This document shows positions 1-64,000 of a DNA stretch of 64,000 bases, in pieces. A program made the translations under genes and the position numbers. The notes beneath the pieces are model-generated. The model was given only the letters and a program-made list of their open reading frames with translations. It was not told the origin of the DNA and searched no databases. Location of the stretch: positions 18 to 64,017 of the forward strand of contig JBNKCG010000081.1 in NCBI GenBank assembly GCA_050287605.1. Direction: 5' to 3'. This stretch comes from Gammaproteobacteria bacterium. GTDB lineage: Bacteria; Pseudomonadota; Gammaproteobacteria; QQUJ01. Each line of letters starts with the position of its first letter. Within the stretch, counting starts at the first letter, position 1.

Positions 1-1
1 C

Positions 2-28
2 GGCGCAATGCCCTTCGGTTATTGCGCC
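2..28 (-). terminator. Stem-loop just downstream of the 29..916 CDS (ggcgcaat / attgcgcc stem, UUCG-type loop). The window edge prevents seeing any T-run.
   Basis: Perfect 8-bp inverted repeat seen directly in the sequence, sitting right after the stop codon of the minus-strand ORF. Confidence 0.3.
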
Positions 29-916
29 CTACTCCCACACTGTCGGTTGTGGATCGTATTCAATTGAGCGTAGCCGCCCGCGCCAATAGGTGAAATCCCC
101 TTCGGGGAGATTCCATTGTGCGGCACCTTGCAACGGGACGTGCATGTCGCCGCGATCGACGTAGTCCTTGTAGGTTACCGTCCAACGCGTGGGCACGTAG
201 CCGCCGTCCAGCTCACGGTAGCGGTTGTCGGCGACGACGCGTTCGACTTCGTTGCGGTCGTTGAAGTGGAAGACCACGGAAACCTGTATTCCGGATTCGT
301 CGAGGATGGCGCGCGCGGAGCAGTCGTCGATGGCTTCCCAGTGCAATCCTGGGCGCGGTAGTAATATCGTCGGGCACCACGCGGCGTCGGCGAGGTAACG
401 CATCAGCGCCGCCTGTACCAATTCCGGGCGGTCTTCATCCTCTACCAGGGGTAACGCCGACATGAATTTGACGCGCGTGGCGGCGCGGCCTTCGGCGTAG
501 TTGTCGACGAGACGCGCATCGACCATGGGCATCATTTCGAGTCGGGCGTCCCATACGAAGGCCGGCGGGCCGGCCTGCAGGTACTCGCGGGCGCTGAACC
601 ACTTCCAGGCCTTCTTTCCGCGCTTGAGCCGCATTTCGCCGTCTTGCGACAGACGCACGCGATGCGGTGCCGGGCGGCCCGGCGTGAGCGCCAAGCGCAG
701 GTAGCGCGCCACCGGTGGCGGTACTTCATCCAACCCGTCGAAGGAGATGCGTTGGGTCTCGGCGACCGGTGCAGCGATGATGTCGTGAATGAGACGCTTG
801 GTGCGCTTTTCCAGACGTGCCGAGCTGAACGCGACGTAGGCGGCGGAAAAGACGATGGCGTAAACCGTCAACGCCGGCGGCAGCATACGCAGGATGATGC
901 CGAGATCGCCGTCCAC
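29..916 (-). CDS. Hypothetical protein with an N-terminal transmembrane segment. Conserved-looking but no family recognised.
   Basis: 295-aa ORF with a hydrophobic N-terminus (LGIILRMLPPALTVYAIVFSAAYVAF). Codon usage is consistent with its neighbours. No recognisable catalytic motif. Confidence 0.45.
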   Translation of the reverse strand: MDGDLGIILRMLPPALTVYAIVFSAAYVAFSSARLEKRTKRLIHDIIAAPVAETQRISFDGLDEVPPPVARYLRLALTPGRPAPHRVRLSQDGEMRLKRGKKAWKWFSAREYLQAGPPAFVWDARLEMMPMVDARLVDNYAEGRAATRVKFMSALPLVEDEDRPELVQAALMRYLADAAWCPTILLPRPGLHWEAIDDCSARAILDESGIQVSVVFHFNDRNEVERVVADNRYRELDGGYVPTRWTVTYKDYVDRGDMHVPLQGAAQWNLPEGDFTYWRGRLRSIEYDPQPTVWE

Positions 917-919
917 GAA

Positions 920-1399
920 TCAACCCGTATCTCTGCACAACAGGAAATTCGCGGCGCGCAGGCTCATCACGGTGTCACCGTTTTGATTGCGCACTTCCAT
1001 CAACGAACGGACGATGCCGCGATCCGGTTTGGAGCTGGAACGCCGGGCCTCCTCAATGGTGACCCGCACCGAGAGTACGTCACCGGGGCGCACCGGTTTG
1101 ATCCAGCGGAGTTCTTCCAATCCCGGCGAGCCGAGGCTGGCCACTTTGGAGAGGTAGTGGTCGACGATCTGGCGCATCATCAGGCTGCCGGTGTGCCAGC
1201 CGCTGGCGATGAGCCCGCCGTACTCGCCGGCCGCGGCCGCTTCGGCGTCGACGTGGATGAACTGCGGGTCGTACTTCTGCGCAAACTCGACGATCTCGCG
1301 TTCGGTCACTTCCACGTTGCCGAATTCGTGGACGCTGCCCGCCACGTAGTCTTCGAAGTAACGTGCTTCGATGGGAGTGGCGAAACCCTCTTCGCTCAT
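920..1399 (-). CDS. MaoC-like (hot-dog fold) dehydratase family protein
   Basis: 159-aa protein with the typical MaoC/hot-dog pattern (…DPQFIHVDAEAAAAGEYGGLIASGWHT…). Tightly spaced with the downstream ORF. Confidence 0.65.
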   Translation of the reverse strand: MSEEGFATPIEARYFEDYVAGSVHEFGNVEVTEREIVEFAQKYDPQFIHVDAEAAAAGEYGGLIASGWHTGSLMMRQIVDHYLSKVASLGSPGLEELRWIKPVRPGDVLSVRVTIEEARRSSSKPDRGIVRSLMEVRNQNGDTVMSLRAANFLLCRDTG

Positions 1400-1403
1400 G
1401 CGA

Positions 1404-2003
1404 TCAGCTCCACTGTTGTTGGACGGTTGCGCGGTTCATGGCCAGCCACTGCAGCGCCATGATGGTGTAGGACGAATCCACCTGCCCTGTTTCAATCGCT
1501 TTGAGTGCCGTCTCCAGCGACATGACGTGGACCTTGATGTCTTCGCCTTCGTGGTCGAGGCCGTGGATGCCGCCGGCTTGCGAGGCGTCGGTGCTCGCCA
1601 GGTAGAGCGCGATGCGTTCCGAACTGCCGCCGGGCGCGGGGTAGAAGTCGTAGAGTTTGATCAACTCGCCCACCTGGCAACCGGCCTCCTCCACCGCTTC
1701 GCGTTGCACGACCTCCTCGAACGACTCGCCCGTCTCCACGATGCCGGCCACCGTCTCCAGCATCCAGGCGCCTTCCGCGCGGTCGAGTGCGCCGATGCGA
1801 AACTGTTCCACCAGTACCACGCGATCGAGCCGCGCATCGTAGAGCAGCGCCGCCACCGCGTGGTCGCGCTTGAAAAGCTCGCGCATCAACGGGGGACTCA
1901 TACCGCCGGCGAACAGTTCGTGGCGCAGTTGGTAGCGGTCGAGACGGAAGAAACCGTCGTAGCAGACCTGCTGGTCGAGGATTTCGATCTTCTTGTTCAC
2001 CAT
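1404..2003 (-). CDS. nudF: ADP-ribose pyrophosphatase (Nudix hydrolase, NudF-like)
   Basis: Nudix box (GIVETGESFEEVVQREAVEEAGCQV) and an N-terminus matching NudF (MVNKKIEILDQQ…). The start is placed at the ATG at 2003, which has a GGGAG RBS. The ORF track extends it further 5'. Confidence 0.7.
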   Translation of the reverse strand: MVNKKIEILDQQVCYDGFFRLDRYQLRHELFAGGMSPPLMRELFKRDHAVAALLYDARLDRVVLVEQFRIGALDRAEGAWMLETVAGIVETGESFEEVVQREAVEEAGCQVGELIKLYDFYPAPGGSSERIALYLASTDASQAGGIHGLDHEGEDIKVHVMSLETALKAIETGQVDSSYTIMALQWLAMNRATVQQQWS

Positions 2004-2050
2004 CGCTCCCGTATGCGCGGACGTCTCATTGTAGCAACTCGAACAGCGCC

Positions 2051-3229
2051 TCAAGCCGATCCGGTAGCGCCGCCCCAGCGCTGCACGACGGCGTGCACCG
2101 CCCACCCTGCGACCAGCCCGGCTGCCATGTTCAGCGCGACGCAGACACCTGCGGTAATCACCATCACGACGACGTCAACGCCCCGGCGGGGCCGGAACCG
2201 TCGCTGCAGAACGAGATCGATGCCGGCAACCAACAGCAACACGCCGACGGCGGCCAAGGGGATGACCTGCAACAGGGTCAGCGCGAAATCGCCGAAGAAC
2301 AGCCCCAGCACCAGGCAGCTCACTCCGAACAGTGCGGGCGCCAGCGCGCTGCGTGCACCAAAACGGTATTGCACGACCAGCCCGCCTGCCCCATGGCACA
2401 TCGGCAGAGCGCCCAAGGGAGTGAGCAGCAGATTGAGCAACCCGGTCGACCACGCAAACCGCTGCGGCGACAGGCGCGCCTTGTCCTGCGGAAAATAGGC
2501 CGTGGCGAGAGAGGCAGCGACCAGCACCGCGTTGGTGAGAGTCAGGGCCAACTGGGGCAGCAACGCCTGAACGGTTGCCGCCCGCCACGCGGGCTCGTTG
2601 GGCATCACGAGCTGCGGCAGGTGAAAACCGAGCGCCGGTACGGAAAGCGCCTCGGGCAGCCGCGCTATCCCCCACCCGACGCCCAACAGCAGTATCGCCA
2701 CACTGGCGAGGGGTCGGAGCGGGCTCAGCCAGACCCCCGCCAGCAGCAGCGCCGCAGCCATACCCACCACCGGTTCGCCCAATGCCAGCCGCCCACCGAT
2801 GAGCGCCAGATAGGCCCCGACACCGACAGTCACGCCGGCCAACACCCCCACCGGGACGCGACGCGCCAGCAGAGTCACCAAGCCGGTGGCGGCGAGCACG
2901 CAGAGCACCACGCCCATGAGGATACCGCTGGCAGCCACCGTTTCGGCGTTCATCCCGCCCGCAATGATGAGCGCGGCGATCACCTTCATGGGTTGCACGG
3001 GCACCGGGCGACGATAGATCAACGCCACCGCCAGGGCGAAGAGACCGAACCCGATCAGCACACCCGCGGGATTGAAGCGCTGCAGCGCCAATACCGCCAC
3101 CACCAACGGCAGAAACGTGCCGAGATCGGCGAACGCGCCCGAGAGATCACCGACCACCGGCCGCGGCCACGAACGCGACGTTTCGTCAGCGCTCCCGTCG
3201 GGCGATTGCGGTTGGGGATGGTCATTCAT
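2051..3229 (-). CDS. Polytopic membrane transporter, putative sulfate/molybdate transporter (MOT1-like, SulP superfamily)
   Basis: 392-aa protein with about 10 hydrophobic segments. The GDLSGAFADLGTFLPLV motif resembles the MOT1-family signature. Confidence 0.5.
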   Translation of the reverse strand: MNDHPQPQSPDGSADETSRSWPRPVVGDLSGAFADLGTFLPLVVAVLALQRFNPAGVLIGFGLFALAVALIYRRPVPVQPMKVIAALIIAGGMNAETVAASGILMGVVLCVLAATGLVTLLARRVPVGVLAGVTVGVGAYLALIGGRLALGEPVVGMAAALLLAGVWLSPLRPLASVAILLLGVGWGIARLPEALSVPALGFHLPQLVMPNEPAWRAATVQALLPQLALTLTNAVLVAASLATAYFPQDKARLSPQRFAWSTGLLNLLLTPLGALPMCHGAGGLVVQYRFGARSALAPALFGVSCLVLGLFFGDFALTLLQVIPLAAVGVLLLVAGIDLVLQRRFRPRRGVDVVVMVITAGVCVALNMAAGLVAGWAVHAVVQRWGGATGSA

Positions 3230-3341
3230 GGTGCTGGGGCCTGTTCACTCGACTCGGACAGGCCCTAGGGTAACGGTAAAGAGCACGGCAGGAAAAAAGT
3301 CACGGGGAGCGCCACCCGCTACGGTGCGGATGTCCGGCACG

Positions 3342-3376
3342 AAAAAAGGGCCGGCGGGTCGCACCCGCCGGCCCCC
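3342..3376 (-). terminator. Rho-independent terminator downstream of the EF-hand gene
   Basis: On the minus strand: GGGCCGGCGGGTGCGACCCGCCGGCCC hairpin followed by TTTTTT. Confidence 0.6.
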
Positions 3377-3410
3377 TGCGTCGCTATCTAGAACGACTTC
3401 GGACGAGCCG

Positions 3411-3833
3411 CTACTTGCCGGGGCCCATACCGCCGCCGCCCTGTCCCATGCCGGAACCCGGCCCGTATCCCGGACCGCTCTTCTGGCGATCCTGCCAGCG
3501 CTGCTCGCGCCGCTCCTGCCAGCGTTCCATCTGCTGCATCCGCAGCTCTTCGCGGGAGATCTGGCCGTCACCGTTGGCATCGACGTCTTCGAACGCCATC
3601 GCTCCCTGCTCTTTCAGGCCGCGCATCGGATAGCCGTCGCGAACCCGCTGTTCGATGCGTGCGTTGCGCGTTTCGGTGAACTCTTCCCGGCTGATGACAC
3701 CGTCGCCGTTCTGATCGTATACCTCAAACGCGATCGGTCCGCGATCCGCCACGCTGCTGTCCGCGGCCTGCGCGGCCCACCATGGAGTGGTCATCGCCAA
3801 TGCGGCTGTGAGGTAGATAATGGGGGCTTTCAT
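3411..3833 (-). CDS. Secreted EF-hand calcium-binding protein
   Basis: Signal peptide (MKAPIIYLTAALAMTTPWWAAQA). Two canonical EF-hand loops (DQNGDGVISREE and DANGDGQISREE). Gly-rich tail. AGGAGA RBS 5 nt before the ATG at 3833. Confidence 0.75.
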   Translation of the reverse strand: MKAPIIYLTAALAMTTPWWAAQAADSSVADRGPIAFEVYDQNGDGVISREEFTETRNARIEQRVRDGYPMRGLKEQGAMAFEDVDANGDGQISREELRMQQMERWQERREQRWQDRQKSGPGYGPGSGMGQGGGGMGPGK

Positions 3834-3989
3834 CGTCGTATCTCCTGTGTATCGGCTCTCTGGGTTATTGCCTTTGGGGGTCCTCCCCTTGTACGTATCG
3901 TTGTACTCGCCCGCCTGTAGATTCTCAGTGATCAAGTCACTCTGTCCCTCTTACTCTGTTAAACGCATGAGGCCTGTTTTGGTTGACCG

Positions 3990-5321
3990 CTAGCGCCGCG
4001 CATGAAAACAGACGCTCACCTGCAATCCGCCCAGTTCGGGTGCGGATCGGAATTCGAGACGGGCGGAATAGAGTTCCGCAATCTCCTGGACGATGGCCAG
4101 GCCCAGACCATGCCCGCTTACGCTTTCGTCCAGACGGGTGCCGCGGCGCAGCAGGGTATCGATCTGTTGCGGCGAGCAACCCGGTCCGTCGTCCTCTACG
4201 CAGATGCATCCGGCCTGCGGTTGGTCGACCGTGAGTCTCACCCGCCGCCTTGCCCATTTACAGGCGTTGTCCAACAGGTTGCCGATCAACTCCAGGGCAT
4301 CGTCGCGATCGAGCGGCAGCACCACCTCCCGCGGGCAGTGCAGCGTGATCTCCAGTTCGCGCCCGCCGTGAACGCGGCGTAGCACCTCCACCAGCTCCGG
4401 CAGGTCCTCTGCGGGACGAAACGCCTGGGCCGTGCCGGTGCGCCCCGCCAGCCGCGCGCGCCGCAGCTCACTGTCGACGGCGTGGCGAATCTGATCGATG
4501 CGGGTATTGAGTTCGGTGGCAATCTGCGGGTGATCCGCCAGCTCAGCGCTGCTTGCCAGCTGACTCAGCAACGTCAGGGGCGACTTGACGGCGTGGGCGA
4601 GATTACCGGCGGCGTTGCGCGAGCGCTGCAAGCGCCGGTCGAGCAGGGTCAACAGGTGATTGACCTCCGTTACCAGGGGTTTGACCTCGTCCGGCACCCC
4701 CTCGCCCAACTGGCTGATTTCTCCGGTGCCCAGGCGCTCGACGTCGGCGGCGGTCTGCTGCAGCGTATCGAAACCACGCCGTAGAATCATGCGCTGCAGC
4801 GCCACCACGCCCAGCAGCACCACCAAGCCGATACCACCCAGCAGCCAGCGCACGCGGTTGAGATGGGTATGCAGTGCGCTGAGGTCCTCGGCCACCGCAA
4901 TGGTGACGTCCCGCCCCTGCTTGCGGTACCCCCCTGCCCAGGCGAGCAGCGGTTGCCGTTCCGGACCGCTGGCGTGCCAGCGCTGCGTCGTACCCGGCGG
5001 CAGCGACGGTACGGCGAGCGGCGCATCCCACAGCGAGCGCGAGCGCAGGGTGGCGCCGCCCTCGGCAACGGCGACCACGTAGTAGTGACCGGTATAGGGG
5101 CGTTCGTAGATCGCGCCCACGCGGCGTGTATCCACCGTGACCGCGCCCTGCGCATCGACTTGCAGGGCGGACAATACGCTGTCTGCGTCGTGGCGCAGGC
5201 GCGATGCCACCAGATCCTCGCCCACGTGGCGCACCGTCTCGCCGGCCGCGATGACCAGCAGCCCCATCACCAAAGTCATCGCCAGGGCGAGACCGGCCTG
5301 CAGGCGCTTGCGCAGCGACAT
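3990..5321 (-). CDS. Two-component sensor histidine kinase (two TM segments, periplasmic sensor domain, HAMP, HisKA, HATPase)
   Basis: H-box LAHAVKSPLTLL. N, G1 and G2 boxes (LIGNLLDNACKW, VEDDGPGC, GHGLGLAIV). The start MSLRKRL at 5321 overlaps the response-regulator stop in an ATGA junction. Confidence 0.85.
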   Translation of the reverse strand: MSLRKRLQAGLALAMTLVMGLLVIAAGETVRHVGEDLVASRLRHDADSVLSALQVDAQGAVTVDTRRVGAIYERPYTGHYYVVAVAEGGATLRSRSLWDAPLAVPSLPPGTTQRWHASGPERQPLLAWAGGYRKQGRDVTIAVAEDLSALHTHLNRVRWLLGGIGLVVLLGVVALQRMILRRGFDTLQQTAADVERLGTGEISQLGEGVPDEVKPLVTEVNHLLTLLDRRLQRSRNAAGNLAHAVKSPLTLLSQLASSAELADHPQIATELNTRIDQIRHAVDSELRRARLAGRTGTAQAFRPAEDLPELVEVLRRVHGGRELEITLHCPREVVLPLDRDDALELIGNLLDNACKWARRRVRLTVDQPQAGCICVEDDGPGCSPQQIDTLLRRGTRLDESVSGHGLGLAIVQEIAELYSARLEFRSAPELGGLQVSVCFHARR

Positions 5322-6001
5322 CAGCCGTCCTGCACACCCGCCTTGCCGCGAAACAGGTACCCCTGTCCGCGGCGGGTCTCGATGATCTCGTCGCCGAACT
5401 TCTGGCGCAGGCGTTTGATATAGACCTCGACCACGTTGCTGTCGGGTTCGGTATCGCCCTCGTAGACGTGTTCGGTGAGGCGGCTCTTGGAGAGCACCCG
5501 ATCGGGATGGAGCATGAAATAGCGCAACAGGCGAAACTCGAAACCGGTCAGCGTTTCGGAAGCGCCGCCCACGACTGCCGCCTGCTGGCGCTCCTCGTCG
5601 AGGCGGATGCCACCGACTTGCAGGCACGGATCGGCGCGACCGTGGCGGCGGCGCATCACCGCCTGGAGACGGGCCAGCAGCTCCTCGTTGTGAAACGGCT
5701 TGCCCAGGTAGTCGTCGGCCCCTGCCTTGAGACCGTCGACGCGTTCGTGCCAGGCGTCCCGGGCGGTCAGAACCACCACCGGCAGGTCGTTGCCCTGGTC
5801 GCGCCAGCGGCGCAATACCTCCAGGCCGGGGCGGTCCGGCAGCCCCAGATCGAGAATCGCCGCGTCGAACGGCTCCTCTTCGCCGAGAAACTGGGCATCG
5901 ATACCGTTGTCGGCCACGTCTACCGCGTAGCCGGCCTGTTCCAACGCCGGTTTTAGCCGGCGAACCAGCAGCTCATCGTCTTCCACCAGCAGCAGTCGCA
6001 T
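5321..6001 (-). CDS. OmpR-family response regulator (receiver domain plus winged-helix DNA-binding domain)
   Basis: MRLLLVEDDELL…DLGLPDRPG…VVVLTARD receiver domain. C-terminal winged helix (EFRLLRYFMLHP…VYIKRLRQKF). Confidence 0.85.
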   Translation of the reverse strand: MRLLLVEDDELLVRRLKPALEQAGYAVDVADNGIDAQFLGEEEPFDAAILDLGLPDRPGLEVLRRWRDQGNDLPVVVLTARDAWHERVDGLKAGADDYLGKPFHNEELLARLQAVMRRRHGRADPCLQVGGIRLDEERQQAAVVGGASETLTGFEFRLLRYFMLHPDRVLSKSRLTEHVYEGDTEPDSNVVEVYIKRLRQKFGDEIIETRRGQGYLFRGKAGVQDG

Positions 6002-6005
6002 CGAT

Positions 6006-6302
6006 TCAGTCGTCTTTCTCGGCATCCAGCAGCTGGCCGCTCACGGCGTCGTATTTCAACTCCCACACCAGGCCCGCGTCGTCGACGATCTCGAGGTGGT
6101 AGTAGTAACCATCGCCCTTGCGTTTCAGTTCCGCTTCCAGCAAGCGTCCCGAGTACCGGCTGCGCGCGGCATCCAGGATTTGCGCCAGCGGTACCACACG
6201 CCCCTCCTCGACCCAGCGCCGCACCTGCTCGTGATCATCATCGGCGCAGGCACCGCCAATGGTACCGATGAGCAGAATCGCAACAAGCAGAACGCGTGAC
6301 AA
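6006..6302 (-). CDS. PepSY-domain periplasmic protein
   Basis: 98 aa with a signal peptide. The GDGYYYHLEIVDDAGLVWELKYDAVSGQLL segment is typical of a PepSY fold. Sits immediately upstream of the two-component genes. Confidence 0.65.
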   Translation of the reverse strand: MSRVLLVAILLIGTIGGACADDDHEQVRRWVEEGRVVPLAQILDAARSRYSGRLLEAELKRKGDGYYYHLEIVDDAGLVWELKYDAVSGQLLDAEKDD

Positions 6303-6306
6303 CTCG

Positions 6307-6873
6307 CTAATCCTCCCAGCGCCCCAATCCGGGGATGTGCACGGTGTGCTCGTTGAATACCCCGCGCTCGGCTTCAGTATGGCAGCTGTCGCATTGGGAA
6401 AAACGTAGCGTGCGATCGCCCTGCTGCATCACCCAGCGGGGGATCTCGTCGTGCTTGCGCTGGAAATAGCGCGTCTCGGTGATGCGCAACACGGACGCGT
6501 CCCGTGGCACAGAGTCGGCAAAGCGGCGCGAACGCCGGTAGTCCGAGCGGTCTGCCGCCCGCTTGTCGAGATAGTCGACAATCTCCGCCGCCGTGGTCGC
6601 ATCGAGTTCGGCGTTCTCGCCGAAATGACGATCCAGCCGGTTCATGACCGCCTGCCACGAACGCGCCGGCAGCAAACCCGGCGGGTAGGCAAGATGGCAA
6701 CTGCCGCACTCGTCGCGGTAGAGCGCGTTGTCCACCGGCGCCACGTCCACGCGCGCCTCGTGCCACACACGCGACCACCAGCCGCCGTGACGATCGTCGT
6801 CATCACCCAGCGCAATGGCGCTGGCCGCCATCAGGCAGCCGGCGCCCAGCACGCCCCACACGCTATTTCTCAT
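6307..6873 (-). CDS. Di-heme cytochrome c (DUF1924-like)
   Basis: Two CxxCH motifs (CGSCH and CDSCH). Signal peptide. Overlaps the 3' end of the cytochrome b561 gene. Confidence 0.7.
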   Translation of the reverse strand: MRNSVWGVLGAGCLMAASAIALGDDDDRHGGWWSRVWHEARVDVAPVDNALYRDECGSCHLAYPPGLLPARSWQAVMNRLDRHFGENAELDATTAAEIVDYLDKRAADRSDYRRSRRFADSVPRDASVLRITETRYFQRKHDEIPRWVMQQGDRTLRFSQCDSCHTEAERGVFNEHTVHIPGLGRWED

Positions 6874-6907
6874 TGGAGCCTCCCTGCGTCGAGTGGCCGC
6901 GACCAAC

Positions 6908-7477
6908 CTATTCCGTAGCCCGTTTGCGCCCATTGATCATGGCGCGTACCAGGTTTTCGCCGTGCTGGAGACTCGCCACCGCTACGCCGATGACGTGCAG
7001 CACCACCAGCGTCAGCGTGAAATTGGCGAACAGTTCGTGAATCTCCTTGACCAGATGGGCACCCGACTTGCCCACGCCGGCCATCAACCCCGCCAGCGGG
7101 CCGGCAAGCTCTTCGCCGCCGTAAGCGGCGAGACCCGTGAACACCGTGCACACCAGGTTGATCAGCAGCAGCACCACCATCGCCCCACCGGCGGGATTGT
7201 GGCCGATGTAGCGGCGCGGCTGAAAGGCGAGAATGTCTTTCAGATAGTCCACCACCACGCGCGGATGGCGGACGAAGTCGGCAAAACGCGCATAGCGCGT
7301 CCCCACCAGGCCCCATACCAGCCGGAACAGCACCAGGCCACCAATGAAATAGCCGCTCACCACGTGCAGCGACTGCACCTCTTCGGCGCTCAGGAAACTG
7401 ACGGTGAACGCCAACACCAACGACCAATGGAAGACCCTGACCAGCGGGTCCCACACCTTGATGACATCTACTGACAT
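6908..7477 (-). CDS. Cytochrome b561 family protein (CybB-like membrane di-heme b)
   Basis: 189 aa with four TM helices and conserved His residues in VFHWSLV and HVIGV. The start MSVDVIKVWD is at 7477. The long ORF-track extension (453 aa) lies in the same reading frame but is not supported as coding. Confidence 0.8.
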   Translation of the reverse strand: MSVDVIKVWDPLVRVFHWSLVLAFTVSFLSAEEVQSLHVVSGYFIGGLVLFRLVWGLVGTRYARFADFVRHPRVVVDYLKDILAFQPRRYIGHNPAGGAMVVLLLINLVCTVFTGLAAYGGEELAGPLAGLMAGVGKSGAHLVKEIHELFANFTLTLVVLHVIGVAVASLQHGENLVRAMINGRKRATE

Positions 7478-7615
7478 GGAGAAATCCTCAGCTATGGAAT
7501 AACGGCGAGCGTAACGATAGCGGGGACAACTTAAACCAAGCTGAAAGTATCGGCGGCATGGGATTTTGAGATGGGTTCTTGTATGCTGGCGCGCCGACCG
7601 TAGCGGCCTTGGACG

Positions 7616-8284
7616 ATGGGGTGCGCGATGCCAACCAGCGACGAACAGCGACTCGAACTGATAGCGACCATGCGCGCCCTCAACGCCCAGGGCATCAACC
7701 AGGGCAAGTCGGGCAACGGCAGCGTCCGCACCGAAAAGGGCTTCCTGATCACACCGTCGGCGGTGTCCTACGACACCCTGACCCCCGACGATATCGTGGC
7801 CATGAATTTCGACGGAACCTGGACCTGTTCCGCCGGCCGCCGCCCGTCCAGCGAATGGCGTTTTCACCGCGACATCCTGCAGGCCCGTCCCGAGTTCAAC
7901 GCGCTGCTGCACACCCATGGCCGGGCGGTGAGCACGCTGGCCTGTCTGCAGCGTTCGATCCCAGCGTTTCACTACATGGTGGCCATCGCCGGCGGCACCG
8001 ACATCCGCTGCGCCGGCTACGCCACCTTCGGCACCCAGGCCCTCTCGGATCTCGCGCAGGAGGCCCTCGCCGGACGCAAGGCCTGCCTGCTGGCCCATCA
8101 CGGCCTCATCGTGGGCGGTGCCAGCCTCAGCGAGGCCTTTGCCATCGCCGTGGAGGTGGAGCATCTGGCCGAGGTGTACTGGCGCATCCTGCAGATCGGC
8201 GAACCCGAGATTCTGGACGACGAAGAGATGCAGCGCGTACTGGCGCTGTTTCGCGCCGGGTACCAGCACACGGACAAGGGTTGA
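7616..8284 (+). CDS. Class II aldolase/adducin-family protein. Either methylthioribulose-1-phosphate dehydratase (MtnB) or an Ald2-like aldolase.
   Basis: Metal-binding His cluster (LLHTHGRAVSTLA … HHGLIVGG) typical of fuculose-phosphate-aldolase-like enzymes. Confidence 0.7.
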   Translation: MGCAMPTSDEQRLELIATMRALNAQGINQGKSGNGSVRTEKGFLITPSAVSYDTLTPDDIVAMNFDGTWTCSAGRRPSSEWRFHRDILQARPEFNALLHTHGRAVSTLACLQRSIPAFHYMVAIAGGTDIRCAGYATFGTQALSDLAQEALAGRKACLLAHHGLIVGGASLSEAFAIAVEVEHLAEVYWRILQIGEPEILDDEEMQRVLALFRAGYQHTDKG

Positions 8285-8299
8285 ATCTGCGAGTGCGGA

Positions 8300-9115
8300 T
8301 CAGGGATTGAGCCGCCGCTGCACCCTTTGCACGGCGTCGGCGTTCTGCAACTGGCGGTACAGCGCCAGCGCCTGGGTGAGCGAGAGATGTGCCTCGTCGG
8401 CGCGACCCTGCCGCCGCAGCGCCTCGCCCAGCAGCTCCAGATCGTTGGCGATTCCCGGTACGTAACCCGCACTGCGATCCAGCTCCAGGGCGCGGCGCGC
8501 CGCCCGTTCGGCCTCCTCCGCCCGGTCCCGCTTAAGCGCCAAGGTGGCACGGTTGAGCGCCGTCGCCGGACGCTCACCCAGGCTCGCCGCCTGGGTGAGA
8601 TAGTCCTCGGCGGCCTCCAGACGTTCCTCCTGCATGGCGCACAGCGCCAACCCGTTGAGTGCCATGATGCGCCCTCTGTTGTCTCCGGTCGCGGCGGGGT
8701 GGCTGAGCAGGGTTGCGTAGAGTTGCGACGCTTGCGCGCAATCGCCCGCCCGGTAACGCACCTGCGCCAACCCGTTGAGCGCCTGCAGCTCCAGGTCGCT
8801 GCGTCCCGTAACCTGGGCCAGGCTGTGCGCCCGCCGATAGGCCTGGGCGGCATCGTCGCCGAGTCCCGACTCATCCGCCACCGCGCCCAGATTGAGCAGA
8901 TCGACCATCAGGGCGTTGCGGTCGTCGGCCAGTTCGGCAAACCGCACCGCCTGGCGAAAATTGGCCACGGCATCGGCCAATTCACCACTAGCGTAGCGAT
9001 CGAGCGCGCGCTGTTCGTAGACGTGGCGCTCCTCCACCAGCGTCGGCAGCGTGGGCGCGGATGCGCAGCCGCCAACCAGCACCGCGCAGAGCGATAGCGC
9101 CCACCGGCGCATCAA
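8300..9115 (-). CDS. TPR-repeat lipoprotein
   Basis: Signal peptide with a lipobox (LVGGC). Multiple TPR-like repeats. Its start overlaps the stop of the upstream MCE gene. Confidence 0.7.
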   Translation of the reverse strand: MMRRWALSLCAVLVGGCASAPTLPTLVEERHVYEQRALDRYASGELADAVANFRQAVRFAELADDRNALMVDLLNLGAVADESGLGDDAAQAYRRAHSLAQVTGRSDLELQALNGLAQVRYRAGDCAQASQLYATLLSHPAATGDNRGRIMALNGLALCAMQEERLEAAEDYLTQAASLGERPATALNRATLALKRDRAEEAERAARRALELDRSAGYVPGIANDLELLGEALRRQGRADEAHLSLTQALALYRQLQNADAVQRVQRRLNP

Positions 9116-10125
9116 TGCGAACTCCCTTCGCCCTCGTCCGCCAGCGCCGGGTCGCGCGGCGCCTGGATCAGCAGCCGGTCATCGGGCTGCGCCAGATGCG
9201 GCGCGATGAGAAAGTTCTTCTGCGACGCGCGCAGGGTGCGATCGGCCTCGTAGAGGACGTTGCGACCCTCCTGCACGATGCCCGCCAGTTGCGGCGTCGC
9301 CGCGCGCAGCTGCCCCGAGACCGTCTTCAGATCGTCGAGGATCTGGGCGATGTCCACCGCATGGGCGGGAAATTCCCGGGTGCTGCTCTCCAGGCGCTCC
9401 AGCGTGACGGCGACGCTGCCGAGGATGCGATTGAGTTCGCTCTGGGTCTGGATGACGCGCTGGACCACCTCGGCGCTGTTGCTGGTGATCTGCTCCAGGT
9501 TGGCGAGACTGCGGTGGAATTCGTCTTCCGTGCGCAGCAGCGAACCCGACAGCTTCGCGAACTGCGCGAGGCTTTGGTTGAAGCTGGCCAAACCGCTTTG
9601 CAGGTCGCCCTGCGGGTCCAGGAGCCGCGAGGACAATTCGGCGTGATTGGCGAGAATCTTGTCGATCTGCTCCAGGCGCTGCGGCAGGTTGGCCATCAGA
9701 TCGGGCAGCCCGCTGGTCTGGATCAGCGGCAGCTCACCATTCTCGGCGATGGCGGGTTGGTCCGATGCGCCGATGGCGATGTCGATATAGGGATTGCCGA
9801 ACGGAGGATTGATGAGGGTGGCGCGCGAATCCTCGCGGATCTTGTCGCGGTAGCGTTCCTCGATCTCCATCACCACGCGGATCTGGTTGTCGGAGGTGAT
9901 ATCCAGCGCCTTCACGCTGCCGACGGAGATGCCCGCCAGGGTCACCGGCGTGCCAACGCGAATGGTGTCGGCCCGGCTCACCACGGCGTGGACGGAGAAA
10001 CGGTGTGCGAACGGAATGGCCTGCCCGCGCAGCTGGTAGACCAGATAGAACAGCGCCAGGAGGGTGAGCAGGATCAACAGCCCCACCAGGCGCTTCTGAT
10101 TGACCTGCGCAGCGGATGAACTCAT
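9112..10125 (-). CDS. MCE-family (MlaD-like) substrate-binding protein with a long C-terminal helical extension
   Basis: N-terminal TM segment and an MCE domain (VGTPVTLAGISVGSVKALDI…). The start MSSSAAQ at 10125 is ATGA-coupled to the ATPase stop. Confidence 0.8.
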   Translation of the reverse strand: MSSSAAQVNQKRLVGLLILLTLLALFYLVYQLRGQAIPFAHRFSVHAVVSRADTIRVGTPVTLAGISVGSVKALDITSDNQIRVVMEIEERYRDKIREDSRATLINPPFGNPYIDIAIGASDQPAIAENGELPLIQTSGLPDLMANLPQRLEQIDKILANHAELSSRLLDPQGDLQSGLASFNQSLAQFAKLSGSLLRTEDEFHRSLANLEQITSNSAEVVQRVIQTQSELNRILGSVAVTLERLESSTREFPAHAVDIAQILDDLKTVSGQLRAATPQLAGIVQEGRNVLYEADRTLRASQKNFLIAPHLAQPDDRLLIQAPRDPALADEGEGSSH

Positions 10126-10841
10126 GGCATGGCCCTTCGGGCGTCGCTGACGACGGTCGCCGGCGGCGTGCGATCGATGCGGAATGCGTCCGGTCCCAGA
10201 TGCGCGCGATGGGGTCGCAGCGCACCGAAGCGCGACGCCCACGCGGCGGGGGCACAGGCGATCAGGGTACGGTCGCCGTCCATCAGGCGTGCCAGCAGCA
10301 TCTCCGTGTCGGGTTCGTCAGGCGGCAGGTAGAGGGGCAGATCGTCCATCAGCAGCAATTGCGGACGCAGCAACAAGATACGCAGCAGCGCCACGCGCCG
10401 CCGCTGGCGTCCGGTGAGCTGCGATACGCGCTGCCCCAGCAGTGCGGGCGGCTCGCCGAGGGCCGCCAACTCCCCGCTCACCCACCGCTCCAGCTCCGCC
10501 GGGCGCTGCCTGGCGCTGCGGTAGCGCAGCGGCAGCAGCAGATTCTCCGCGACGCTCCAGGAGGGGATCAGGCCGTCGCGCTCCAGCACCACACCCAGCT
10601 TTTCGCGTAGACGCAGCAGCTTGCGCTGCGGCAAGTGCTGGATATCGGTACCGAACAGGGAGACCCGTCCCGCCGCCGGCTGTATCAGTCCCGCCAGCAG
10701 TTTGATCAGCGTCGTCTTTCCCGACCCGGCGGCGCCGTCCAGCAGCCACACCTCGCCGGCCTGTACGCGCCACTCCACCAACGGCGACTGCCCGGCAACG
10801 GGTAGCTGGACACCGGTCAGCTCGCAGACCGACTCATGCAT
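10122..10841 (-). CDS. ABC-transporter ATP-binding protein (MlaF-like) with degenerate catalytic motifs
   Basis: Walker A GAAGSGKTT. Signature motif LTGRQ instead of LSGGQ. Walker B LLLMDD has Asp in place of the catalytic Glu. No H-loop histidine. Confidence 0.8.
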   Translation of the reverse strand: MHESVCELTGVQLPVAGQSPLVEWRVQAGEVWLLDGAAGSGKTTLIKLLAGLIQPAAGRVSLFGTDIQHLPQRKLLRLREKLGVVLERDGLIPSWSVAENLLLPLRYRSARQRPAELERWVSGELAALGEPPALLGQRVSQLTGRQRRRVALLRILLLRPQLLLMDDLPLYLPPDEPDTEMLLARLMDGDRTLIACAPAAWASRFGALRPHRAHLGPDAFRIDRTPPATVVSDARRAMP

Positions 10842-11652
10842 AGAGCACCGCCGAAACCAGCACCGTCATCAACACGCACAGCGCCGAGGAGACCACGAAC
10901 GACTGCGGCAGCCGGCGCGCCGTGTCCAGCGAGGAGCGGGTATGAAACCCGAAACTGGAATGCACCAGGGCGATGATGATGCCGCACAGGATGATCAGGC
11001 CGGTACCGGCCAGGATGTCGATGATGCGCAGATTCTCGACGGTGCGCGCCACGAACGCGGCGAAGGGAATTTGGTGATAGCTCACCGAAAAGAGCGCCGC
11101 GCCGATCACCGCCGCGACGTTGGCCCAGAAGGTGAGAATCAGCAGCGACAGCACCACGCCGAACAGACGCGGCAGCACCAGGAACTGATGCGGTTCGATA
11201 CCCTGGGTGATCAGGGTCTCGATGGTCTGATTGAGCTGCAACTCGCCCAGTTCCGCGGTGATGGCCGTTCCCGAACGCCCGATGACCACCAGCGCGGTGA
11301 CCAGCGGCGTAACCTGATGGAACAGCACCACGTTCATGACCCGCGCCAGCAGGTCCAGCTCGCTGACGTGAAACGCGTACAGCGGCAGCATGGTGAGAAT
11401 GCCCAACGCCGCGCCCACGAAGGCGACCATCCAGACGCTTTGTACGGCGGTGAAATAGATCTGCTGCAGCGTCAACCGGCGCAGATAAAATCGGGCGCCG
11501 CGGCGGATGGTGAAGATGCCGGCGATGGCATTGGCGAGCAGGTAGAGCGCGTCGGCAATGCGGCGGGCGGCGTTGATGCCCGATTCGCCCAACCCCTCCA
11601 ACTGTCTGAGCGCGGCGGCCCGATACCCCTGTGTGGTGGCGATTTCATTCAT
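10834..11652 (-). CDS. MlaE-family ABC transporter permease
   Basis: 272-aa protein with five TM helices. MlaE/Ttg2B-like sequence throughout. Confidence 0.85.
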   Translation of the reverse strand: MNEIATTQGYRAAALRQLEGLGESGINAARRIADALYLLANAIAGIFTIRRGARFYLRRLTLQQIYFTAVQSVWMVAFVGAALGILTMLPLYAFHVSELDLLARVMNVVLFHQVTPLVTALVVIGRSGTAITAELGELQLNQTIETLITQGIEPHQFLVLPRLFGVVLSLLILTFWANVAAVIGAALFSVSYHQIPFAAFVARTVENLRIIDILAGTGLIILCGIIIALVHSSFGFHTRSSLDTARRLPQSFVVSSALCVLMTVLVSAVLYA

Positions 11653-11791
11653 TGGGATGGAAAATCCGCCGCTACGTCAGCACTACCCTGGCACGCGCGA
11701 TGGCGGGGTAACGCGAACCGGTTCGCACTTCCCCGCGACCTTAGGCGGGGCGACGGCCACTCGACCGCCGCCCGCACTCTGGTTGGCGGCG

Positions 11792-12262
11792 TCAGACGTG
11801 ATAACTGAAGTGGGCGCTACGTGACGCACTCATCAATTGGCGAAATTGGGGACCGCTGAGCTGGAGCAGCTGCTCGTGATCGCCGGCCTCCACGTACACC
11901 GAGTCCATGTGCATGAGACTTTCATCGCACACCGTCTCCAGACCGTAGGCCGACGCGAGGGCGGGAATGGCGCCCAGTTCGCAATCCTTGAACAGCTCAC
12001 CCACCTCACGCTCCGAGGCAATGGCCAGGTTGCGCTGGATCTGGTTGTGCAGCATGCCGAGCTCCAGTTTGTGCGTGGCAGGGAGCACGGCGACGACGTA
12101 GCCCTCCTCGTCTTCGAGCAGTACCGCTTTGGCGATCTGGTCGCCGGAGACATGGGCGGCGTGGGCGGTATCCATGCTCGAGTAAGTGTGGGGGTGGCGC
12201 ACGGTTCCGTACCCCACGCCGTGTGACGAAAGGTAATTCTCAAGAGTGATTGCGAGTGCCAT
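11792..12262 (-). CDS. YbaK/ProX-like aminoacyl-tRNA deacylase domain protein
   Basis: About 156 aa with a GTVRHP…AKAVLL pattern. The start at 12262 has a GGAGGTG RBS. Confidence 0.5.
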   Translation of the reverse strand: MALAITLENYLSSHGVGYGTVRHPHTYSSMDTAHAAHVSGDQIAKAVLLEDEEGYVVAVLPATHKLELGMLHNQIQRNLAIASEREVGELFKDCELGAIPALASAYGLETVCDESLMHMDSVYVEAGDHEQLLQLSGPQFRQLMSASRSAHFSYHV

Positions 12263-12343
12263 GAGACACCTCCATGGCGTTGTGCCGGTTGCGGGAAGGG
12301 ATGCACCCAAAGTATAGGTGCTGCTACCGGGTCGGGCGGGGTC

Positions 12344-13672
12344 TCAGGTGCTTTGCGGATCGAGGCTTCGCAGCGCCAGCCCCGCCCGGCACGCCAGGCT
12401 CACGAATCCGGGGAACGAAGTGGCAACGTTGGCGCAGTCGTCGATGGTGACGGGAGCCTCGGCGCACAGCCCGGCCATGGCAAAAGCCATGGCGATGCGA
12501 TGGTCGCCGTGGCTGTTCACGCGACCGCCGCGCAAGGCACCGCCGCGGATGACGATGCCGTCGGGCGTGGGCCGGGCGTCGATGCCCAGCACCTGCAGAC
12601 CATCGGCCATCACCTGGATACGGTCGCTCTCCTTGACCCGCAGTTCTTCCGCACCGCTCAGCACCGTTTCACCCTCGGCGCAGGCCGCAGCGACGAACAG
12701 CGCCGGAAATTCGTCAATGGCCAGGGGTACCAGCGCTTGCGGAATGGCGATGCCGCGCAGCGGTGCGCTGCGTACGCGCAGGTCCGCCACCGGCTCGCCG
12801 CCCTCCTCGCGCGGATCGCTCATCGCAATGTCGGCGCCCATGAGGCGCAGGATATCGATCACCCCGGTTCGCGTCGGGTTGATGCCCACCCGTTCCAGCA
12901 ACAGATCGGAACCCGCGGCAATGGAGGCGCCCACCAGAAAAAAGGCTGACGAGGAGATGTCCGCCGGGACGGTGACCGTCGTCGCCGTGAGCCGCCCGCC
13001 GCCTTCCAGGCAAACGGTCTGGCCGTCGCGCTGTACCGGATAGCCGAAACCGGCCAGCATACGTTCGGTGTGATCGCGGGTGGGGGCCGGCTCGGTGACG
13101 CAGGTACGCCCCCGGGCGTACAACCCCGCCAGCAGCAGCGACGACTTCACCTGGGCGCTGGCCATGGGCATGGCGTACTCGATGCCGCGCAGCGTGTGCC
13201 CGCCGTGGATGCGCAGCGGCGCGGTACCTTTGTCCCCGGTGTCGATGGCCGCGCCCATCTGCGTCAGCGGCGTGACCACCCGCAGCATGGGTCGCGACGA
13301 GAGCGAGGCATCCCCGGTCAGCACGGTATCGAACGGTTGCCCGGCCAGCAGTCCTGCCAACAGGCGCATGGAGGTGCCGGAGTTGCCCAGATCGAGCGGC
13401 CGCGCCGGCGCCTGCAGGCCATCGATACCCACGCCGCGGATGCGCACCCGGCCCTGATCGGGCCCTTCGATGGCGACGCCCATGGCGCGAAAGGCACGCA
13501 GCGTGGCCAGGCTGTCCTCCCCTTCCAGAAAGCCTTCGATCTCCGTCACCCCGTCGGCCAGCGCACCGAACATGATGGAGCGATGGGAGACCGACTTGTC
13601 GCCCGGCACCCGCACCCGACCGGTGAGACAGCCGCCGGGTTGTACCTGGAACGTCAGCGTGGATTCGGACAT
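12344..13672 (-). CDS. aroA: 3-phosphoshikimate 1-carboxyvinyltransferase (EPSP synthase)
   Basis: 442 aa. LPGDKSVSHR, GNSGTSMRLL and RPM motifs. Start MSESTLTF at 13672. The upstream part of the 785-aa track ORF is not coding. Confidence 0.9.
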   Translation of the reverse strand: MSESTLTFQVQPGGCLTGRVRVPGDKSVSHRSIMFGALADGVTEIEGFLEGEDSLATLRAFRAMGVAIEGPDQGRVRIRGVGIDGLQAPARPLDLGNSGTSMRLLAGLLAGQPFDTVLTGDASLSSRPMLRVVTPLTQMGAAIDTGDKGTAPLRIHGGHTLRGIEYAMPMASAQVKSSLLLAGLYARGRTCVTEPAPTRDHTERMLAGFGYPVQRDGQTVCLEGGGRLTATTVTVPADISSSAFFLVGASIAAGSDLLLERVGINPTRTGVIDILRLMGADIAMSDPREEGGEPVADLRVRSAPLRGIAIPQALVPLAIDEFPALFVAAACAEGETVLSGAEELRVKESDRIQVMADGLQVLGIDARPTPDGIVIRGGALRGGRVNSHGDHRIAMAFAMAGLCAEAPVTIDDCANVATSFPGFVSLACRAGLALRSLDPQST

Positions 13673-13674
13673 GG

Positions 13675-14553
13675 TCACTCCGGGCTGCCGGGATCGATCT
13701 GGCAGTAGCGATCGCGGGCAGTCTTGGCGCGTGAGAAGATCTCCAGCACCGTCGCGCTGTCGCCCGCGTCGATGGCGGCGCTGAGCCGCTGCAGGTCGCT
13801 GCCGAAACGGCTCAGCATCTTGAGCAGCTGATCGCGGTTGGTGAGACAGATGTCGTGCCACATCTGCGGGTCGCTGGAGGCGATGCGCGTGAAGTCGCGG
13901 AACCCGCCGGCGGCGAAACGGAAGATCTCGCGGTGCTCCTCCATGCGCGCCAGGGCATCCACCAGCGAATAGGCCAGCATGTGCGGCAGGTGGCTGGTGG
14001 CGGCCAACACCTCGTCGTGGTGTTCGATCTCCATCGCCTCCACCTGCGCACCCGCCTGCTCCCACATCCAGCGCACCCGGGCGGTAGCGGTGGGGTCGGT
14101 GTGCGCCACCGGCGTCAGGATGACGCGCCGGCCGCGGTAGAGCTCGGGGAAGGCGGCCGCCGGACCGCTCTGTTCGGTTCCGGCGATGGGGTGGCCGGGC
14201 ACCAGCCGCGGCGGCACTTGGCCGAACGCCGCGGCGGCGGCACGTATCACGTGTCCTTTGGTGCTGCCGGCATCGGTGAGCACGGTCGCGGGCGAGATGG
14301 CCGGTGCGATGGCGCGGAACACCCCCTCCATGGCCAGCATGGGGACGGCCACCACCACCAGATCGGCACCCGCGGCAGCGCGGACGGGGTCGGTCTCGCC
14401 TGCGTCGATGATGCCCAGTTCGCGGGCGGTAGCCAGCGACTCCGTACTGCGGTTGCAGCCGATGACGTGACCCACCGCTCCAGCCTGGCGCAACGCCAGG
14501 GCCAGGGAGCCGCCGATCAGGCCGACGCCAATGATGCAGAGGCGCTCGATCAT
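13675..14553 (-). CDS. tyrA: Prephenate/arogenate dehydrogenase
   Basis: Rossmann fold GVGLIGGSLALAL. C-terminal prephenate dehydrogenase domain. Its stop is 3 nt from the aroA start. Confidence 0.85.
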   Translation of the reverse strand: MIERLCIIGVGLIGGSLALALRQAGAVGHVIGCNRSTESLATARELGIIDAGETDPVRAAAGADLVVVAVPMLAMEGVFRAIAPAISPATVLTDAGSTKGHVIRAAAAAFGQVPPRLVPGHPIAGTEQSGPAAAFPELYRGRRVILTPVAHTDPTATARVRWMWEQAGAQVEAMEIEHHDEVLAATSHLPHMLAYSLVDALARMEEHREIFRFAAGGFRDFTRIASSDPQMWHDICLTNRDQLLKMLSRFGSDLQRLSAAIDAGDSATVLEIFSRAKTARDRYCQIDPGSPE

Positions 14554-14592
14554 GCTCCAGATCCAAAGCGTCGCCGCAGGCGACACCATCGT

Positions 14593-14618
14593 CCCTCTCC
14601 CTCGTCAGCGGGAGAGGG
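14593..14618 (-). promoter_or_regulatory. Perfect palindrome (CCCTCTCCC … GGGAGAGGG) in the hisC-tyrA intergenic region. Possible internal attenuator or processing hairpin.
   Basis: 9-bp GC stem with an 8-nt loop. A second palindrome GTCGCCGCAGGCGAC lies at 14568-14582. No T-run follows either. Confidence 0.35.
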
Positions 14619-14710
14619 GGTGATCGCCCGCGTACAGCGGGTGGTGGGGAAAGGGCCACACACGCTCGCGCCAATCTCAACCATTTGCGAGGAGACGACA
14701 CACACAGCCA

Positions 14711-15832
14711 TCAACCTCCCAACACCGTACCCAACGCCTCCACCACCCGTCGGTTCTGCGCTTGCGTGCCGACGGTGATGCGCAGATGGTTCGGCATGCC
14801 GTAGTTGGCCACCGGACGCACGATCACCCCTTTATGCAGAAGGCTTTCGTAGATGGGGCCCGCCGGCCGGCCGAAATCAACGCTGAGGAAGTTGCCCACC
14901 GAGGGGATGTACCCCAGCCCCAGCGCGTTGCAGGCGTCGGTCAGTTGCACCATGCCGCGGCGGTTCTCCTCCACGGCGCGTTGCACGTGTCCCTGATCTC
15001 CCAGGGCCGCGCACGCCGCCGCCATGGCCGCGGCGTTGACGTTGAAGGGATGGCGCACCCGGTTGAGCAGGTCCGCTATCTCCGGGCTGGAGAGCGCGTA
15101 ACCCACGCGCAGCCCGGCCAGTCCGTAGGCCTTGGAGAAGGTGCGGCACACCACCAGGTTCGGGAAGCGCCCCAGCCACTGCGAGGCATCGGGGTAGTCG
15201 GCTTCGTCCACGTATTCGATGTACGCCTCGTCCACCACCACGATGACCCGCGGCGGCAGGTCCGCGATGAATGCCTCCAGCTCCGCACGCTTCAGCCAGG
15301 TACCGGTGGGGTTGTTGGGGTTGGCGATGAAGACCACCGCCGTGTTGTCGTTGACCAGGGCGCGCATCGCCTCCAGGTCGTGTCCGAAGGCGGGACCGCG
15401 GCTGCCGTCGTGTGCCGGGGCAATGCGGCTGGTGGCGCCGCAGGCCAGCGTGGTGAGGTGATAGACGACGAAGGCGTGCGCGGAATAGACCGACTCACGA
15501 CCGGGTGTCAGAAACACCCGCCCCACCAGATCCAGCACGTCGTTGGAGCCGTTGCCCAGCGTAATCTGGGCCGGATCGATGCCGTGGTGGCGGCTCAGAG
15601 CCGCGCGCAGCTCAAAGCCGCCGCCGTCGGGATAGAAGGCCATCTCATCCAACGCCTTGCGTGCCGCCTCCACCGCGGCCGGGCTGGCACCCAGCGGGTT
15701 TTCGTTGGAGGCCAGCTTGATGGCGTTCTTGATGCCGTACTGACGCTCCAGCTCGGAGAGGGGTTTGCCGGGCTGATACGGCTGCAGCCCCTGAACTCCC
15801 GGGGCGGCAAGGTCGACGAAAGAGACGCTCAT
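14711..15832 (-). CDS. hisC: Histidinol-phosphate aminotransferase
   Basis: 373 aa. PLP-binding lysine motif TFSKAYGLAGLRVGY. Typical HisC N-terminus (…LQPYQPGKP…). Confidence 0.9.
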   Translation of the reverse strand: MSVSFVDLAAPGVQGLQPYQPGKPLSELERQYGIKNAIKLASNENPLGASPAAVEAARKALDEMAFYPDGGGFELRAALSRHHGIDPAQITLGNGSNDVLDLVGRVFLTPGRESVYSAHAFVVYHLTTLACGATSRIAPAHDGSRGPAFGHDLEAMRALVNDNTAVVFIANPNNPTGTWLKRAELEAFIADLPPRVIVVVDEAYIEYVDEADYPDASQWLGRFPNLVVCRTFSKAYGLAGLRVGYALSSPEIADLLNRVRHPFNVNAAAMAAACAALGDQGHVQRAVEENRRGMVQLTDACNALGLGYIPSVGNFLSVDFGRPAGPIYESLLHKGVIVRPVANYGMPNHLRITVGTQAQNRRVVEALGTVLGG

Positions 15833-15881
15833 AGATCAACTCCTGGCTGGCGCCGGCGACATAGGTTGGAAATCACGACGT

Positions 15882-16973
15882 CTAGAGTACGGCCTTGGGA
15901 TACGAACCCAGCACCTTGAACAGCGTGGCACCGTCTTCCAGCTCTGCCAGCGCAGCTTTGACATTGGGTTCGTCGACATGGCCTTCGACGTCGATGAAAA
16001 AGACATAGTCCCAGGTCCCGCGGCGCGAGGGGCGCGACTCGATGCGTGTCATGCTGATGCCGTGGGTATTGAGCGGATTGAGCAGACGGTACAGCGCGCC
16101 GGGCTTGTTGGCCGTGGAGAGCAGCAGCGTGGTCTTGTCGTTGCCGCTGGGCGGCACCTGGTTGCGGCCGATGATGAGAAACCGCGTGGTGTTGTCCGGC
16201 TCGTCCTCGATGTTGGAGACCAGCACCTGGAGCCCGTAGATCTCCGCGGCCACGGCACCGGCGATGGCCGCGGCATCCTCCTCGGCGGCGGCGCGCCGCG
16301 CGGCCTCGGCGTTGCTGCTGACCGGCTCGCGCTCCACGTGGGGGAAGTTGAGGTCCAGCCACTCACGGCACTGCGCCAGCGACTGGTGATGCGAGTAGAC
16401 GCGCTTGATGCGGTTCAGCTCCCCGGCCTTGCCCAGCAGGTGATGATGGATGCGCAGCTCCACCTCACCGCAGATCTTGAGCGGCGAGAGCACGAAGGTA
16501 TCCAGCGTATGGTTGATCACCCCCTCGGTGGAGTTCTCCACCGGCACTACGCCGTAGTGCGCCGCGCCCGACTCCACCTCGCGGAACACCTCGTCGATGG
16601 CGGCCAACGGAACGGTATTGATGGAGTTGCCAAAATGCTTGTGGGCCGCCGCCTGGGTAAACGTCCCCTCGGGGCCGAGGAAGGCGATGTTCATCGGCTT
16701 TTCCAGCGCCAGGCAGGCCGACATGATCTCGCGGAACAGCCGCGCCATCTCCTCGCCGCTGAGCGGCCCGGTGTTACGCTCCACCACCCCACGCAGCACC
16801 CTGGCCTCGCGCTCCGGCCGGTAGTACTCGGACTGGTCCATGCCCGTCGAACGTTTGATCTGCCCCACTTCCGTCGCGCATTGAGCGCGCCGGGAGATCA
16901 GCACCTGGATCTGCTCGTCCAGCGCATCGATCTCCCGGCGGTAGTCGTCGATCTGCTTGTCGGAATCGCTCAT
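15882..16973 (-). CDS. pheA: Bifunctional chorismate mutase/prephenate dehydratase
   Basis: N-terminal chorismate mutase helix, PDT domain (TRF…ESRP) and C-terminal ACT domain. Confidence 0.9.
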   Translation of the reverse strand: MSDSDKQIDDYRREIDALDEQIQVLISRRAQCATEVGQIKRSTGMDQSEYYRPEREARVLRGVVERNTGPLSGEEMARLFREIMSACLALEKPMNIAFLGPEGTFTQAAAHKHFGNSINTVPLAAIDEVFREVESGAAHYGVVPVENSTEGVINHTLDTFVLSPLKICGEVELRIHHHLLGKAGELNRIKRVYSHHQSLAQCREWLDLNFPHVEREPVSSNAEAARRAAAEEDAAAIAGAVAAEIYGLQVLVSNIEDEPDNTTRFLIIGRNQVPPSGNDKTTLLLSTANKPGALYRLLNPLNTHGISMTRIESRPSRRGTWDYVFFIDVEGHVDEPNVKAALAELEDGATLFKVLGSYPKAVL

Positions 16974-16995
16974 GGGTGCGGTGGGGCCTAACCAC

Positions 16996-18162
16996 TCAGA
17001 TGGTGCGGACGCTCAGCACGCCCTCGATGGCGCTGATCTCGGTCACCGTGGTCTCGGGAATCGCGCTCGCCACATCCACCACAGTGTAGGCGAGGTCGCC
17101 GCGCGACTTGTTGAGCATATCGACGATGTTGAGCCCCGCCTTGGCGAGATCGGTGGAGATCTGCCCCAGCATGTTGGGCACGTTGGCGTTGACCACCGTG
17201 AGTCGGTAGTTCCCGTTGTCGCGCGGCATCACCACTTCGGGGAAGTTGACCGAGTTGGTGACGTTGCCGTTCTCAAGGTACTCGCGCACCTGATCGGCCA
17301 CCATGATGGCGCAGTTGTCCTCCGCCTCCACCGTCGAAGCGCCCAGGTGCGGCAGCGTGATGACGCGCGGATGTTGCTTGAGCAGGTTGGAAGGAAAATC
17401 GCAAACGTAACTGTAGACCTTGCCCTCGTCGATGGCATCGACCACCGCCTGGTTGTCGAGAATGCCGTCGCGCGAGAAGTTGAGCAGTACCACACCCTTC
17501 TTCATCAGCTTCAACCGGTCGGCATTGATCATGCCGCGCGTGGCGTCTATCAACGGCACGTGGAACGTGACGAAGTCGCTACGCGCCAACAAATCGTCCA
17601 CGCTGGTTGCCTGCTTGACCTGCGACGAGAGTTGCCAGGCGCGCTGCACGGTGATGTCGGGGTCGTAGCCGATCACGTTCATGCCCAGCGCCAGTGCCGC
17701 ATTGGCCACCTTGACGCCGATGGCCCCCAGACCGATGACGCCCAAGGTGCGGCCGGGCAGTTCGAAGCCGACGAAGTTCTTCTTGCCCGCTTCGGTAGCC
17801 TTGCTGATGGCGGCGTTGTCGCCCTCCAGTTCGCGTGCGAAGTGCCAACCCTGAGCGATGTTGCGGCACCCCAGCAGCATGCCGGCGATCACCAGCTCCT
17901 TCACCGCGTTGGCGTTGGCGCCGGGGGCGTTGAACACCGGGATGCCCTTGGCGCTCATCTTGTCCACCGGGATGTTGTTGACCCCCGCACCGGCGCGGCC
18001 CACGGCCTTCAGCGATGGCGGAATCTCCATGTCGTGCATCTTGAACGAGCGCAGCAGGATGGCGTCGGGATGTTGGATTTCGGAGGCAATCTCGTAGGAA
18101 TCGCGCGGCAAACGCTCCAATCCAGCAACTGAAATATTGTTTAGCGTCAATATCTTATACAT
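16996..18162 (-). CDS. serA: D-3-phosphoglycerate dehydrogenase with C-terminal ACT domain
   Basis: NAD-binding motif GVIGLGAIG. Catalytic His/Glu region. ACT domain at the C-terminus. An AT-rich promoter-like region lies immediately upstream. Confidence 0.9.
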   Translation of the reverse strand: MYKILTLNNISVAGLERLPRDSYEIASEIQHPDAILLRSFKMHDMEIPPSLKAVGRAGAGVNNIPVDKMSAKGIPVFNAPGANANAVKELVIAGMLLGCRNIAQGWHFARELEGDNAAISKATEAGKKNFVGFELPGRTLGVIGLGAIGVKVANAALALGMNVIGYDPDITVQRAWQLSSQVKQATSVDDLLARSDFVTFHVPLIDATRGMINADRLKLMKKGVVLLNFSRDGILDNQAVVDAIDEGKVYSYVCDFPSNLLKQHPRVITLPHLGASTVEAEDNCAIMVADQVREYLENGNVTNSVNFPEVVMPRDNGNYRLTVVNANVPNMLGQISTDLAKAGLNIVDMLNKSRGDLAYTVVDVASAIPETTVTEISAIEGVLSVRTI

Positions 18163-18195
18163 TTTATTTAAACCTATCTGTTATCTATTGCCAAA

Positions 18196-18250
18196 CGCGA
18201 AAATCGCCAAGACGACGGCCTCTGCCTGTCGCACCTTGGCGATTTTGCGC
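18196..18250 (-). terminator. Long hairpin (CGCGAAAATCGCCAAG … CTTGGCGATTTTGCGCG) between serC and serA. Likely a serC terminator or attenuator.
   Basis: 16-bp near-perfect inverted repeat with a 22-nt loop. Followed on the minus strand by TTTGG. Confidence 0.5.
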
Positions 18251-18269
18251 GAGACCAACCCCCATCAAT

Positions 18270-19352
18270 TTAACCGTGCGCCCTCTCGAACTCGGCCATG
18301 AATTCGATGAGCTTGTCCACGCCCTCTTCCGGCATCGCGTTGTAGATGCTGGCGCGCATGCCGCCCACGGAGCGGTGACCCTTGAGGCTCACCAGACCCT
18401 CCCCTTTGGCCTTGCTGAGGAATTCGGCATCCAGATCGGGGTTGGCCAGGGTGAAGGGCACGTTCATCAGCGAACGGCAGGCCGGGTCCACGGGATTGGC
18501 GTAGAAGTCCGAGGCGTCGATAACGCTGTAAAGCTTCTCGGCCTTGCGCCGGTTGCGCTCGCCCATGGCCGTCAGCCCGCCGTTGCGCTTCAGCCACTGG
18601 AACACCAAGCCGGCCAGATACCAGGCGTAGGTGGGCGGGGTGTTGGACATGGAGCCGTTGTCGGCGTGATTCTTGTAATCGAACATGGAGGGCGTGCCCT
18701 TGACGGTCTCGCCCATGAGGTCTTCGCGCACGATCACCACCGTCAACCCGGCCGGACCGATGTTCTTCTGGGCGCCGGCGTAGATAATGCCGTAGCGCGA
18801 CACGTCGAAGGGGCGCGACAGGATGGTGGAGGAGAAGTCCGCCACCAGCGGCACGTCGCCGGTCTCGGGCACGTAAGGGAACTCCACGCCGCCGATGGTC
18901 TCGTTGGGCGTGTAGTGCACGTAGGCGGCGTCGGCGCCCAGCTTGAGTTCATCCTGGCGCGGAGCGGTGGTGAAGTTGGAGGCCTCGCTACTGGCCGCGA
19001 CGTTGACCTGGCAATAGGCGCCGGCCTCCTTGATGGCCTTCTTCGACCACGCGCCGGTGTTGATGTAGTCAGCGCTGCTCTTACCGCGCAGCAGGTTCAT
19101 GGGCACCATGGCGAACTGGCTGGTGGCGCCGCCCTGCAGGAACAGCACCTTGTAGCCGGCCGGGATGGCCAGCAGCTCGCGCAGGTCCGCTTCGGCCTGC
19201 TCGGCGATGGAGACGAACTCCTTGCCGCGATGGCTCATCTCCATCACCGACATGCCGGATCCGTTCCAGTCGAGCATCTCTTCGCGAGCCTGCTCCAGAA
19301 CCTCCACCGGCAACACCGCCGGACCCGCGCTGAAGTTGTATACCCGTGACAT
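18270..19352 (-). CDS. serC: Phosphoserine aminotransferase
   Basis: 360 aa starting [12 protein letters not shown] (GAGAGG RBS). The PLP-lysine region is conserved. Confidence 0.9.
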
Positions 19353-19410
19353 CACGTACCTCTCGAGTGGCAAAGTTGTGGAAATCGGGTTCGACGGCGC
19401 TATCTGTCCG

Positions 19411-21969
19411 TCACTCGTCTTCACCGGCATCGTCGTCCTGGTCATCGCCGTTGTCGGCGATGCGGTCGATGCCGGCCAGCTTCTCGCCTTCGGCGAGATT
19501 GATCAGGCGCACACCCTGGGTGTTGCGGCCCATGGATGAGACTTCGGCGGCACGGGTTCGCACCGCAGTGCCGAGGTTGCTGATCAGCATCACCTCGTCG
19601 TCATCACCCACCAGCTCGGCGCCCACCACCGGTCCGTTGCGCTGCGTGGTCTGGATGGAGACCACGCCCTGCCCCCCGCGCTTGTGCGTGGGATAGTCGT
19701 CGACGGGCGTGCGTTTTCCGTAGCCGTTTTCGGTGGCGGTCAGGATCGTGCCGTCGCCCACGATAATCAGCGCGTTGACCGACTGGGCGTCGCCCAACCG
19801 GATACCGCGCACGCCGGAGGCAACGCGGCCCATGGGACGCACGTCGCTCTCGTGGAAGCGAATCACCTTGCCGCCGTCGGTAAACAACATCACCTCGTTG
19901 TCGCCCCCGGTGATGGCCACGTCCACCAGCCGGTCGCCGTCGCGCAGATCGACGGCAATAATGCCGCTGGCACGCGGCCGCGAATAGGCCTCCAGGCTGG
20001 TCTTCTTCACCGTCCCCTTGCTGGTGGCCATGAAGATGTAGCTCTCGGCGCCGAACTCGCGGATGGGCAGCACGGCGTTGATGCGCTCGTCGGCCTCCAG
20101 GGGCAGCAGGTTGACGATGGGCTTGCCGCGGGCGTTGGGACCCGCCTGGGGCAGTTCGTAGACCTTGAGCCAGTACACCTTGCCGGCGCTGGAGAAGCAG
20201 AGCAGCGTGTCGTGGGTGCTGGCGATGAACAGTTTGTCGACGAAGTCCTCTTCCTTCATCTTGGTCGCGATGCGTCCCCTGCCGCCGCGTTTCTGCGCCC
20301 GGTAGAGTGACAGCGGCTGGATCTTGGCGTAACCGGTGTGGGAGATAGTGACCACCACGTCCTCTTCGGTGATCAGATCCTCCAGCGTCAGGTCCATATG
20401 GCTGCGGCGGATTTCGGTGCGGCGCTCATCGCCGTAGCGCTCGCGGATCTCCACCAGCTCGTCACGGATCACCTGCATTAGCCGGTCGGGGTCCTCGAGG
20501 ATGGCGAGCAGACCGTGGATGGTGTCGATCAGCTCTTTGTACTCGCCGACGATCTTGTCCTGCTCCAGGCCGGTGAGGCGATGCAGGCGCAGATCGAGAA
20601 TGGCCTGGACCTGCACCTCCGAGAGCCGGTACTCGCCCTCGTGCAGGCCGAACTCGGGGGCCAGATCCGTGGGGCGCGTGCTTTCGGCGCCGGCGCGGGA
20701 GAGCAGATCGGACACCACGCCCGGCTGCCAGGTGCGCTCCATGAGGCGCGTCTTGGCCTCGGCCGGGCTGGGCGAGGTTTTGATGAGCTCGATCACCTCG
20801 TCGATGTTGGCCAGCGCCACCGCCTGCCCTTCCAACACATGGGCGCGTTCGCGAGCCTTGCGCAGGTCGAAGATGGTGCGCCGGGTCACCACCTCGCGGC
20901 GGTGGGCGACGAAGGCGTTGAGGATCTCCTTGAGGTTGAGCAACTTCGGCTGGCCGTCGATCAGCGCCACCATGTTGATGCCGAACACGCTCTGCATCTG
21001 GGTGTGCTGGAACAGGTTGTTGAGCACCACCTCGGCCACCTCGCCACGGCGCAGCTCGATCACCACGCGCATGCCGTCCTTGTCGGACTCGTCGCGCAGC
21101 TCAGTGATGCCTTCGAGCTTCTTCTCCTTGACCAGTTCGGCGATCTTCTCCAGCAGCCGGGCCTTGTTCACCTGATAGGGCAGCTCGGTGACGATGATCG
21201 CCTGCTTGCCGTTGTCGTAGTCCTCGATCTCGGTGAGCGCGCGTACGTAGATGCGTCCGCGGCCGGTGTGATACGCCTCGTGGATACCGGCGGCGCCGTT
21301 GATAATGCCGGCGGTGGGGAAATCGGGACCCGGGATGTACTCCATCAGACCGTCGATGGAGATGTCGGGGTTGTCGATGAGCGCGATACAGCCCGCCACC
21401 ACCTCGTTGAGCTGGTGCGGGGGAATGTTGGTGGCCATGCCCACGGCGATACCGGCCGAGCCGTTGACCAGCAGATTGGGAACGCGGGTGGGCAAAACGG
21501 TCGGCTCGCGCTCCGACTCGTCGTAGTTAGGGATGAAATCGACGGTCTCCTTGTCGAGATCCGCCAGCATCTCGTGGGCGATGCGCGCCATGCGCACCTC
21601 GGTGTAGCGCATGGCCGCCGGGGCATCGCCGTCCACCGAGCCGAAGTTGCCCTGCCCGTCCACCAGCATGTAGCGCAGCGAAAAGGGCTGCGCCATGCGC
21701 ACGATGGTGTCGTAGACCGCGGTGTCGCCGTGGGGGTGGTACTTACCGATCACGTCACCGACGACGCGGGCCGATTTCTTGTAGGGCTTGTTCCAGTCGT
21801 TGCCCAGTTCGCTCATGGCGAAGAGCACGCGCCGGTGCACCGGCTTGAGGCCGTCGCGCACATCGGGCAAAGCACGTCCGATGATTACGCTCATGGCGTA
21901 ATCCAGGTAGGACTGCTTCATTTCGTCTTCGAGGTAAACCGGGAGAACTTCTTTAGCGAATTCAGCCAT
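19411..21969 (-). CDS. gyrA: DNA gyrase subunit A
   Basis: 852 aa. The QRDR region [11 protein letters not shown] and the catalytic Tyr region are present. C-terminal beta-pinwheel repeats. Confidence 0.95.
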
Positions 21970-22209
21970 TTAGTTCTTTTGTCCTGAGCAGATCGGGGGC
22001 AGTGCCCAACGCCCGTGCGGCGTAGAAACAACAGCCGCGCATGATACCACAGGGGCGCCTACCAGCGCAGCTTGGAAAAGCGCGGCGAGAGCGCGTCTCC
22101 GGCGCTCTCAGCGGCGGCACAGCGACACAAAAAAGGATTTTGGAACCCGGCCGGCGTTTCGGGCGTCGACGCCCGGCGTCTCAGCGCCCGCGTGAGGCGT
22201 CGGTGCAGG

Positions 22210-23262
<1,053 letters not shown>

Positions 23263-23386
23263 CGATACGCGCGCGCAGAATGGGACTCAAGCACCCGCCC
23301 CATCCCCTACGGCACGCCGGCGCAACGGTTGCGGGCCGAATCCGCCACCCTGTATCTTCCCCCTTTCCAAACCCGTTGAGTGCGCT

Positions 23387-24703
23387 ATGGAATCCGTCGA
23401 TACACAGATCAACCCGCACTGGATCATCCCTGTCGAACCCCACGCCACCGCCTGGGAAAATCACTCACTGGTGATGGCCAAGGGCCGCATCGCGGCGATT
23501 GCCCCGCGGGCGGAGATTGAGCAGCGTTACCGGCCGACCACCACCGTGGACCTTCCCGGCCACGCGCTGATTCCGGGCCTGATCAACGCCCACACCCACG
23601 CCGCCATGACCCTGCTACGCGGCTACGCCGACGACCTGCCGCTGATGGAGTGGCTCACCCAGCACATCTGGCCGGCGGAACAGAAGTGGGTCAACGACGA
23701 ATTCGTCCACGACGGCAGCCTCCACGCCATCGCCGAGATGCTGCGCGGCGGGACCACCTGTTTCAACGACATGTACTTCTTTCCCGAGGTAACCGCGCGT
23801 GTGGCGGCCAACGCCGGCATGCGTACCTCGGTGGGGCTGATCCTCATCGACTTTCCCTCCGCCTACGGCAGCGGTATCGACGACTATCTGGAGAAAGGGC
23901 TGGAGCTGCACGACCAATACCGCAACAATCCCCTGATCCGCACCGCCTTCGCCCCCCACGCCCCCTACACCGTCTCCGATGCGCCGCTGGAGCGGGTGCG
24001 GGTACTGGCCGACGAGTTGGAGATACCCGTTCATATCCACGTCCACGAGACCCGCGACGAGGTCGAGCGCAGCGTGGAAGAGCACGGCGTGCGCCCGCTG
24101 ACGCGCCTGCAGCGGCTGGGGCTGGTCTCGCCGGCACTACTCGCCGTGCACATGACCCAGCTCGACGAATCCGAGATCGAGATGCTGGCCACCGCCAACG
24201 CCCACGTTCTCCATTGCCCGGAGTCCAACCTCAAGCTGGCCAGCGGCTTCTGTCCGGTGCAGCGACTGCTGGACGCCGGGGTCAACGTGGCACTGGGCAC
24301 CGACGGCAGTTCCAGCAACGACGATCTCGACATGCTGGGCGAAATGCGCAGCGCCGCGCTGCTGGCCAAGGCGGTGGCCAACGACGCCAGCGCCCTGCCG
24401 GCCGCCACCGCACTGCGCATGGCCACCCTCAACGGCGCCAGGGCACTGGGGCTGGATCAGGAGATCGGTTCGCTGGAGGTGGGCAAGGCCGCCGACCTGG
24501 TGGCGGTGGATCTCGATGCCATCGAGACCCAACCGCTATACAATCCCATCTCGCAGCTGGTCTACTCCGCCAACCGCAACGGCGTCACCGACGTCTGGAT
24601 CGCCGGGCGCCACGTGTTGAAGGAGCGCCAGCTGACCACCATCGACGAAGAATCCGTGTTGGCGCAGAGCCGCCAGTGGGCCGAGCGCATCCGCAACGGT
24701 TGA
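23387..24703 (+). CDS. mtaD: 5-methylthioadenosine/S-adenosylhomocysteine deaminase (amidohydrolase, TRZ/ATZ family)
   Basis: Metal-binding HTH (GLINAHTHAAM) and HIHVHE motifs. About 439 aa. Confidence 0.8.
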   Translation: MESVDTQINPHWIIPVEPHATAWENHSLVMAKGRIAAIAPRAEIEQRYRPTTTVDLPGHALIPGLINAHTHAAMTLLRGYADDLPLMEWLTQHIWPAEQKWVNDEFVHDGSLHAIAEMLRGGTTCFNDMYFFPEVTARVAANAGMRTSVGLILIDFPSAYGSGIDDYLEKGLELHDQYRNNPLIRTAFAPHAPYTVSDAPLERVRVLADELEIPVHIHVHETRDEVERSVEEHGVRPLTRLQRLGLVSPALLAVHMTQLDESEIEMLATANAHVLHCPESNLKLASGFCPVQRLLDAGVNVALGTDGSSSNDDLDMLGEMRSAALLAKAVANDASALPAATALRMATLNGARALGLDQEIGSLEVGKAADLVAVDLDAIETQPLYNPISQLVYSANRNGVTDVWIAGRHVLKERQLTTIDEESVLAQSRQWAERIRNG

Positions 24704-24713
24704 GAACCCCTTC

Positions 24714-25424
24714 ATGAACACTGCCCACAACCTCGATCCCGAAGAGCTGCGCAAGTTCGACGAGCTGGCCGCACGCTGGTGGGACCCCAAGGGTGAATTC
24801 GCCCCGCTGCACGCCATGAATCCCGCGCGGCTCGCCTTCATCGCCCAGCGCGCTCCGCTGCAGGGCTTGAGCGTGGCAGACATCGGCTGCGGCGGCGGCA
24901 TCCTCGCCGAAGCGATGGCCAAGGCGGGCGCACAGGTCACCGGTATCGACATGGCCGAAGCGGGGCTGGCCGCGGCGCGCGCCCACGCCGACCAGGGCGG
25001 CCTGGCGATCGACTACCGGGCATCCACCGCCGAGACCTTCGCCGCCGAACAGCCCGGCGCCTTCGACGCGGTCACCTGCATGGAACTGTTGGAGCATGTG
25101 CCGGATCCCGGTTCGCTGGTCCAGGCGTGCCGCGATCTGGTGCGTCCCGGCGGTTGGGTCTTCTTCTCCACCGTCAACCGCAACCCCAAGGCCTACCTGT
25201 TCGCCATCATCGGCGCCGAATACATCGCGCGCATGCTGCCCAAGGGCACGCACCACTATGAGCGCTTCATCCGTCCGGCGGAGCTCGATGCCTGGGCACG
25301 GCGTGCAGGCCTGATCACCCGTGCCGTCGAGGGCATCCGCTTCAGCCCGCTGAGCGCCGCATTCGAGCTGGGCGGTCGCCCGGACATCAACTACGTCGTA
25401 GCGTGCCAGCGCGACGATGACTGA
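24714..25424 (+). CDS. ubiG: Bifunctional 3-demethylubiquinol 3-O-methyltransferase / 2-polyprenyl-6-hydroxyphenol methylase
   Basis: SAM-binding motif DIGCGGGILAE. Typical UbiG length and N-terminus. Confidence 0.9.
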   Translation: MNTAHNLDPEELRKFDELAARWWDPKGEFAPLHAMNPARLAFIAQRAPLQGLSVADIGCGGGILAEAMAKAGAQVTGIDMAEAGLAAARAHADQGGLAIDYRASTAETFAAEQPGAFDAVTCMELLEHVPDPGSLVQACRDLVRPGGWVFFSTVNRNPKAYLFAIIGAEYIARMLPKGTHHYERFIRPAELDAWARRAGLITRAVEGIRFSPLSAAFELGGRPDINYVVACQRDDD

Positions 25425-26142
25425 ACCGGTCCCGCCAGCCGACGCCGTACCAGGCCTCTCCCCCACCGATCCGGCGCCGCGCGCCATCGACACCGTGCTG
25501 TTCGATCTCGACGGCACTCTGGCGGACACCGCTCCCGACATGGGAAACGCCATGAACGAAGTGTTGCGCGAATGGGGGGAGCCGCCGCGGGCGCTGGAAG
25601 CGCTGCGTCCCTACACCTCCCACGGCAGCCTGGGGCTGATCCGCTTCGCCTTCGGTTTCGGCCCGGAGCACGAACAGTTTCAGGCAATCCGCCAGCGGTT
25701 TCTCGACCTCTACCAGACCCGCCTGATGGTAGACACCCGGCTTTTTCCCGGCATGGAGGAGCTCCTGAGACGACTGGAAAGTGCGGGCCTGCGCTGGGGG
25801 GTAGTCACCAACAAGCCCGGCTGGCTGACCAACCCGCTGATGCAGCGCCTGGGGCTGGACACGCGCGCGTCCTGCATCGTCAGCGGCGACACCGCCGCGC
25901 GGCCCAAGCCGGAACCCGATCCGCTGCACCATGCGTGCGGCGTGCTCGCCTGCGATGCCGGACAATGCCTTTACGTCGGCGACGCCGAACGCGACATCAT
26001 CGCCGGCAACCGCGCCGGCATGACCACCCTGGTCGCCCTGTTCGGCTACCTGCACGCCGACGACCGCCCCGAACAGTGGGGCGCCGCCGGGATGATCGAC
26101 ACCCCGCTCGACGTGCTCGCCTGGTTGGATACCGGTGCCTGA
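25417..26142 (+). CDS. HAD-superfamily phosphatase (phosphoglycolate phosphatase/MupP-like)
   Basis: HAD motif I (DLDGTL), motif II (VTNK) and motif III (GDAERD). Overlaps ubiG by 8 nt, as in Pseudomonas ubiG-mupP. Confidence 0.8.
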   Translation: MTEPVPPADAVPGLSPTDPAPRAIDTVLFDLDGTLADTAPDMGNAMNEVLREWGEPPRALEALRPYTSHGSLGLIRFAFGFGPEHEQFQAIRQRFLDLYQTRLMVDTRLFPGMEELLRRLESAGLRWGVVTNKPGWLTNPLMQRLGLDTRASCIVSGDTAARPKPEPDPLHHACGVLACDAGQCLYVGDAERDIIAGNRAGMTTLVALFGYLHADDRPEQWGAAGMIDTPLDVLAWLDTGA

Positions 26143-27382
26143 TCCCATAGTCATCGCCGCAGTCGCCGCCGCGGTCGGCCTGCTGCTGGGCTGGCTGCTC
26201 GCCCAGATCCCCATGCAGCGCCTGCGCCGGCGTAACTCGGAGATCGAGACCCGCCTCGCCCTCGAGCACGAGAAGAGCGCCGAACGCCAGCAGACCCTGG
26301 AGCAGGCACGCCAGCAATTGAGCGACAGCTTCAGCGCTCTCTCCGCCCAAGCCCTGCGCGCCAACAACGAGCAGTTCCTCAAACTGGCGCGCGAAAACCT
26401 GCGTCAGTATCAGGTGCAGGCGCAGGCCGATCTGAGCGAAAAGGAAAAGGCCATCGAAGGGCTGGTGCGCCCCATCCGCGAGACCCTGGAGAAGACCGAG
26501 CAGCAGATCCGCCTGATGGAGAAAGAGCGCAAGGAAGCCCACGGCTCCCTCACCACCTTTCTCCAAGGTATGACCCAGACCCAGCAGCAACTGCAGGCGG
26601 AGACGCGTAAGCTGGTTCAGGCGCTGCGTCGTCCCGAGGTGCGCGGCCAGTGGGGCGAACTGACTCTGCGGCGCTTGGCCGAATTGGCCGGCATGGTGGA
26701 GCATTGCGACTTCTTCGAGCAGGAGACCCAGGGCGGCGGCGAAGGCGCCCAACGCCCCGACATGATCATCCGCATGCCCGACGCGCGCGAGATCGTGGTG
26801 GACGTGAAGACCCCGCTCGATGCCTACCTCTCCGCGGTGGAGGCGGTGGAGGATGCCGACCGGCGTCGGGCCCTGGAACGCCACGCGCGCAAGGTGCGCG
26901 AACGGGTGCGCGAGCTGGCCGCCAAGAGCTACTGGGACCAGTTCAAGAACGCCCCCGACTTCGTGGTGCTGTTCATCCCCGGCGAACAGTTTCTGAGCGC
27001 CGCCCTGGAGCTGGACCCGGCGCTGTTGGAGGATGCGCTGCGCCAGAAGGTGATCCTCGCCACCCCCACCAGTTTCATCGCCCTGCTGCGCGCCGTGGCC
27101 TACGGCTGGCGGCAACTGGCCCTGGCGGAAAACGCCGAGCGCATCCGCGAAACCGGCGAAGAGCTCTACAAGCGCTTGGTTACCTTCACCGACCACCTGG
27201 CTCGCGTCGGCCGCAGTCTGGGTGGCAGCGTCGACGCCTACAACCGCGCCGTCGGTTCCTTGGAGCGCTCGGTGCTGCCCGGCGCCCGGCGCTTCACCGA
27301 GATGGGCATCAGCAGCGGCAAAAAGGCGATCGAGACGCTGGAACCGATCGAACAGGGGATACGCAAACCGGAGAGCGAATAG
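26135..27382 (+). CDS. rmuC: DNA recombination protein RmuC
   Basis: N-terminal TM segment, a long coiled coil and a C-terminal RmuC nuclease-like domain. Confidence 0.85.
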   Translation: MPDPIVIAAVAAAVGLLLGWLLAQIPMQRLRRRNSEIETRLALEHEKSAERQQTLEQARQQLSDSFSALSAQALRANNEQFLKLARENLRQYQVQAQADLSEKEKAIEGLVRPIRETLEKTEQQIRLMEKERKEAHGSLTTFLQGMTQTQQQLQAETRKLVQALRRPEVRGQWGELTLRRLAELAGMVEHCDFFEQETQGGGEGAQRPDMIIRMPDAREIVVDVKTPLDAYLSAVEAVEDADRRRALERHARKVRERVRELAAKSYWDQFKNAPDFVVLFIPGEQFLSAALELDPALLEDALRQKVILATPTSFIALLRAVAYGWRQLALAENAERIRETGEELYKRLVTFTDHLARVGRSLGGSVDAYNRAVGSLERSVLPGARRFTEMGISSGKKAIETLEPIEQGIRKPESE

Positions 27383-27384
27383 GT

Positions 27385-27582
27385 CTACTCTTTGATGATG
27401 CGTCTGGTCTCTTCGTAGATCTCTTTGGCCTTGTCGGCTGCCGCCTTGGCCTTTTCCGTGACCGGGTCATCGGCGAAGGGATTGCTCAGCAACGGTCGCT
27501 GCTTGCCAATGTTCATACCCAGCCCGATGCCGATGACGAGACCGATGATCAGCCCCAGCACGGTGTATTTGATGGCCTTCAT
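27385..27582 (-). CDS. Small (65 aa) single-TM protein
   Basis: MKAIKYTVLGLIIGLVIGIGLGMNIG… with a GGGAGG RBS. The C-terminus is charged. Confidence 0.45.
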   Translation of the reverse strand: MKAIKYTVLGLIIGLVIGIGLGMNIGKQRPLLSNPFADDPVTEKAKAAADKAKEIYEETRRIIKE

Positions 27583-27638
27583 GTTCGCCTCCCGATGAAC
27601 TGTGGTGCATAAGCTAGCACAGCCTGAGCCGGCGCCCC

Positions 27639-28469
27639 ATGCAGGACCTGCCCGATTCCATCGAACCTGCACCGCGCCCGGGTAGCATCAACTACTACTG
27701 CCTGGTGTTCACGCCGCGCCCACACCGGGCGTTCGGTCAAGCGCTCTACGCGCTGTGCCGCGAGCTGGACTCGGCACGCGATGCCAGCGACCCGGGCATT
27801 GCGCGACTCAAGCTCCAGTGGTGGCGCGAAGAACTGCTGCGAAGCGCCGCCGGCGAGGCGCGCCACCCCATCACCCGCCAGCTCGGCACTGCAACCACCG
27901 TGGGGTTGGGAGCGCTGGATGCCGCAGTCGAACAGCGTGAGCGCGAACTCGCCCACGACGCTCTGGGGAGCGAAACCGAGTTCGATGCCTGGGCAGTGCG
28001 AGGAACAGGTTCCGTGCTCACCCTTTGGGCGCGTCGCCTGGGCGGCGCGGCAGAATCGGAGTGGCAAGCCAGTCTGCAAGCACTGGTACGAGCGCTACAC
28101 CGTCTCGACACGCTGCGCCGTACTGCACCTGCGGCGCGCCGCGGCATCGCGCTGCACCCGACGCAACGCTTGGCGGAATTTGCCGTGGACTTGGCGATGC
28201 TGGGCGCGGCGCAACCCCCCGCTTCCGTGCAAGCGCTGATCGCCCGCCAACGCCAGATCGCCCGCGATGAGCTGGAGCTGGCACTACGGCAGTGGCCGAC
28301 CGCCCAGCGGCAGGCGCACCTGCCATTGCTGGTGTTGGGCGACCTGCGTCACGCCACACTGCTGGAGCAGGATCGGCACGGTACTGTGCGCAGTGACCAA
28401 CGGGTGACACTGACGCCGCTGCGCAAACTGTGGCGTGGTTGGCAGCGCGTGCGGCGTGAGCGCGATTGA
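27639..28469 (+). CDS. Squalene/phytoene-synthase-family (isoprenoid synthase fold) protein
   Basis: Family-typical LYALCRELDSARD (DxxxD) and ARLKLQWWREEL motifs. Confidence 0.5.
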   Translation: MQDLPDSIEPAPRPGSINYYCLVFTPRPHRAFGQALYALCRELDSARDASDPGIARLKLQWWREELLRSAAGEARHPITRQLGTATTVGLGALDAAVEQRERELAHDALGSETEFDAWAVRGTGSVLTLWARRLGGAAESEWQASLQALVRALHRLDTLRRTAPAARRGIALHPTQRLAEFAVDLAMLGAAQPPASVQALIARQRQIARDELELALRQWPTAQRQAHLPLLVLGDLRHATLLEQDRHGTVRSDQRVTLTPLRKLWRGWQRVRRERD

Positions 28470-28522
28470 CTCGTACGCTACAATGCGCCTCGCCGGACCC
28501 ACCCCCGATTCAAGGAAAATCC

Positions 28523-29284
28523 ATGCGCTGTGACCCCCACTACCAGCCCGCTGCGGACCTGCTCCAGGATCGCATCATTCTCATCACCGGTGCCGGAGCC
28601 GGTCTCGGCGAAGCGGCCGCTCAAACTTGTGCGCATCACGGCGCCACCGTCATCCTGCTGGGCCGCACCATACGCAAGCTGGAAAAGGTCTACGACGCCA
28701 TCTGCTCGGCGGGGGGACCCGAGCCGGCCATCTATCCCATGAATCTGGAGGGTGCCGCGCCCAAGGACTACGAGGACCTGGCCACCACCCTCGCCGACGA
28801 GTTCGGCCGCCTCGACGGCCTGGTGCACAACGCCGCCCAGCTGGGCACCCTGAGCCCGCTAGATAACGCCGACATCGAGACCTGGTACAAAGTACTGCAG
28901 GTCAACCTCAATGCCCCCTACCTGCTCACCCAGGCGTGCCTGCCGCTGCTGCGCAAGTCGCAGAATGCCTCGGTGGTGTTCGTCAGCGACGCCGTGGGCC
29001 GCAAGGCCAAGGCCTACTGGGGGGCCTACGCGGTGAGCAAGTTCGGGCTCGAGGGGTTGATGCAAGTGCTCGCCGAGGAGACCGAAACCAACGCCGTCCT
29101 GCGCAGCAACAGCTTCGACCCCGGGATACTCAACACCGCGCTGCGCCGCCACGCCTATCCCGCCGAGGACTACACCCGGAACCCACAACCCGCCGCCGTT
29201 GTGACGGGCCTGCTCTACCTGCTGGGACCCGACAGCCAGGGGATCACCGGTCAGAGTTTCGAGTGGCCCGGTGCCGTCGAATAA
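28523..29284 (+). CDS. yciK: SDR-family oxidoreductase (YciK-like)
   Basis: TGAGAGLG Rossmann motif and YxxxK (YAVSK). AAGGAAAA RBS. Confidence 0.75.
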   Translation: MRCDPHYQPAADLLQDRIILITGAGAGLGEAAAQTCAHHGATVILLGRTIRKLEKVYDAICSAGGPEPAIYPMNLEGAAPKDYEDLATTLADEFGRLDGLVHNAAQLGTLSPLDNADIETWYKVLQVNLNAPYLLTQACLPLLRKSQNASVVFVSDAVGRKAKAYWGAYAVSKFGLEGLMQVLAEETETNAVLRSNSFDPGILNTALRRHAYPAEDYTRNPQPAAVVTGLLYLLGPDSQGITGQSFEWPGAVE

Positions 29285-29460
29285 TTGGCACGGCGGCAAT
29301 AGTCTTCCGCGCCGTTGCCGTCAGCAATTCGTCTCCCGCGCCGATGGCTTCCATCACCGACAATCTATCTCACTGTAATATATATAAAAAATACCCAACC
29401 AGGAGTTCTGGCATGGAATTGGCTAGGAGTGGCCTAGCAACCAGCTAGCGAGCCAAGCCC

Positions 29461-30372
29461 ATGTCCTTCGAGCTGATCAGCAGCGACCGCAGAGCCCCCG
29501 CCGGGAGACCCGGCGGCCAACACGTTGCGCGCGCGCTCCCCTCGCCCGTTCTCAGCCGTGCCCTGGAGATCACCGGCGCGCTGCAGACTACCCTCGATCC
29601 CCAGCAGGTAATCGAGATCTTCGCCCGCGAGGCTCGCGCCACGGTCGCGTTTGACGGGTTGCGCTTCCGCTACGAACCCATGCAGATGACCCTGCAGGTC
29701 GACCAAATGGCGGCCAACGCGTGCAGTTACAAACTCTCCATCGAAAACGAGTCGTTGGGCGAGATCGTACTCAGCCGCCGCCGCCGTTTCAGCGACGACG
29801 AATTGGCCTCCCTGGAGCATCTGCTGTGCAGCCTGCTCTATCCGTTGCGCAACGCGCTCCAGTACCAGCGCATGGTGCAGTGCGCGCGGCTCGACCCGCT
29901 CACCGGCATACAGAACCGCGCGGCGCTGGACAGCGAGACCGAGCGCCACGTACAGCTCGCCCATCGCCACAAGACCCCGCTGGCGATGATTGTCATCGAC
30001 ATCGATCACTTCAAGAACATCAACGACACCTACGGCCACACCTTCGGCGATCTGGTGTTGCGCGTGCTGGCGCAAAGGGTCTCGCGCTGCATGCGCACCT
30101 CCGACCACATATTTCGGTTCGGCGGCGAGGAGTTCGTTCTGCTGCTGCCCAGTACCGACTTGGACGGCGCCCGATTGCTGGCGGAACGCATTCGCGAGAC
30201 CCTGGATGCGCATCCGGTCACCCAGGGCGACAAACAGGCAACCGTCACCGTTTCGATGGGCGTCGCCAACCTGCGGCCCAACGAACGCAGCGACGGCCTG
30301 TTCGAGCGCGCCGACTCCGCCCTCTACGAAGCCAAGAACGCAGGTCGCAATCGCGTCACGGTCGCCGCCTGA
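29461..30372 (+). CDS. Diguanylate cyclase (GGDEF domain) with N-terminal GAF-like sensory domain
   Basis: GGEEF active-site motif. RxxD I-site-like motif nearby. Confidence 0.85.
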   Translation: MSFELISSDRRAPAGRPGGQHVARALPSPVLSRALEITGALQTTLDPQQVIEIFAREARATVAFDGLRFRYEPMQMTLQVDQMAANACSYKLSIENESLGEIVLSRRRRFSDDELASLEHLLCSLLYPLRNALQYQRMVQCARLDPLTGIQNRAALDSETERHVQLAHRHKTPLAMIVIDIDHFKNINDTYGHTFGDLVLRVLAQRVSRCMRTSDHIFRFGGEEFVLLLPSTDLDGARLLAERIRETLDAHPVTQGDKQATVTVSMGVANLRPNERSDGLFERADSALYEAKNAGRNRVTVAA

Positions 30373-30453
30373 TCGCTCCTAACCCGCAGCGCGATCCCCA
30401 CGCGCCGCCACGCTCCTCTATACTGACGGCCTCCACAAGGGGGGCTTCGCACC

Positions 30454-31083
30454 ATGCTTGAAACCGCTGTCGTGGCCTTCACCACGCTGTTTGCCACTAT
30501 CGGTCCCATCGACGTCGCCGCGATGTTCGCCGCCTTGACCACGCGTCACCCGGCCGCAATGCGGCGTTCCATGGCGTTGCGTGGTATCGCCATCGCCGGC
30601 GGCATTTTGCTACTGTTCGCGCTCTCTGGCGGCACGCTGCTCGAACACCTCGGGATCTCGCTCGCCGCGCTGCGCACCGCCGGTGGCATCCTGCTGCTGC
30701 TGATCGGCATCGAGATGGTCTTCGCGCGTACCTCGGGCGGGGTTTCCACCACCGCCGACGAGGCCGAAGAGGCCACCGCCAAGGCCGATATCGCGGTGTT
30801 CCCCCTGGCGACGCCGTTGCTGGCCGGGCCCGGCGCCATGGGCGCCATCATTCTTCTGATGGCCAACGCGGAAGGTGATTTCGCGCGCGAAACCATCGTG
30901 ATCGCCATGTTGTTCGCAGTCCTCGCCATCAGCTTCCTTGCCCTGTTGGGCGCCGCGCAGTTGCAACGGGTATTGGGCGTCACCGGCATGCACGTGGTGA
31001 GCCGCATCTTCGGCGTACTGCTTTCGGCGCTGGCGGTTCAATTCATCTTCGACGGTATCGCCGCCAGCGGGCTGTTGGGCTGA
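30454..31083 (+). CDS. MarC-family (UPF0056) integral membrane protein
   Basis: Six TM helices. The MarC-type N-terminus FxTLFAxIGPIDxxAxF. Confidence 0.8.
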   Translation: MLETAVVAFTTLFATIGPIDVAAMFAALTTRHPAAMRRSMALRGIAIAGGILLLFALSGGTLLEHLGISLAALRTAGGILLLLIGIEMVFARTSGGVSTTADEAEEATAKADIAVFPLATPLLAGPGAMGAIILLMANAEGDFARETIVIAMLFAVLAISFLALLGAAQLQRVLGVTGMHVVSRIFGVLLSALAVQFIFDGIAASGLLG

Positions 31084-31102
31084 TCCGGGGGATTCGCGGC
31101 GC

Positions 31103-31897
31103 TCAGCGCTCGGGCGTCGACTGCGGCCCTCGACCGGCATCGGGGTTCAGCCCCCTGATCAGGTGTCCCATCAACTCCACCGGCAGCGGGAACACGATGG
31201 TGGAGCTGCGATCGTTGGCGGATATGTCGATCAGGGTTTGCATGTAGCGCAGGGTGAGTGCCTCGCTTTGCTGCGCCAGCACCTTGGCCGCTTCCATCAG
31301 CTTCTGCGACGCCTGCAACTCGCCCTCGGCGTTGATCACCTTGGCGCGCCGCATGCGTTCGGCTTCGGCCTGTTTGGCGATGGCGCGGATCATGCTCTCG
31401 TCCAGATCCACGTGCTTGATCTCCACGTTGGCCACTTTGATACCCCAGCCGTCGGTCTGCTTGTCGAGAATCTGCTGGATGTCGCGATTGAGTTTGTCGC
31501 GCTCGGAGAGCATTTCGTCCAGCTCGTGCTGTCCCAGCACCGAGCGTAGCGTGGTCTGCGCCAACTGGCTGGTGGCGGCAAGAAAGTTCTCCACCTGGAT
31601 GATGGCACGCTCCGGATCGATGACCCGGAAGTAGACCACGGCGTTGACCTTGACCGAGACGTTGTCGCGCGAGATGACGTCCTGGGTGGGTACATCCAGC
31701 ACGATGGTGCGCAGATCCACCCGCACCATGGCCTGAATGCCCGGCACGATGACGATCAGTCCCGGCCCTTTCACTTTCCAAAAACGTCCCAGCAGGAACA
31801 CCACGCCGCGTTCATATTCGCGCAGAATGCGCAGCGACGAAAACAGCAGCAACAGCAGCAATACGACGGCGATGTAGATCGCGTAGGAACCGATCAT
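31103..31897 (-). CDS. SPFH/band-7 (stomatin-like) protein
   Basis: N-terminal TM segment plus an SPFH domain (…[14 protein letters not shown]…). AGGAGGAG RBS. ATGA-coupled to the upstream NfeD gene. Confidence 0.85.
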
Positions 31898-33297
31898 GGT
31901 GTCTCCTCCTTGTGCGGGGTAACCCGCAGTTTCAAACCTTCGCGGGCGACGACCCGTACCGGCTCGCCGCGCTTCACTGGCGCGTCGGTAGCGGCATCCC
32001 AAGCCTCGCCGCGAATCGAGACCCGGCCGTCACCGTCGAAATCTTCCAACGCCTCGCCGGTCCAGCCGATCAGCCCTTCGCTGCCACTCACTACCGGACG
32101 TCGCCGCGCCTTGAGGGCAAGACCCACCACGGTGGCAAAAAAGGCGAAACTGGTCAGCGCTACCGCACCGATCAGCGTCCGCGATACCTCGTAGCCCTGC
32201 GCGCCGGTATCGAACAACAGGATCGATCCGATCACGAAGGCCACCACGCCGCCGATCCCCAGCGCGCCGAAGCTGGGAACGAACGCCTCCACCACCATGA
32301 AAGCAATGCCCAATACCAGTAGAGCCAAACCGGCGTAGTTGATGGGCAACACCTGAAAGGCGAACAACGCCACCAACAGGCAGATGGCACCGATGACACC
32401 GGGCGCGACGAAACCGGGGTTGTAGAACTCGAAAAATAGCCCGTAGATGCCCATTAGCATCAGGATGTAGGCGACGTTGGGGTTGGTGATGACGCTCAGC
32501 AGTTCGCTGCGCCAATCGGGCTCGATCTCCTCGATGCGCGCATCAGCGGTATGCAAGGTACGCTCGCCATCCCCCATCCGTACGGCGCGGCCGTCGACCG
32601 CCTTGAGCAGCGCACCGAGGTCGCGGGCGACGAGATCCACCACCTTCATCTTGAGCGCCTCGTCCGCGGGCAGGCTGGCGGCCTCGCGTACGGCGCGCTC
32701 CGCCCACTCGGCGTTGCGCCCGCGCAGCTGGGCCAAACCGCGGATGTAGGCGACCGCATCGTTCACCATCTTGTGCTGCATGGTGTCGCCCGCGGGGACC
32801 GGCGGCGGTTTCTCCGCCTCCTTTTCGTTCTTCGCTGCCGGTTTGTCGGCGGCGGGCCGATCGCTGCGCTCGGGCTGCGAGGCGGGAGCCGGGCTCGCGG
32901 GCGTGCCGATCTGCACCGGCGTAGCGGCCCCCAGGTTGGTGGCGGGCGCCATGGCAGCGATGTGGCTGGCGTAGAGGATATAAGTCCCGGCGCTAGCCGC
33001 CCGCGCTCCGCTGGGGGCCACGTAACCGATAACCGGCACCGGGGAGTTGAGGATCGCCTGGATGATGTCGCGCATGGCCGTATCCAGACCGCCGGGCGTA
33101 TCCATGCGCAATACCACCGCCTCCGCACCTGCGTCGGCTGCCCGCACTAGGCCACGGGTCACGAAATCGCTGGTAGCGGGGCCGATGGCACCGTGCACGG
33201 TCAGCACGAACACCGTGGACTGACCGGTATCCGCACCCGGGGCGAGCAGCGGTAGCCCCAGCAGCAGGGCGATTACCCAATGGCGTAGCCGGATCAT
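31894..33297 (-). CDS. NfeD-like membrane-bound serine protease (ClpP-class) with C-terminal OB domain
   Basis: Signal peptide, ClpP-like domain ([18 protein letters not shown]), TM segments and an OB-fold tail. Canonical partner of an SPFH protein. Confidence 0.8.
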
Positions 33298-33448
33298 GTT
33301 CACATCATGGACCATGATGGCGTATCCGGCCTGTCCGATGGGGTGCCAGTGCCGGGAGTGCGGTGGCCGACGCGGCGCCGGCTCCGACGCAATAAACAAC
33401 TCTAATAATATCTTCTATCTTATTGTTATTTATTGCTTTACAGTAAGT

Positions 33449-34114
33449 TTAAACCCCATATTTCCGGCACTTCACGCTGAGCGCGCAATCGGCACAGTGG
33501 GGGCGCGACCGGCAGGCAACTTTGGCGTGCCGGACGATCAGGGCATGGTACTGATTGAAGCGCGGGATGTCGGGCCCCAGGGTCTGCTCGAAGTGGTGGC
33601 GCAACGACTCGTAGCCGGCGTGGGCGTCCAGCAGTCCCAGGCGCGAGAAGATCCGACGCGTGTAAGCGTCGATGACGAAGACCGGGCGCTGGAAGGCGTA
33701 GAGCAGGATCGCATCGGCGGTCTCCGGCCCGATGCCTTTGACGCCCAACAACCCGGCGCGCAGCCGATCCGTGGACCAGCGACACAGACTCGTCAGCCCG
33801 CCCTGATCGAGCAACCACTCGCAGAAGTGCACTAGACGCTCGGCTTTGACGTTGAAATAGCCGGAGGGACGCAGGCATTGCGCTAGGGCATCGCGCTCCA
33901 CCGTAACGACGGCCTGTGGCGTCAGCCAGCCCGCTTGTTTCAGGTTGGCGATGGCCTGTTCGACGTTCGTCCACGCCGTGTTCTGCGTCAGTATGGCGCC
34001 CACCATCACTTCAAAAGGAGTCTCACCCGGCCACCAGTGTTGGGGACCGTAAGCAGCGTCGAGCAAGTGGTAGACGTGATGAAACGGTGTTTGCGGCGGG
34101 GCGCCGCGGCTCAC
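33449..34114 (-). CDS. Endonuclease III-related HhH-GPD protein (COG2231-like)
   Basis: HhH-GPD motif ([20 protein letters not shown]) and a C-terminal Cys cluster ([12 protein letters not shown]). Confidence 0.75.
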
Positions 34115-34998
34115 CGCTTGCGGCCCTTCCAGGGGCTCTTATCCGCGGTAGCGCGCTTCCCCGACCCGCGCCGCGTCGGTCCGGCGCGTTGGGATCCCTC
34201 CGCCGGCTTGCGCGGCGCGCTCTTCTCCGTGGTACGCCGCGGCGGCTTCAACGCCGCCAGCCCCGCCGCTTCGCGCAAGCGGTTGATCTCACCCGGGTTG
34301 AGTTCGCACCAGCGCCCCTGGCGCAATGCGCTGGGCAGCGCGTAGGGCCCGAAGCGCACCCGCATCAAGCGGCTCACCTGCAGCCCCTGGCTCTCCCACA
34401 GACGGCGTACCTCGCGTTTTCTTCCCTCAACGATCAGGACGTAGTACCAGTGGTTGGTCCCGCGGCCGCCACCGTCGGTGATCTCCTCGAAGCGCGCCGG
34501 TCCGTCTTCCAGCTGGACACCCTGCGTCATGTTGACCAGTGCCTGCTCGGGTACTGCACCGTGCACGCGCACCGCATACTCGCGCTCCACGCGCCGCGAC
34601 GGGTGCATCAGGGCATTGGCCAGTTCGCCATCGGTAGTAAAGAGCAGCAGCCCTGAGGTGTTGAGGTCGAGCCGTCCGATGGCGATCCAGCGGCCAACCG
34701 TCAACGGCGGCAGCCGTTGAAAAACCGTGGCGCGCTGCTCGGGGTCGTCGCGCGTGACCAGTTCACCTTCCGGTTTGTGGTAGGCGATGACCCGCTTCGG
34801 CACCTCCGCCAACCGCTTGTCCGCCACGCGCCGCCCGTCGACCTCGATGCGTTCGGCGCCCGTCACGCGATCACCCAACTGCGCCGGATGCCCGTCCACG
34901 CTGACCCGCCCCGCCTTGATCCACTCCTCGATCTCGCGCCGCGAACCGAGACCGGCGCGGGCTAATACCTTGTGAAGTTTTTCAGTGTCGTCGGTCAT
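34111..34998 (-). CDS. rluB: 23S rRNA pseudouridine synthase (RluB)
   Basis: S4 domain followed by the RsuA/RluB catalytic motif ([18 protein letters not shown]). Basic C-terminal tail. Confidence 0.85.
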
Positions 34999-35017
34999 AG
35001 GGAAGAAAATGATCTTT

Positions 35018-35157
35018 AACCACAAAGTACACAAAGTTCACGAAGTTAAACCCTTAAAAACTGAGCCTAAACCGTCATGCTGGGCTTGATCCGTCATGAC
35101 GACAAGAAGGGTTTCCGCAAATAGATCTTACTTTGTGTACTTCGTGTACTTTGTGGT
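35018..35157. repeat. AT-rich structured inverted-repeat element (MITE-like or REP-like) between rluB and scpB
   Basis: Outer arms each carry three tandem 9-bp units (CACAAAGTA, CACAAAGTT, CACGAAGTT versus TACTTTGTG, TACTTCGTG, TACTTTGTG). Inner inverted repeat AAACCCTT/AAGGGTTT. Core has CCGTCATG twice and a GTCATGAC palindrome. GC content is far below the surrounding DNA. Confidence 0.55.
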
Positions 35158-35167
35158 GAAAAGGAAG

Positions 35168-35860
35168 CTAAAAAGCTGTTGATTCCGACGTCGAAGTTTC
35201 GTCCGGTTCGACTTCCGTGCCGGCCTCCACCGCCTGATCATCCGCGATCGCCTCGACAGGCTCCTCAATCTCGGCAGCCTCGTAATCCCCGCCCGCCTGT
35301 GGCTCCTCGAACAGCAACTCGGCGTTGATGCTGTCGATGTCGCGGATCTCGGCCAACGTGGGCAGTTCGTTGAGGTTCTTGAGGTTGAAGTAGTCGAGGA
35401 ATTGGCGGGTGGTGCCGTACATGGCCGGCCGGCCGGGCACGTCGCGATGACCCAGCACGCGTACCCATTCGCGCTCCAACAGCGCCTTCATGATGTTAGT
35501 GCTGACGCTTACACCGCGAATCTCCTCGATCTCACCGCGGGTGATAGGCTGGCGGTAGGCGACCAGCGCTAGCGTCTCGAGCAGAGCGCGCGAGTAGCGC
35601 GGCGGGCGCTCCTCCCACAGCCGCGACACCCACTCGCTGTACTCGGCACGGGTTTGGACACGAAATCCGCTGGCGGTCTCCTTGAGTTCGATGCCGCGTC
35701 CTTCATACTCCGCGGCCAGTTCCTTCAACACCTCGCGCAGCGCATCGCGCGTCGGCTGTTCCGTTTCAGGAAACAGGTTGAGCAGGTTGTCGAGGCTGAG
35801 CGCCTCGCCCGCGGCGAGCAGGGCCGCTTCGACGATGTTCTTCAGTGCCTTTGCGTCCAT
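35168..35860 (-). CDS. scpB: Segregation and condensation protein B
   Basis: Winged-helix ScpB domains. Acidic C-terminal tail. Confidence 0.85.
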   Translation of the reverse strand: MDAKALKNIVEAALLAAGEALSLDNLLNLFPETEQPTRDALREVLKELAAEYEGRGIELKETASGFRVQTRAEYSEWVSRLWEERPPRYSRALLETLALVAYRQPITRGEIEEIRGVSVSTNIMKALLEREWVRVLGHRDVPGRPAMYGTTRQFLDYFNLKNLNELPTLAEIRDIDSINAELLFEEPQAGGDYEAAEIEEPVEAIADDQAVEAGTEVEPDETSTSESTAF

Positions 35861-35874
35861 CGATGATTACCGTG

Positions 35875-36726
35875 TCAGGAGATTGCCGGTTCCATCCCGT
35901 CACCGTGCGCCGCGCCGCGCACCTTGACGTGAATCGGGCCGTAGGCCTCGGTCTGAATCAGCTCGATCAGCGAGCCTTTGATGAGTTCGAGAACGGCGAG
36001 CAGCGTCACCACGACGCCCAGCCGCCCCTCCTCGGGAGTAAAGAGCGCGGTGAAGTCGGTGAACTGGTCGACGCGCAGCGTGGCCAGCACGTTGGACATG
36101 CGCTCGCGTACCGACAACGCCTCGCGCTGGATGTGGTGGTGGCTGAACATGTCGGCGCGCTGCAACACCTCTTTGAACGCCAGCAGCACCTCCTTGAGCG
36201 TCACCTCCGGCAGCGCTTTCAGCGCACGCCGTTCGGTGATTTCGGCGGTGCCCACAAACAGATCGCGGCCGACGCGGTGCAGCGAATCGATGTCCTCGCC
36301 GGCCTGCTTGTAGCGCTCGTACTCCTGCAGACGGCGGATCAGCTCGGCGCGCGGGTCGTCTTCGTTTTCGTCGTCGGAGGGCGGACGCGGCAGCAGCATA
36401 CGCGATTTGATCTCCGCCAGCATCGCCGCCATCACCAGGTATTCGCCGGCCAGTTCGAGTTTCATCTCCTGCATCAAGTCGATGTACTCCATGTACTGGC
36501 GGGTGATCTCGGCGATGGGGATGTTGAGGATGTCCAGGTTCTGGCGCCGGATCATGTACAGCAGCAGGTCCAGCGGCCCCTCGAAGGCCTCGAGAAACAC
36601 ACGCAGCGCATCGGGCGGGATATAGAGGTCGCGCGGCAGTTCGGTGACCTTTTCGCCCAGCACCAGGGCGATGGGCATCTCGGTCTGCTGCGGCGGCTGC
36701 GCCTCCAGGATTTCCTCTTCGCTCAT
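35875..36726 (-). CDS. scpA: Segregation and condensation protein A
   Basis: ScpA kleisin family. About 283 aa. Confidence 0.85.
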   Translation of the reverse strand: MSEEEILEAQPPQQTEMPIALVLGEKVTELPRDLYIPPDALRVFLEAFEGPLDLLLYMIRRQNLDILNIPIAEITRQYMEYIDLMQEMKLELAGEYLVMAAMLAEIKSRMLLPRPPSDDENEDDPRAELIRRLQEYERYKQAGEDIDSLHRVGRDLFVGTAEITERRALKALPEVTLKEVLLAFKEVLQRADMFSHHHIQREALSVRERMSNVLATLRVDQFTDFTALFTPEEGRLGVVVTLLAVLELIKGSLIELIQTEAYGPIHVKVRGAAHGDGMEPAIS

Positions 36727-36766
36727 CGATCAACTTCGCTCGTGTCGGTGCATCGGCGCACGGGTG

Positions 36767-38038
36767 TCAACGGTAGTTCAGCCCCATCGCCTTACGCACC
36801 TCGTCCATGGTTTCGCGGGCGACGTCGCGCGCCTCCTCGCAACCCTCGGCGATAATGTTGCGCACCAGCGACGGCTGCTCTTCGAACTCCTTGGCGCGCT
36901 CACGGATGGGCCGCAGCTCTTTCTGGATGGCATCGATCACCAACGCCTTGCAGTCCAGGCAGCCGATGCCGGCCGTGGTGCAACCTTCGCGCACCCACTG
37001 CTTGTGCTCGTCGTCGGTGTATACCTGGTGCAGCTGCCATACCGGGCACAGCTCGGGCGTGCCGGGATCGTCGCGCCGCACGCGGGCGGGATCGGTGGGC
37101 ATGGTGCGCAGCTTCTGCTCCACCGCCTCCGGTGCCTCGCGCAGGGAGATGGTGTTGTTGTAGCTCTTCGACATCTTCTGCCCGTCCAGCCCCGGCATCT
37201 TCGACGCGGGCGTAAGCAGCGCCTGGGGTTCGGGCAGGATAATCTTACCGCCGCCCTCCAGGTAGCCCTGCAGGCGTTCCAGGTCCGCGATGCTGATGTT
37301 CTGCTGGCTCTCCAGCAGGGCGCGCGCCACGTCCAACGCCTCCTGATCGCCCTGCTCCTGGTAGCGCTTGCGCAGGTCGGCGTAAAGCTTGGCGTTCTTC
37401 TTGCCCATCTTCTTGGCGGCGGCTTCGGCCTTCTCCTCGAAGCCCTGCTCGCGGCCGTAGAGATGGTTGAAGCGCCGCGCCACCTCGCGGGTCAGCTCCA
37501 CGTGCGCCACCTGATCCTCGCCCACCGGCACCATGCCGGCTCGGTAGATCAGGATGTCGGCAGACTGCAGCAGCGGATAGCCGAGGAAGCCATAGGTGGC
37601 CAGATCGCGTTCCTTGAGCTTCTCCTGCTGGTCCTTGTAGCTGGGCACGCGCTCCAGCCAGCCCAGCGGGGTGACCATGCTCAACAGCACGTGCAGTTCG
37701 GCGTGTTCCATCACCCGTGACTGGATGAACAGTTTGGCGGAGTTGGGGTCGATCCCCGCTGCCAGCCAGTCGATCACCATGTCCCAGACGTTCTCGGAGA
37801 GGATCTCCGGCTCTTCGTAGTGTGTGGTCAGCGCATGCCAATCGGCGATGAAGAAAAAGCACTCGTATTCGTGCTGCAGCTTGAGCCAGTTCTTCAGCAC
37901 GCCGTGGTAGTGCCCCAGGTGCAGCTTGCCGGTGGGGCGCATACCCGAAAGTACGCGTTGGTATTGCGCGGGGATGGTATCCACTTCTCTCCTCTTGACC
38001 TCGTTGGATGATTCGTCGCTGATAAACGTTTCCCGCAC
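36767..38038 (-). CDS. trpS: Tryptophan--tRNA ligase
   Basis: HIGH motif (GKLHLGHY) and KMSKS motif. Confidence 0.9.
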   Translation of the reverse strand: MRETFISDESSNEVKRREVDTIPAQYQRVLSGMRPTGKLHLGHYHGVLKNWLKLQHEYECFFFIADWHALTTHYEEPEILSENVWDMVIDWLAAGIDPNSAKLFIQSRVMEHAELHVLLSMVTPLGWLERVPSYKDQQEKLKERDLATYGFLGYPLLQSADILIYRAGMVPVGEDQVAHVELTREVARRFNHLYGREQGFEEKAEAAAKKMGKKNAKLYADLRKRYQEQGDQEALDVARALLESQQNISIADLERLQGYLEGGGKIILPEPQALLTPASKMPGLDGQKMSKSYNNTISLREAPEAVEQKLRTMPTDPARVRRDDPGTPELCPVWQLHQVYTDDEHKQWVREGCTTAGIGCLDCKALVIDAIQKELRPIRERAKEFEEQPSLVRNIIAEGCEEARDVARETMDEVRKAMGLNYR

Positions 38039-38048
38039 GATAGCGGGA

Positions 38049-38702
38049 CTACAGTCCGACCAGTTTGAACAGCTCGCTCTGCAACAATGCGACCGGTACG
38101 CCGAGGATATCCCGCAGCATGCCGGTCGCCAGCAGCGCCACCAGAATGATGAACCCGTAGGGTTCGATGCGGCTGAAGCGCCAAGCCAGTGGTCCCGGCA
38201 GCAAGCCGGTCACCACGCGGCCTCCATCCAGCGGCGGCAACGGCAGGAGATTGAGCACCATGAACACGATGTTGATGGTGATCCCCGCCCCTCCCATGTA
38301 GATCAGCGGTACGGCTATCCAGTCCAGATTACCGGCGCTGGCAACCCCGATCTTCATCACGGCAGCCCACAGCAGCGCCATGACCAAATTGGCGGCAGGA
38401 CCCGCCGCTGCAACGATGGCCATGTCGCGTTTCGGGTGGCGCAAATTTTCCCACGTCACCGGTACCGGTTTGGCCCAGCCAAACACGAACCCGCCGATCA
38501 ACAGCAGAACGGCGGGAATCAGTAACGTACCGACGGGATCGATGTGCTTGAGGGGATTGAGGGTGAGGCGCCCCATCATCATGGCGGTGGGATCGCCCAG
38601 GCGTTTGGCCACCCAGCCATGCGCCACCTCGTGCACCGTGATGGCGAACAGGACGGGTAGCGCCCACACGGCGATGCGCTGCAGCATATTCAGTTCTAGC
38701 AT
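38049..38702 (-). CDS. Site-2 protease family (M50) zinc metalloprotease
   Basis: HEVAHGW zinc-binding motif inside a TM helix, with several further TM segments. An alternative start lies at 38687. Confidence 0.75.
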   Translation of the reverse strand: MLELNMLQRIAVWALPVLFAITVHEVAHGWVAKRLGDPTAMMMGRLTLNPLKHIDPVGTLLIPAVLLLIGGFVFGWAKPVPVTWENLRHPKRDMAIVAAAGPAANLVMALLWAAVMKIGVASAGNLDWIAVPLIYMGGAGITINIVFMVLNLLPLPPLDGGRVVTGLLPGPLAWRFSRIEPYGFIILVALLATGMLRDILGVPVALLQSELFKLVGL

Positions 38703-38743
38703 CGGGCGATTATACCGGGTCGCGAGGGGATGCGCCGCTGGGG

Positions 38744-39367
38744 CTACTCTTCGAACAGGGAGACATCGCCCTTCCCCACCCGCACCACCACGGGAGCCGC
38801 ACCGGTGAGGTCGACGACGGTGGAGGGCTCCAGCCCGCAATGGCCGCCGTCGATGATCAAATCCACGGCATGGCCGAGGATTTCGCGCATCTCGTAGGGG
38901 TCGGTAAGGGGCATCTCGTCGTCAGGGAGCTGCAGGGTGGAGCTCATCAGCGGCTCGCCCAGTTCTGCCAGCAGCGCCTGGGTGATGACGTTGTCCGGTA
39001 CGCGCAGCCCGATGGTCTTGCGCTTGGGATTCTGCAGGCGGCGCGGCACCTCGCGGGTCGCCAGCAGCAGGAAGGTGTAGGGCCCCGGTGTGAGTCCCTT
39101 CAGCAGTCGGTAGGCCACGTTGTCCACGCGGGCGTAGGTGGAGAGGTCGGTGAGATCGCGACACACCAGGGTGAAGTCGTGGCGATCGTCGACCCGGCGA
39201 ATGGCACGGATGCGCTCCTGGGCCTCCTTGTTGCCGATGCAGCAGCCCAGGGCATAACTGGAGTCGGTGGGATAGATGATCAGCCCCCCGTCGCGCAGGA
39301 TCTCCACGGCGCGGCGTACCAGCCGCACCTGGGGATTGTCGGGGTGGATCTGAAAAAACTGGGACAT
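38744..39367 (-). CDS. yciO: YrdC/Sua5-family L-threonylcarbamoyladenylate synthase-like protein (YciO-type)
   Basis: YrdC fold motifs (IIYPTDSSYALGC … GPYTFLL … KTIGLRVP). Confidence 0.8.
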   Translation of the reverse strand: MSQFFQIHPDNPQVRLVRRAVEILRDGGLIIYPTDSSYALGCCIGNKEAQERIRAIRRVDDRHDFTLVCRDLTDLSTYARVDNVAYRLLKGLTPGPYTFLLLATREVPRRLQNPKRKTIGLRVPDNVITQALLAELGEPLMSSTLQLPDDEMPLTDPYEMREILGHAVDLIIDGGHCGLEPSTVVDLTGAAPVVVRVGKGDVSLFEE

Positions 39368-39454
39368 GAGAACGAGGCGTCCGTCGCCGAAAGGGCGCCA
39401 TTATAGACTGATCTCAACCTCCCGGCGGGCCATTCCGCACCGTCCGCAAGCGAC

Positions 39455-40126
39455 TCACCCGAGACCGGCCTTGCCGATCAGCACCAGGGGTACCGGTGAG
39501 ACCGCCAGCAGAATCAGCGCCAGATAGTGCGGAAACGGAAACAGCCCACTAATGCCCGCCGCAATGCCGATGCCGCCGCCCCCACCGATGAAGGCGTTGC
39601 CGGGCGTGTTCAGCGCCACAGCCAGCGCCAGGTAGCGATGGCGCAGGAAGAACGACAGCCAGCGCGTGGGTACGCGCCGCGTGAGATAGAGCATGCGCTG
39701 GTGGGGCGTCATCTCCTCCATCTCGTGAACCAACGCCTCGCCGCGGCGCAGCCCCAGCCACCCCAGCACTCCGCCCAGCAGCGACACCGGCACCAGGCGG
39801 CCCAATCCATAACTCAGCGCCAGCGACAACACCGTAGCACCGTAGACCAGCAGGATGCCCGGTACACCGCCTACCAGCATGACGAACAGTCCCAGTTCGA
39901 TGCCGGGAACAAAAGGCATGGCCAAGAACAGCACATAGGCCGTCAGGACCGCGAACAGCAGCAGGTAATCGCGCCCGCGGAGCGAGACGAGCAGATCGCT
40001 GACCCGCAGTTCCAGCCGGCTCCCCACCCAGTAGACGAGCGCGATCGCTACCACCAGCAGGCCCACCCGCAGGAACAAACGCGTGCGATCGCCACGGATG
40101 CGATGGTCGTTGGGATGCACCGCCAT
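39455..40126 (-). CDS. Hypothetical polytopic inner-membrane protein
   Basis: 223 aa with about six hydrophobic helices. No recognisable motif. Confidence 0.45.
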   Translation of the reverse strand: MAVHPNDHRIRGDRTRLFLRVGLLVVAIALVYWVGSRLELRVSDLLVSLRGRDYLLLFAVLTAYVLFLAMPFVPGIELGLFVMLVGGVPGILLVYGATVLSLALSYGLGRLVPVSLLGGVLGWLGLRRGEALVHEMEEMTPHQRMLYLTRRVPTRWLSFFLRHRYLALAVALNTPGNAFIGGGGGIGIAAGISGLFPFPHYLALILLAVSPVPLVLIGKAGLG

Positions 40127-40140
40127 CGCCGGTTACGAAC

Positions 40141-41006
40141 CTAGGCGACGCGGTTGGGGGCCGCAGTGGCAGCACCCGCCAGCACTGCGTCGATGGGGCG
40201 GCACCCGGCTGGCAGCGGTGCGAACCGTCCCGGTGCCAGCCAAGTCTGCTCGGGACCGTGGAAATCGGAACCGCACGAGGCGTAGAGTGCATGGCGCTGG
40301 GACAATTCAACCAGCAGCGCAGTGCGATCCGGCGACTGGCTGCCGGAGACGACCTCAATCCCGACCCCACCGGCGGCGGCGAACTCCTCCACCAGGCAGC
40401 GCAGCTTGCGGTTGTGGAGCGGATAGCGCAGCGGATGGGCCAGTACCGCCATTCCGCCGGCAGTACGGACCCAGCCGATGGCAGTCGCAATATCCACCCA
40501 GCGGCTGGGGACATGGCCCGGCCTGCCGCGCGCCAGAAACCGTTTGTGAGCAGCCGCCGTCGTCGTCGCATGGCCCTGCGCGACCAGCCAACGTGCAATG
40601 TGGGTGCGGGTGACGGAAGCGCCCCCAGCCAGGGCCTGTGCGCCTTCCAGCGCTCCGGCGATACGCCGCTTCTCCAGGCGCCGGGCGATCGCCGCGGCGC
40701 GATCGGCGCGCAACGCCTCCAGCCGCCGTAGTCCCTGCCGCAGCGGGGAACTATCGGCGTCGATACCCAATCCCACCACGTGGACGTTGATCCCTTCCCA
40801 GGTGGTGGAGAGTTCGATACCGGGCACGAAATCGACGCCCTCGTCCGCCGCGGCCCGTGCCGCCGCCGCAAGACCTGCGGTAGTGTCGTGGTCGGTCAAC
40901 GCCAGGCGCGTCACGCCGAAGCGCTTGGCGTAGCGGATCAATTCGTCTGCTGACAACGTGCCGTCAGAGGCCGTCGAATGGAGGTGAAAATCGGTGTCGC
41001 ATGTCA
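40141..41006 (-). CDS. trpH: PHP-domain phosphoesterase (TrpH/YciV family)
   Basis: N-terminus MTCDTDFHLHSTASDG (PHP motif I) with downstream His/Asp motifs. The 605-aa track ORF is an antisense extension and is not supported. Confidence 0.8.
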
Positions 41007-41082
41007 TGGCATCCCATTTTAGCCGGCAATCGGCAATCCGTTTTGTGCGACAATGGCGCTCCCGTTGCAACGCGTGGCTATC

Positions 41083-41628
41083 ATGAAGTTTCTGTTCGAT
41101 TTCTTCCCCATCCTGCTGTTCTTCATCGCGTACAAAGTCTGGGACATCTTCGTCGCCACCGGTGTGGCCATCGGCGCCACTTTTCTGCAGGTGGGCCTGT
41201 TCTGGTTCAAGCATCGCCGCTTCGAGCGCATGCACCTGATCACGCTGGCGCTGATCGTTGTTTTCGGCGGACTCACCATCGCGCTGCGCGACGAAACGTT
41301 CATCAAGTGGAAACCCACTATCCTCAACTGGCTGTTCGCCGTCGCCTTCCTGGGAAGCCGCTTCATCGGTAACAAACCGCTGGTGCAGCGCATGATGGAG
41401 AGCAACTTTTCGCTGCCCGATCCGGTCTGGCGGCGCCTGAATCTGATCTGGTTCATCTTCTTCACTGCTATGGGCGCCGTGAATCTCTACGTCGCGTTCA
41501 CGTTCGACACCGCGACCTGGGTGAATTTCAAGCTGTTCGGCATGATGGGCCTCACCGTGCTGTTCGTCATCGCACAGGCCTTCTACCTGGCACGCCACAT
41601 CCCCGATCAACCCGAAGAGGAGTCCTGA
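41083..41628 (+). CDS. yciB: Intracellular septation protein A (YciB)
   Basis: MKFLFDFFPILLFFIAYK N-terminus and five TM helices. Confidence 0.85.
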   Translation: MKFLFDFFPILLFFIAYKVWDIFVATGVAIGATFLQVGLFWFKHRRFERMHLITLALIVVFGGLTIALRDETFIKWKPTILNWLFAVAFLGSRFIGNKPLVQRMMESNFSLPDPVWRRLNLIWFIFFTAMGAVNLYVAFTFDTATWVNFKLFGMMGLTVLFVIAQAFYLARHIPDQPEEES

Positions 41629-41931
41629 ATGCTTTACGCGATCCTCGCCGAGGACAACCCCGGCTCCCTGGCGCTGCGCCTTAGCGTGCGTCCCGACCAT
41701 CTCGCACGCCTGCAACAACTGCAGGACGAAGGCCGCATGGTGTTGGCGGGCGCGCACCCGGCGGTGGACAGCGAAGACCCCGGCGAGGCCGGTTTCAGCG
41801 GCAGCCTGATCGTCGCCGAATTCGACAGCCTGGCTGCGGCGCAGAGCTGGGCCGAGGCCGACCCTTACGTCGCCGCCGGCGTCTACCGCGCGGTGCAGGT
41901 CAAACCGTTCCGCCGGGCATTTCCGCGATGA
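41629..41931 (+). CDS. yciI: YciI-like protein
   Basis: 100 aa with a YciI-family fold signature (…HLARLQ…GRMVLAG…). Contiguous with yciB. Confidence 0.7.
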
Positions 41932-42194
41932 GCGCACGCGTCGACGCCATCCGCGCACGCCTGACCGACGCCTTCGCGCCAGCCCACCTGGAGATCGTGG
42001 ACGAAAGCCACATGCACGCCGGCCACGCCGGGGCTCGCGACGGACGCGGTCACTTCGCCGTTACCATCGTCGCTGCGGCGTTTGCGGGAATGACACCCAT
42101 CCAGCGGCACCGCGCGGTCTACCAGGCGCTGGGCGAGCTGATGCAGACCGACATCCACGCCTTGAGCATTCAGGCGACGACGCCGAACGAGTAA
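41928..42194 (+). CDS. BolA-family protein
   Basis: 88 aa with the BolA HTH-like pattern (…[13 protein letters not shown]…HFAVTIV…). Confidence 0.75.
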
Positions 42195-42216
42195 AGAACC
42201 CGGAGAGGAACAGGCC

Positions 42217-43038
42217 ATGCCCCCATCAAAGATCGTATTGTCCCTGATCGCCGCGGCACTGCTTGGGAGCGGCGGAACCGCGCTCGCGGCGGATGCCGCG
42301 GCCGCCAAAGACAAGGTGCTGCTCACCGTCAACGGCAAACCCGTCACCGCGGAAACACTGGATTTCTACACCCAGCGCCGGCTTGCCGACGGCAGTGCCC
42401 AGCCCGACAGCGCGGGTCACGCCCCCAACCTGATGAACGATCTGGTGGCGCTGGAGCTGATGGCCCAGCAGGCCGAAAAGCAGGGATTGCAGAAAGAGCG
42501 CTCGGTAAAGATGCTGCTCGACCTGACCCGCAAGAACCTGCTGGCGCAAAATCTCATGCAGTCCTATCTGCGCGAGCATCCGGTGACCGACGCCGAGCTC
42601 CACAAGGCTTACGATCTCGTCAAGGACCGCATGTACGGAGCGCAGTACCACGTCTACCACATCCAGGTGGCCGACGAAGCCAAGGCGCGCGACTTGATCG
42701 CGCAACTGAAACAAGGCGCCGATTTCGCTGCGCTGGCCAAAGCCAACTCTCAGGACCCGACCGGTGCCTCCGGTGGCGAGCTGGGCTGGTTCGGCAAGGG
42801 ACAGATGCCGCCGGAGTTCACGGCGGCGATCGAAAAGACCCCCGCAGGTTCCGTCGCCGAAGAGCCGGTGAAAAGCAGCCATGGCTGGCACGTGGTGCGT
42901 GTCGCCGCCACCCGCCAGCAGCCGCCGCCCAGCTTCGAGGATGCACGGCAAAACCTGGAATCGCTGGTGCGCAACCAGCAACTGCAGGCCTACGTGGTCC
43001 AACTGCGTTCGGAGGCCAAGATCGAACAGCCCAAATGA
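42217..43038 (+). CDS. Periplasmic PpiC-type (parvulin) peptidyl-prolyl cis-trans isomerase
   Basis: Signal peptide. Parvulin domain (…GGELGWFGKGQMPPEF…SSHGWHVVRV…). Confidence 0.8.
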   Translation: MPPSKIVLSLIAAALLGSGGTALAADAAAAKDKVLLTVNGKPVTAETLDFYTQRRLADGSAQPDSAGHAPNLMNDLVALELMAQQAEKQGLQKERSVKMLLDLTRKNLLAQNLMQSYLREHPVTDAELHKAYDLVKDRMYGAQYHVYHIQVADEAKARDLIAQLKQGADFAALAKANSQDPTGASGGELGWFGKGQMPPEFTAAIEKTPAGSVAEEPVKSSHGWHVVRVAATRQQPPPSFEDARQNLESLVRNQQLQAYVVQLRSEAKIEQPK

Positions 43039-43100
43039 TGCTGCGGGTCGAGTCGCAGCATCCAGCGTGACGAAAAACCGCCCCCGGGCGGTTTTTCTCT
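43037..43100 (+). terminator. Tandem intrinsic terminators after the ppiC-like gene. The second is bidirectional (A-run / hairpin / T-run).
   Basis: GATGCTGCGGGTCGAGTCGCAGCATC hairpin, then AAAAACCGCCCCCGGGCGGTTTTTCTCTTTG. Confidence 0.7.
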
Positions 43101-43213
43101 TTGTACTCACCGCGTTGCGTGCTCGGCGCAGGCGCGGCGACGGAGACTGACATGATCCCATCACGGGCGTCCGCTATCCTTGGACTCATGCCAACCACCA
43201 ACGAGACATCGTT

Positions 43214-44329
43214 ATGAGGGGGAAGATCATCGTCTGGATGGTGCTGTTCCTGGGCCTGGTGGCCGTGGTCAGCGCCCTGCTCTATCCGGCGCTCAAAGGC
43301 GCCTTTCTCGCCAACCCCGTCTTCAACGGAATGATCATCGGCGTACTGCTGATCGGCATCGCCGTCAACTTCCGTCAGGTTGCCGCCCTCAATCCGGAGC
43401 TGGCGTGGCTGGGCGAGCGGCGCCGCGGCGAGACCGGCGCGGATGCGGGCAAGATCCAACTGCTGGCGCCGTTGACGCGCATGCTGGCGGCCCGCGAAGG
43501 CAAGCTGCGCATCTCCGCCATGGCCGCGCGCTCGGTGCTGGACGGGCTGCGCATGCGCCTCGACGAGCACCGCGACGTGTCGCGCTACCTGGTGGGGCTG
43601 CTGATTTTTCTCGGCTTACTGGGCACCTTCTGGGGCTTGCTGGACACCGTCTCCTCCGCCGGCAAGGTGATCGCCGGACTTCAGGTGGGCGGCGCCGACG
43701 TCGGCGAGGTGTTCGAGCGCCTGAAGCAGAACCTGCAGGGGCCGTTGACCGGCATGGGTACCGCCTTCAGTTCGTCGCTGTTCGGCTTGGGCGGCGCCCT
43801 GGTACTGGGATTTTTCGATCTCCAGGCCGGCCATGCCGAGAATCGCTTCTTCAAAGCCGTGGAGGATTGGCTGGCCGAAGCGACACACCTGGCGAGCCCG
43901 GCCTTCGCCGACGGCGAAAGCTCCGGCCCCGCCTATATCGAGGCGTTGCTGGACAAGACCGCCGACAGCCTCGAGGCCCTGGAGCGGCTGGTGGGCCGCG
44001 GCGAGGAGGAGCGCGCCAGCATGCGCGAGCAACTGCTGCAGCTCACCACGCGTCTCTCCGAGGTGAGCGACCAGATCCGCGCCGAGCAGCAGCTCACCAA
44101 GGGGCTGGCGCGCCAGCATCAGGAGCTGCAACCGCTTATCGCCCGGCTCACGGAAGCCATCGAACGCGGCTCCGATGCCCAGGAGGGACTGCACGATCAT
44201 CTGCGCGGCCAGGAGAGCGCGCTACGCGAAGTCACGCAGGCCAACAGCGCGGCCCAACGCGAACTGTTGGACGAGCTGCGCCAGGAGCTGCGGTTGATGA
44301 CGCGCGCCCTCAGCGCACGCAACGACTGA
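43214..44329 (+). CDS. MotA/PomA-like proton-channel (stator A-subunit) protein with a 165-aa C-terminal coiled-coil tail
   Basis: 4-TM MotA topology: TM1/TM2 at the N-terminus, a roughly 70-aa loop, then TM3 (GLLGTFWGLL) and TM4 (TAFSSSLFGLGGALVLGFF). This parallels PomA GMIGTLIGLV and ALVTTLYGAILSN. The tail is heptad-rich. Confidence 0.75.
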   Translation: MRGKIIVWMVLFLGLVAVVSALLYPALKGAFLANPVFNGMIIGVLLIGIAVNFRQVAALNPELAWLGERRRGETGADAGKIQLLAPLTRMLAAREGKLRISAMAARSVLDGLRMRLDEHRDVSRYLVGLLIFLGLLGTFWGLLDTVSSAGKVIAGLQVGGADVGEVFERLKQNLQGPLTGMGTAFSSSLFGLGGALVLGFFDLQAGHAENRFFKAVEDWLAEATHLASPAFADGESSGPAYIEALLDKTADSLEALERLVGRGEEERASMREQLLQLTTRLSEVSDQIRAEQQLTKGLARQHQELQPLIARLTEAIERGSDAQEGLHDHLRGQESALREVTQANSAAQRELLDELRQELRLMTRALSARND

Positions 44330-44336
44330 CGACGCA

Positions 44337-45653
44337 ATGTTCACCCTCACCCGTCGCGCCCGCACCATCAACATCTGGCCGGGGTTCGTCGACGCCCTCG
44401 CCTCGGTGCTGCTGGTGTTCATCTTCATGCTGCTGTTCTTCGTCATCGCGCAGTTCTACCTAAGCGGCGTGCTGGCCGGACGCGAGGCGGCACTGGAAAA
44501 GCTGACGCGCAATATCAACGAACTGGCAGACACCCTGGCGCTGGAACGCGACAAGAGCGCCGGCCTTGAGCAGCAGGTAGCGCGACTGGATGCACACCTG
44601 CGCGCAACCCTGGCCGAGAAGGAGGAGCTGGGCAACCGTTTACTGCTCACCACGCAGCGGGCGCAGGTGGCGGAACAGGCACTGCAGGCCGCGCGCGAAA
44701 CCGTCACGGCAGACAAGGAGGCGATTCGGCTCAAGCTGCTGGAGATCGCAAGCCTGCAGCAGGACATCGACGCGTTGCGCAAGCTGCGCGAGGAACTGGA
44801 GAGCAAGGTGTCCGGCCTCGCCGGCGAGTTGCAGCAGCGCAGCGCCGAGCTGGGCGCTGAACGCGACCGCAGCCAACAATTGGAAGCGCAACTGGCCAAC
44901 CAACGCGAGCGCACCCTGCTGGCGCAACAGACGCTGCAACAGCGCGACATCCGCATCGCCGACCTGGGGGCGCAAGTGGTCTCCCAGGATCAGGCGCTCG
45001 CGGAGCAGCAACGGTTGAGCGAACACCGCCAACAGCAGATCGCCCAGCTCAATCAGCAGATTGCCGCGCTGCGCGAGCAGATCGCCCAGCTCTCCGCGGC
45101 GCTCGATCTGGAGCAATCGCGCGTCAAGGCGCAGCAGGTGGAGATCGCCGATCTCGGCCAGCGGCTCAACCTGGCGTTGGCGCAGAAGGTGCAGGAGCTC
45201 AACCGCTACCGCTCGGAATTCTTCGGGCGCCTGCGCGAGGTGCTGGGCAATCGCGAGGACATCCGCATCGTCGGCGACCGCTTCGTGTTCCAGTCGGAGG
45301 TGTTGTTCGCCACCGCCGAGGCAGAGCTGGGCGAGAACGGCAAGCGCCAGATCGCGGCATTGGCGACCTCGCTCAAGGAGGTGGCGGCGCGCATCCCCGG
45401 GGATCTCGACTGGGTGCTGCGCGTGGACGGACACACCGACCGCCGCCCCATCAACACCCCGCAGTTTCCCTCCAACTGGGAGCTCTCCAGCGCCCGCGCG
45501 CTCTCCATCGTGCGTTACCTGATCAGCCAGGGCATCCCGCCCCGGCGATTGGTGGCCGCCGGTTTCGGTGAGTACCGTCCTCTAACCACAGCCGACACGC
45601 CAGAGGCATGGCAACGCAACCGGCGCATCGAGATCAAACTGACGTTGCCCTAG
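44337..45653 (+). CDS. MotB-like protein: N-terminal TM with conserved Asp, a roughly 250-aa periplasmic coiled coil, and a C-terminal OmpA-like peptidoglycan-binding domain
   Basis: INIWPGFVDALASVLLVFIF resembles the MotB TM helix with its protonatable Asp. OmpA_C motifs DGHTDRRP and NWELSSARALSIVRYL. Begins 8 bp after the MotA-like stop. Confidence 0.75.
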   Translation: MFTLTRRARTINIWPGFVDALASVLLVFIFMLLFFVIAQFYLSGVLAGREAALEKLTRNINELADTLALERDKSAGLEQQVARLDAHLRATLAEKEELGNRLLLTTQRAQVAEQALQAARETVTADKEAIRLKLLEIASLQQDIDALRKLREELESKVSGLAGELQQRSAELGAERDRSQQLEAQLANQRERTLLAQQTLQQRDIRIADLGAQVVSQDQALAEQQRLSEHRQQQIAQLNQQIAALREQIAQLSAALDLEQSRVKAQQVEIADLGQRLNLALAQKVQELNRYRSEFFGRLREVLGNREDIRIVGDRFVFQSEVLFATAEAELGENGKRQIAALATSLKEVAARIPGDLDWVLRVDGHTDRRPINTPQFPSNWELSSARALSIVRYLISQGIPPRRLVAAGFGEYRPLTTADTPEAWQRNRRIEIKLTLP

Positions 45654-45934
45654 GACAGAGAGGGCTTTGCGAAGCGTACCACCACCGTGAGTGGTGCCCC
45701 GCGCCAAGACAGCACGTTTGAGTGGGTCGTGTTTTCCTTGGCGATCTCGACTCTGGCTTCCTGCTTCGTTCTACCTCCTGCATCCCTGCGGTCGTTGTCG
45801 CCTTGGTGAGAGTTCATCGGTTGTTGTTTGTCTAAAAACCTTGTCCGCTCGCCAAGCCGCCATGAACGGCACACGCGTTTTTCGACGATTTGTATTTCGT
45901 GCGATTTGCGTCTTCGCGTTATCAATAGCCGTCG

Positions 45935-49857
<3,923 letters not shown>

Positions 49858-49869
49858 GCCGCTATCCGC

Positions 49870-52800
49870 CTAGCCCGCCGCCATCTGGATGGCGTCGTCC
49901 ACGTCCACCGCCACCAAGCGCGATACGCCGGGCTCGTGCATGGTGACGCCGGTGAGGTGGTTGGCCAGTTCCATGGTGGTCTTGTTGTGGGTGATGAAGA
50001 TGAACTGCACGCGCTCGGACATCTCCTTGACCAGGTCGCAGAAGCGCCCCACGTTGGCCTCGTCCAGCGGTGCGTCCACCTCGTCGAGCATGCAGAACGG
50101 CGCGGGATTGAGGTGGAAAATGGCGAACACCAACGCCACCGCAGTCAACGCTTTCTCGCCGCCGGAGAGCAGGTGAATGGTGCTGATGCGTTTGCCCGGC
50201 GGGCGCGCCATGACGGTAATGCCGGTATCGAGCAGGTCGGTACCGGTCATCTCCAGGTAGGCGTGACCGCCGCCGAACAGGCGCGGGAACATCTCCTTGA
50301 GTCCGCTGTTGACCTTGTCGTAGGTCTCCTTGAAACGGGTACGGGTCTCGCGGTCGATCTTGCGGATGGCGTTTTCGAGCGTGTTGAGCGATTCGGTGAG
50401 GTCCGCATACTGCGAATCGAGATACTCCATGCGCTCGCTCTGCTCCTTGAACTCGTCGATGGCCGCCAGGTTGATGGGCCCCAGGCGCTGGATGCGCTGG
50501 GCGATATTCTCCACCTTCTCGTGCCACTCATCGCTGGTCGCCGATTCGGGCATCTCGTCGAACAACGCCTGCAACGCGAAGCCGGTCTCCAGGATCTGTT
50601 CCTCCACGGTCTGGCGACGCACGTGGATGCCCTGCCACTCCATGCGCAGGCGGTCGAGCACTTCGCGCACCTCCTGCACCTTCTGTTCGGCAGCGCTGCG
50701 TCCCTGCTCCAACGCGCGCAGGCGCTCGTCGATTTCCTCGACCTTGTGCCGCGCAGTACCCAACTCCGCCTCCACGGCGATGCGCCGTTTGAGCAACTCC
50801 TCCAGTTCCGAGGACAGTGCCTGATTCGGCGCCACCGCCTGGCGCAACGCCTCCTGCAGCTCCTCGCGCCGCGTCGCCAAATGGGAGATCTGGCTTTGCA
50901 TGCGCTCCAGACTCTGCTGGGTGGAGGTGCGGTTGGAGCGCATCGACTCCACACGCAGGGCCATTTGATGCACCTGGTCGCGGTCGCTGCGGGCGCGGGC
51001 GCGGCGCTCGTCGAGCAGGGTTTCGTGTTCGCGGCGCTTCTCCACCAGCGCCTCGCGGCGGCGTTGAAACTCCTCCATGCGCTCGACGGCACCATCGAGC
51101 CGTCCGCGCGCTTCGCGCACCTGGGTTTCGTCGCGCACGATTTGCTCTTCGGAGTCGCGCAACTCGCGGTTCAAGCGTTCGCTCCGCCCCTTGGCCTGAT
51201 CCAGCCGGCCGCGCTTGCTGGCCAGTTGTGCCTGGATCTCCGCTTTGCCGTTGTTGAGCCGGTTGAGCTGCGCCTGCAGCTCGTCGCGGCGTTGCTCTTC
51301 GTCGCCCAGCGTCTCGCGGTTGTTCTCCAGCGCGAGTTCGAGATCCGAGACGCGCCGGTCGAGGCTGTCGATGAGCGCGTTCAGCTCGCGGCGCTCTTTC
51401 TCGCGCTCCAACACACCGGCCCGCGCGTCGCTTTCGCGGACCACGCGCAGCCAGTGACGCCCCACCCAGATTCCGTCGCGGGTAACCACCGAACCGTGGG
51501 CCGGAAGCCGCTCGCGCAACCGCAGCGCCTCGCCGAGGTCTTCCGCGGCGTAGACATCCTGCAGCAGCCCCCCCAGCGGCCAGTCGCCGCTCACCTTGGC
51601 GGCCAACGCGATCGCACCGTCCAGGTTGCCGCCCGCCGTGGTTTGGTTGCGTTCGAAGAGGGTCACGGTGCCCCCGGCGATGCCGCTCAACAGTTCGGCG
51701 TAGGCGTCGATGCCGTCCACGCACACCGCTTCGATGCTGGGTCCTAGCACAGTTTCCACCGCGCGTTCCCAGCCGTTTTCCACCTGCAACTCCTTGGCCA
51801 GACGCGGCGCCTCCTTGAGGCCTTGGCGCTCCAGCCAGCCGGCCACCACACCCTTGCCTTCGCCCAGGGCCGCCTGCTGCAGCGCCTCGATGGAGGCGTC
51901 GCGCCCACGCGCGTTCTGCAGCTCGGTACGCGCCTGGTGGATCTCCTGGCCGTAGCGGGAATTCTGGTCGCGCAGGGTGCCGATGCGCTCGCTGAAGCCG
52001 CCCAACTGCGCCTCCATCTCGGCGCCTTGGGCGACGCGCTCCGTCATCTGTGTCTCGAGTTCGCCGATCTCGCGCTCCAGCGTCTCCCAGGAGAGGCTTT
52101 GCAACTCCTGTTCACCGCGCTTGATGGCATCACGCGCGCGCATCAACTGCTGATCGAGGTGCTGGATACGGGTGCGTTCCACCTCCGCGGTTTGCGCCGG
52201 TTCGGCCGCCAGGCGGTTGAACTCCTCCCACTCGGCCTGCCAGGTGCGCATAGCCTCCTCGGCGGCGGCCAGCTGGGCGGCCGACTCGCCAGCCTGCCCC
52301 TCGGCGGCGTTGATCTGCGGCTCGTGGGTTTGCAACTGTTCGGCCAACTCATTGAGGCGGTGCTGGTCGTTGTGGATGTGCGACTGCGCCTCCTGCCACG
52401 CTTTTTCCACCTGCTGCAGGTCGTGCTGTTGGCGATGTTCGGTCTCTTTGCCGTGCTGGATTGCCTGTTCGACGCGGGCGATCTCGGCGCCGACGCCGTA
52501 GTAGCGGCCCTGCACCTCGTTGAAGGCGTCGTTGGCCTCCACCTGCTGCGCCCGCCCCTCTTCGATCTGGCGCTCCTGGGCGCGCTGCTCGGCCAGCGCC
52601 GATTCGCGGCGCGTCTCCTGCTCGCGGATCTTCTGCTCCAGCGCCTTGTCCTCGCGATCGAGACCGCGCCAGCGCAGCGCCAGATGCTCGGCCTTGAGGC
52701 GGCGCTCCTCTTCTTTGAGCACCTTGAAGCGCTCCGCCGTCCTGGCCTGACGCTGCAGGTGCTGAAGCTGTTTGGCCACTTCTTCGCGCAGATCCTCCAG

Positions 52801-53379
52801 GCGCTCCAGATTCTCGCGGGTGTGGCGCATGCGGTTCTCGGTTTCGCGGCGCCGCTCCTTGTATTTGGAGATGCCGGCGGCCTCCTCCAGGTAGACGCGC
52901 AGCTCCTCGGGTTTGGCCTCGATGAGCCGCGAGATCATTCCCTGTTCGATAATGGAGTAGCTGCGCGGCCCCAGGCCGGTGCCGAGAAAAACGTCGGTGA
53001 TGTCGCGGCGCCGACAGCGTGCGCCGTTCAGGAAGTAGTTGGACTGGCCGTCGCGCGAGACGACGCGCTTTACCGATATCTCGGCATAAGTGGCGTACTG
53101 TCCGCCCAGCGAACCGTCGCTGTTGTCGAACACCAGTTCGATGGAGGCCTGCCCCACCGGCTTACGCGAGGTGGAACCGTTGAAGATCACGTCGGCCATG
53201 GAGTCGCCGCGCAGATTCTTGGCTGAGGTCTCGCCCATCACCCAGCGCACCGCGTCGATGACGTTGGATTTGCCGCAACCGTTGGGTCCCACGATACCGG
53301 TGAGATTGCTGGGCAGGGGGATACTGGTGGGATCGACGAACGACTTGAACCCAGCGAGTTTGATCTTCTTCAAGCGCAT
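49870..53379 (-). CDS. smc: Chromosome segregation protein SMC
   Basis: 1169 aa. Walker A (GPNGCGKSN), long coiled coils, a hinge, and the C-terminal signature LSGGEKALTAVAL with Walker B (CMLDEVDAPLD). Confidence 0.95.
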   Translation of the reverse strand: MRLKKIKLAGFKSFVDPTSIPLPSNLTGIVGPNGCGKSNVIDAVRWVMGETSAKNLRGDSMADVIFNGSTSRKPVGQASIELVFDNSDGSLGGQYATYAEISVKRVVSRDGQSNYFLNGARCRRRDITDVFLGTGLGPRSYSIIEQGMISRLIEAKPEELRVYLEEAAGISKYKERRRETENRMRHTRENLERLEDLREEVAKQLQHLQRQARTAERFKVLKEEERRLKAEHLALRWRGLDREDKALEQKIREQETRRESALAEQRAQERQIEEGRAQQVEANDAFNEVQGRYYGVGAEIARVEQAIQHGKETEHRQQHDLQQVEKAWQEAQSHIHNDQHRLNELAEQLQTHEPQINAAEGQAGESAAQLAAAEEAMRTWQAEWEEFNRLAAEPAQTAEVERTRIQHLDQQLMRARDAIKRGEQELQSLSWETLEREIGELETQMTERVAQGAEMEAQLGGFSERIGTLRDQNSRYGQEIHQARTELQNARGRDASIEALQQAALGEGKGVVAGWLERQGLKEAPRLAKELQVENGWERAVETVLGPSIEAVCVDGIDAYAELLSGIAGGTVTLFERNQTTAGGNLDGAIALAAKVSGDWPLGGLLQDVYAAEDLGEALRLRERLPAHGSVVTRDGIWVGRHWLRVVRESDARAGVLEREKERRELNALIDSLDRRVSDLELALENNRETLGDEEQRRDELQAQLNRLNNGKAEIQAQLASKRGRLDQAKGRSERLNRELRDSEEQIVRDETQVREARGRLDGAVERMEEFQRRREALVEKRREHETLLDERRARARSDRDQVHQMALRVESMRSNRTSTQQSLERMQSQISHLATRREELQEALRQAVAPNQALSSELEELLKRRIAVEAELGTARHKVEEIDERLRALEQGRSAAEQKVQEVREVLDRLRMEWQGIHVRRQTVEEQILETGFALQALFDEMPESATSDEWHEKVENIAQRIQRLGPINLAAIDEFKEQSERMEYLDSQYADLTESLNTLENAIRKIDRETRTRFKETYDKVNSGLKEMFPRLFGGGHAYLEMTGTDLLDTGITVMARPPGKRISTIHLLSGGEKALTAVALVFAIFHLNPAPFCMLDEVDAPLDEANVGRFCDLVKEMSERVQFIFITHNKTTMELANHLTGVTMHEPGVSRLVAVDVDDAIQMAAG

Positions 53380-53561
53380 AGCGGGTTACGATACCGAAAA
53401 ACTTTCCCTCGCTTCAACGCGGGAAAATAGTTGAAATTTATCGTTTAAGCTTATGTTTTCAATAAACTTATCGGACTCGTCCCTGGACCACGGCGCACCG
53501 CGGGCGTCTGCGCGCCCAGCCAGCCTCATCAACTTGTCATCGTCGGGAGCTGCGGGTATCG

Positions 53562-53960
53562 TTGCGCCGCATGACGACGCAACCTAGCAAAACCCTCGAG
53601 ACCTTCGCCAATCCTCAGGTGGGGCGCGATTATACCATCCGGATCCGAATTCCGGAGTTCACCTGCCTGTGCCCCAAGACCGGGCAGCCGGACTTCGCGA
53701 CCCTGAACCTGGAATACGTGCCGGATGCACTGTGCGTGGAGCTGAAATCGCTCAAGCTCTACGTCTGGTCGTTTCGCGATGAGGGCGCCTTCCACGAAGC
53801 GGTGACCAACCGCATCCTCGACGATCTAGTCGCCGCCTGCACCCCACGTTTCATGCGCCTTACCGCCGAATTCAATGTGCGCGGCGGTATCTACACCACC
53901 GTGGTGGCGGAACGGCGCGCCGACGGCTGGACACCGCACCCGCCTGTCACGCTGCCTTGA
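53562..53960 (+). CDS. queF: NADPH-dependent 7-cyano-7-deazaguanine reductase (unimodular type)
   Basis: QueF motif E(F/Y)[11 protein letters not shown]. Confidence 0.85.
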
Positions 53961-53963
53961 CTC

Positions 53964-54689
53964 ATGCTGTTTGACCTGTTCCGCGGTATCGGTTACCTAG
54001 GGCGCGGCATGCGCCGCCTGCGTCAGCCGGGTATCCGTCGCTATGCCATTGTACCGATCGCCATCAGCGGCTCCCTGTTCAGCGGCTTCATCGTCTCCGC
54101 CTATCTCGGTTTCGAGTGGTTGATGGGGCAGTTTCTACCCCAGGGCTACGAGTGGTTGCAGTGGCTGTTGTGGCCGCTGTTTGCCATCTCCATTCTGCTG
54201 ATTTTGATCTACGGTTTCGCGCTAGTGGCCAATCTGGCCGCATCGCCCTTCAACGGCGCGCTGGCCAACGCGGTGGAGCGGTCGGAAACCGGCGATGTCA
54301 CCCGCGCCGGCGGCATCGGCATCATCGGCGATTCCCTGGCCGCGCTGGGTACGGAACTCAAGCGTATCGGCCACTACCTGATCCGCGCGATCCCCCTGTT
54401 GCTGCTGTTCCTGATCCCGGGCATCAACCTCATCGCGCCTGCCCTGTGGCTGTTGTTCAGCGCCTGGGTGCTGGCCTCAGAATACGCCTCCCCGTCCTTG
54501 GACAACCACGGCATTTCTTTCAAGGCGCAACGTCAGATGTTGCGGCGCCGACCGCTGATGGTGTTGGGATTTGGCGGCGTAACACTGTTCGCGAGCATGG
54601 TCCCGATACTCAACTTCTTCGTCATGCCGGCCGCCGTGGCGGGCGCAACGCTGATGCATCTGGAGCACTTCCGTACCCAAACGCGATAA
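53964..54689 (+). CDS. cysZ: CysZ-like sulfate transporter (EI24/CysZ family)
   Basis: The N-terminal region QPGIRRYAIVP matches the CysZ PGIRRFV pattern. Four or more TM helices. Confidence 0.65.
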   Translation: MLFDLFRGIGYLGRGMRRLRQPGIRRYAIVPIAISGSLFSGFIVSAYLGFEWLMGQFLPQGYEWLQWLLWPLFAISILLILIYGFALVANLAASPFNGALANAVERSETGDVTRAGGIGIIGDSLAALGTELKRIGHYLIRAIPLLLLFLIPGINLIAPALWLLFSAWVLASEYASPSLDNHGISFKAQRQMLRRRPLMVLGFGGVTLFASMVPILNFFVMPAAVAGATLMHLEHFRTQTR

Positions 54690-54695
54690 TCCGCA

Positions 54696-55070
54696 TCACG
54701 TTTGCTCCAGTTCGTAGCTCTCCATCAATTGGCGCATGACCTCACCCGCGCGTTGCTCCGTCAGCAGCTCGAGGGCCACGTGAGCATCGAGGTAAGCCAA
54801 CAGAAAATTGACCGCATAGCGATCGGCGCGAGACGGGTCTTGCTGTATGGCAGCCAGGCAGCGACCGAAACTGTAGTGGGCAATCTTACGTAGCTGATCC
54901 TTATCCTTGATACCGCGGTTGCGCACACAGAACAGCGGGGCATATTTGTAGAGATGTTGTTTGGCGTCGCTCGTCATCTCCCCATGTTCGGCGGCCGCCA
55001 GCCGCCATGCCATCGTCAACGCGTCGTAAGCTTCCGCCGCCCATTGTTTGTTTTTGCGCGGTCTCCTCAT
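54696..55070 (-). CDS. Hypothetical protein
   Basis: About 125-aa ORF with plausible codon usage. No recognisable motif. Confidence 0.35.
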   Translation of the reverse strand: MRRPRKNKQWAAEAYDALTMAWRLAAAEHGEMTSDAKQHLYKYAPLFCVRNRGIKDKDQLRKIAHYSFGRCLAAIQQDPSRADRYAVNFLLAYLDAHVALELLTEQRAGEVMRQLMESYELEQT

Positions 55071-55077
55071 CCCGTCC

Positions 55078-56250
55078 CTATCCGGCAAGATGCCGTTTCA
55101 ACCGCGCCACACCCTCCTGCAATTGCGCCAGTGAAGTGGTATAGGCGAAGCGCACATGTTGCGCGGCTCGGTAGTCTCCAAAATCGATACCGGGTGTAAT
55201 TGCCACGCCGGTCGCCTCCAACACCTCCCACGCAAAACGATAACTATCGGAGGTGAAGCGACTGCAATCCGCGTATATGTAGAACGCTCCCTGCGGTATC
55301 AAAGGTATTCCGAATCCCAAATCGCGCAGTGCAGGCAGCAGATAGTCGCGACGTTCACGGAAGGCCTCTCTGCGCGCTTCAAGTATCGCCCGGGTTTCTG
55401 GTGTAAATGCCGCCAAAGCGGCGTACTGCGCGGGTGTCGAGGCCGAGATGAAGATGTTCTGTGCGAGTTTTTCCACTTCGCGCACGTATGCCTGCGGTGC
55501 AACCAACCAGCCGATGCGCCAACCGGTCATACCGAAGTACTTGGAAAAGCTGTTGACCACAAAAGCCTCGTCGGTCAACGCCAGCACGGTAGTGGTATCA
55601 CCTTCGTAGATCAATCCATGGTAGATCTCGTCGACGATCAAGTGCCCCCCGCGCGCCGCCACCGCGTCGACGACGCTTTGCATGTCGCTACGCTCCACCA
55701 GCGTACCGGTGGGATTGGACGGCGATGCCAGTAGCGCAGCCACCGAGTTCTCGTCCCAGTGCTGGCGAATCAACTCCGCCGTCAACTGATACCGGCTCTC
55801 TGCACTGACAGCGATCGGGGTCGCGGCACCCTCCACGAGGCGTACGAAATGGCGGTTGCAGGGGTAGCCGGGATCGGCCATCAACACCCGTTGGCCAGGA
55901 TCCACGAGAACGCCGCACACCAGTTGCAAGGCGCCAGATGAGCCAGGGGTGACGATGATGCGCTCCGGCGCCACCTCCACCGCATAGCGTTCGTGGTAGA
56001 GGCGCGCGATCGCCGTGCGCAATTCACCGATGCCGACGGCGGGTGTGTAGTGGGTCTTGCCCTCGGCCAACGCTCGCTGACCGGCCGCAACAACCGGATC
56101 GGGCGTCGTGAAGTCGGGCTCACCGACCTCCATGTGGATGACGGATCGGCCGGCTGCTTCCATCTGCAACGCCCGTGCGAGCAGATCCATGACATGGAAG
56201 GGTTGAATCTCGCCCATGCGACGGGCGATGCGGGTGATTTGTTCGCTCAT
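55078..56250 (-). CDS. PLP-dependent aminotransferase class I/II (AlaC/AspC-like)
   Basis: SFSKYFGMTGWRIGW Lys motif. Start MSEQITRIA at 56250. Confidence 0.85.
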   Translation of the reverse strand: MSEQITRIARRMGEIQPFHVMDLLARALQMEAAGRSVIHMEVGEPDFTTPDPVVAAGQRALAEGKTHYTPAVGIGELRTAIARLYHERYAVEVAPERIIVTPGSSGALQLVCGVLVDPGQRVLMADPGYPCNRHFVRLVEGAATPIAVSAESRYQLTAELIRQHWDENSVAALLASPSNPTGTLVERSDMQSVVDAVAARGGHLIVDEIYHGLIYEGDTTTVLALTDEAFVVNSFSKYFGMTGWRIGWLVAPQAYVREVEKLAQNIFISASTPAQYAALAAFTPETRAILEARREAFRERRDYLLPALRDLGFGIPLIPQGAFYIYADCSRFTSDSYRFAWEVLEATGVAITPGIDFGDYRAAQHVRFAYTTSLAQLQEGVARLKRHLAG

Positions 56251-56355
56251 TGCCGACCTGGAGCGGGTGTTGAGTTTCCGACTGCGGGACGCGCCTGTGA
56301 ACAAATCAAAACGCCGCCCAACCGGCGGCGTCGTGGGAGTGTCCACTCGACGCGC

Positions 56356-57441
56356 TCACAGTATATCTTCGGTAATCCCCTGCTTGCGCATGATTTCGCG
56401 CAATCGGCGCAAGGCATCCATCTGGATTTGCCGCACCCGCTCGCGCGTCACGCCGATTTCGTTCCCGACCTCTTCCAGGGTCGCTTTTTCGTATCCGTGC
56501 AACCCGAAGCGGCGCTCCACGACTTCGCGCTGTTTGTCGTTGAGCTGATCCAGCCACAATTCGAGATTGTTGTAGAGATCTTCGTCGATCAAGCGATCGG
56601 ACGGATCCTGGTTCTGTTCATCGGGGATGGAATCGAGCAGCGACTTGTCCTCGTCCTTACCGATAGGGGTATCGACCGACGCGATGCGCTCGTTGAGTCC
56701 CAGCATACGTTTGACTTCTGGAATCGGTTTGTCGAGCAGGGTGGCAATCTCTTCTGCGCTCGGCTCGTGATCCAGTTTTTGCGCCAACTGGCGCGCAGCG
56801 CGCAAGTAGACGTTGATCTCTTTGACCACATGAATAGGCAGCCGAATGGTGCGCGTCTGATTCATGATCGCCCGTTCGATGGTTTGACGTATCCACCAGG
56901 TGGCGTAGGTGGAGAAGCGGAAGCCCAGCTCCGGATCGAACTTGTCCACCGCACGGATCAGGCCCAGGTTGCCCTCTTCGATGAGGTCGAGCAGCGGCAT
57001 GCCGCGGTTGAGATAGCGTCGCGCGATCTTGACCACCAGGCGCAGGTTGCTTTCGATCATGCGCTTGCGCGCCGAATCGTCACCGCGCTGAGCCAAGCGG
57101 GCGAAGTGCACCTCTTCCTCGGCGGTCAGCAACGGGGAGAATCCGATCTCGTTGAGATAAAGACGCGTCGCATCCATTTCCGCATCCGAATCGGAGGAGA
57201 AACGCCGCGAAGTGACCTTGGATTTCAGGCGTTCCTTTTCGGCATCGGTTTCGTCGACTTCCTCGTCAACCCCATCGAAATCGTCATCAGCATCCGCCAC
57301 GTCGAGTTCCTTCTCGTCCAGGGTTTCTTCATCGAATTCGTACTCGATGCTATCGTCGTTGGCGCTGCGATCAGTATCCTCGATCGCGTTCATACCGTGC
57401 GATTCGGTAGAGCCTTGCGACGTCTTACTGCGTTTTGGCAT
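56356..57441 (-). CDS. rpoS: RNA polymerase sigma factor RpoS (sigma-38)
   Basis: Acidic region 1.2. Region 2 ([35 protein letters not shown]). Region 4 HTH. Located directly downstream of nlpD. The start at 57441 has a GGAGAA RBS. Confidence 0.85.
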
Positions 57442-57707
57442 TCCCTGTTCTCCCAGATGACTCGGCACATCAGAACAGTGAAAAATTCAACTCCCGACCG
57501 GTTGCCGGTGCAGGAGCGGCTATCACTCGTCCCTTCAGGCCCATCCTGCGAAGATCTTACGCGCCTAGCGTTACCAAATTCCGACGCGTACGCCATCTGC
57601 GCTCCCGAACAGATGGTTCCCGATTAGGTGCGGAACAGACACCTCCCCCTCCGGCTGCAATTCTCGGCAAGTGAATGGCTCTGCCGTGAGGGGTTCGAAT
57701 ACGATGC
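57442..57707 (-). promoter_or_regulatory. Long rpoS 5' leader / nlpD-rpoS intergenic region
   Basis: About 265 nt of non-coding sequence between nlpD and rpoS. The E. coli rpoS leader is also long and is targeted by sRNAs. Confidence 0.4.
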
Positions 57708-58520
57708 TCAACGTTTCGGCAACAGACTCTGGGGATCAACCGGCTCCCCATTGCGCCGAATCTCGAAATGAAGCATGGGACGGGTAGCTTCCGTATCACC
57801 CATTTCCGCAATCAGCTGGCCTGCGCGTAACGTCTCACCTTCTTTCACTAACAGACGTCTGTTGTGTCCGTACGCACTCAGGTAGACGCTGTTGTGTTTG
57901 ACGATGATAAGCTGACCGTAACCGCGAAGTCCACTCCCGCTGTAGACCACCCGACCGGGTGCCGCAGCCCGCACCGGCTGCCCTGTCGACCCGCCGATAT
58001 CTACACCTTTGCGGCCTGGATCACTACGCGAGAAGGTTTTTAGTAGCGCGCCATCCGTCGGCCATTGCCACTCCAACCTGACCGTACCAATCGTAGGTGT
58101 TTTCCGCGCCGGCCGCGGCTGACGTACGGGTGCGGCACTCGACGCACGTCCATTACCGGATGGTGGGGAACTGCTGCGCGGTACGTGAACGGTGCGACTC
58201 TCGGTGCTCGCCTGCGGCGTGATGCGCAGACGTTGATCCGGATAGATGCGATACGGCCATCCGATGCCGTTCCAGCGCGCCAATTCACGGTAGTCGCGTC
58301 CAACCTGGAATGCGATGGAGTAGAGCGTATCTCCGCGGTCAACCACATAGTAGGCAACCGCACCCTCTTCCACCATCACACCGCTGGCGTGATCGACGTC
58401 CCAACTGATCATCCTGCCGCAGCCGACGTTGACCACGGCCGATGCCAACAGCAGCAACGCCGCGATCAGCCGGTTTTGATCACCACATAGACGACGACGG
58501 TAAGCAGCAGCAGTACCCAT
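57708..58520 (-). CDS. nlpD: Murein hydrolase activator NlpD (LysM plus M23 peptidase domain lipoprotein)
   Basis: Lipobox (VNVGC). LysM domain (YVVDRGDTLYSIA). C-terminal M23-like domain. Confidence 0.85.
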   Translation of the reverse strand: MGTAAAYRRRLCGDQNRLIAALLLLASAVVNVGCGRMISWDVDHASGVMVEEGAVAYYVVDRGDTLYSIAFQVGRDYRELARWNGIGWPYRIYPDQRLRITPQASTESRTVHVPRSSSPPSGNGRASSAAPVRQPRPARKTPTIGTVRLEWQWPTDGALLKTFSRSDPGRKGVDIGGSTGQPVRAAAPGRVVYSGSGLRGYGQLIIVKHNSVYLSAYGHNRRLLVKEGETLRAGQLIAEMGDTEATRPMLHFEIRRNGEPVDPQSLLPKR

Positions 58521-59047
58521 CCCACCCGGTCAATGTAGTTGCGCAACAGGTTGCGCATGCGTTCGCCGCCCCAACGCATCAACAAGGCGACCAGAAAGAA
58601 GCGGGCCCCGCGGCCGAGGAACGATGCCAGGACAAACGGCAAGAAACTCATGGCGATCGCACCCGCCGCGATGGTGAACACCTTGTAGGGGATGGGCGAA
58701 AAACCCGCCACCAACACCGCCCAGAATCCCCATGTCGCAAACCAAGCCTGCACCTGCTGGTACTTGGACGCGTACCCCAGCTGTTCCACCCAAGGTGCAA
58801 CGACGTCGAACGCCAGCAGACCGATGAGATAGCCGAACGCACCACCCACTACCGAAGCCAAGGTCGTTATCAACGCATAACGCAGAGCGCGATCGGGCTT
58901 TGCCAGCGCCATGGGCGCCAGCATTACGTCGGGGGGAATGGGAAAAAACGACGACTCGGAAAAACTGAGGCCGGTAAGATACCAGGGCGCGTGGGGATGC
59001 TCCGACCAGCGCATCACCCGTTCGTAGAGTGCGGAAAAGATGCGCAT
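58466..59047 (-). CDS. YqaA/DedA-type (SNARE-associated-like) membrane protein
   Basis: 193 aa with four or five TM helices. Sits in the pcm to nlpD position that a conserved small membrane protein occupies in Pseudomonas. Confidence 0.6.
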   Translation of the reverse strand: MRIFSALYERVMRWSEHPHAPWYLTGLSFSESSFFPIPPDVMLAPMALAKPDRALRYALITTLASVVGGAFGYLIGLLAFDVVAPWVEQLGYASKYQQVQAWFATWGFWAVLVAGFSPIPYKVFTIAAGAIAMSFLPFVLASFLGRGARFFLVALLMRWGGERMRNLLRNYIDRVGWVLLLLTVVVYVVIKTG

Positions 59048-59712
59048 CAGCGACGGCCTCCCAGCAGCGGAACGAAGTTGGCGCCTTCAAGAATCTCCCG
59101 TTCGTAGCCCTCATCAGTGCGTGTTACTCGTATCAGGTTCTGTTCCCTCCCGCAACCGACGGGGATCACCAGACACCCCCCGACCGCCAGCTGATCGAGC
59201 AGTGCGGCGGGGATCTCTTCCGGCGCGGCAGCCACCAGAACGGCGTCGAACGGCGCATGCTGCGGCCATCCCAAAAAACCATCGGCGTGGCGCAGCTGTA
59301 CATTGTAGAGCTTGAGTTCACGCATCCGGTCCCTGGCCCGCGTTACCAGTGGCGATAACCGTTCCACCGCGAAGACCTGTTTGACCAGCTGTGCCAGTAT
59401 CGCGCTCTGATACCCCGAGCCAGCCCCAATCTCCAACACCTTCTGCGGCACCTCGCGCTCCAGCAGCGCTTCGGTCATGCGGGCGACGATGTAGGGCTGC
59501 GACAGGGTCTGGCCGAAACCGATGGGCAGCGCCGTATCTTCGTAGGCGCGGCTGGCCAGCGCCTCGTCCACGAAGATATGCCGCGGTGTATTGCGCACCG
59601 CCGCCAGTACGCGCATGTCCTTGATGCCCGCCTCGCGCAGGCGCTCGATCAAGCGATCGCGCGTGCGCTGCGAGGTCATGCCGATACCGCGGTGGGTGGT
59701 ATCCAGGGTCAT
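59047..59712 (-). CDS. pcm: Protein-L-isoaspartate O-methyltransferase
   Basis: SAM motif [13 protein letters not shown] and Pcm signature LSQPYIVA. Confidence 0.85.
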
Positions 59713-60464
59713 GGATGGGGCACACCACCCAGCCAATCGGCCAACGGCTCCAGGGAGTCGTAACGCGTGAGATCGATCTGCAGCGGCGTCACGGAAACGT
59801 AACCCTGACGAACGGCATGGAAATCAGTGCCGGGACCGGCATCCTGCTCCGGACCCGCCGGTCCCACCCAGTAGATGGTACGCCCGCGGGGGTCTTTGTC
59901 CTTGATCACCGGTTCCGCCTTGTGGCGGTGGCCCAGACGCGTCGCCTGATAGCCGCGCAACGCGTCCCAGGGCAGATCCGGTACATTGACGTTGAGGATG
60001 GTATCCGCCGGCAGCGGAGCGGTGCGCAGTCGCTGTAGGAGATCCAACACCACTTTTCCGGCCGTTTCGTAGTGGTTAGGTTCGTGCTCGGTCATGGAGA
60101 CGGCGATGGCGGGCAGCCCGAGAAATCGCCCCTCCATGGCTGCCGCGACGGTACCCGAATAGAGGATGTCGTCACCGAGATTGGCGCCGGAGTTGATCCC
60201 GGAGACCACCATGTCCGGCTCCTCCTCCAGCAACCCGGTGATAGCCAGGTGGACGCAATCGGTCGGGGTACCGTCGACCCTGACGAAACCGTTCTCCATG
60301 GTCTCCGCACGCAGTGGACGCACCAAGGTCAGCGAATTGCTGGCACCGCTGCGATCGCGCTCCGGTGCCACCACCGTCACCTCGGCGACGCGCTCCAGCA
60401 TGCGCGCCAGGCAGACCAACCCCGGCGCCTGGTAGCCGTCATCGTTGCTCAACAGGATTTTCAT
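59709..60464 (-). CDS. surE: 5'/3'-nucleotidase SurE
   Basis: [12 protein letters not shown]-terminus, highly diagnostic. Confidence 0.9.
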
Positions 60465-60612
60465 AAAGCGGCGACATCATCTCGGGAAGGCAAGGCGCGC
60501 TAACTATACCGGAATCCCTGGACACCTCCCACTGGCTGCACTCTCCGCGACTGGTTCCCCGCCCATGGCCGCACCGCGGACCGAACGGTTAGACTTGGTG
60601 TCGAGGTCAACC

Positions 60613-61158
60613 ATGAGCAAACGCGACGACATCGACGAGGAGGAACGCGAGCTGTTTCGCGACCGGCTGCGCGACATCCGCCCGCTACGCCACGACAAAG
60701 TGGCGCTGCGCCCACCGAAACCGCCCGCCGAACCGCGACAGACGCGCCTCGACGAGGCCGAGGTGCTGCACACGCTGCGCCAGGCCCCGCTGGACCTGGT
60801 CGAACACCGCACCGGCGACGAGGTGGTGTACGCCCAGGCCGGGATCGATCACGCAACCCTGCGCCGCCTGCGACGCGGACAGTACAGCGTGGAGGCCAGC
60901 CTGGACCTGCACGGGATGCGCGAGCGCGAGGCTGCAGACGCCCTGGGGCAGTTCCTGGTCCACAGCCAACTCCAAGGGCGACGTTGCCTGCGCATCGTGC
61001 ACGGCAAGGGCAACCGATCGCCCGGCAGGGAACCGGTACTGCTGCGCATGGTGCACCGCCGCTTGCGCCGTCACGGCGAGGTGCTGGCGTTTTGCTCGGC
61101 CCCGCCCCGCGACGGGGGCATCGGCGCGGTTTACGTACTGTTGCGTAAGAAGCGGTGA
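60613..61158 (+). CDS. Smr (MutS2-type small) domain protein
   Basis: C-terminal Smr domain (LDLHGMRE…LRIVHGKG). Confidence 0.75.
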   Translation: MSKRDDIDEEERELFRDRLRDIRPLRHDKVALRPPKPPAEPRQTRLDEAEVLHTLRQAPLDLVEHRTGDEVVYAQAGIDHATLRRLRRGQYSVEASLDLHGMREREAADALGQFLVHSQLQGRRCLRIVHGKGNRSPGREPVLLRMVHRRLRRHGEVLAFCSAPPRDGGIGAVYVLLRKKR

Positions 61159-61179
61159 AGCAGCCGTTACCGAGGTCGC

Positions 61180-62343
61180 TCAGCGCGCCCGGGCCGAACG
61201 CATCCCCTGGCCACCTGGAGAGGCAAACGCCGCATCGATACGGGCCATGAAGCGCTGCGTCGCCACGCGCAGATCCGCATCCTCGCGCAACAGCGCCGCC
61301 CCGATGAGGTAGACGGTGTCGGCTCCGTATTCTGCGGCCATCTCGGGGATGCGATCCAACGTCATGCCCCCGGCCGGCGCCGGGAGTGCTGCCTTGAGGT
61401 GATCCAACGGGCGCCGCAGCGCGGCGTTGATACCGTGGCACTCCTGCGCCGTAAATGCGAAGCGGCCGCCGAAATTGGGGTAGATAGAGACATCGCAGCC
61501 GATCAGCCGAAACAGCGTGCCCAGCAGCACGGCCGGCGTCATACCGTGGCGCCGGTCGTGAAAATGTGTCCCCGAAAAGGCCGGGTGACCGACGAAGACC
61601 AGGTCGTAGCGTTCGGCAAAATAGCGCACCGTGTCCAGGCCGAGCAGGAAGGGGGCCACCAGCACCCCCTTGACGCCCAATTCCACCGCGCGTTGCAGTT
61701 GCGCTTCGAGGGCTTCGTAGGGGCCGCTGATGTTGGGAAAGTAGAGCGTGGTATGACCGCTGCGCTGGTTGGCACGGGCCACGGCCTCCTGGCAGCGTTC
61801 GACCCGCTCGCTGAAGCCGCAGAAGGGTTGATCGGCTAGGCCGTGATCGTCCTTGACCAGGTCGCACGCGCCCGCCGCAACCACTTCGGCCATGGCCGCC
61901 AGTTCGCTGGCTGAGCGGCCCATGGGCTTGAGGGCGGTCATCGCCAGCGCACGCCCCGCGACGCCGGTCAGTGCGCGTATCCCGGCAACGCCGAAATTGG
62001 GGCCGCGCCACCGTGCCAGCAGTGCGGGGGGCAGCTTCAGGTCAACGATGCGGATATTGTTCTTGAGGGAGATGTTGCCGTAGAGCAGATTCAGCAGCTG
62101 CGGCAGTGCGTAAGCGGTGGTATCGGCATGGTAGGCGATGACCGCCCGGTAGCTGTCGGGCGGGTTGGTCAGCGCCGTCAGCTCCAGCGCCTCGCCCACG
62201 ATGCGCTCGCGGATCGATGGGGAGCCGATCAGATCCTCCGCCATCTCCACCGTCTGCTCCAGCGCGATGGCGCGGCAGAAGTCATCGGCACTCTGCCCCT
62301 GCGGCGGGGTCAGTTGATAGGTGATGTGTAGCCTGTCCGGCAT
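61180..62343 (-). CDS. RuBisCO-like protein (form IV RLP, short DeepYkr-like type)
   Basis: 387 aa. RuBisCO large-subunit fold motifs, including the carbamylated-Lys region DLVKDDHGL and GxDFxKDDE-like context. Start MPDRLHITYQ at 62343. Confidence 0.8.
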   Translation of the reverse strand: MPDRLHITYQLTPPQGQSADDFCRAIALEQTVEMAEDLIGSPSIRERIVGEALELTALTNPPDSYRAVIAYHADTTAYALPQLLNLLYGNISLKNNIRIVDLKLPPALLARWRGPNFGVAGIRALTGVAGRALAMTALKPMGRSASELAAMAEVVAAGACDLVKDDHGLADQPFCGFSERVERCQEAVARANQRSGHTTLYFPNISGPYEALEAQLQRAVELGVKGVLVAPFLLGLDTVRYFAERYDLVFVGHPAFSGTHFHDRRHGMTPAVLLGTLFRLIGCDVSIYPNFGGRFAFTAQECHGINAALRRPLDHLKAALPAPAGGMTLDRIPEMAAEYGADTVYLIGAALLREDADLRVATQRFMARIDAAFASPGGQGMRSARAR

Positions 62344-62399
62344 GCAGGGTTTCCGCGCGGGTCGACAAGCGCCCCAGTATAGCGCAACCGTCCCGCCAC

Positions 62400-63440
62400 T
62401 CAGGCGGGCCCGTAGTCCACGATCTCCCGCACCACTACCGTCGCGAAACTGCCGCTGGGAAGCGTGAACGCCAATTCCAGCGTATCGCCGTCGCGGGCCC
62501 ACTGCAGATCGCCGACGCGCACCCGCAAGGCGCGTCGCTCCTGCTCCAGGCCTGCGCGTTCCAACCCGGCGGTCAGATCGCCGTTGTACTGCGCGATACG
62601 CTGCTCGCACAGTGCGGCTTCGCCGCCCGCCATGGACGTGCCGCGTCCCCACAGCGGACCGGTGGGATGGATCTCCAGGCGCTGGATGCGCCCGCGCAGC
62701 TCGTCGTCCGGCATCTCCGTAGCGAACACCGCACGCCGCGCGTCGAGGTTCATGACGTCGCCCGCCAGCGCACGGTTCCAGCTACCCGCCGACACCCGCT
62801 CCGCCAGCACGGCATTGAAGATCCAAGCCCGCGCCGCAGAGAGATAGATACCGCGCAGTTTGCGGTCGCGCACCCGCAGCGTCCCGCCGAACAGGGCGCG
62901 GGCCTGAGCCAGGTTGTCGCCGTCGTGGCCGAAACGCTGTTCGCCGAAGTAATTGGGCACGCCCGCGCCGCGCACCTGCTCCAGGCGTTCGTCCAGTCCG
63001 CCGCCGTCTCCGTCGATCCCCCGCACGCGCAGTCGAAAGCGGTTTCCCGCCGCCGCGCCGGGCCGCAGCTTACGGTTGTGGCGAGCGCTCTCCAGCACTT
63101 CGATGGATTCGGATCCGACGGCGCTCCAATCGGGCTCGGGTTTACCCGCCAGCCCCACGGAGAACCACTGGCTGGTCACAGCGTGGCGGTCTTTGAGCCC
63201 GGCGTAGCCCACGTCGCGCTCCGCCACGCCGGCCACGCGGGCCAGGCGCCGCGCCACCCACAGCGTGTTCTCGCCGCGCTTGCGGATCTTCACCAGAACG
63301 TGCTCGCCGCCGCCCGACGGTTGGAAGGGAAGGCACTCGTCGACCTGGAAGTCTTCCGGCTGTTCGCGCAGCCGCCCGCGCGCCGTAGGCCCGCCCCAGG
63401 CGTACGGGTAGGGTGCCGTCTCCGCCTTCGGAACCGACAT
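62400..63440 (-). CDS. truD: tRNA pseudouridine(13) synthase
   Basis: TruD N-terminus (…PEDFQVDE…GEH…) and catalytic GLKDRHA motif. Confidence 0.85.
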   Translation of the reverse strand: MSVPKAETAPYPYAWGGPTARGRLREQPEDFQVDECLPFQPSGGGEHVLVKIRKRGENTLWVARRLARVAGVAERDVGYAGLKDRHAVTSQWFSVGLAGKPEPDWSAVGSESIEVLESARHNRKLRPGAAAGNRFRLRVRGIDGDGGGLDERLEQVRGAGVPNYFGEQRFGHDGDNLAQARALFGGTLRVRDRKLRGIYLSAARAWIFNAVLAERVSAGSWNRALAGDVMNLDARRAVFATEMPDDELRGRIQRLEIHPTGPLWGRGTSMAGGEAALCEQRIAQYNGDLTAGLERAGLEQERRALRVRVGDLQWARDGDTLELAFTLPSGSFATVVVREIVDYGPA

Positions 63441-63443
63441 GCG

Positions 63444-63923
63444 CTATCGGGCGACCAGCAAAACTACCGCGTGCGCCGCGATGCCCTCGCCGCGCCCGGC
63501 GAACCCCATCCCCTCGGTGGTGGTCGCCTTGATATTGACGGCATCCCCGGAGAGGCCGAGATCGGCCGCCAGGTTCTCCTGCATGGCGGCGATGTGGGGG
63601 GCGAGCCGCGGTGCCTGCGCGATCACGGTGGCGTCCACGTTGACCGGCCGGTAGCCGCGCTGCGTCACCAGGCTGAGCACCCGCGCCAGCAGTTCGCGGC
63701 TGGCGATGCCGCGGTAGGCGGGGTCGGTGTCGGGGAAATGGCGACCGATGTCGCCCAGCGCCACGGCGCCCAACAGCGCGTCGCACACGGCGTGGACGAG
63801 CACGTCACCGTCAGAATGCGCCACCAGGGTGCGTTCGTGAGCGATGGCCACGCCCCCCAGCGTCACATGGTCGCCCGGTCCGAAGCGGTGGGCGTCGTAG
63901 CCGTGTCCGATACGCATGCTCAT
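63444..63923 (-). CDS. ispF: 2-C-methyl-D-erythritol 2,4-cyclodiphosphate synthase
   Basis: [12 protein letters not shown]…HSDGDV motifs. Confidence 0.9.
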
Positions 63924-64000
63924 GCCTGCTCCTGCTGGCGCAGATAGAAACCCGCCAGCGCCAGATCTTCGGGGCGGGTCACCTTGATGTTGTCGCCATG
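63920..64000 (-). CDS. ispD: 2-C-methyl-D-erythritol 4-phosphate cytidylyltransferase, 3' end only (5' part lies outside the window)
   Basis: The C-terminal peptide [25 protein letters not shown] matches the IspD C-terminus. ATGA overlap with ispF. Confidence 0.7.

Follow-up and report, generated by a model that had tools for sequence, protein, structure and literature searches.

We report that the spacer between scpB and rluB in a 64-kb stretch of gammaproteobacterial DNA (the window, by which we mean the whole stretch analysed) holds a real and well-defined interspersed intergenic palindrome, and that this palindrome belongs to a family with the same layout in more than 10 phyla. The family is built from inverted arrays of 9-bp units that share the heptamer CACRAAG. 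Among the candidates put forward in an earlier note on this DNA, a REP- or MITE-type element is the best supported as to kind: the element does belong to a palindrome family with many host genomes and, in some of them, several copies, but the features of a MITE (target-site duplication, conserved loops and a partner) and the tags of REP sequences were not found.

Known interspersed palindromes such as REPs and MITEs shape operon expression and genome evolution, and the families described are mostly lineage-specific and come from cultivated Proteobacteria. What is new in the present family is the tandem nonamer array, with a unit common to many mostly uncultivated phyla and to tailed phages, together with the lack of either REP tag and of a known mobilising enzyme beside the copies. 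The family is of greater interest than the single locus, and what calls for explanation is that the same heptamer recurs with its flank in organisms ranging from Planctomycetota to Gammaproteobacteria, in two genomes labelled archaeal and also in phages. If true, it would point to a sequence-specific factor of very broad host range, and the elements could then serve as ready markers of horizontal exchange between phages and their hosts. For annotation, the family explains a class of AT-rich "islands" within housekeeping operons, and the scpB-rluB element offers a testable means by which rluB expression may be uncoupled from that of scpB.

Layout of the element in the scpB-rluB spacer

The scpB-rluB spacer is 169 nt long and the element takes up nearly all of it. 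The place given previously (35018-35157) is right and the limits are slightly wider, i.e. 35015-35161. The gene order trpS-scpA-scpB-rluB was confirmed with NCBIfam models, all four genes being on the minus strand. The features, in window coordinates, are as follows.

34111..34998, minus strand: rluB, the downstream gene (NCBIfam NF007976, 3.2e-101), with its ATG at 34998-34996
34999..35014, minus strand: stretch from the hairpin base to the rluB ATG, 16 nt, GAUCAUUUUCUUCCCU in the mRNA
35015-35161: whole element, a 147-bp AT-rich palindrome with CACRAAG nonamers, inside the scpB-rluB spacer
35015..35020: left outer flank TTTAAC, which fits the family consensus TTT[A/C]AC adjoining the first unit (63 elements)
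35021..35047, plus strand: left arm, three tandem nonamers CACAAAGTA, CACAAAGTT and CACGAAGTT (reading of the sequence and repeat finder)
35048..35128: AT-rich core (loop) of 81 nt between the two arms
35048-35055 and 35107-35114: nested repeat AAACCCTT/AAGGGTTT in the core
35061-35079 and 35080-35098: 19-nt tandem duplication in the core, which accounts for both copies of CCGTCATG
35129..35155, minus strand: right arm, three inverted nonamers, on the minus strand CACAAAGTA, CACGAAGTA and CACAAAGTA
35156..35161: right outer flank GTGAAA, the reverse complement of which, TTTCAC, is the second common flank variant of the family
35168..35860, minus strand: scpB, the upstream gene (NCBIfam TIGR00281, 1.9e-39)
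35875-36726, minus strand: scpA (NCBIfam)
36767-38038, minus strand: trpS (NCBIfam)

Along the window the order is TTTAAC, three CACRAAGNN units, the 81-nt core, three inverted units and GTGAAA, where an arm unit consists of CACRAAG and two variable nucleotides. The earlier note had three 9-bp units per arm in inverted orientation, as found here, but its description of the arms as exact complements does not hold. The outer inverted repeat (35015-35046 and 35130-35161; repeat finder) comprises 32 nt with 88% complementarity at a distance of 83 nt. The nested repeat, the doubled CCGTCATG and the GTCATGAC palindrome that it placed in the core were all recovered, and the core also has an inner stem, CGTCATG...CATGACG. 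The hexamer GATCTT, said in the note to flank both arms, is not a symmetric flank of the element; it is a direct repeat situated on the same side of each arm (35012-35017 and 35124-35129), the second copy of which is lost in the closest relative. The scpB stop codon, TAG, is 6 nt from the element, while the 16-nt stretch before the rluB ATG is U-rich and without an obvious Shine-Dalgarno sequence. In the window, AUCAUUUUCUU lies three nucleotides past the paired base of the stem. A small ORF of 19 amino acids in the core was discarded as it is not conserved in L116, a relative that carries the full element (see below).

Composition and predicted folding

The GC content of the element is 0.41-0.45 as against approximately 0.65 in its flanks, in keeping with the AT-rich nature ascribed to it before. 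The pattern CACRAAGTW is present six times in the 64-kb window, all inside the element, compared with 0.69 +/- 0.75 in shuffled sequences. On the mRNA (minus) strand the predicted folding energy is -58.5 kcal/mol (z = -6.4), in line with the long imperfect hairpin anticipated earlier, and on the plus strand it is -55.2 kcal/mol (z = -5.3). A repeat array arising by chance is excluded by the pattern count, the GC content and the folding. No Rfam family matched the window or any of eight family loci at gathering score, and relaxing the threshold to E <= 10 returned only chance-level matches with E = 6-7. A promoter and terminator consensus scan called nothing in the window element.

Survey for the CACRAAG nonamer family

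One genome per species was scanned with a one-arm pattern consisting of two units plus CAC (CACRAAGTNCACRAAGTNCAC), which gave at least 114 loci in very diverse taxa. Among the matches listed, more than half, i.e. approximately 60 loci from more than 10 phyla, share one layout: an A-rich stretch, TTT[A/C]AC, two to four CAC[G/A]AAGNN units, an AT-rich loop of 4-140 nt, inverted units and GT[T/G]AAA. When a second array was present within 150 nt, the arms faced each other in 65 cases, compared with 8, 5 and 4 cases for the other orientations (among the matches listed), and an inverted heptamer is expected by chance at about 2% of the loci, that is in about two cases. Both outer flanks share the A-rich-TTT[A/C]AC feature (63 elements), which is absent from the search pattern, and an A occupies flank position -2 in 49-50 of the 63 flanks. 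Moreover, the spacers that hold the elements are short, with typically 2-40 nt left up to the adjoining genes; 28 elements are in tandem, 10 in convergent and 6 in divergent gene contexts among the matches listed. The facing orientation, the shared flanks and the short spacers all lie outside the search pattern and speak for a real family. Adjoining genes are housekeeping genes such as ispF, dapB-dapA-dapD, leuC/leuD, purE and glyS, and some of these (ispF, dapBAD, purE and similar) are bracketed by two family elements. No recurrent neighbouring protein family or transposase was detected among the 298 ORFs flanking family elements.

By phylum the hosts include Planctomycetota, Chloroflexota, Acidobacteriota, candidate division FCPU426, Nitrospirae, Verrucomicrobiota and Bacteroidota, with further hosts among the Spirochaetia/Spirochaetaceae and the Alpha-, Beta-, Gamma- and Deltaproteobacteria. 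According to the record titles these comprise Pirellulales, Phycisphaerales, Anaerolineae, Roseiflexaceae, Vicinamibacteria, Terriglobales, Blastocatellia and Ferruginibacter as well as, among the proteobacteria, Rhodospirillaceae, Rhodocyclaceae, Methylococcaceae (including the isolate Methylobacter psychrophilus), Thiotrichales and Geobacteraceae. Two genomes labelled archaeal, a Methanobacteriota MAG and a Thermoplasmata chromosome, also carry elements. The FCPU426 genome MFD04540.bin.2.61 has at least six copies on five contigs, and several MAGs are multi-copy within the few hundred kb sampled. Many pattern matches are positioned at contig ends, which probably reflects assembly breaks at repeats.

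The window element has three units per arm, arms that face each other across an 81-nt gap, both flanks and a short spacer. Using a flank position weight matrix (PWM) built from other genomes and phyla, its left flank TCTTTAAC scored 6.9 bits (top 2e-5 of the window 8-mers) and its right flank 6.3 bits (top 7e-5), both above the 75th percentile of the family. A half-element HMM derived from other phyla only recovered the left arm (35013-35046, E = 5e-7) and the right arm (35163-35130, E = 1.5e-6), and nothing else in the 64-kb window. There is one copy in the 64 kb of the window and none in approximately 100 kb from relatives, and a metagenome scan for the window-specific core AGTAAGATCTATTTGCGGAAA gave no matches.

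Many matches to the search pattern represent something else, be it coding repeats, phage iterons, GTCCACAAA arrays or an element specific to Bacteroidales. Among 72,556 plasmids there was no element match, and the consensus arms matched chance or unrelated sequence only; matches in Pediococcus plasmids are near the record starts in unannotated sequence and are presumably replicon iterons. We found no description of the family in open-access papers or bioRxiv preprints, so an earlier description is possible, and the exact two-unit strings are absent from the same two sources.

What the family conserves and what varies

Throughout the family, the constant features are the heptamer and the inverted arrangement. 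Units agree with their mirror partner (0.70/0.41/0.39) no better than with the non-partner units of the same element (0.75/0.43/0.35; 122 composites, 236 unit pairs), and neither the 2-nt spacers nor the A/G position covary in register across these 122 distinct composites. Loops of different copies in one genome are unrelated, the exception being a Methylococcaceae contig (L039) with two near-identical copies, loop included. Relative to transcription, the 28 tandem-context elements showed no asymmetry between the strands, be it in folding energy (sense versus antisense 15:12, p = 0.28), in the numbers of G-U and A-C mismatches (68:66) or in the downstream T-tract count (6.25 versus 6.46). With no register pairing, no strand asymmetry and unrelated loops, the family resembles a strand-symmetric DNA element (selfish or bound by protein) more than a set of structured RNAs. 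The conserved heptamer would imply a sequence-specific partner.

Unit variants with the same layout are CACGGAA (Thermoplasmata), CACAGAG (Rikenellaceae) and CGCAAAG (Thermoguttaceae); in the Thermoplasmata locus the facing arrays have non-complementary unit types, and arrays are found single as well as paired. Beyond the inverted repeat no consistent direct repeat indicative of a target-site duplication was seen in 62 elements. Duplication of a TTAA target was ruled out, the frequent TTTCAC...GTGAAA flanks being inverted, not direct.

Array pairs 0.3-7 kb apart enclose no transposase or autonomous element. A six-frame scan for HUH and Y motifs, covering the window and loci L001-L157 (the 79 viral loci described below lie outside it), revealed no HUH/Y1 gene within the 64-kb window and one RAYT-like Y1 gene among the loci (L095). 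The latter is flanked by a different REP, of CGTC type, and not by nonamer arrays, so that a RAYT link found no support in the loci scanned.

Copies in phage genomes

Scanning IMG/VR with the flank plus two units gave 79 loci, a number that is an upper bound as some matches are coding coincidences common to related phages. Arms-facing pairs predominate also here, 69 versus 3. The 46-kb contig IMGVR_UViG_3300003358_000002 represents a tailed phage with terminase, major head, head-tail adaptor and tail proteins; it carries at least 10 modules, intergenic or abutting start codons, in both orientations and with other unit types beside them (CGCGGATTA, CACGGATT and CGCTGATTA). In other AT-rich phage contigs, CACAAAGTT x4 ... 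AACTTTGTG xN is located directly downstream of a Prim-Pol/DUF3987 primase-helicase gene, where the arrays look origin-like. Some phage copies have GTTTAAC...GTTAAAC flanks.

The scpB-rluB junction in relatives

The relatives of the source genome are uncultured Gammaproteobacteria, and a comparison of their scpB-rluB junctions uncovered filled, reduced and empty sites; the earlier note had called for a search of relatives for empty sites. The full element is present in L116 (RluB 79% identical to that of the window) in a spacer of 171 nt. L117 (RluB 77%) has a 57-nt spacer with CACAAAG-N16-CTTTGTG, a mini-hairpin of one plus one unit, and L118 (RluB 71%) has relic units beside rluB (HMM E = 0.013). 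No units are present in L145 (RluB 73%) or in the closer ScpB relatives L151-L157 (ScpB 88% identical), all of which possibly retain relics of the core. The spacer is only 4 nt in L146 (RluB 67%), unrelated in L119, L148 and L150, and occupied by a GTAG-type REP-like hairpin in L149. This distribution shows an element that is old at the junction and has been inherited vertically. As the closer ScpB relatives L151-L157 lack it, the element is dispensable, and the junction tolerates the insertion of palindromes.

Between the window and L116 the identity at rluB third codon positions is 0.54-0.59. By comparison, the 5' arm and the next 20 nt are identical at 51 of 52 positions and the 3' arm at approximately 36 of 38, so that the arms overall are 95-98% identical, while the middle of the core is approximately 70% identical. 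All six 2-nt spacers are nearly unchanged, and the 17 nt by the right arm on the plus strand (AAGATCTATTTGCGGAAA on the mRNA strand) are the same in both genomes. Conservation of the arms, including the 2-nt spacers, exceeds that of synonymous sites and shows that they are under constraint.

RNA-level or DNA-level constraint at the locus

Only two intact orthologues, those of the window and L116, were available for comparison. RNAalifold of the two predicted 52 pairs, none of them broken. There is one compensatory change (C-G to U-A), and nine further changes affect one side only and leave the pairing intact, eight of them being G-U wobble exchanges and the ninth G-U to A-U. In L116 the sense strand folds with -56.9 kcal/mol (z = -4.2) and the antisense strand with -40.1 (z = -1.9), a gap about four times the standard deviation of the family. 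When the same 21 substitutions were placed randomly in the window element, the sense folding energy was -42.4 +/- 6.9 (p = 0.024), and the observed sense-antisense gap had p = 0.017 against such random placement. If the substituted columns were kept and the bases randomised, the result was not significant (0.44); the substitution signal is therefore mostly one of arms being avoided, and a constraint at the DNA level would give arm-avoiding substitutions too. Directly after the hairpin, L116 has U6. Taken together, the comparison is suggestive, and not conclusive, of an mRNA-strand hairpin maintained at scpB-rluB in the two lineages. Of the cis-regulatory RNA suggested in the earlier note this putatively maintained hairpin is the part that survives, while a function dedicated to rluB finds no support, there being no such linkage elsewhere and no Rfam match.

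Candidate explanations

The explanation that we favour, with middling confidence, sees the window element as an interspersed palindrome of REP/BIME-like habit which this lineage has kept between scpB and rluB, where it would act in the mRNA as an intercistronic hairpin or a leaky terminator. It belongs to a widespread family of palindromes interspersed between genes, each member having two inverted arrays of 9-bp units, TTT[A/C]AC on the outside and an arbitrary AT-rich loop inside. A copy entered or arose in the scpB-rluB spacer of an ancestor of the gammaproteobacterial lineage and was then inherited vertically, remaining intact in two lineages and being decayed or missing in others. In the intact lineages the element is predicted to be transcribed within the trpS-scpA-scpB-rluB mRNA and to be kept as an imperfect hairpin of approximately 60 bp, followed by the U-rich stretch and ending 16 nt before the rluB start codon. 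Its likeliest action is that of an intercistronic RNA structure, i.e. a 3'-exonuclease barrier, an RNase III-type processing site or a leaky terminator, and each of these three routes would make the rluB level independent of the scpB level. REP elements in E. coli uncouple the expression of adjoining operon genes and REPs have known effects on mRNA 3' ends (also the subject of a 2026 preprint), on which our model for the local function is based; an RNA effect of the window element is suggested by this analogy and by the strand-specific substitution pattern. Family-wide, the lack of strand bias and of register pairing argues against an RNA role.

The family-level data are also compatible with the main rival, a DNA-level protein-binding array, which as an explanation of the window element we consider rather unlikely. 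The nonamers would then be operator- or iteron-like sites, with cooperative binding of a regulator, a nucleoid protein or a transposase DNA-binding domain to both arrays, and the hairpin would be a by-product of the symmetry. This would fit the conservation of the heptamer across phyla despite variable 2-nt spacers and a variable pairing register, the lack of strand bias relative to transcription, the Thermoplasmata arrays that face each other with non-complementary units, the occurrence of single arrays besides pairs, and the phage arrays of CACAAAGTT and AACTTTGTG that adjoin a primase-helicase gene like origin iterons; the nearly unchanged 2-nt spacers in L116 point in the same direction. 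However, the preference for facing arms (65:8, and 69:3 among the viral loci) with loops of 4-140 nt suits foldback better than a fixed geometry, the 9-bp period sets successive sites on different faces of B-DNA, and the L116 substitutions preserve the sense-strand fold and not the antisense one. Nor is there a candidate protein: no neighbour recurs among the 298 flanking ORFs, the window has no HUH/Y1 gene and the RAYT-like gene of L095 is flanked by a different REP. With a fair but less than even chance, the family might constitute an undescribed class of modular elements present in bacteria, phages and the two archaeal-labelled genomes, with an implied shared partner, maybe a REP-RAYT-like or a phage-borne protein. 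The module would possibly be TTT[A/C]AC plus an array of approximately 9-bp units of C[A/G]C followed by a purine-rich tetramer, usually paired head-on. Its partner could conceivably be horizontally shared and sequence-specific, either a new REP-RAYT-like mobilisation system, through which the family may have spread, or a DNA- or RNA-binding protein family.

An active non-autonomous transposon (MITE), in which the arrays would be terminal inverted repeats with several transposase-binding sites and the window copy a recent insertion with no host function, is improbable. Several copies per genome in some MAGs and phage contigs, the two near-identical copies including the loop on the Methylococcaceae contig L039, the many matches at contig ends if these are indeed assembly breaks at repeats, the filled and empty junctions among relatives and the different, GTAG-type REP-like hairpin at the L149 junction are what such an element could leave behind. 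Against this, the flanks are inverted, not direct, with no target-site duplication, the loops are unrelated between copies of one genome, no transposase lies within the array pairs 0.3-7 kb apart, and the 72,556 plasmids gave no match. The element is also old here, being common to a lineage that is approximately 40% diverged at synonymous sites, and its arms are better conserved than those sites, which is the opposite of a recent neutral insertion. Far less probable still, and largely refuted by the family distribution, is a cis-regulatory RNA dedicated to rluB, of leader or riboswitch type, or else a plain intrinsic terminator of scpB that formed at the site itself. The stable fold (z = -6.4), the U-rich tail (U6 in L116) and the position 16 nt ahead of the rluB start would agree with it. 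Intrinsic terminators have a G+C-rich stem with a U-tract straight after it; the window stem is long and AT-rich and has AUCAUUUUCUU after it, and the consensus scan called no terminator in the element. In addition, Rfam gave no match even at E <= 10, most RluB relatives have an unrelated spacer or none at the junction, and elements of this type adjoin unrelated genes in many phyla.

Comparison with known systems

The closest known kind is REP/BIME/REPIN. These elements are mobilised by RAYT Y1 transposases and REP sequences are lineage-specific. Like REPs and BIMEs, members of the nonamer family are short imperfect intergenic palindromes, often inside operons and between convergent genes, that are present in several copies per genome in some hosts and include old, vertically inherited copies that decay; like BIMEs they form inverted pairs with variable linkers. 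Unlike a REP, which is a single stem-loop of 20-40 nt, they have arms made of tandem arrays of 9-bp units, no RAYT is present beside the copies in the loci scanned, and the unit recurs across phyla, in the two archaeal-labelled genomes and in phages. A GTAG or CGTC tag defines the two REP superfamilies (PMC3733652), whereas the window arms start with CAC and are without a tag. REPs reach tens to hundreds of copies in one genome; of the source genome the 64 kb of the window were covered, with one copy, and other hosts of the family have several. Because neither tag and no RAYT was found, we do not file the family as REP.

MITEs such as Correia, ERIC and RUP resemble the family in being 60-200 bp long and intergenic, with terminal inverted repeats and foldback RNA if transcribed, but the family shows no target-site duplication, no conserved interior and no parent insertion sequence with the same ends. 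Eukaryotic foldback (FB) and CACTA/En-Spm transposons have inverted ends of tandem short repeats and a variable middle; they are of kilobase scale with known transposases, and their resemblance to the nonamer family is architectural only. Integron attC sites, 57-141 bp in length, are likewise imperfect palindromes that immediately follow ORFs, and their boxes, RYYYAAC...GTTRRRY, resemble TTTAAC...GTTAAA; in the window, CTTTAAC and GTTAAAG each agree with six of the seven attC core positions, on opposite strands. However, the TTTCAC/GTGAAA flank variant breaks the AAC/GTT core, the neighbours are syntenic housekeeping genes and not cassettes, no integrase was seen, and we know of no attC site with tandem nonamers.

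Origin iterons and DnaA-box arrays likewise have 9-bp units and two facing arrays, with the phage cases located by a primase-helicase gene, but the units of the nonamer family are contiguous with a 9-bp period and the copies are scattered through operons. The nonamer does not match the DnaA box TTATNCACA at the invariant T4 of the box, where the unit is variable. The related idea of a Y1 transposase with a Bac_DnaA_C tail was rejected on the same ground and also as the terminal repeats reported for such transposases are of GGGG type (PMC6006769). Likenesses to parS, LexA, ECF promoter, sigma-54 and omega heptad sites, and to IHF sites, uptake signal sequences and the Shine-Dalgarno sequence, were also considered, and none of these suits both the unit and the 9-bp period.

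Nonamer modules in phage and cellular genomes

The 46-kb tailed-phage contig IMGVR_UViG_3300003358_000002 (loci L179, L198, L209, L219 and L236) carries at least 10 modules of the TTTAAC-CACGAAG type together with additional modules built on other unit types (CGCGGATTA, CACGGATT and CGCTGATTA), and modules are present in most of its intergenic regions. Several directly adjoin start codons and, if the module is translated, two predicted proteins would have the N-terminus M-(F/I)-N-H-E-G-H-E. On the Thermoplasmata chromosome CP070629.1 (L061:3590-3790) four modules with unlike units (CTTCGCG; CTTCCGTG; CACGGAA, with an 8-nt period; and CTTCGTG) lie within one 565-nt intergenic region, and in one facing pair the arms are non-complementary.

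A Ferruginibacter MAG locus (L095) has two nonamer-array elements 2.4-4 kb from a RAYT-like gene, which in turn has a REP of its own, GTCGTCGGTGATAACACCGGACGACGGCG, on either side (L095:4900-5960):

L095:5362-5883, minus strand, RAYT-like Y1 HUH gene (Pfam Y1_Tnp, E = 2e-4)

Arrays were also found in AT-rich phage contigs:

L126:2535-2680, array
L129:8852-8990, array
L124:5873-5989, array
L144:344-480, array

Here the layout is CACAAAGTT x4, approximately 60 nt and then AACTTTGTG xN, with a Prim-Pol/DUF3987 primase-helicase gene directly upstream; these arrays probably represent an origin with iterons that has the nonamer in common by coincidence.

The scpB-rluB spacer and other AT-rich stretches

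The scpB-rluB spacer accepts palindromic repeats of differing kinds, lineage by lineage. In the relative L149 (GCA_028277785.1; L149:9870-9960) it is taken up by a GTAG-type REP-like hairpin, tgtaggagcggcgcaagccgcgat ... ttcgcggctttcgccgctcctac. The 150-bp element of the window has three GATC sites, and since only one of the three is kept in the relative L116 there is no evidence that they are important:

35012-35015, GATC
35089-35092, GATC
35124-35127, GATC

Further short AT-rich stretches of the window (GC 0.39-0.47) are:

18130-18200, AT-rich
33395-33460, AT-rich
53380-53470, AT-rich

Nonamer units are absent from all three, which on visual inspection resemble ordinary spacers.

Other repeats among the pattern matches

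A separate, conserved Bacteroidales repeat, AAAAGTTCACAAAGTTCACAAAGTTCACACATTTTAGAGTAAGGGT, occurs on many contigs of two MAGs (L007, L025, L031, L062, L089, L091, L099 and L113), most copies being adjoined by a small hairpin, aaatcccaccgctttcgcgatgggattt. Tandem arrays of GTCCACAAA, with up to 11 units and lacking an inverted partner, were seen in L016, L020, L050, L076, L102, L103 and other loci, frequently at the ends of contigs, and are similar in appearance to DnaA boxes of the TTGTCCACA type.

Follow-up and report, generated by a model that had tools for sequence, protein, structure and literature searches.

A MotAB/ZorAB-type gene pair with coiled-coil extensions on both subunits, a candidate distinct motor clade of proteobacteria

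Introduction

Four processes are known to be powered by ion-driven 5:2 motors: flagella, Ton/Tol transport and division, gliding with type IX secretion, and Zorya defence. To which of these, if to any, does a MotA/MotB-like pair belong that stands by itself among housekeeping genes? This question is raised by two genes, here called A and B, on a gammaproteobacterial stretch of 64,000 nt (GCA_050287605.1, JBNKCG010000081.1:18-64017), which was analysed as a whole and is referred to as the window. An earlier note, made from the sequence of the window, had proposed the pair as an undescribed envelope machine. We followed it up with homologue, profile and structure searches, comparison of loci and the literature, and our verdict is that the pair represents a distinct, vertically inherited and mechanistically uncharacterised clade of MotAB/ZorAB-type motors.

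Results

The gene pair and its surroundings

The genes and the elements that flank them are as follows.

43214..44329, + strand: gene A, open reading frame of 371 aa; subunit of the MotA/ExbB/TolQ/ZorA fold, presumed pentameric ion-channel ring
44337..45653, + strand: gene B, open reading frame of 438 aa; MotB-type subunit, presumed dimeric wall-anchored axle
43037..43062, + strand: first hairpin after the upstream PPIase gene, 10-bp stem (RNA fold)
43072..43107, + strand: intrinsic-terminator-like hairpin (hairpin proper 43072-43097, 11-bp stem, 6 GC pairs) with T-rich tail
45654..45934, no strand: non-coding gap of 281 nt before a convergent class-V aminotransferase gene (ORF list)

The two-gene pair proved to be real at these coordinates. 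The gene A protein is 100% identical to an NCBI protein, about 8000 significant homologues each of A and B were obtained among 8000 candidates scored, and the mean column identity was 65-66% in alignments of 40 A and 35 B sequences. Because of these homologue numbers and this identity, the coding status of both open reading frames is beyond doubt. The spacer between the genes is 7 nt (44330-44336) and not 8 bp as had been given.

A tandem terminator had been claimed upstream of A. Two hairpins are indeed present and their combined fold (43036-43110) has an energy of -35.9 kcal/mol (z = -4.9); none of 200 shuffled sequences folded as stably. A T-run follows only the second hairpin (43072-43097), the one scored as terminator-like in the terminator scan. 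It is this element at 43072..43107 that stands between the PPIase gene and gene A. The gap downstream, expected at about 280 bp, showed neither unusual structure (fold z = -1.0) nor a consensus terminator. A promoter scan upstream of A found none, and an Rfam search of the whole window gave no match. The description of the surroundings as a non-flagellar housekeeping neighbourhood was correct, since the genes within ~10 kb are housekeeping genes only. The GC content of the pair is that of its surroundings.

Subunit A

The A protein is divided as follows.

43226..43387, + strand: TM1-TM2 hairpin, peripheral helices (residues 5-25 and 36-58, hydropathy; AF2 helices 4-22 and 35-70)
43388..43579, + strand: cytoplasmic loop of ~64 aa (residues 59-122; alignment of 40 sequences)
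43580..43822, + strand: channel-lining TM3 (residues 123-147, LLIFLGLLGTFWGLL) and TM4 (residues 181-203, GMGTAFSSSLFGL) with a 33-aa periplasmic loop between them
43919..44326, + strand: cytoplasmic tail, residues 236-371 (~130 aa), AF2 helices 241-318 and 323-367; ~19 nm if a single continuous helix

Hydropathy and the AF2 model gave four TM helices (5-25, 36-58, 123-147 and 181-203) and positively charged cytoplasmic loops. The loop contains the invariant charged residues R106, D110, R113, R115, D117 and R120 immediately N-terminal of TM3. The TM3-TM4 region is the best conserved part of A, with 82-89% top-residue frequency among 50%-identity cluster representatives, and the LGLLGTFWGL and GMGTAFSSS motifs were invariant in the 40-sequence alignment. 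These motifs would supply the Thr/Ser ring that is present in other 5:2 motors (PMC11890865). In the register trace the tail followed one heptad phase from 236 to ~340. The four TM helices and this tail support the proposal of a 4-TM MotA topology extended by a heptad-rich cytoplasmic tail. The length of A is constant and that of the tail is conserved among homologues, as are the tail motifs PAYIEALLxKTADSLE and, close to the C-terminus, ELRxELRL.

The AF2 monomer of A, a moderately confident model (pLDDT 68, pTM 0.41), was matched by Foldseek to ExbB (5sv0), TolQ (9ddm), ZorA (8vvn/8qyd) and MotA (6ykm) with probabilities of 0.98-1.0 and E values from 1.6e-3; ExbB and TolQ were the top matches (E ~2e-3). 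PADLOC ZorA1 matched A at E 1.7e-13, and PADLOC ZorA1/ZorA3 were matched over the TM3-TM4 core by all 40 family members (best ZorA1 E 2.7e-16). Thus, A has the ring-subunit fold; in HMM comparisons its core lies nearest to ZorA, and in the number of TM helices it agrees with MotA. Pfam MotA_ExbB (PF01618) scored A at 17.3 bits, below its cutoff of 22.9, and matched 19 of the 40 members at E <= 0.01. NCBIfam ZorA_4 gave 11.8 bits against a cutoff of 500, and solved ZorA chains were not significant by sequence. When the PDB was searched with sequence profiles built from the whole of A, from its N-terminal 254 aa or from an alignment restricted to the core, no solved 5:2 A-subunit was significant, MotA, PomA and ZorA chains included. 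No curated NCBIfam model for A was found; the MotA-type models did not match A at E <= 1 or the 40 members at E <= 0.01, and the ExbB/TolQ models matched neither A nor, at E <= 0.01, the 40 members. The ties of A to known motors ran through the fold search and the PADLOC HMMs only.

Subunit B

The corresponding features of B are given below.

44376..44459, + strand: TM helix, residues 14-41 (alignment invariants, translation check)
44460..45245, + strand: periplasmic coiled coil, residues 42-303, 262 aa, ~39 nm if extended (AF2 helices 14-182 and 199-303)
45033..45092, + strand: tandem repeat in the coil, 21-nt unit (one heptad, QQIAQLN), 2.9 copies (Tandem Repeats Finder)
45261..45644, + strand: OmpA/MotB-type peptidoglycan-binding domain, residues 309-436 (Pfam PF00691, PDB profile, Foldseek)

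The predicted order of a TM helix with the channel Asp, a periplasmic coiled coil and an OmpA-type domain was recovered, with a coil of ~260 aa. Among 35 sequences W14, P15, F17, V18 and D19 of the TM helix were invariant and G16 was nearly invariant; the codon of Asp19 lies at 44391-44393. Pfam PF00691 matched residues 324-429 (E 2.9e-16), and MotS was matched by PDB profile (9ljk, E 5.7e-27) and by Foldseek (9ljl, E 1.9e-12). The wall-binding domain resembles those of MotS, MotB and PomB, and its G-H-T-D, N-W-E-L-S-x-x-R-A and N-R-R-I-E motifs are intact. PADLOC ZorB3 matched B at E 5e-22. B also passed the NCBIfam equivalog NF006543 (PRK09039.1-2) with 442.7 bits against a cutoff of 305, as well as two sister models, NF006544 (379.5 against 362) and NF006545 (378.5 against 372). 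The entries NF006543-NF006546 and NF006542 (PRK09039), 'peptidoglycan -binding protein', are naming models only, without a function and without a counterpart for A.

The helix of B runs from the TM segment straight into the coil, without a plug or flexible linker (AF2 helix 14-182), and the register trace revealed an unbroken heptad phase from 42 to ~272. Taken modulo 7, the distance from the TM motif to the RYRSEFF motif, which ranges over 168-479 residues, belonged to one residue class in 110 of 117 close homologues and in 43 of 60 distant ones (P ~3e-8 with distinct lengths only; the minor class is offset by +4). Since the TM-to-OmpA spacing is conserved modulo 7, the coil of B is genuine; together with the single heptad phase in each of the two extensions, this settles the concern that the coiled coils might be low-complexity artefacts. 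Among homologues the coil varies between 140 and 450 residues, which corresponds to a rod of 21-67 nm, and the QQIAQLN tandem repeat is a likely source of length changes in heptad steps. A conserved motif in the centre of the coil, RDRSxQLE...ERTxLAQ...RDIRI, occupies residues 176-206 (44862-44954) and so includes the sole low-confidence break in the AF2 helices (183-198). The heptad phase continues through this break and the two halves vary in length independently; a continuous coil is favoured over one that folds back at 183-198.

The inner membrane and the wall are ~9 nm apart (PMC11946911), a distance that the B rod far exceeds across homologues. This excess fits poorly with a transmission of torque through the rod from membrane to wall, as does the expectation that wall-bound B is the static part.

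Distribution and inheritance

A scan of species-representative genomes yielded at least 582 A-encoding matches, and 492 clusters at 50% identity reached E <= 1e-30. With a family of this size, and with B passing NF006543, the statement that the pair could not be placed in any characterised MotAB-family system was too strong. In 80 of 82 related loci the next gene after A is B; the two are an obligate pair. They occur in Alpha-, Beta- and Gammaproteobacteria, and their flanks vary among the gamma and beta lineages. The pair is therefore an autonomous module, as had been claimed. An efp-suhB-(OmpA-like gene)-A-B order was observed in Rhodospirillales and Acetobacteraceae loci, and Sinorhizobium meliloti keeps suhB-A-B. 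When an Acetobacteraceae A protein was used as the query of a homologue search, the best 120 matches were Acidiphilium-like.

No true plasmid among 72,556 PLSDB records carries the pair, and the sole 'plasmid' matches were mislabelled chromosomes of 3.5-4.6 Mb. A phage match was not found either. Because of the alphaproteobacterial synteny, the lack of true plasmid or phage carriers and the GC content equal to that of the surroundings, the pair is vertically inherited and not mobile.

The reported absence of flagellar, Ton/Tol, gliding and ZorC/D/E neighbours was borne out both in the window and in the loci of other genomes looked at. No flagellar gene was seen in the flanks of the pair in the window or at five further annotated loci, and neither TonB nor TolA is encoded next to it. 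Effectors of the zorCD, zorE or zorFG types were absent from the window, from the conserved clusters of neighbours at 82 loci and from the loci with annotation.

Orthologues in Komagataeibacter

The Komagataeibacter locus was located by scanning metagenome contigs for a published primer. One contig (L091) holds the published primer sites of both motA and motB of K. hansenii. Its proteins of 348 and 320 aa matched the family HMMs (E 3e-115 and 1e-118) and were 42% (A) and 54% (B) identical to the window proteins, with the coil in the same heptad phase class. The gene order is efp-suhB-OmpA-like-A-B, as in other alphaproteobacteria. At the sequence level these data identify the 'motA/motB' genes of the flagellum-less K. 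hansenii as orthologues of A and B, with a shorter MotB coil of ~130 aa.

The claim that the pair is wholly undescribed thus fails, because the orthologues have already been manipulated in K. hansenii, although no mechanism was proposed there. Jacek et al. read them as motility genes without structural or mechanistic analysis, in a genus that has neither flagella nor other motility genes (PMC6570709). Overexpression resulted in longer cells and tripled colony spreading, GFP fusions were polar, and disruption mutants were viable with denser cellulose (PMC6570709, PMC7347698); most of these phenotypes were obtained by overexpression, and aggregation can also give rise to polar foci of GFP. Nothing useful was found in the literature on PRK09039, on ZorA-like or ZorAB-like proteins, or on MotA-like proteins with coiled coils, and the FIT/GIT classification paper does not describe the architecture of the A-B pair.

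Discussion

A and B show features of the 5:2 superfamily, namely the ring-subunit fold of A and an adjacent B with a single TM helix and the invariant Asp19. On balance we regard it as probable that together they build an ion-driven motor that is anchored to peptidoglycan and belongs to the MotAB/ZorAB (5:2) superfamily, which motor works as a self-contained housekeeping module and is neither a stator nor Zorya. By analogy with this superfamily the stoichiometry would be 5:2, with five A around two B, and ions passing Asp19 would turn the A ring and its ~19 nm tail relative to the wall-tethered B dimer. Judging from the context and the K. hansenii orthologues, its most likely role is a housekeeping one, played at the envelope or at the poles of the cell. 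Through the rotating A tail, a target in the cytoplasm or inner membrane may be made to respond to the condition of the wall or periplasm or to the ion-motive force; no partner of the tail was found. The long B coil would then act as a leash or torsion element and not as a perpendicular strut.

The names 'flagellar motor protein MotA' and 'chemotaxis protein MotB' used at NCBI would make the pair a secondary or alternative flagellar stator. Like MotAB, PomAB and MotPS, it consists of adjacent genes of which A comes first, the topology of A is 4-TM, and B has the TM motif W-x-x-[FY]-x-D and a wall-binding domain nearest to MotS, MotB and PomB; the raised colony spreading of K. hansenii on overexpression also fits. 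NCBIfam MotD matched at E 3e-31, yet with 109 bits against a cutoff of 283, and no MotA, PomA or MotP model matched A at E <= 1. Unlike stators, A has no torque-generating cytoplasmic domain, its ~64-aa loop giving no match to that of MotA, and B has a 262-aa coil in place of the plug helix and short linker. Moreover, no flagellar genes lie beside the pair in any locus looked at, and the orthologues are conserved in Komagataeibacter, so that a stator is highly improbable. The top structural matches of A recall ExbBD-TonB and TolQR-TolA-Pal, and in function B is akin to a TolR-type TM helix, a long periplasmic helix of the TolA kind and a Pal-like OmpA domain joined in one protein. However, A has 4 TM helices and a long C-terminal tail, against 3 and no such tail in ExbB and TolQ, and ExbD and TolR lack the OmpA domain present in B.

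An orphan or minimal Zorya-type anti-phage module would sense envelope damage and pass the signal through the A tail to an effector whose gene lies at another place or has so far escaped recognition. A defence-type sensing role is possible because the A sequence resembles ZorA: among the libraries searched, the TM3-TM4 core matches the ZorA profiles (types I and III) best, and the match of B to ZorB3 agrees with this. The cytoplasmic coiled-coil tail is a ZorA hallmark (PMC11946911), B has the conserved channel Asp and wall-binding domain of ZorB, and both systems lack a membrane rotor partner. The earlier judgement that the pair is ZorAB-like yet distinct is nevertheless well founded. E. coli ZorA has 3 TM helices and the TM helix of ZorB is joined to the wall-binding domain without a linker (PMC11946911), whereas A has 4 and B has a coil of 140-450 aa (262 here); the A tail of ~130 aa (~19 nm) also contrasts with ~70 nm in E. 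coli ZorA. No ZorC/D/E/F/G, nuclease or helicase gene adjoins the pair in ~90 loci, and its setting is housekeeping instead of a defence island. In place of a patchy, mobile distribution, the efp and suhB synteny is kept across alphaproteobacterial orders, true plasmids (PLSDB) and phages lack the pair, the sequences are highly conserved with constant A length, and the NCBIfam ZorA models stay far below cutoff. A Zorya-type module is accordingly improbable. A structural staple or spacer, in which B ties the membrane to peptidoglycan through its coil and A does no more than stabilise or gate it, would explain why B is the longer and more elaborate partner with an intact wall-binding domain, why the coil length is free to vary between species, and the second OmpA-type protein encoded just upstream in alphaproteobacteria. 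Conservation in both proteins is, however, highest at the channel Asp and at TM3 and TM4 of A with their Thr/Ser residues, which counts against this since a passive staple would not need such conservation. In addition, the A tail is conserved in length and motifs, and the coil is several times longer than the gap to be bridged. We consider the staple unlikely. From the context and the K. hansenii orthologues we infer that the pair is neither a flagellar stator nor a phage-defence system.

The preferred reading of A and B as a housekeeping motor would add a further widespread 5:2 motor clade, which is a bare two-gene unit with housekeeping synteny. Its architecture, with a wall anchor on a very long phased coiled coil on the outer side and a short rod on the inner side, points to a direct mechanical connection of the wall with the cytoplasm. 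The pair is a plausible non-defence relative of ZorAB and bears on the origin of the envelope-sensing module of Zorya. More tentatively, among wall-anchored 5:2 rotary motors the family may make up a third functional class next to stators and Zorya, a housekeeping transducer that reports or exploits wall and periplasm mechanics, with the B coil as a leash or torsion spring and a rotating A rod at poles or division sites; on this view Zorya would have taken its sensor module from this chromosomal lineage. The question is directly testable, as tractable hosts exist (K. hansenii mutants, S. meliloti and Azospirillum). The present analysis also corrects the misleading MotA and MotB annotations given to these proteins in many genomes.

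Two candidate identities in S. meliloti were set aside. The polar-growth Rgs proteins were considered for one that is MotA/OmpA-like, and the published account shows that none is. SMc03993, which by its locus number would be gene A, appears in the literature only as a ChvI-bound fragment and was left out of the evidence. A Sel1 gene lies two genes upstream of the S. meliloti pair, and RgsF, which has Sel1 repeats, merely fits this gene.

Gene pair and its neighborhood

The two same-strand ORFs that the earlier note had placed at 43214-45653 are present at exactly those coordinates. They are adjacent as claimed, but the gap between them is 7 nt and not 8 bp. The features of the locus are as follows.

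43037-43062, + strand: hairpin 1, between a PpiC/SurA-type PPIase gene and gene A
43072-43097, + strand: hairpin 2, between the PPIase gene and gene A, terminator-like with a T-rich tail
43214-44329, + strand: gene A, ORF of 371 aa
44337-45653, + strand: gene B, ORF of 438 aa
45033-45092: 21-nt tandem repeat (2.9 copies, 69% matches) inside the B coil, encoding the heptad QQIAQLN

A strong tandem terminator had been proposed ahead of A. Two very stable hairpins are indeed found (jointly -35.9 kcal/mol, z = -4.9; 0 of 200 shuffles folded equally well), but the T-rich tail is confined to the second, which a terminator scan identified as the sole + strand terminator-like site in 42-47.2 kb. B is followed by a 281-nt gap, in which a fold check detected no unusual RNA structure, and then by a convergent aminotransferase gene. 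No Rfam family reached its gathering score anywhere across the 64 kb window.

The GC content of the A-B region is that of its surroundings, and the neighbors within ~10 kb are all housekeeping genes: scpAB, trpS, yciB (Pfam IspA), a YCII-family gene, bolA, and the PPIase gene on the 5' side, and the aminotransferase gene, ligA, zipA, and smc on the opposite strand on the 3' side. The pair lies amid chromosome-segregation and division genes, with scpA and scpB upstream and ligA-zipA-smc downstream (47103-53379, minus strand), and the nearby yciB and bolA are envelope/morphology genes. A closely related gammaproteobacterial MAG (locus L086) keeps the upstream half, from scpA through the PPIase gene, and has a different downstream neighbor; this setting of the pair is not kept in other lineages. 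At 39455-40126 (minus strand), between a Sua5/YciO-family gene and a PHP-domain gene, a 223-aa hydrophobic protein is encoded, for which neither the precomputed annotation nor our own scan gave a Pfam match.

Subunits A and B

Hydropathy and the AF2 model (pLDDT 68) placed four TM helices of A at residues 5-25, 36-58, 123-147, and 181-203, with basic residues on the predicted cytoplasmic side, so that the predicted topology is of the MotA type. The best structural matches of this model were ExbB, TolQ, ZorA, and MotA (Foldseek probability 0.98-1.0, E from 1.6e-3). Judged by sequence comparison, the A family is remote from all curated families, with the PADLOC library as the exception. Pfam MotA_ExbB scored A at 17.3 bits, below its cutoff of 22.9, no MotA, ExbB, or TolQ model of NCBIfam matched A, and PDB profile searches with A returned no significant 5:2 subunit, whereas the PADLOC models ZorA1 (best E 2.7e-16) and ZorA3 (best E 2e-12) matched 40 of 40 aligned members over the TM3-TM4 core. 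TM3 (LLIFLGLLGTFWGLL) and TM4 (GMGTAFSSSLFGL) hardly vary, even between 50%-identity cluster representatives. Past TM4, a short low-confidence linker is followed by a single heptad phase from residue 236 to ~340, and AF2 placed helices of this tail at 241-318 and 323-367. Two tail motifs are conserved, PAYIEALLxKTADSLE and, close to the C-terminus, ELRxELRL.

B has a basic N-terminus and a TM helix (residues 14-41) in which the alignment revealed W14, P15, F17, V18, and D19 to be invariant. In the AF2 model (pLDDT 76) this helix is unbroken to residue 182 and is followed by a helix at 199-303 and an OmpA-type domain; a single heptad phase from 42 to ~272 runs through the AF2 break. The C-terminal domain matched PF00691 (E 2.9e-16), is nearest in structure to the periplasmic domains of MotS, MotB, and PomB, and retains the invariant wall-binding motifs G-H-T-D, N-x-x-L-S-x-x-R-A, and N-R-R-I-E. 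As a whole, B scored 442.7 bits against the curated cutoff of 305 for NCBIfam NF006543 (PRK09039.1-2, 'peptidoglycan -binding protein'). The most conserved stretch of the coil, residues 176-206 (window 44862-44954; RDRSxQLE...ERTxLAQ...RDIRI), overlaps the sole low-confidence helix break of the AF2 model (183-198), and may act as a hinge or in binding.

Heptad-step conservation of the B coil

The spacing between the TM anchor of B (W14 in the distant set) and the RYRSEFF motif was measured among homologues. The 117 close homologues showed 14 distinct spacings (193-466 residues), 11 of which fall in one class modulo 7, and this class takes in 110 of the 117 homologues. The second set was 60 B proteins of distant species, with spacings of 168-479 residues: 43 share one class and a further 11 are shifted by +4, as much as a coiled-coil stutter; when distinct lengths only were counted, 20 of 35 were in the main class (P ~3e-8). 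None of the other moduli tested gave such enrichment. The predicted coiled-coil regions are thus not the low-complexity artefact that had been considered as a possible objection. The QQIAQLN repeat is a plausible source, by slippage, of heptad-step length differences between species.

Distribution and gene context of the family

A phmmer search over 1.84 billion cluster representatives found 2364 clusters at E <= 1e-3 and 492 at E <= 1e-30. With one genome scanned for each species, there were at least 582 confirmed relatives, the best 80 of which belong to Rhodospirillales (including Azospirillum and Acetobacteraceae), Kiloniellales, Xanthomonadales (Dokdonella, Chiayiivirga), and beta-/gammaproteobacterial MAGs. 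B lies directly 3' of A in 80 of the 82 loci with enough sequence, and ranges from 341 to 644 aa while A stays at about 375-390 aa; family-wide, the length of A is nearly constant at about 365-390 aa. Outside Alphaproteobacteria the flanks vary by lineage, which leaves the pair as the sole conserved unit.

Alphaproteobacteria have a conserved gene order: efp, suhB, a co-directional OmpA-like gene, A, B. The OmpA-like gene, whose product has an OmpA domain besides a signal peptide and a Pro/Ala-rich region, is present in 43 of the 82 loci, all alphaproteobacterial. Its median distance from A is <=49 nt, and several copies overlap A by 4 nt; the window lacks this gene. Its product may be a third component of the system in Alphaproteobacteria. 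Examples among loci L009-L084, L090, and L091 are the following.

L073:4819-5925: OmpA-like gene
L091:3526-4377, minus strand: OmpA-like gene

Sinorhizobium meliloti (L085, CP090106.1 3079352-3092062) has the order thiE, Sel1-repeat gene, suhB, A, B, and sequence similarity marks its A and B as clear orthologues (E 6e-62 and 5e-85). The Sel1-repeat gene (L085:3400-4545), two genes 5' of the pair (5902-8039), agrees with what is described for RgsF (SMc03995), an essential polar-growth factor. A DNA fragment bound by ChvI was reported within 'SMc03993' (PMC3687685), which, going by locus-tag numbering alone, may be gene A of S. meliloti. In a gamma/beta-type relative (L089), genes with the PF05552 mechanosensitive-channel N-terminal domain lie on both sides of the pair (5378-6835, 9293-10123) and MgtE genes are also nearby, a single case that may be coincidence.

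When 72,556 plasmid records were searched by tblastn, the five matches were all 3.5-4.6 Mb chromosomes labeled as plasmids, and 50,697 phage records gave none. The PLSDB entries concerned are Sinorhizobium and Shinella replicons tagged plasmid, one as 'pSymB', and look like mislabeled chromosomes because they carry chromosomal genes (such as rpmE, purE, and suhB). Taken together, the pairing, the conserved synteny, and the outcomes of the plasmid and phage searches speak for a housekeeping module with vertical inheritance and against a mobile defence island.

Orthologues in Komagataeibacter hansenii

K. hansenii lacks flagella, and its only 'motility-like' genes, motA (348 aa) and motB (321 aa), lie next to each other (PMC6570709). 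We took the published motA reverse primer, reverse-complemented its gene-specific 3' portion, and searched metagenome contigs for it. Contig L091 contained both motA primer sites as exact matches, and each of its two motB primer sites had a single mismatch. Its proteins of 348 and 320 aa matched the A and B HMMs, built from our own family alignments, at E 3.4e-115 and 1e-118, and are 42% and 54% identical to A and B of the window. The B coil is in the main heptad phase class of the family, and the gene order is efp-suhB-OmpA-like-A-B. The published K. hansenii data therefore apply to the A/B family.

In K. hansenii, overexpression of motA/motB lengthened the cells, widened colony spreading threefold, and loosened the cellulose. 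Disruption mutants were viable with denser cellulose; MotA-GFP and MotB-GFP were polar, and bipolar in longer cells, and the authors stated that the partner receiving the energy was not known (PMC6570709, PMC7347698). These phenotypes are indirect, and in part they derive from overexpression.

Relation to known motors and proposed mechanism

By analogy, the pair would work like a ZorAB- or MotAB-type motor, but it fits neither group. In contrast to flagellar stators, A has neither a MotA model match nor a torque domain, B has no plug, and flagellar neighbors are absent. In contrast to Zorya, the pair has no Zorya effectors, A does not reach the curated ZorA cutoffs, B has a linker while ZorB has none, and the distribution is not patchy. 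The pair is not ExbBD or TolQR either. Of the two proteins, B alone belongs to a curated family, PRK09039, a naming model to which no function is attached. The description of the pair in the earlier note was accurate, and its view of an unexplained envelope machine is reasonable. The word 'undescribed' was too strong, because the family is large, is annotated, albeit misleadingly, and has been perturbed genetically in one genus. Conserved gene order, absent effectors, and the K. hansenii findings favor a role at the envelope or cell poles or in division over one in swimming or immunity.

A is a ring-type subunit whose core resembles that of ZorA, and B is an axle-type subunit in which the Asp is invariant and the wall-binding domain intact. 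Each carries a genuine heptad rod, and the two genes are obligately paired and inherited autonomously. On the model of solved relatives (PMC11946911, PMC11890865, PMC9389320), five A would surround two B, and ions passing Asp19 would turn the A ring relative to B. Since B is held by the wall, A and its tail (~19 nm as one helix) would be the moving part. At 0.1485 nm per residue, the B rod is ~39 nm long in the window and 21-67 nm across homologues, and in E. coli the wall lies ~9 nm from the inner membrane (PMC11946911). The rod cannot be a perpendicular strut; because it is several times longer than this gap, it may be read as a leash or torsion element, with a seam that would have to hold its phase all the way from the TM dimer to the wall-binding dimer. 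It might lie obliquely, fold back at the central motif, or bind other factors.

Follow-up and report, generated by a model that had tools for sequence, protein, structure and literature searches.

A DeepYkr-type RuBisCO-like protein gene between truD and surE in uncultured gammaproteobacteria, encoding a candidate isomerase of the MTA-isoprenoid shunt

The closest known systems are those of the MTA-isoprenoid shunt, a pathway already described in R. rubrum and R. palustris (PMC5893883, PMC4958253). In R. rubrum, Rru_A1998 is the isomerase, a RuBisCO-like protein (RLP), and Rru_A2000 is the MTXu-5P sulfurylase (PMC4958253), and genetic evidence from R. palustris shows that the RPA2169/RPA2170 pair acts in the shunt (PMC5893883). 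In both organisms the cupin is found one or zero genes away from the RLP (PMC4958253, PMC5893883), and no cupin stands beside the RLP described here, which is encoded in a 64,000-nucleotide stretch of gammaproteobacterial DNA (the window) together with the following neighbors.

59709-60464, minus strand: surE, 5'/3'-nucleotidase (NF001489, 407 bits against a cut-off of 295)
60613-61158, plus strand: Smr-domain protein of 181 aa, SmrA/SmrB-like (Pfam Smr, 1.3e-25)
61180-62343, minus strand: RLP of 387 aa with an ATG start, DeepYkr-type by sequence and a probable 5-methylthioribulose-1-phosphate 1,3-isomerase
62400-63440, minus strand: truD, tRNA pseudouridine(13) synthase (NF002153, 468 bits against a cut-off of 413)
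63444-63923, minus strand: ispF, MEcPP synthase (Pfam YgbB on the identical contig)

A preliminary description of this DNA had placed a short RLP with a KDDH motif and a convergent Smr gene between truD and surE, and both genes are indeed present there, with the motif at RLP residues 164-167. The truD gene immediately precedes the RLP on the minus strand with a gap of 56 bp, and the stop codons of the RLP and Smr genes are 21 bp apart. The ispD gene falls just past the end of the window (IspD is at 4997-5707 on the identical contig, L001), and beyond surE the minus strand carries pcm, a VTT/DedA-family membrane gene, nlpD and rpoS. E. coli K-12 has ftsB-ispD-ispF-truD-surE-pcm-nlpD-rpoS, with an overlap between truD and surE, so that the RLP and Smr genes are extra relative to E. 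coli. Scanning the whole window for Rfam families and tRNAs gave no hits, and thus no riboswitch upstream of the RLP. A scan of positions 59600-63999 yielded no promoter-like sites and terminator-like sites no more often than chance, and the operon structure is predicted from gene spacing.

Searches of the PDB with the RLP returned the RLP 3QFW, which we take to be the R. palustris DeepYkr protein, as the top match (247 bits, 2e-72, 40% identity), ahead of MtnW (149 bits, 32.5% identity), form III (129 bits), the Chlorobium-type RLP 1YKW (95 bits), R. palustris RLP2 2QYG (87 bits), 3NWR (73 bits), and forms I and II (at most 71 bits). Pfam matches were to RuBisCO_large (6.5e-19) and RuBisCO_large_N (9e-05). 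In a neighbor-joining tree rooted on MtnW, the ingroup holds both 3QFW and the clade of the query RLP; this clade was recovered as monophyletic in 59 of 60 bootstraps and branches within the cupin-linked forms. By these sequence comparisons the RLP is assigned to the DeepYkr-type group rather than to YkrW, Photo, NonPhoto or forms I-III, in agreement with the initial reading of the gene. The best NCBIfam model was that of MtnW (NF007095), for which the score of 198 bits falls far short of the cut-off of 409, and TIGR03332 gave 151 bits against 514; with these scores and an Asn in place of the catalytic Lys, identity with MtnW, the DK-MTP-1P enolase, was rejected. One relative of the RLP has been deposited as a 5-methylthioribulose-1-phosphate isomerase, and the JGI label on fused homologues is S-methyl-5-thioribulose 1-phosphate isomerase.

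The residues of the protein point in the same direction. The RLP retains 79 of 81 family-conserved columns (those with 90% or more conservation across the remaining members of the RLP family), K-D-D-H included, and keeps the active-site-equivalent residues N90, K139, K164-D-D-H167, H253-P254, R294 and A324-G-G326. This set (N, K, K-D-D-H, H-P, R, A-G-G) is invariant in 14 clade members, 106 other homologues and 3QFW. RuBisCO positions were transferred to the RLP through an alignment with MtnW and the numbering in the RuBisCO and MtnW literature. On that numbering, His and Pro stand at the equivalents of E204 and R295, Met and Ala at those of K177 and S379, and Arg at the probable equivalent of K334. 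These substitutions rule out a bona fide RuBisCO, and the protein is by sequence a form IV member of the RuBisCO large-subunit superfamily that has lost the carboxylation residues and is no carboxylase. At the G404-equivalent, 11 of 14 members of the clade have Ser or Ala, as against 103 of 106 other homologues with Gly.

Carriers of an RLP in the truD-surE gap belong to one group of uncultured, gammaproteobacterial relatives of sulfur bacteria, and an identical protein is encoded in the NCBI assembly GCA_050288205.1 (P0001). Six lineages share the order ispD-ispF-truD-(0-2 genes)-RLP-Smr-surE, with RLPs that are 55-100% identical and reading frames intact in every lineage. In four relatives the RLP is 75, 67, 64 and 56% identical to the copy in the window, tracking both truD (64, 57, 59 and 56%) and ispD (68, 61, 64 and 57%). 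Sequence comparison thus indicates that the placement is old and vertically inherited, predating the split of the sampled lineages. The earlier wording that the genes were "inserted" holds with respect to E. coli, but not in the sense of a recent event. A collection-wide genome scan with the RLP as query found two distant loci at 44-46% identity, and a literature search turned up no account of an RLP gene between truD and surE.

The idea that the RLP is recently transferred, or decaying and without current function, draws on the absence of the gene from the E. coli locus and on its missing usual partner. We regard it as highly improbable, as the frame is intact in every lineage, the identities track those of truD and ispD in the four relatives, and its GC3 of 0.81 fits the window, where neighboring genes span 0.61-0.88. 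Identity tracking and GC3 together rule out a recent horizontal insertion, and the kept family-conserved residues rule out a pseudogene.

That usual partner is a cupin. The RLP shares about 54% identity with proteins that carry an Rru_A2000-family cupin as a fusion or have one encoded directly downstream, and the profile of these cupin domains matches R. rubrum Rru_A2000 (PDB 3JZV) at 1.4e-27, with scores of no more than 44 bits for unrelated cupins. Fusions account for 83 of the best 120 homologues, and among 70 related metagenome RLP loci with enough flank, 65 (about 93%) are cupin-linked, 24 by fusion and 41 with the cupin directly downstream. No Rru_A2000-family cupin was found at E<1 in the window or the whole 69.6-kb contig (L001), nor in loci L002-L008, L011 and L014, and no cupin lies within 10 kb of the RLP at five related loci. 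A protein-database search with the cupin profile placed none on known clade contigs among the best 120 of 1849 matches. A pair that is linked in about 93% of sampled loci can therefore be split, and in the gammaproteobacterium Ca. Thiosymbion oneisti a family cupin stands alone, away from any RLP. With the cupin absent from the contig and the 10-kb flanks, the MTA-isoprenoid shunt in this clade is a candidate only. Elsewhere in the family, Pfam searches beside four cupin-less RLPs (L040, L054, L060, L081) found an MFS transporter, a glycosyltransferase, an inositol monophosphatase, DUF4388 or nothing, and no common alternative partner. At least one unfused relative, P0047 (52% identical), has no cupin and lies in a cluster of sugar-acid-like character that includes a TRAP transporter, and the RLP family is therefore perhaps not isofunctional.

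The window also encodes, at a distance from the RLP, three genes that had been named as a possible salvage set, all of which were found by family models or PDB matches.

7616-8284, plus strand: stand-alone class II aldolase of the FucA/DrdA type (below every NCBIfam cut-off)
22210-23253, minus strand: mtnA, 5-methylthioribose-1-phosphate isomerase (TIGR00512, 461 bits against a cut-off of 279)
23390-24703, plus strand: TRZ/ATZ-family amidohydrolase, probable MTA/5'-deoxyadenosine deaminase (NF006549, 725 bits against a cut-off of 540)

The TRZ/ATZ gene, for which the 5'-deoxyadenosine deaminase and MTA/SAH deaminase models both score under their cut-offs, is divergent from mtnA, and the pair lies 37 kb from the RLP, beside gyrA. 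This arrangement presumably resembles that of Pseudomonas aeruginosa, where we take the canonical pathway to be encoded elsewhere in the genome, and the pair is thus uninformative on MtnBCD. Among the translated ORFs of the window, of which selected ones were run against family libraries, no MtnB, MtnC or MtnD was recognized, as the first reading had reported for MtnC and MtnD; no MTA/MTI phosphorylase or kinase was recognized in the 64 kb. The aldolase, with PDB scores of 173 bits to FucA, 152 to B. thuringiensis 6BTD and 43 to the MtnB-like 2IRP, is present as claimed; the scores rule out an MtnB dehydratase, and an Ald2-like MTRu-1P/5-deoxyribulose-1-P aldolase is possible on sequence grounds.

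With 3QFW as its best match, about 54% identity to cupin-linked proteins, and 79 of 81 conserved columns kept, the RLP is most likely an MTRu-1P 1,3-isomerase, EC 5.3.3.23, of the described MTA-isoprenoid shunt, a function to which we assign about an even chance. In the proposed scheme, MtnA would make 5-methylthio-D-ribulose 1-phosphate from methylthioadenosine, a by-product of SAM use, and the RLP would isomerize it to 1-methylthio-D-xylulose 5-phosphate in the first committed step of the shunt. A cupin methylsulfurylase, its gene presumed to lie elsewhere in the genome, would then free methanethiol and yield DXP, through which the MEP pathway is entered. The RLP gene for this step would have kept its place between truD and surE from before the split of the sampled lineages. 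We infer in this way the substrate and product of the RLP, the existence of the unlinked cupin, and any coupling of expression with ispDF-truD. The hint of a non-canonical salvage route given in the preliminary description is borne out insofar as the RLP type fits, with the reservations that the route is the published shunt (PMC5893883, PMC4958253) and that the cupin is locally absent. The RLP does adjoin two MEP-pathway genes, and this placement has been kept through considerable divergence; as the adjacency to ispD/ispF is confined to one lineage and missing from all 79 other family loci, it argues only weakly for a functional coupling. Should the usual function be true, the locus would lend independent genomic-context support to the link between salvage of SAM by-products and isoprenoids.

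The local lack of the cupin, the P0047 cluster, the Ser/Ala at the G404-equivalent and the lack of a phosphorylase in the window count against an MTRu-1P isomerase. So does the identity of about 40% to the experimentally studied alphaproteobacterial branch, which speaks also for the idea that the RLP isomerizes or enolizes a different keto-sugar phosphate, sharing the scaffold only, and that its position is neutral in a permissive gap; in relatives the truD-surE gap is also occupied by a dCache-HAMP gene and by a 188-aa ORF. RLPs as a class vary in function (both enolase and decarboxylase RLPs have NCBIfam entries), the cluster around P0047 is of a carbohydrate type, and no MSP or isoprenoid gene adjoins the RLP at the other 79 family loci. 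We consider a different substrate a tentative possibility that deserves some weight, against which stand the nesting of the clade among cupin-linked forms with nearly all their conserved residues kept and the lack of an alternative conserved partner, the sole constant neighbor being the opposite-strand Smr endonuclease. The Smr gene adjoins the RLP in six of six related lineages and is absent at the other 79 family loci. Its product scores below both NCBIfam cut-offs (SmrA 120.5 bits against 180, SmrB 88 against 128), matches YdaL 3QD7 (56 bits) and SmrB 7QGR (54 bits) over its full length, and is probably functionally unrelated to the RLP.

Alternatively, a cupin-independent RLP within an ispD-ispF-truD-RLP unit might convert 5-deoxy-D-ribulose 1-phosphate directly to DXP by the same 1,3-isomerization with no removal of sulfur, an idea of ours that extends the published conversion of MTRu-1P to MTXu-5P by analogy. 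The substrate would come from 5'-deoxyadenosine, a radical-SAM by-product, via deaminase, phosphorylase and MtnA. MtnA and Ald2 are documented to take 5-deoxy analogues (PMC10986504), and the deaminase family includes 5'-deoxyadenosine deaminases. Such a route would rationalize both the missing cupin, locally absent in six of six lineages where 93% of the other family loci are linked, and the conserved same-strand position behind ispD-ispF-truD. We nevertheless judge it unlikely, as only two of the 81 conserved columns differ and there is no sign of changed specificity, the ispDF adjacency arose once, and an unlinked cupin, of which examples exist, is simpler; a literature search found no paper proposing a 5-deoxyribulose-1-P reaction for an RLP. 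If it were true, a single enzyme would link SAM waste to the MEP pathway, and a closed clade genome without a cupin would make the RLP a good candidate for a sulfur-free route from 5'-deoxyadenosine to DXP, one that would bear on the disposal of radical-SAM by-products and on Dxs-independent isoprenoid engineering.

Compared with known systems, the RLP is a further member of a known family at an unusual genomic place and no new kind of system. Relative to the enterobacterial and pseudomonad ftsB-ispD-ispF-truD-surE-pcm-nlpD-rpoS locus, the genes, order and strand are the same here, with an additional 1.9 kb and two genes between truD and surE and the VTT/DedA gene between pcm and nlpD. MtnW/YkrW, the 2,3-diketo-5-methylthiopentyl-1-phosphate enolase of Bacillus and Geobacillus, has the same fold and shares the carbamylated-Lys and Asp positions, whereas its catalytic Lys98 position (the N123-equivalent) is Asn in the RLP and the E204-equivalent is His rather than Glu. 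The DHAP shunt (MtnP or MtnK, MtnA and Ald2, acting on MTA and 5'-deoxyadenosine) is echoed in the window by mtnA and the FucA/DrdA-like aldolase, which lies 14 kb from mtnA, scores under all family cut-offs and is indistinguishable by sequence from a true fuculose-phosphate aldolase. Closest outside its own clade, at 50-56% identity and with the conserved columns in common, are the RLP-cupin fusions and pairs of uncultured Nitrospirota, Chloroflexota, Acidobacteriota and others, in which the Rru_A2000-family cupin is fused C-terminally or is the next gene, whereas the next gene here is the convergent Smr. The DeepYkr RLPs of R. rubrum (Rru_A1998) and R. palustris (RLP1) are likewise short, at about 380 aa, and alike in K-D-D-H and the active-site-equivalent residues; the window also matches these systems in encoding MtnA, which would supply the substrate. 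They differ in that identity to them is only about 40% and that the gene here lies between truD and surE behind ispD-ispF.

An ORF map drawn for 55-64 kb of the window resolved the region around the RuBisCO-like protein (RLP) into the following features.

63444-63923, minus strand: ispF
62400-63440, minus strand: truD, passing its NCBIfam equivalog cut-off
61180-62343, minus strand: RLP, 387 aa, matching RuBisCO_large (6.5e-19) and RuBisCO_large_N
60613-61158, plus strand: Smr-domain protein, 181 aa (Smr, 1.3e-25)
59709-60464, minus strand: surE, passing its NCBIfam equivalog cut-off
after surE, minus strand: pcm, a VTT/DedA-family membrane gene, nlpD and rpoS

A gap of 56 bp separates the end of truD from the RLP start, and the stop codons of the convergent RLP and Smr genes are 21 bp apart. 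The Smr protein is SmrA/SmrB-like and scores under both cut-offs; its link to the RLP is one of position and nothing further. The VTT/DedA-family gene (58466-59047, minus strand), located between pcm and nlpD with an overlap of ~55 bp with the called nlpD start, is kept in all relatives and has no counterpart at the E. coli locus. A PLP aminotransferase (NF006514, 638 bits) immediately 3' of rpoS and a conserved ORF of ~124 aa after it, with no Pfam match, together occupy 54696-55088 and 55078-56250 on the minus strand and are syntenic in all relatives, with an additional HAD hydrolase separating rpoS from the aminotransferase in one relative (L003). The window makes up 64 kb of a 69.6-kb contig belonging to the NCBI metagenome-assembled genome GCA_050288205.1. 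Its GyrA shares 78% identity with the Thiohalobacter and Thiogranum proteins, which places the source among uncultured Gammaproteobacteria close to the sulfur-oxidising Thiohalobacter group.

Among all solved structures, the RLP best matched 3QFW (378 aa, 2e-72, 247 bits, 40% identity), which we take to be the R. palustris DeepYkr protein, followed by MtnW enolases (149-124 bits), form III RuBisCOs (about 129 bits), the Photo-type RLPs 1YKW and 2QYG (95 and 87 bits) and forms I and II (at most 71 bits). 3QFW has been cited as an RLP structure (PMC13454268). In the protein database, the nearest homologues form a small clade made up of unfused proteins with 60-81% identity to the RLP, all of them from uncultured Gammaproteobacteria or Pseudomonadota, beyond which lie hundreds of proteins at 46-56% identity. 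In a neighbor-joining tree rooted with MtnW, this query clade was monophyletic together with one further homologue (P0026) in 59 of 60 bootstraps and was placed among forms fused to a cupin domain, while 3QFW was basal to all 120 matches in 50 of 60.

The RuBisCO-equivalent positions N123, K175, K201-D202-D203, H294, G380-G381 and G403 are conserved in the RLP. His takes the place of E204 and so completes the KDDH motif; R295, K177 and S379 are replaced by Pro, Met and Ala, respectively, and the residue that probably corresponds to K334 is Arg. All of these residues are identical in the 14 clade members, the 106 other homologues and 3QFW. Residue comparison rejects a carboxylase, and an MtnW enolase is likewise rejected, as the MtnW Lys98 position is Asn. 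The query clade keeps 79 of the 81 columns with at least 90% conservation among the remaining 106 proteins, so the family's catalytic machinery is intact. The two departing columns are P35 and the G404 equivalent, the latter being Ser or Ala in 11/14 clade members versus Gly in 103/106 others.

The function of the family is indicated by its partner. A C-terminal cupin_2 domain is fused to the RLP in 83 of the best 120 matches, and a profile of these domains matches PDB 3JZV ("uncharacterized protein Rru_A2000", 1.4e-27) and two sister structures, with unrelated cupins reaching at most 44 bits. Rru_A2000 is the R. rubrum 1-methylthioxylulose-5-phosphate (MTXu-5-P) sulfurylase and Rru_A1998 the Deep-Ykr RLP isomerase, with RLP-cupin pairs also in Nitrococcus and Halorhodospira (North et al., PMC4958253), and genetics has demonstrated the role of the R. 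palustris RPA2169/RPA2170 pair in the MTA-isoprenoid shunt (PMC5893883). Fusion to an Rru_A2000-family cupin thus ties the RLP sequence family to this shunt. Scanning metagenomes with the clade alignment yielded 80 loci (43-65% identity), 70 of which extended 600 bp or more beyond the 3' end of the RLP; the cupin was fused in 24 of these, was the next same-strand ORF in 41 and was absent from five, the query clade being one of the five. No alternative neighbour was shared among the other four. Metagenomic DeepYkr-type RLPs are mostly two-domain proteins of ~525 aa (N-terminal RLP, C-terminal cupin) or overlapping gene pairs (cupin linked in 65/70 loci; P0014-P0120, L015-L092), from sources whose names include Nitrospirota, Ca. 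Magnetobacteria, Chloroflexota, Acidobacteriota and Chitinispirillaceae. We found no published description of the fusion.

An HMM built from the 83 fused domains detected no cupin in the window, the remaining 5.6 kb of the 69.6-kb contig or, in the relatives, the 10-kb flanks. In Gammaproteobacteria, cupins of this family do occur unlinked: Ca. Thiosymbion oneisti (GCA_900092655.1) carries a lone copy (L095, 2491-2922; 174 bits to the profile) flanked by ABC permeases and ppiD-hupB-lon-clpX, and the 8 kb to either side contain no RLP.

In the region 22210-26142 the window also encodes an mtnA that passes its equivalog cut-off, divergent from a TRZ/ATZ amidohydrolase; gyrA-serC-pheA-hisC flank the pair on one side, ubiG and a HAD phosphatase (gph) on the other. 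This is presumably the arrangement of P. aeruginosa PA3168-PA3172 (also given as PA3169-PA3172), whose amidohydrolase we take to be an MTA deaminase. In the chain that we consider most likely, at about an even chance, MTA would be converted to MTR-1-P by deamination and/or phosphorolysis, MtnA would form MTRu-1-P, the RLP would isomerise this to MTXu-5-P, and an unlinked cupin would release DXP and methanethiol. The preliminary description had hinted at a non-canonical methionine-salvage or sulfur route; its DeepYkr assignment is supported by 3QFW as best structure match and by the position among cupin-fused forms, but the implied pathway is already known and one database homologue already bears the enzyme's name.

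It is rather unlikely that the RLP acts on a different substrate with the same scaffold. Two more unfused homologues lack a nearby cupin, and such proteins suggest that the family may not be strictly isofunctional. One of them (P0047; L012 8001-9155, on a 5.6-Mb contig) is 52% identical to the query with all family residues, has no cupin within 8 kb and may have a different function inside one sequence family; its neighbours are a TRAP transporter and an AP_endonuc_2 (sugar-phosphate-isomerase-like) gene on one side and a LarA_N/SDR/6PGD-like dehydrogenase set on the other. A cupin-independent role is improbable, its most attractive form being conversion of 5-deoxyribulose-1-P to DXP, which would follow by analogy and of which we found no proposal in the accessible literature. 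A relic gene is highly improbable, as the conservation data contradict it.

An aldolase elsewhere in the window could serve a related route.

7616-8284, plus strand: stand-alone class II aldolase, FucA/DrdA-like by structure matches

It matched E. coli FucA (173 bits), B. thuringiensis 6BTD (152 bits), which we take to be the 5-deoxyribulose-1-phosphate aldolase DrdA (PMC6079011), and MtnB-like 2IRP at 43 bits, too remote for MtnB. It could be the DHAP-shunt aldolase (Ald2), from which fuculose-phosphate aldolase is inseparable by sequence alone. R. rubrum and R. palustris run both shunts (PMC5893883). There are no fucose genes near the aldolase; cytochrome b561-like and dihaem cytochrome c-like genes, assigned by eye, lie upstream.

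Exact-protein look-ups gave an order common to relatives: pyrG-kdsA-eno-ftsB-ispD-ispF-truD-RLP-Smr (opposite strand)-surE-pcm-VTT-nlpD-rpoS-aminotransferase. The related loci, with RLP identity to the window copy, were as follows.

L005/L006: 77%, common gene order
L003: 67%, dCache-HAMP gene and 188-aa ORF between truD and RLP
L007 and L014: 65%, common gene order
L011: 55%, dCache-HAMP gene between truD and RLP

In the truD-RLP gap of these two relatives (L003 8159-9906, L011 2414-3517), the dCache-HAMP protein (367/368 aa) has no recognisable output domain and the 188-aa ORF only a weak DUF8082 match; what lies between truD and surE thus varies within the RLP-bearing lineage. Across four relatives, identity to the window copies declines in step for RLP (75, 67, 64, 56%), TruD (64, 57, 59, 56), IspD (68, 61, 64, 57) and Smr (71, 60, 57, 56), and the codon-position GC of the RLP is typical of the window. 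The gene is therefore old and vertically inherited, and a recent insertion is ruled out. GC climbs steadily along 56000-64000, rpoS-nlpD having 57-60% and truD-ispF 70-71%, and RLP (66.5%) and Smr (69.6%) follow this gradient without being outliers.

The position of the RLP beside MEP genes is suggestive, since the end product of the shunt is DXP. In the 79 other metagenome family loci, no truD, surE, ispD, ispF, Smr, mtnA or deaminase gene lay within 10 kb, so the juxtaposition arose once; only one evolutionary event is involved, and the gap admits unrelated genes too.

In total, two features are modestly new: the conserved placement of the RLP behind ispD-ispF-truD, and its separation from a cupin that 93% of loci otherwise carry fused to the RLP or beside it. 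Whereas truD and surE overlap in E. coli K-12 with no gene between them, the window holds the RLP and Smr genes there, and the placement of both in the preliminary description is borne out by the ORF map, the family matches and this comparison.
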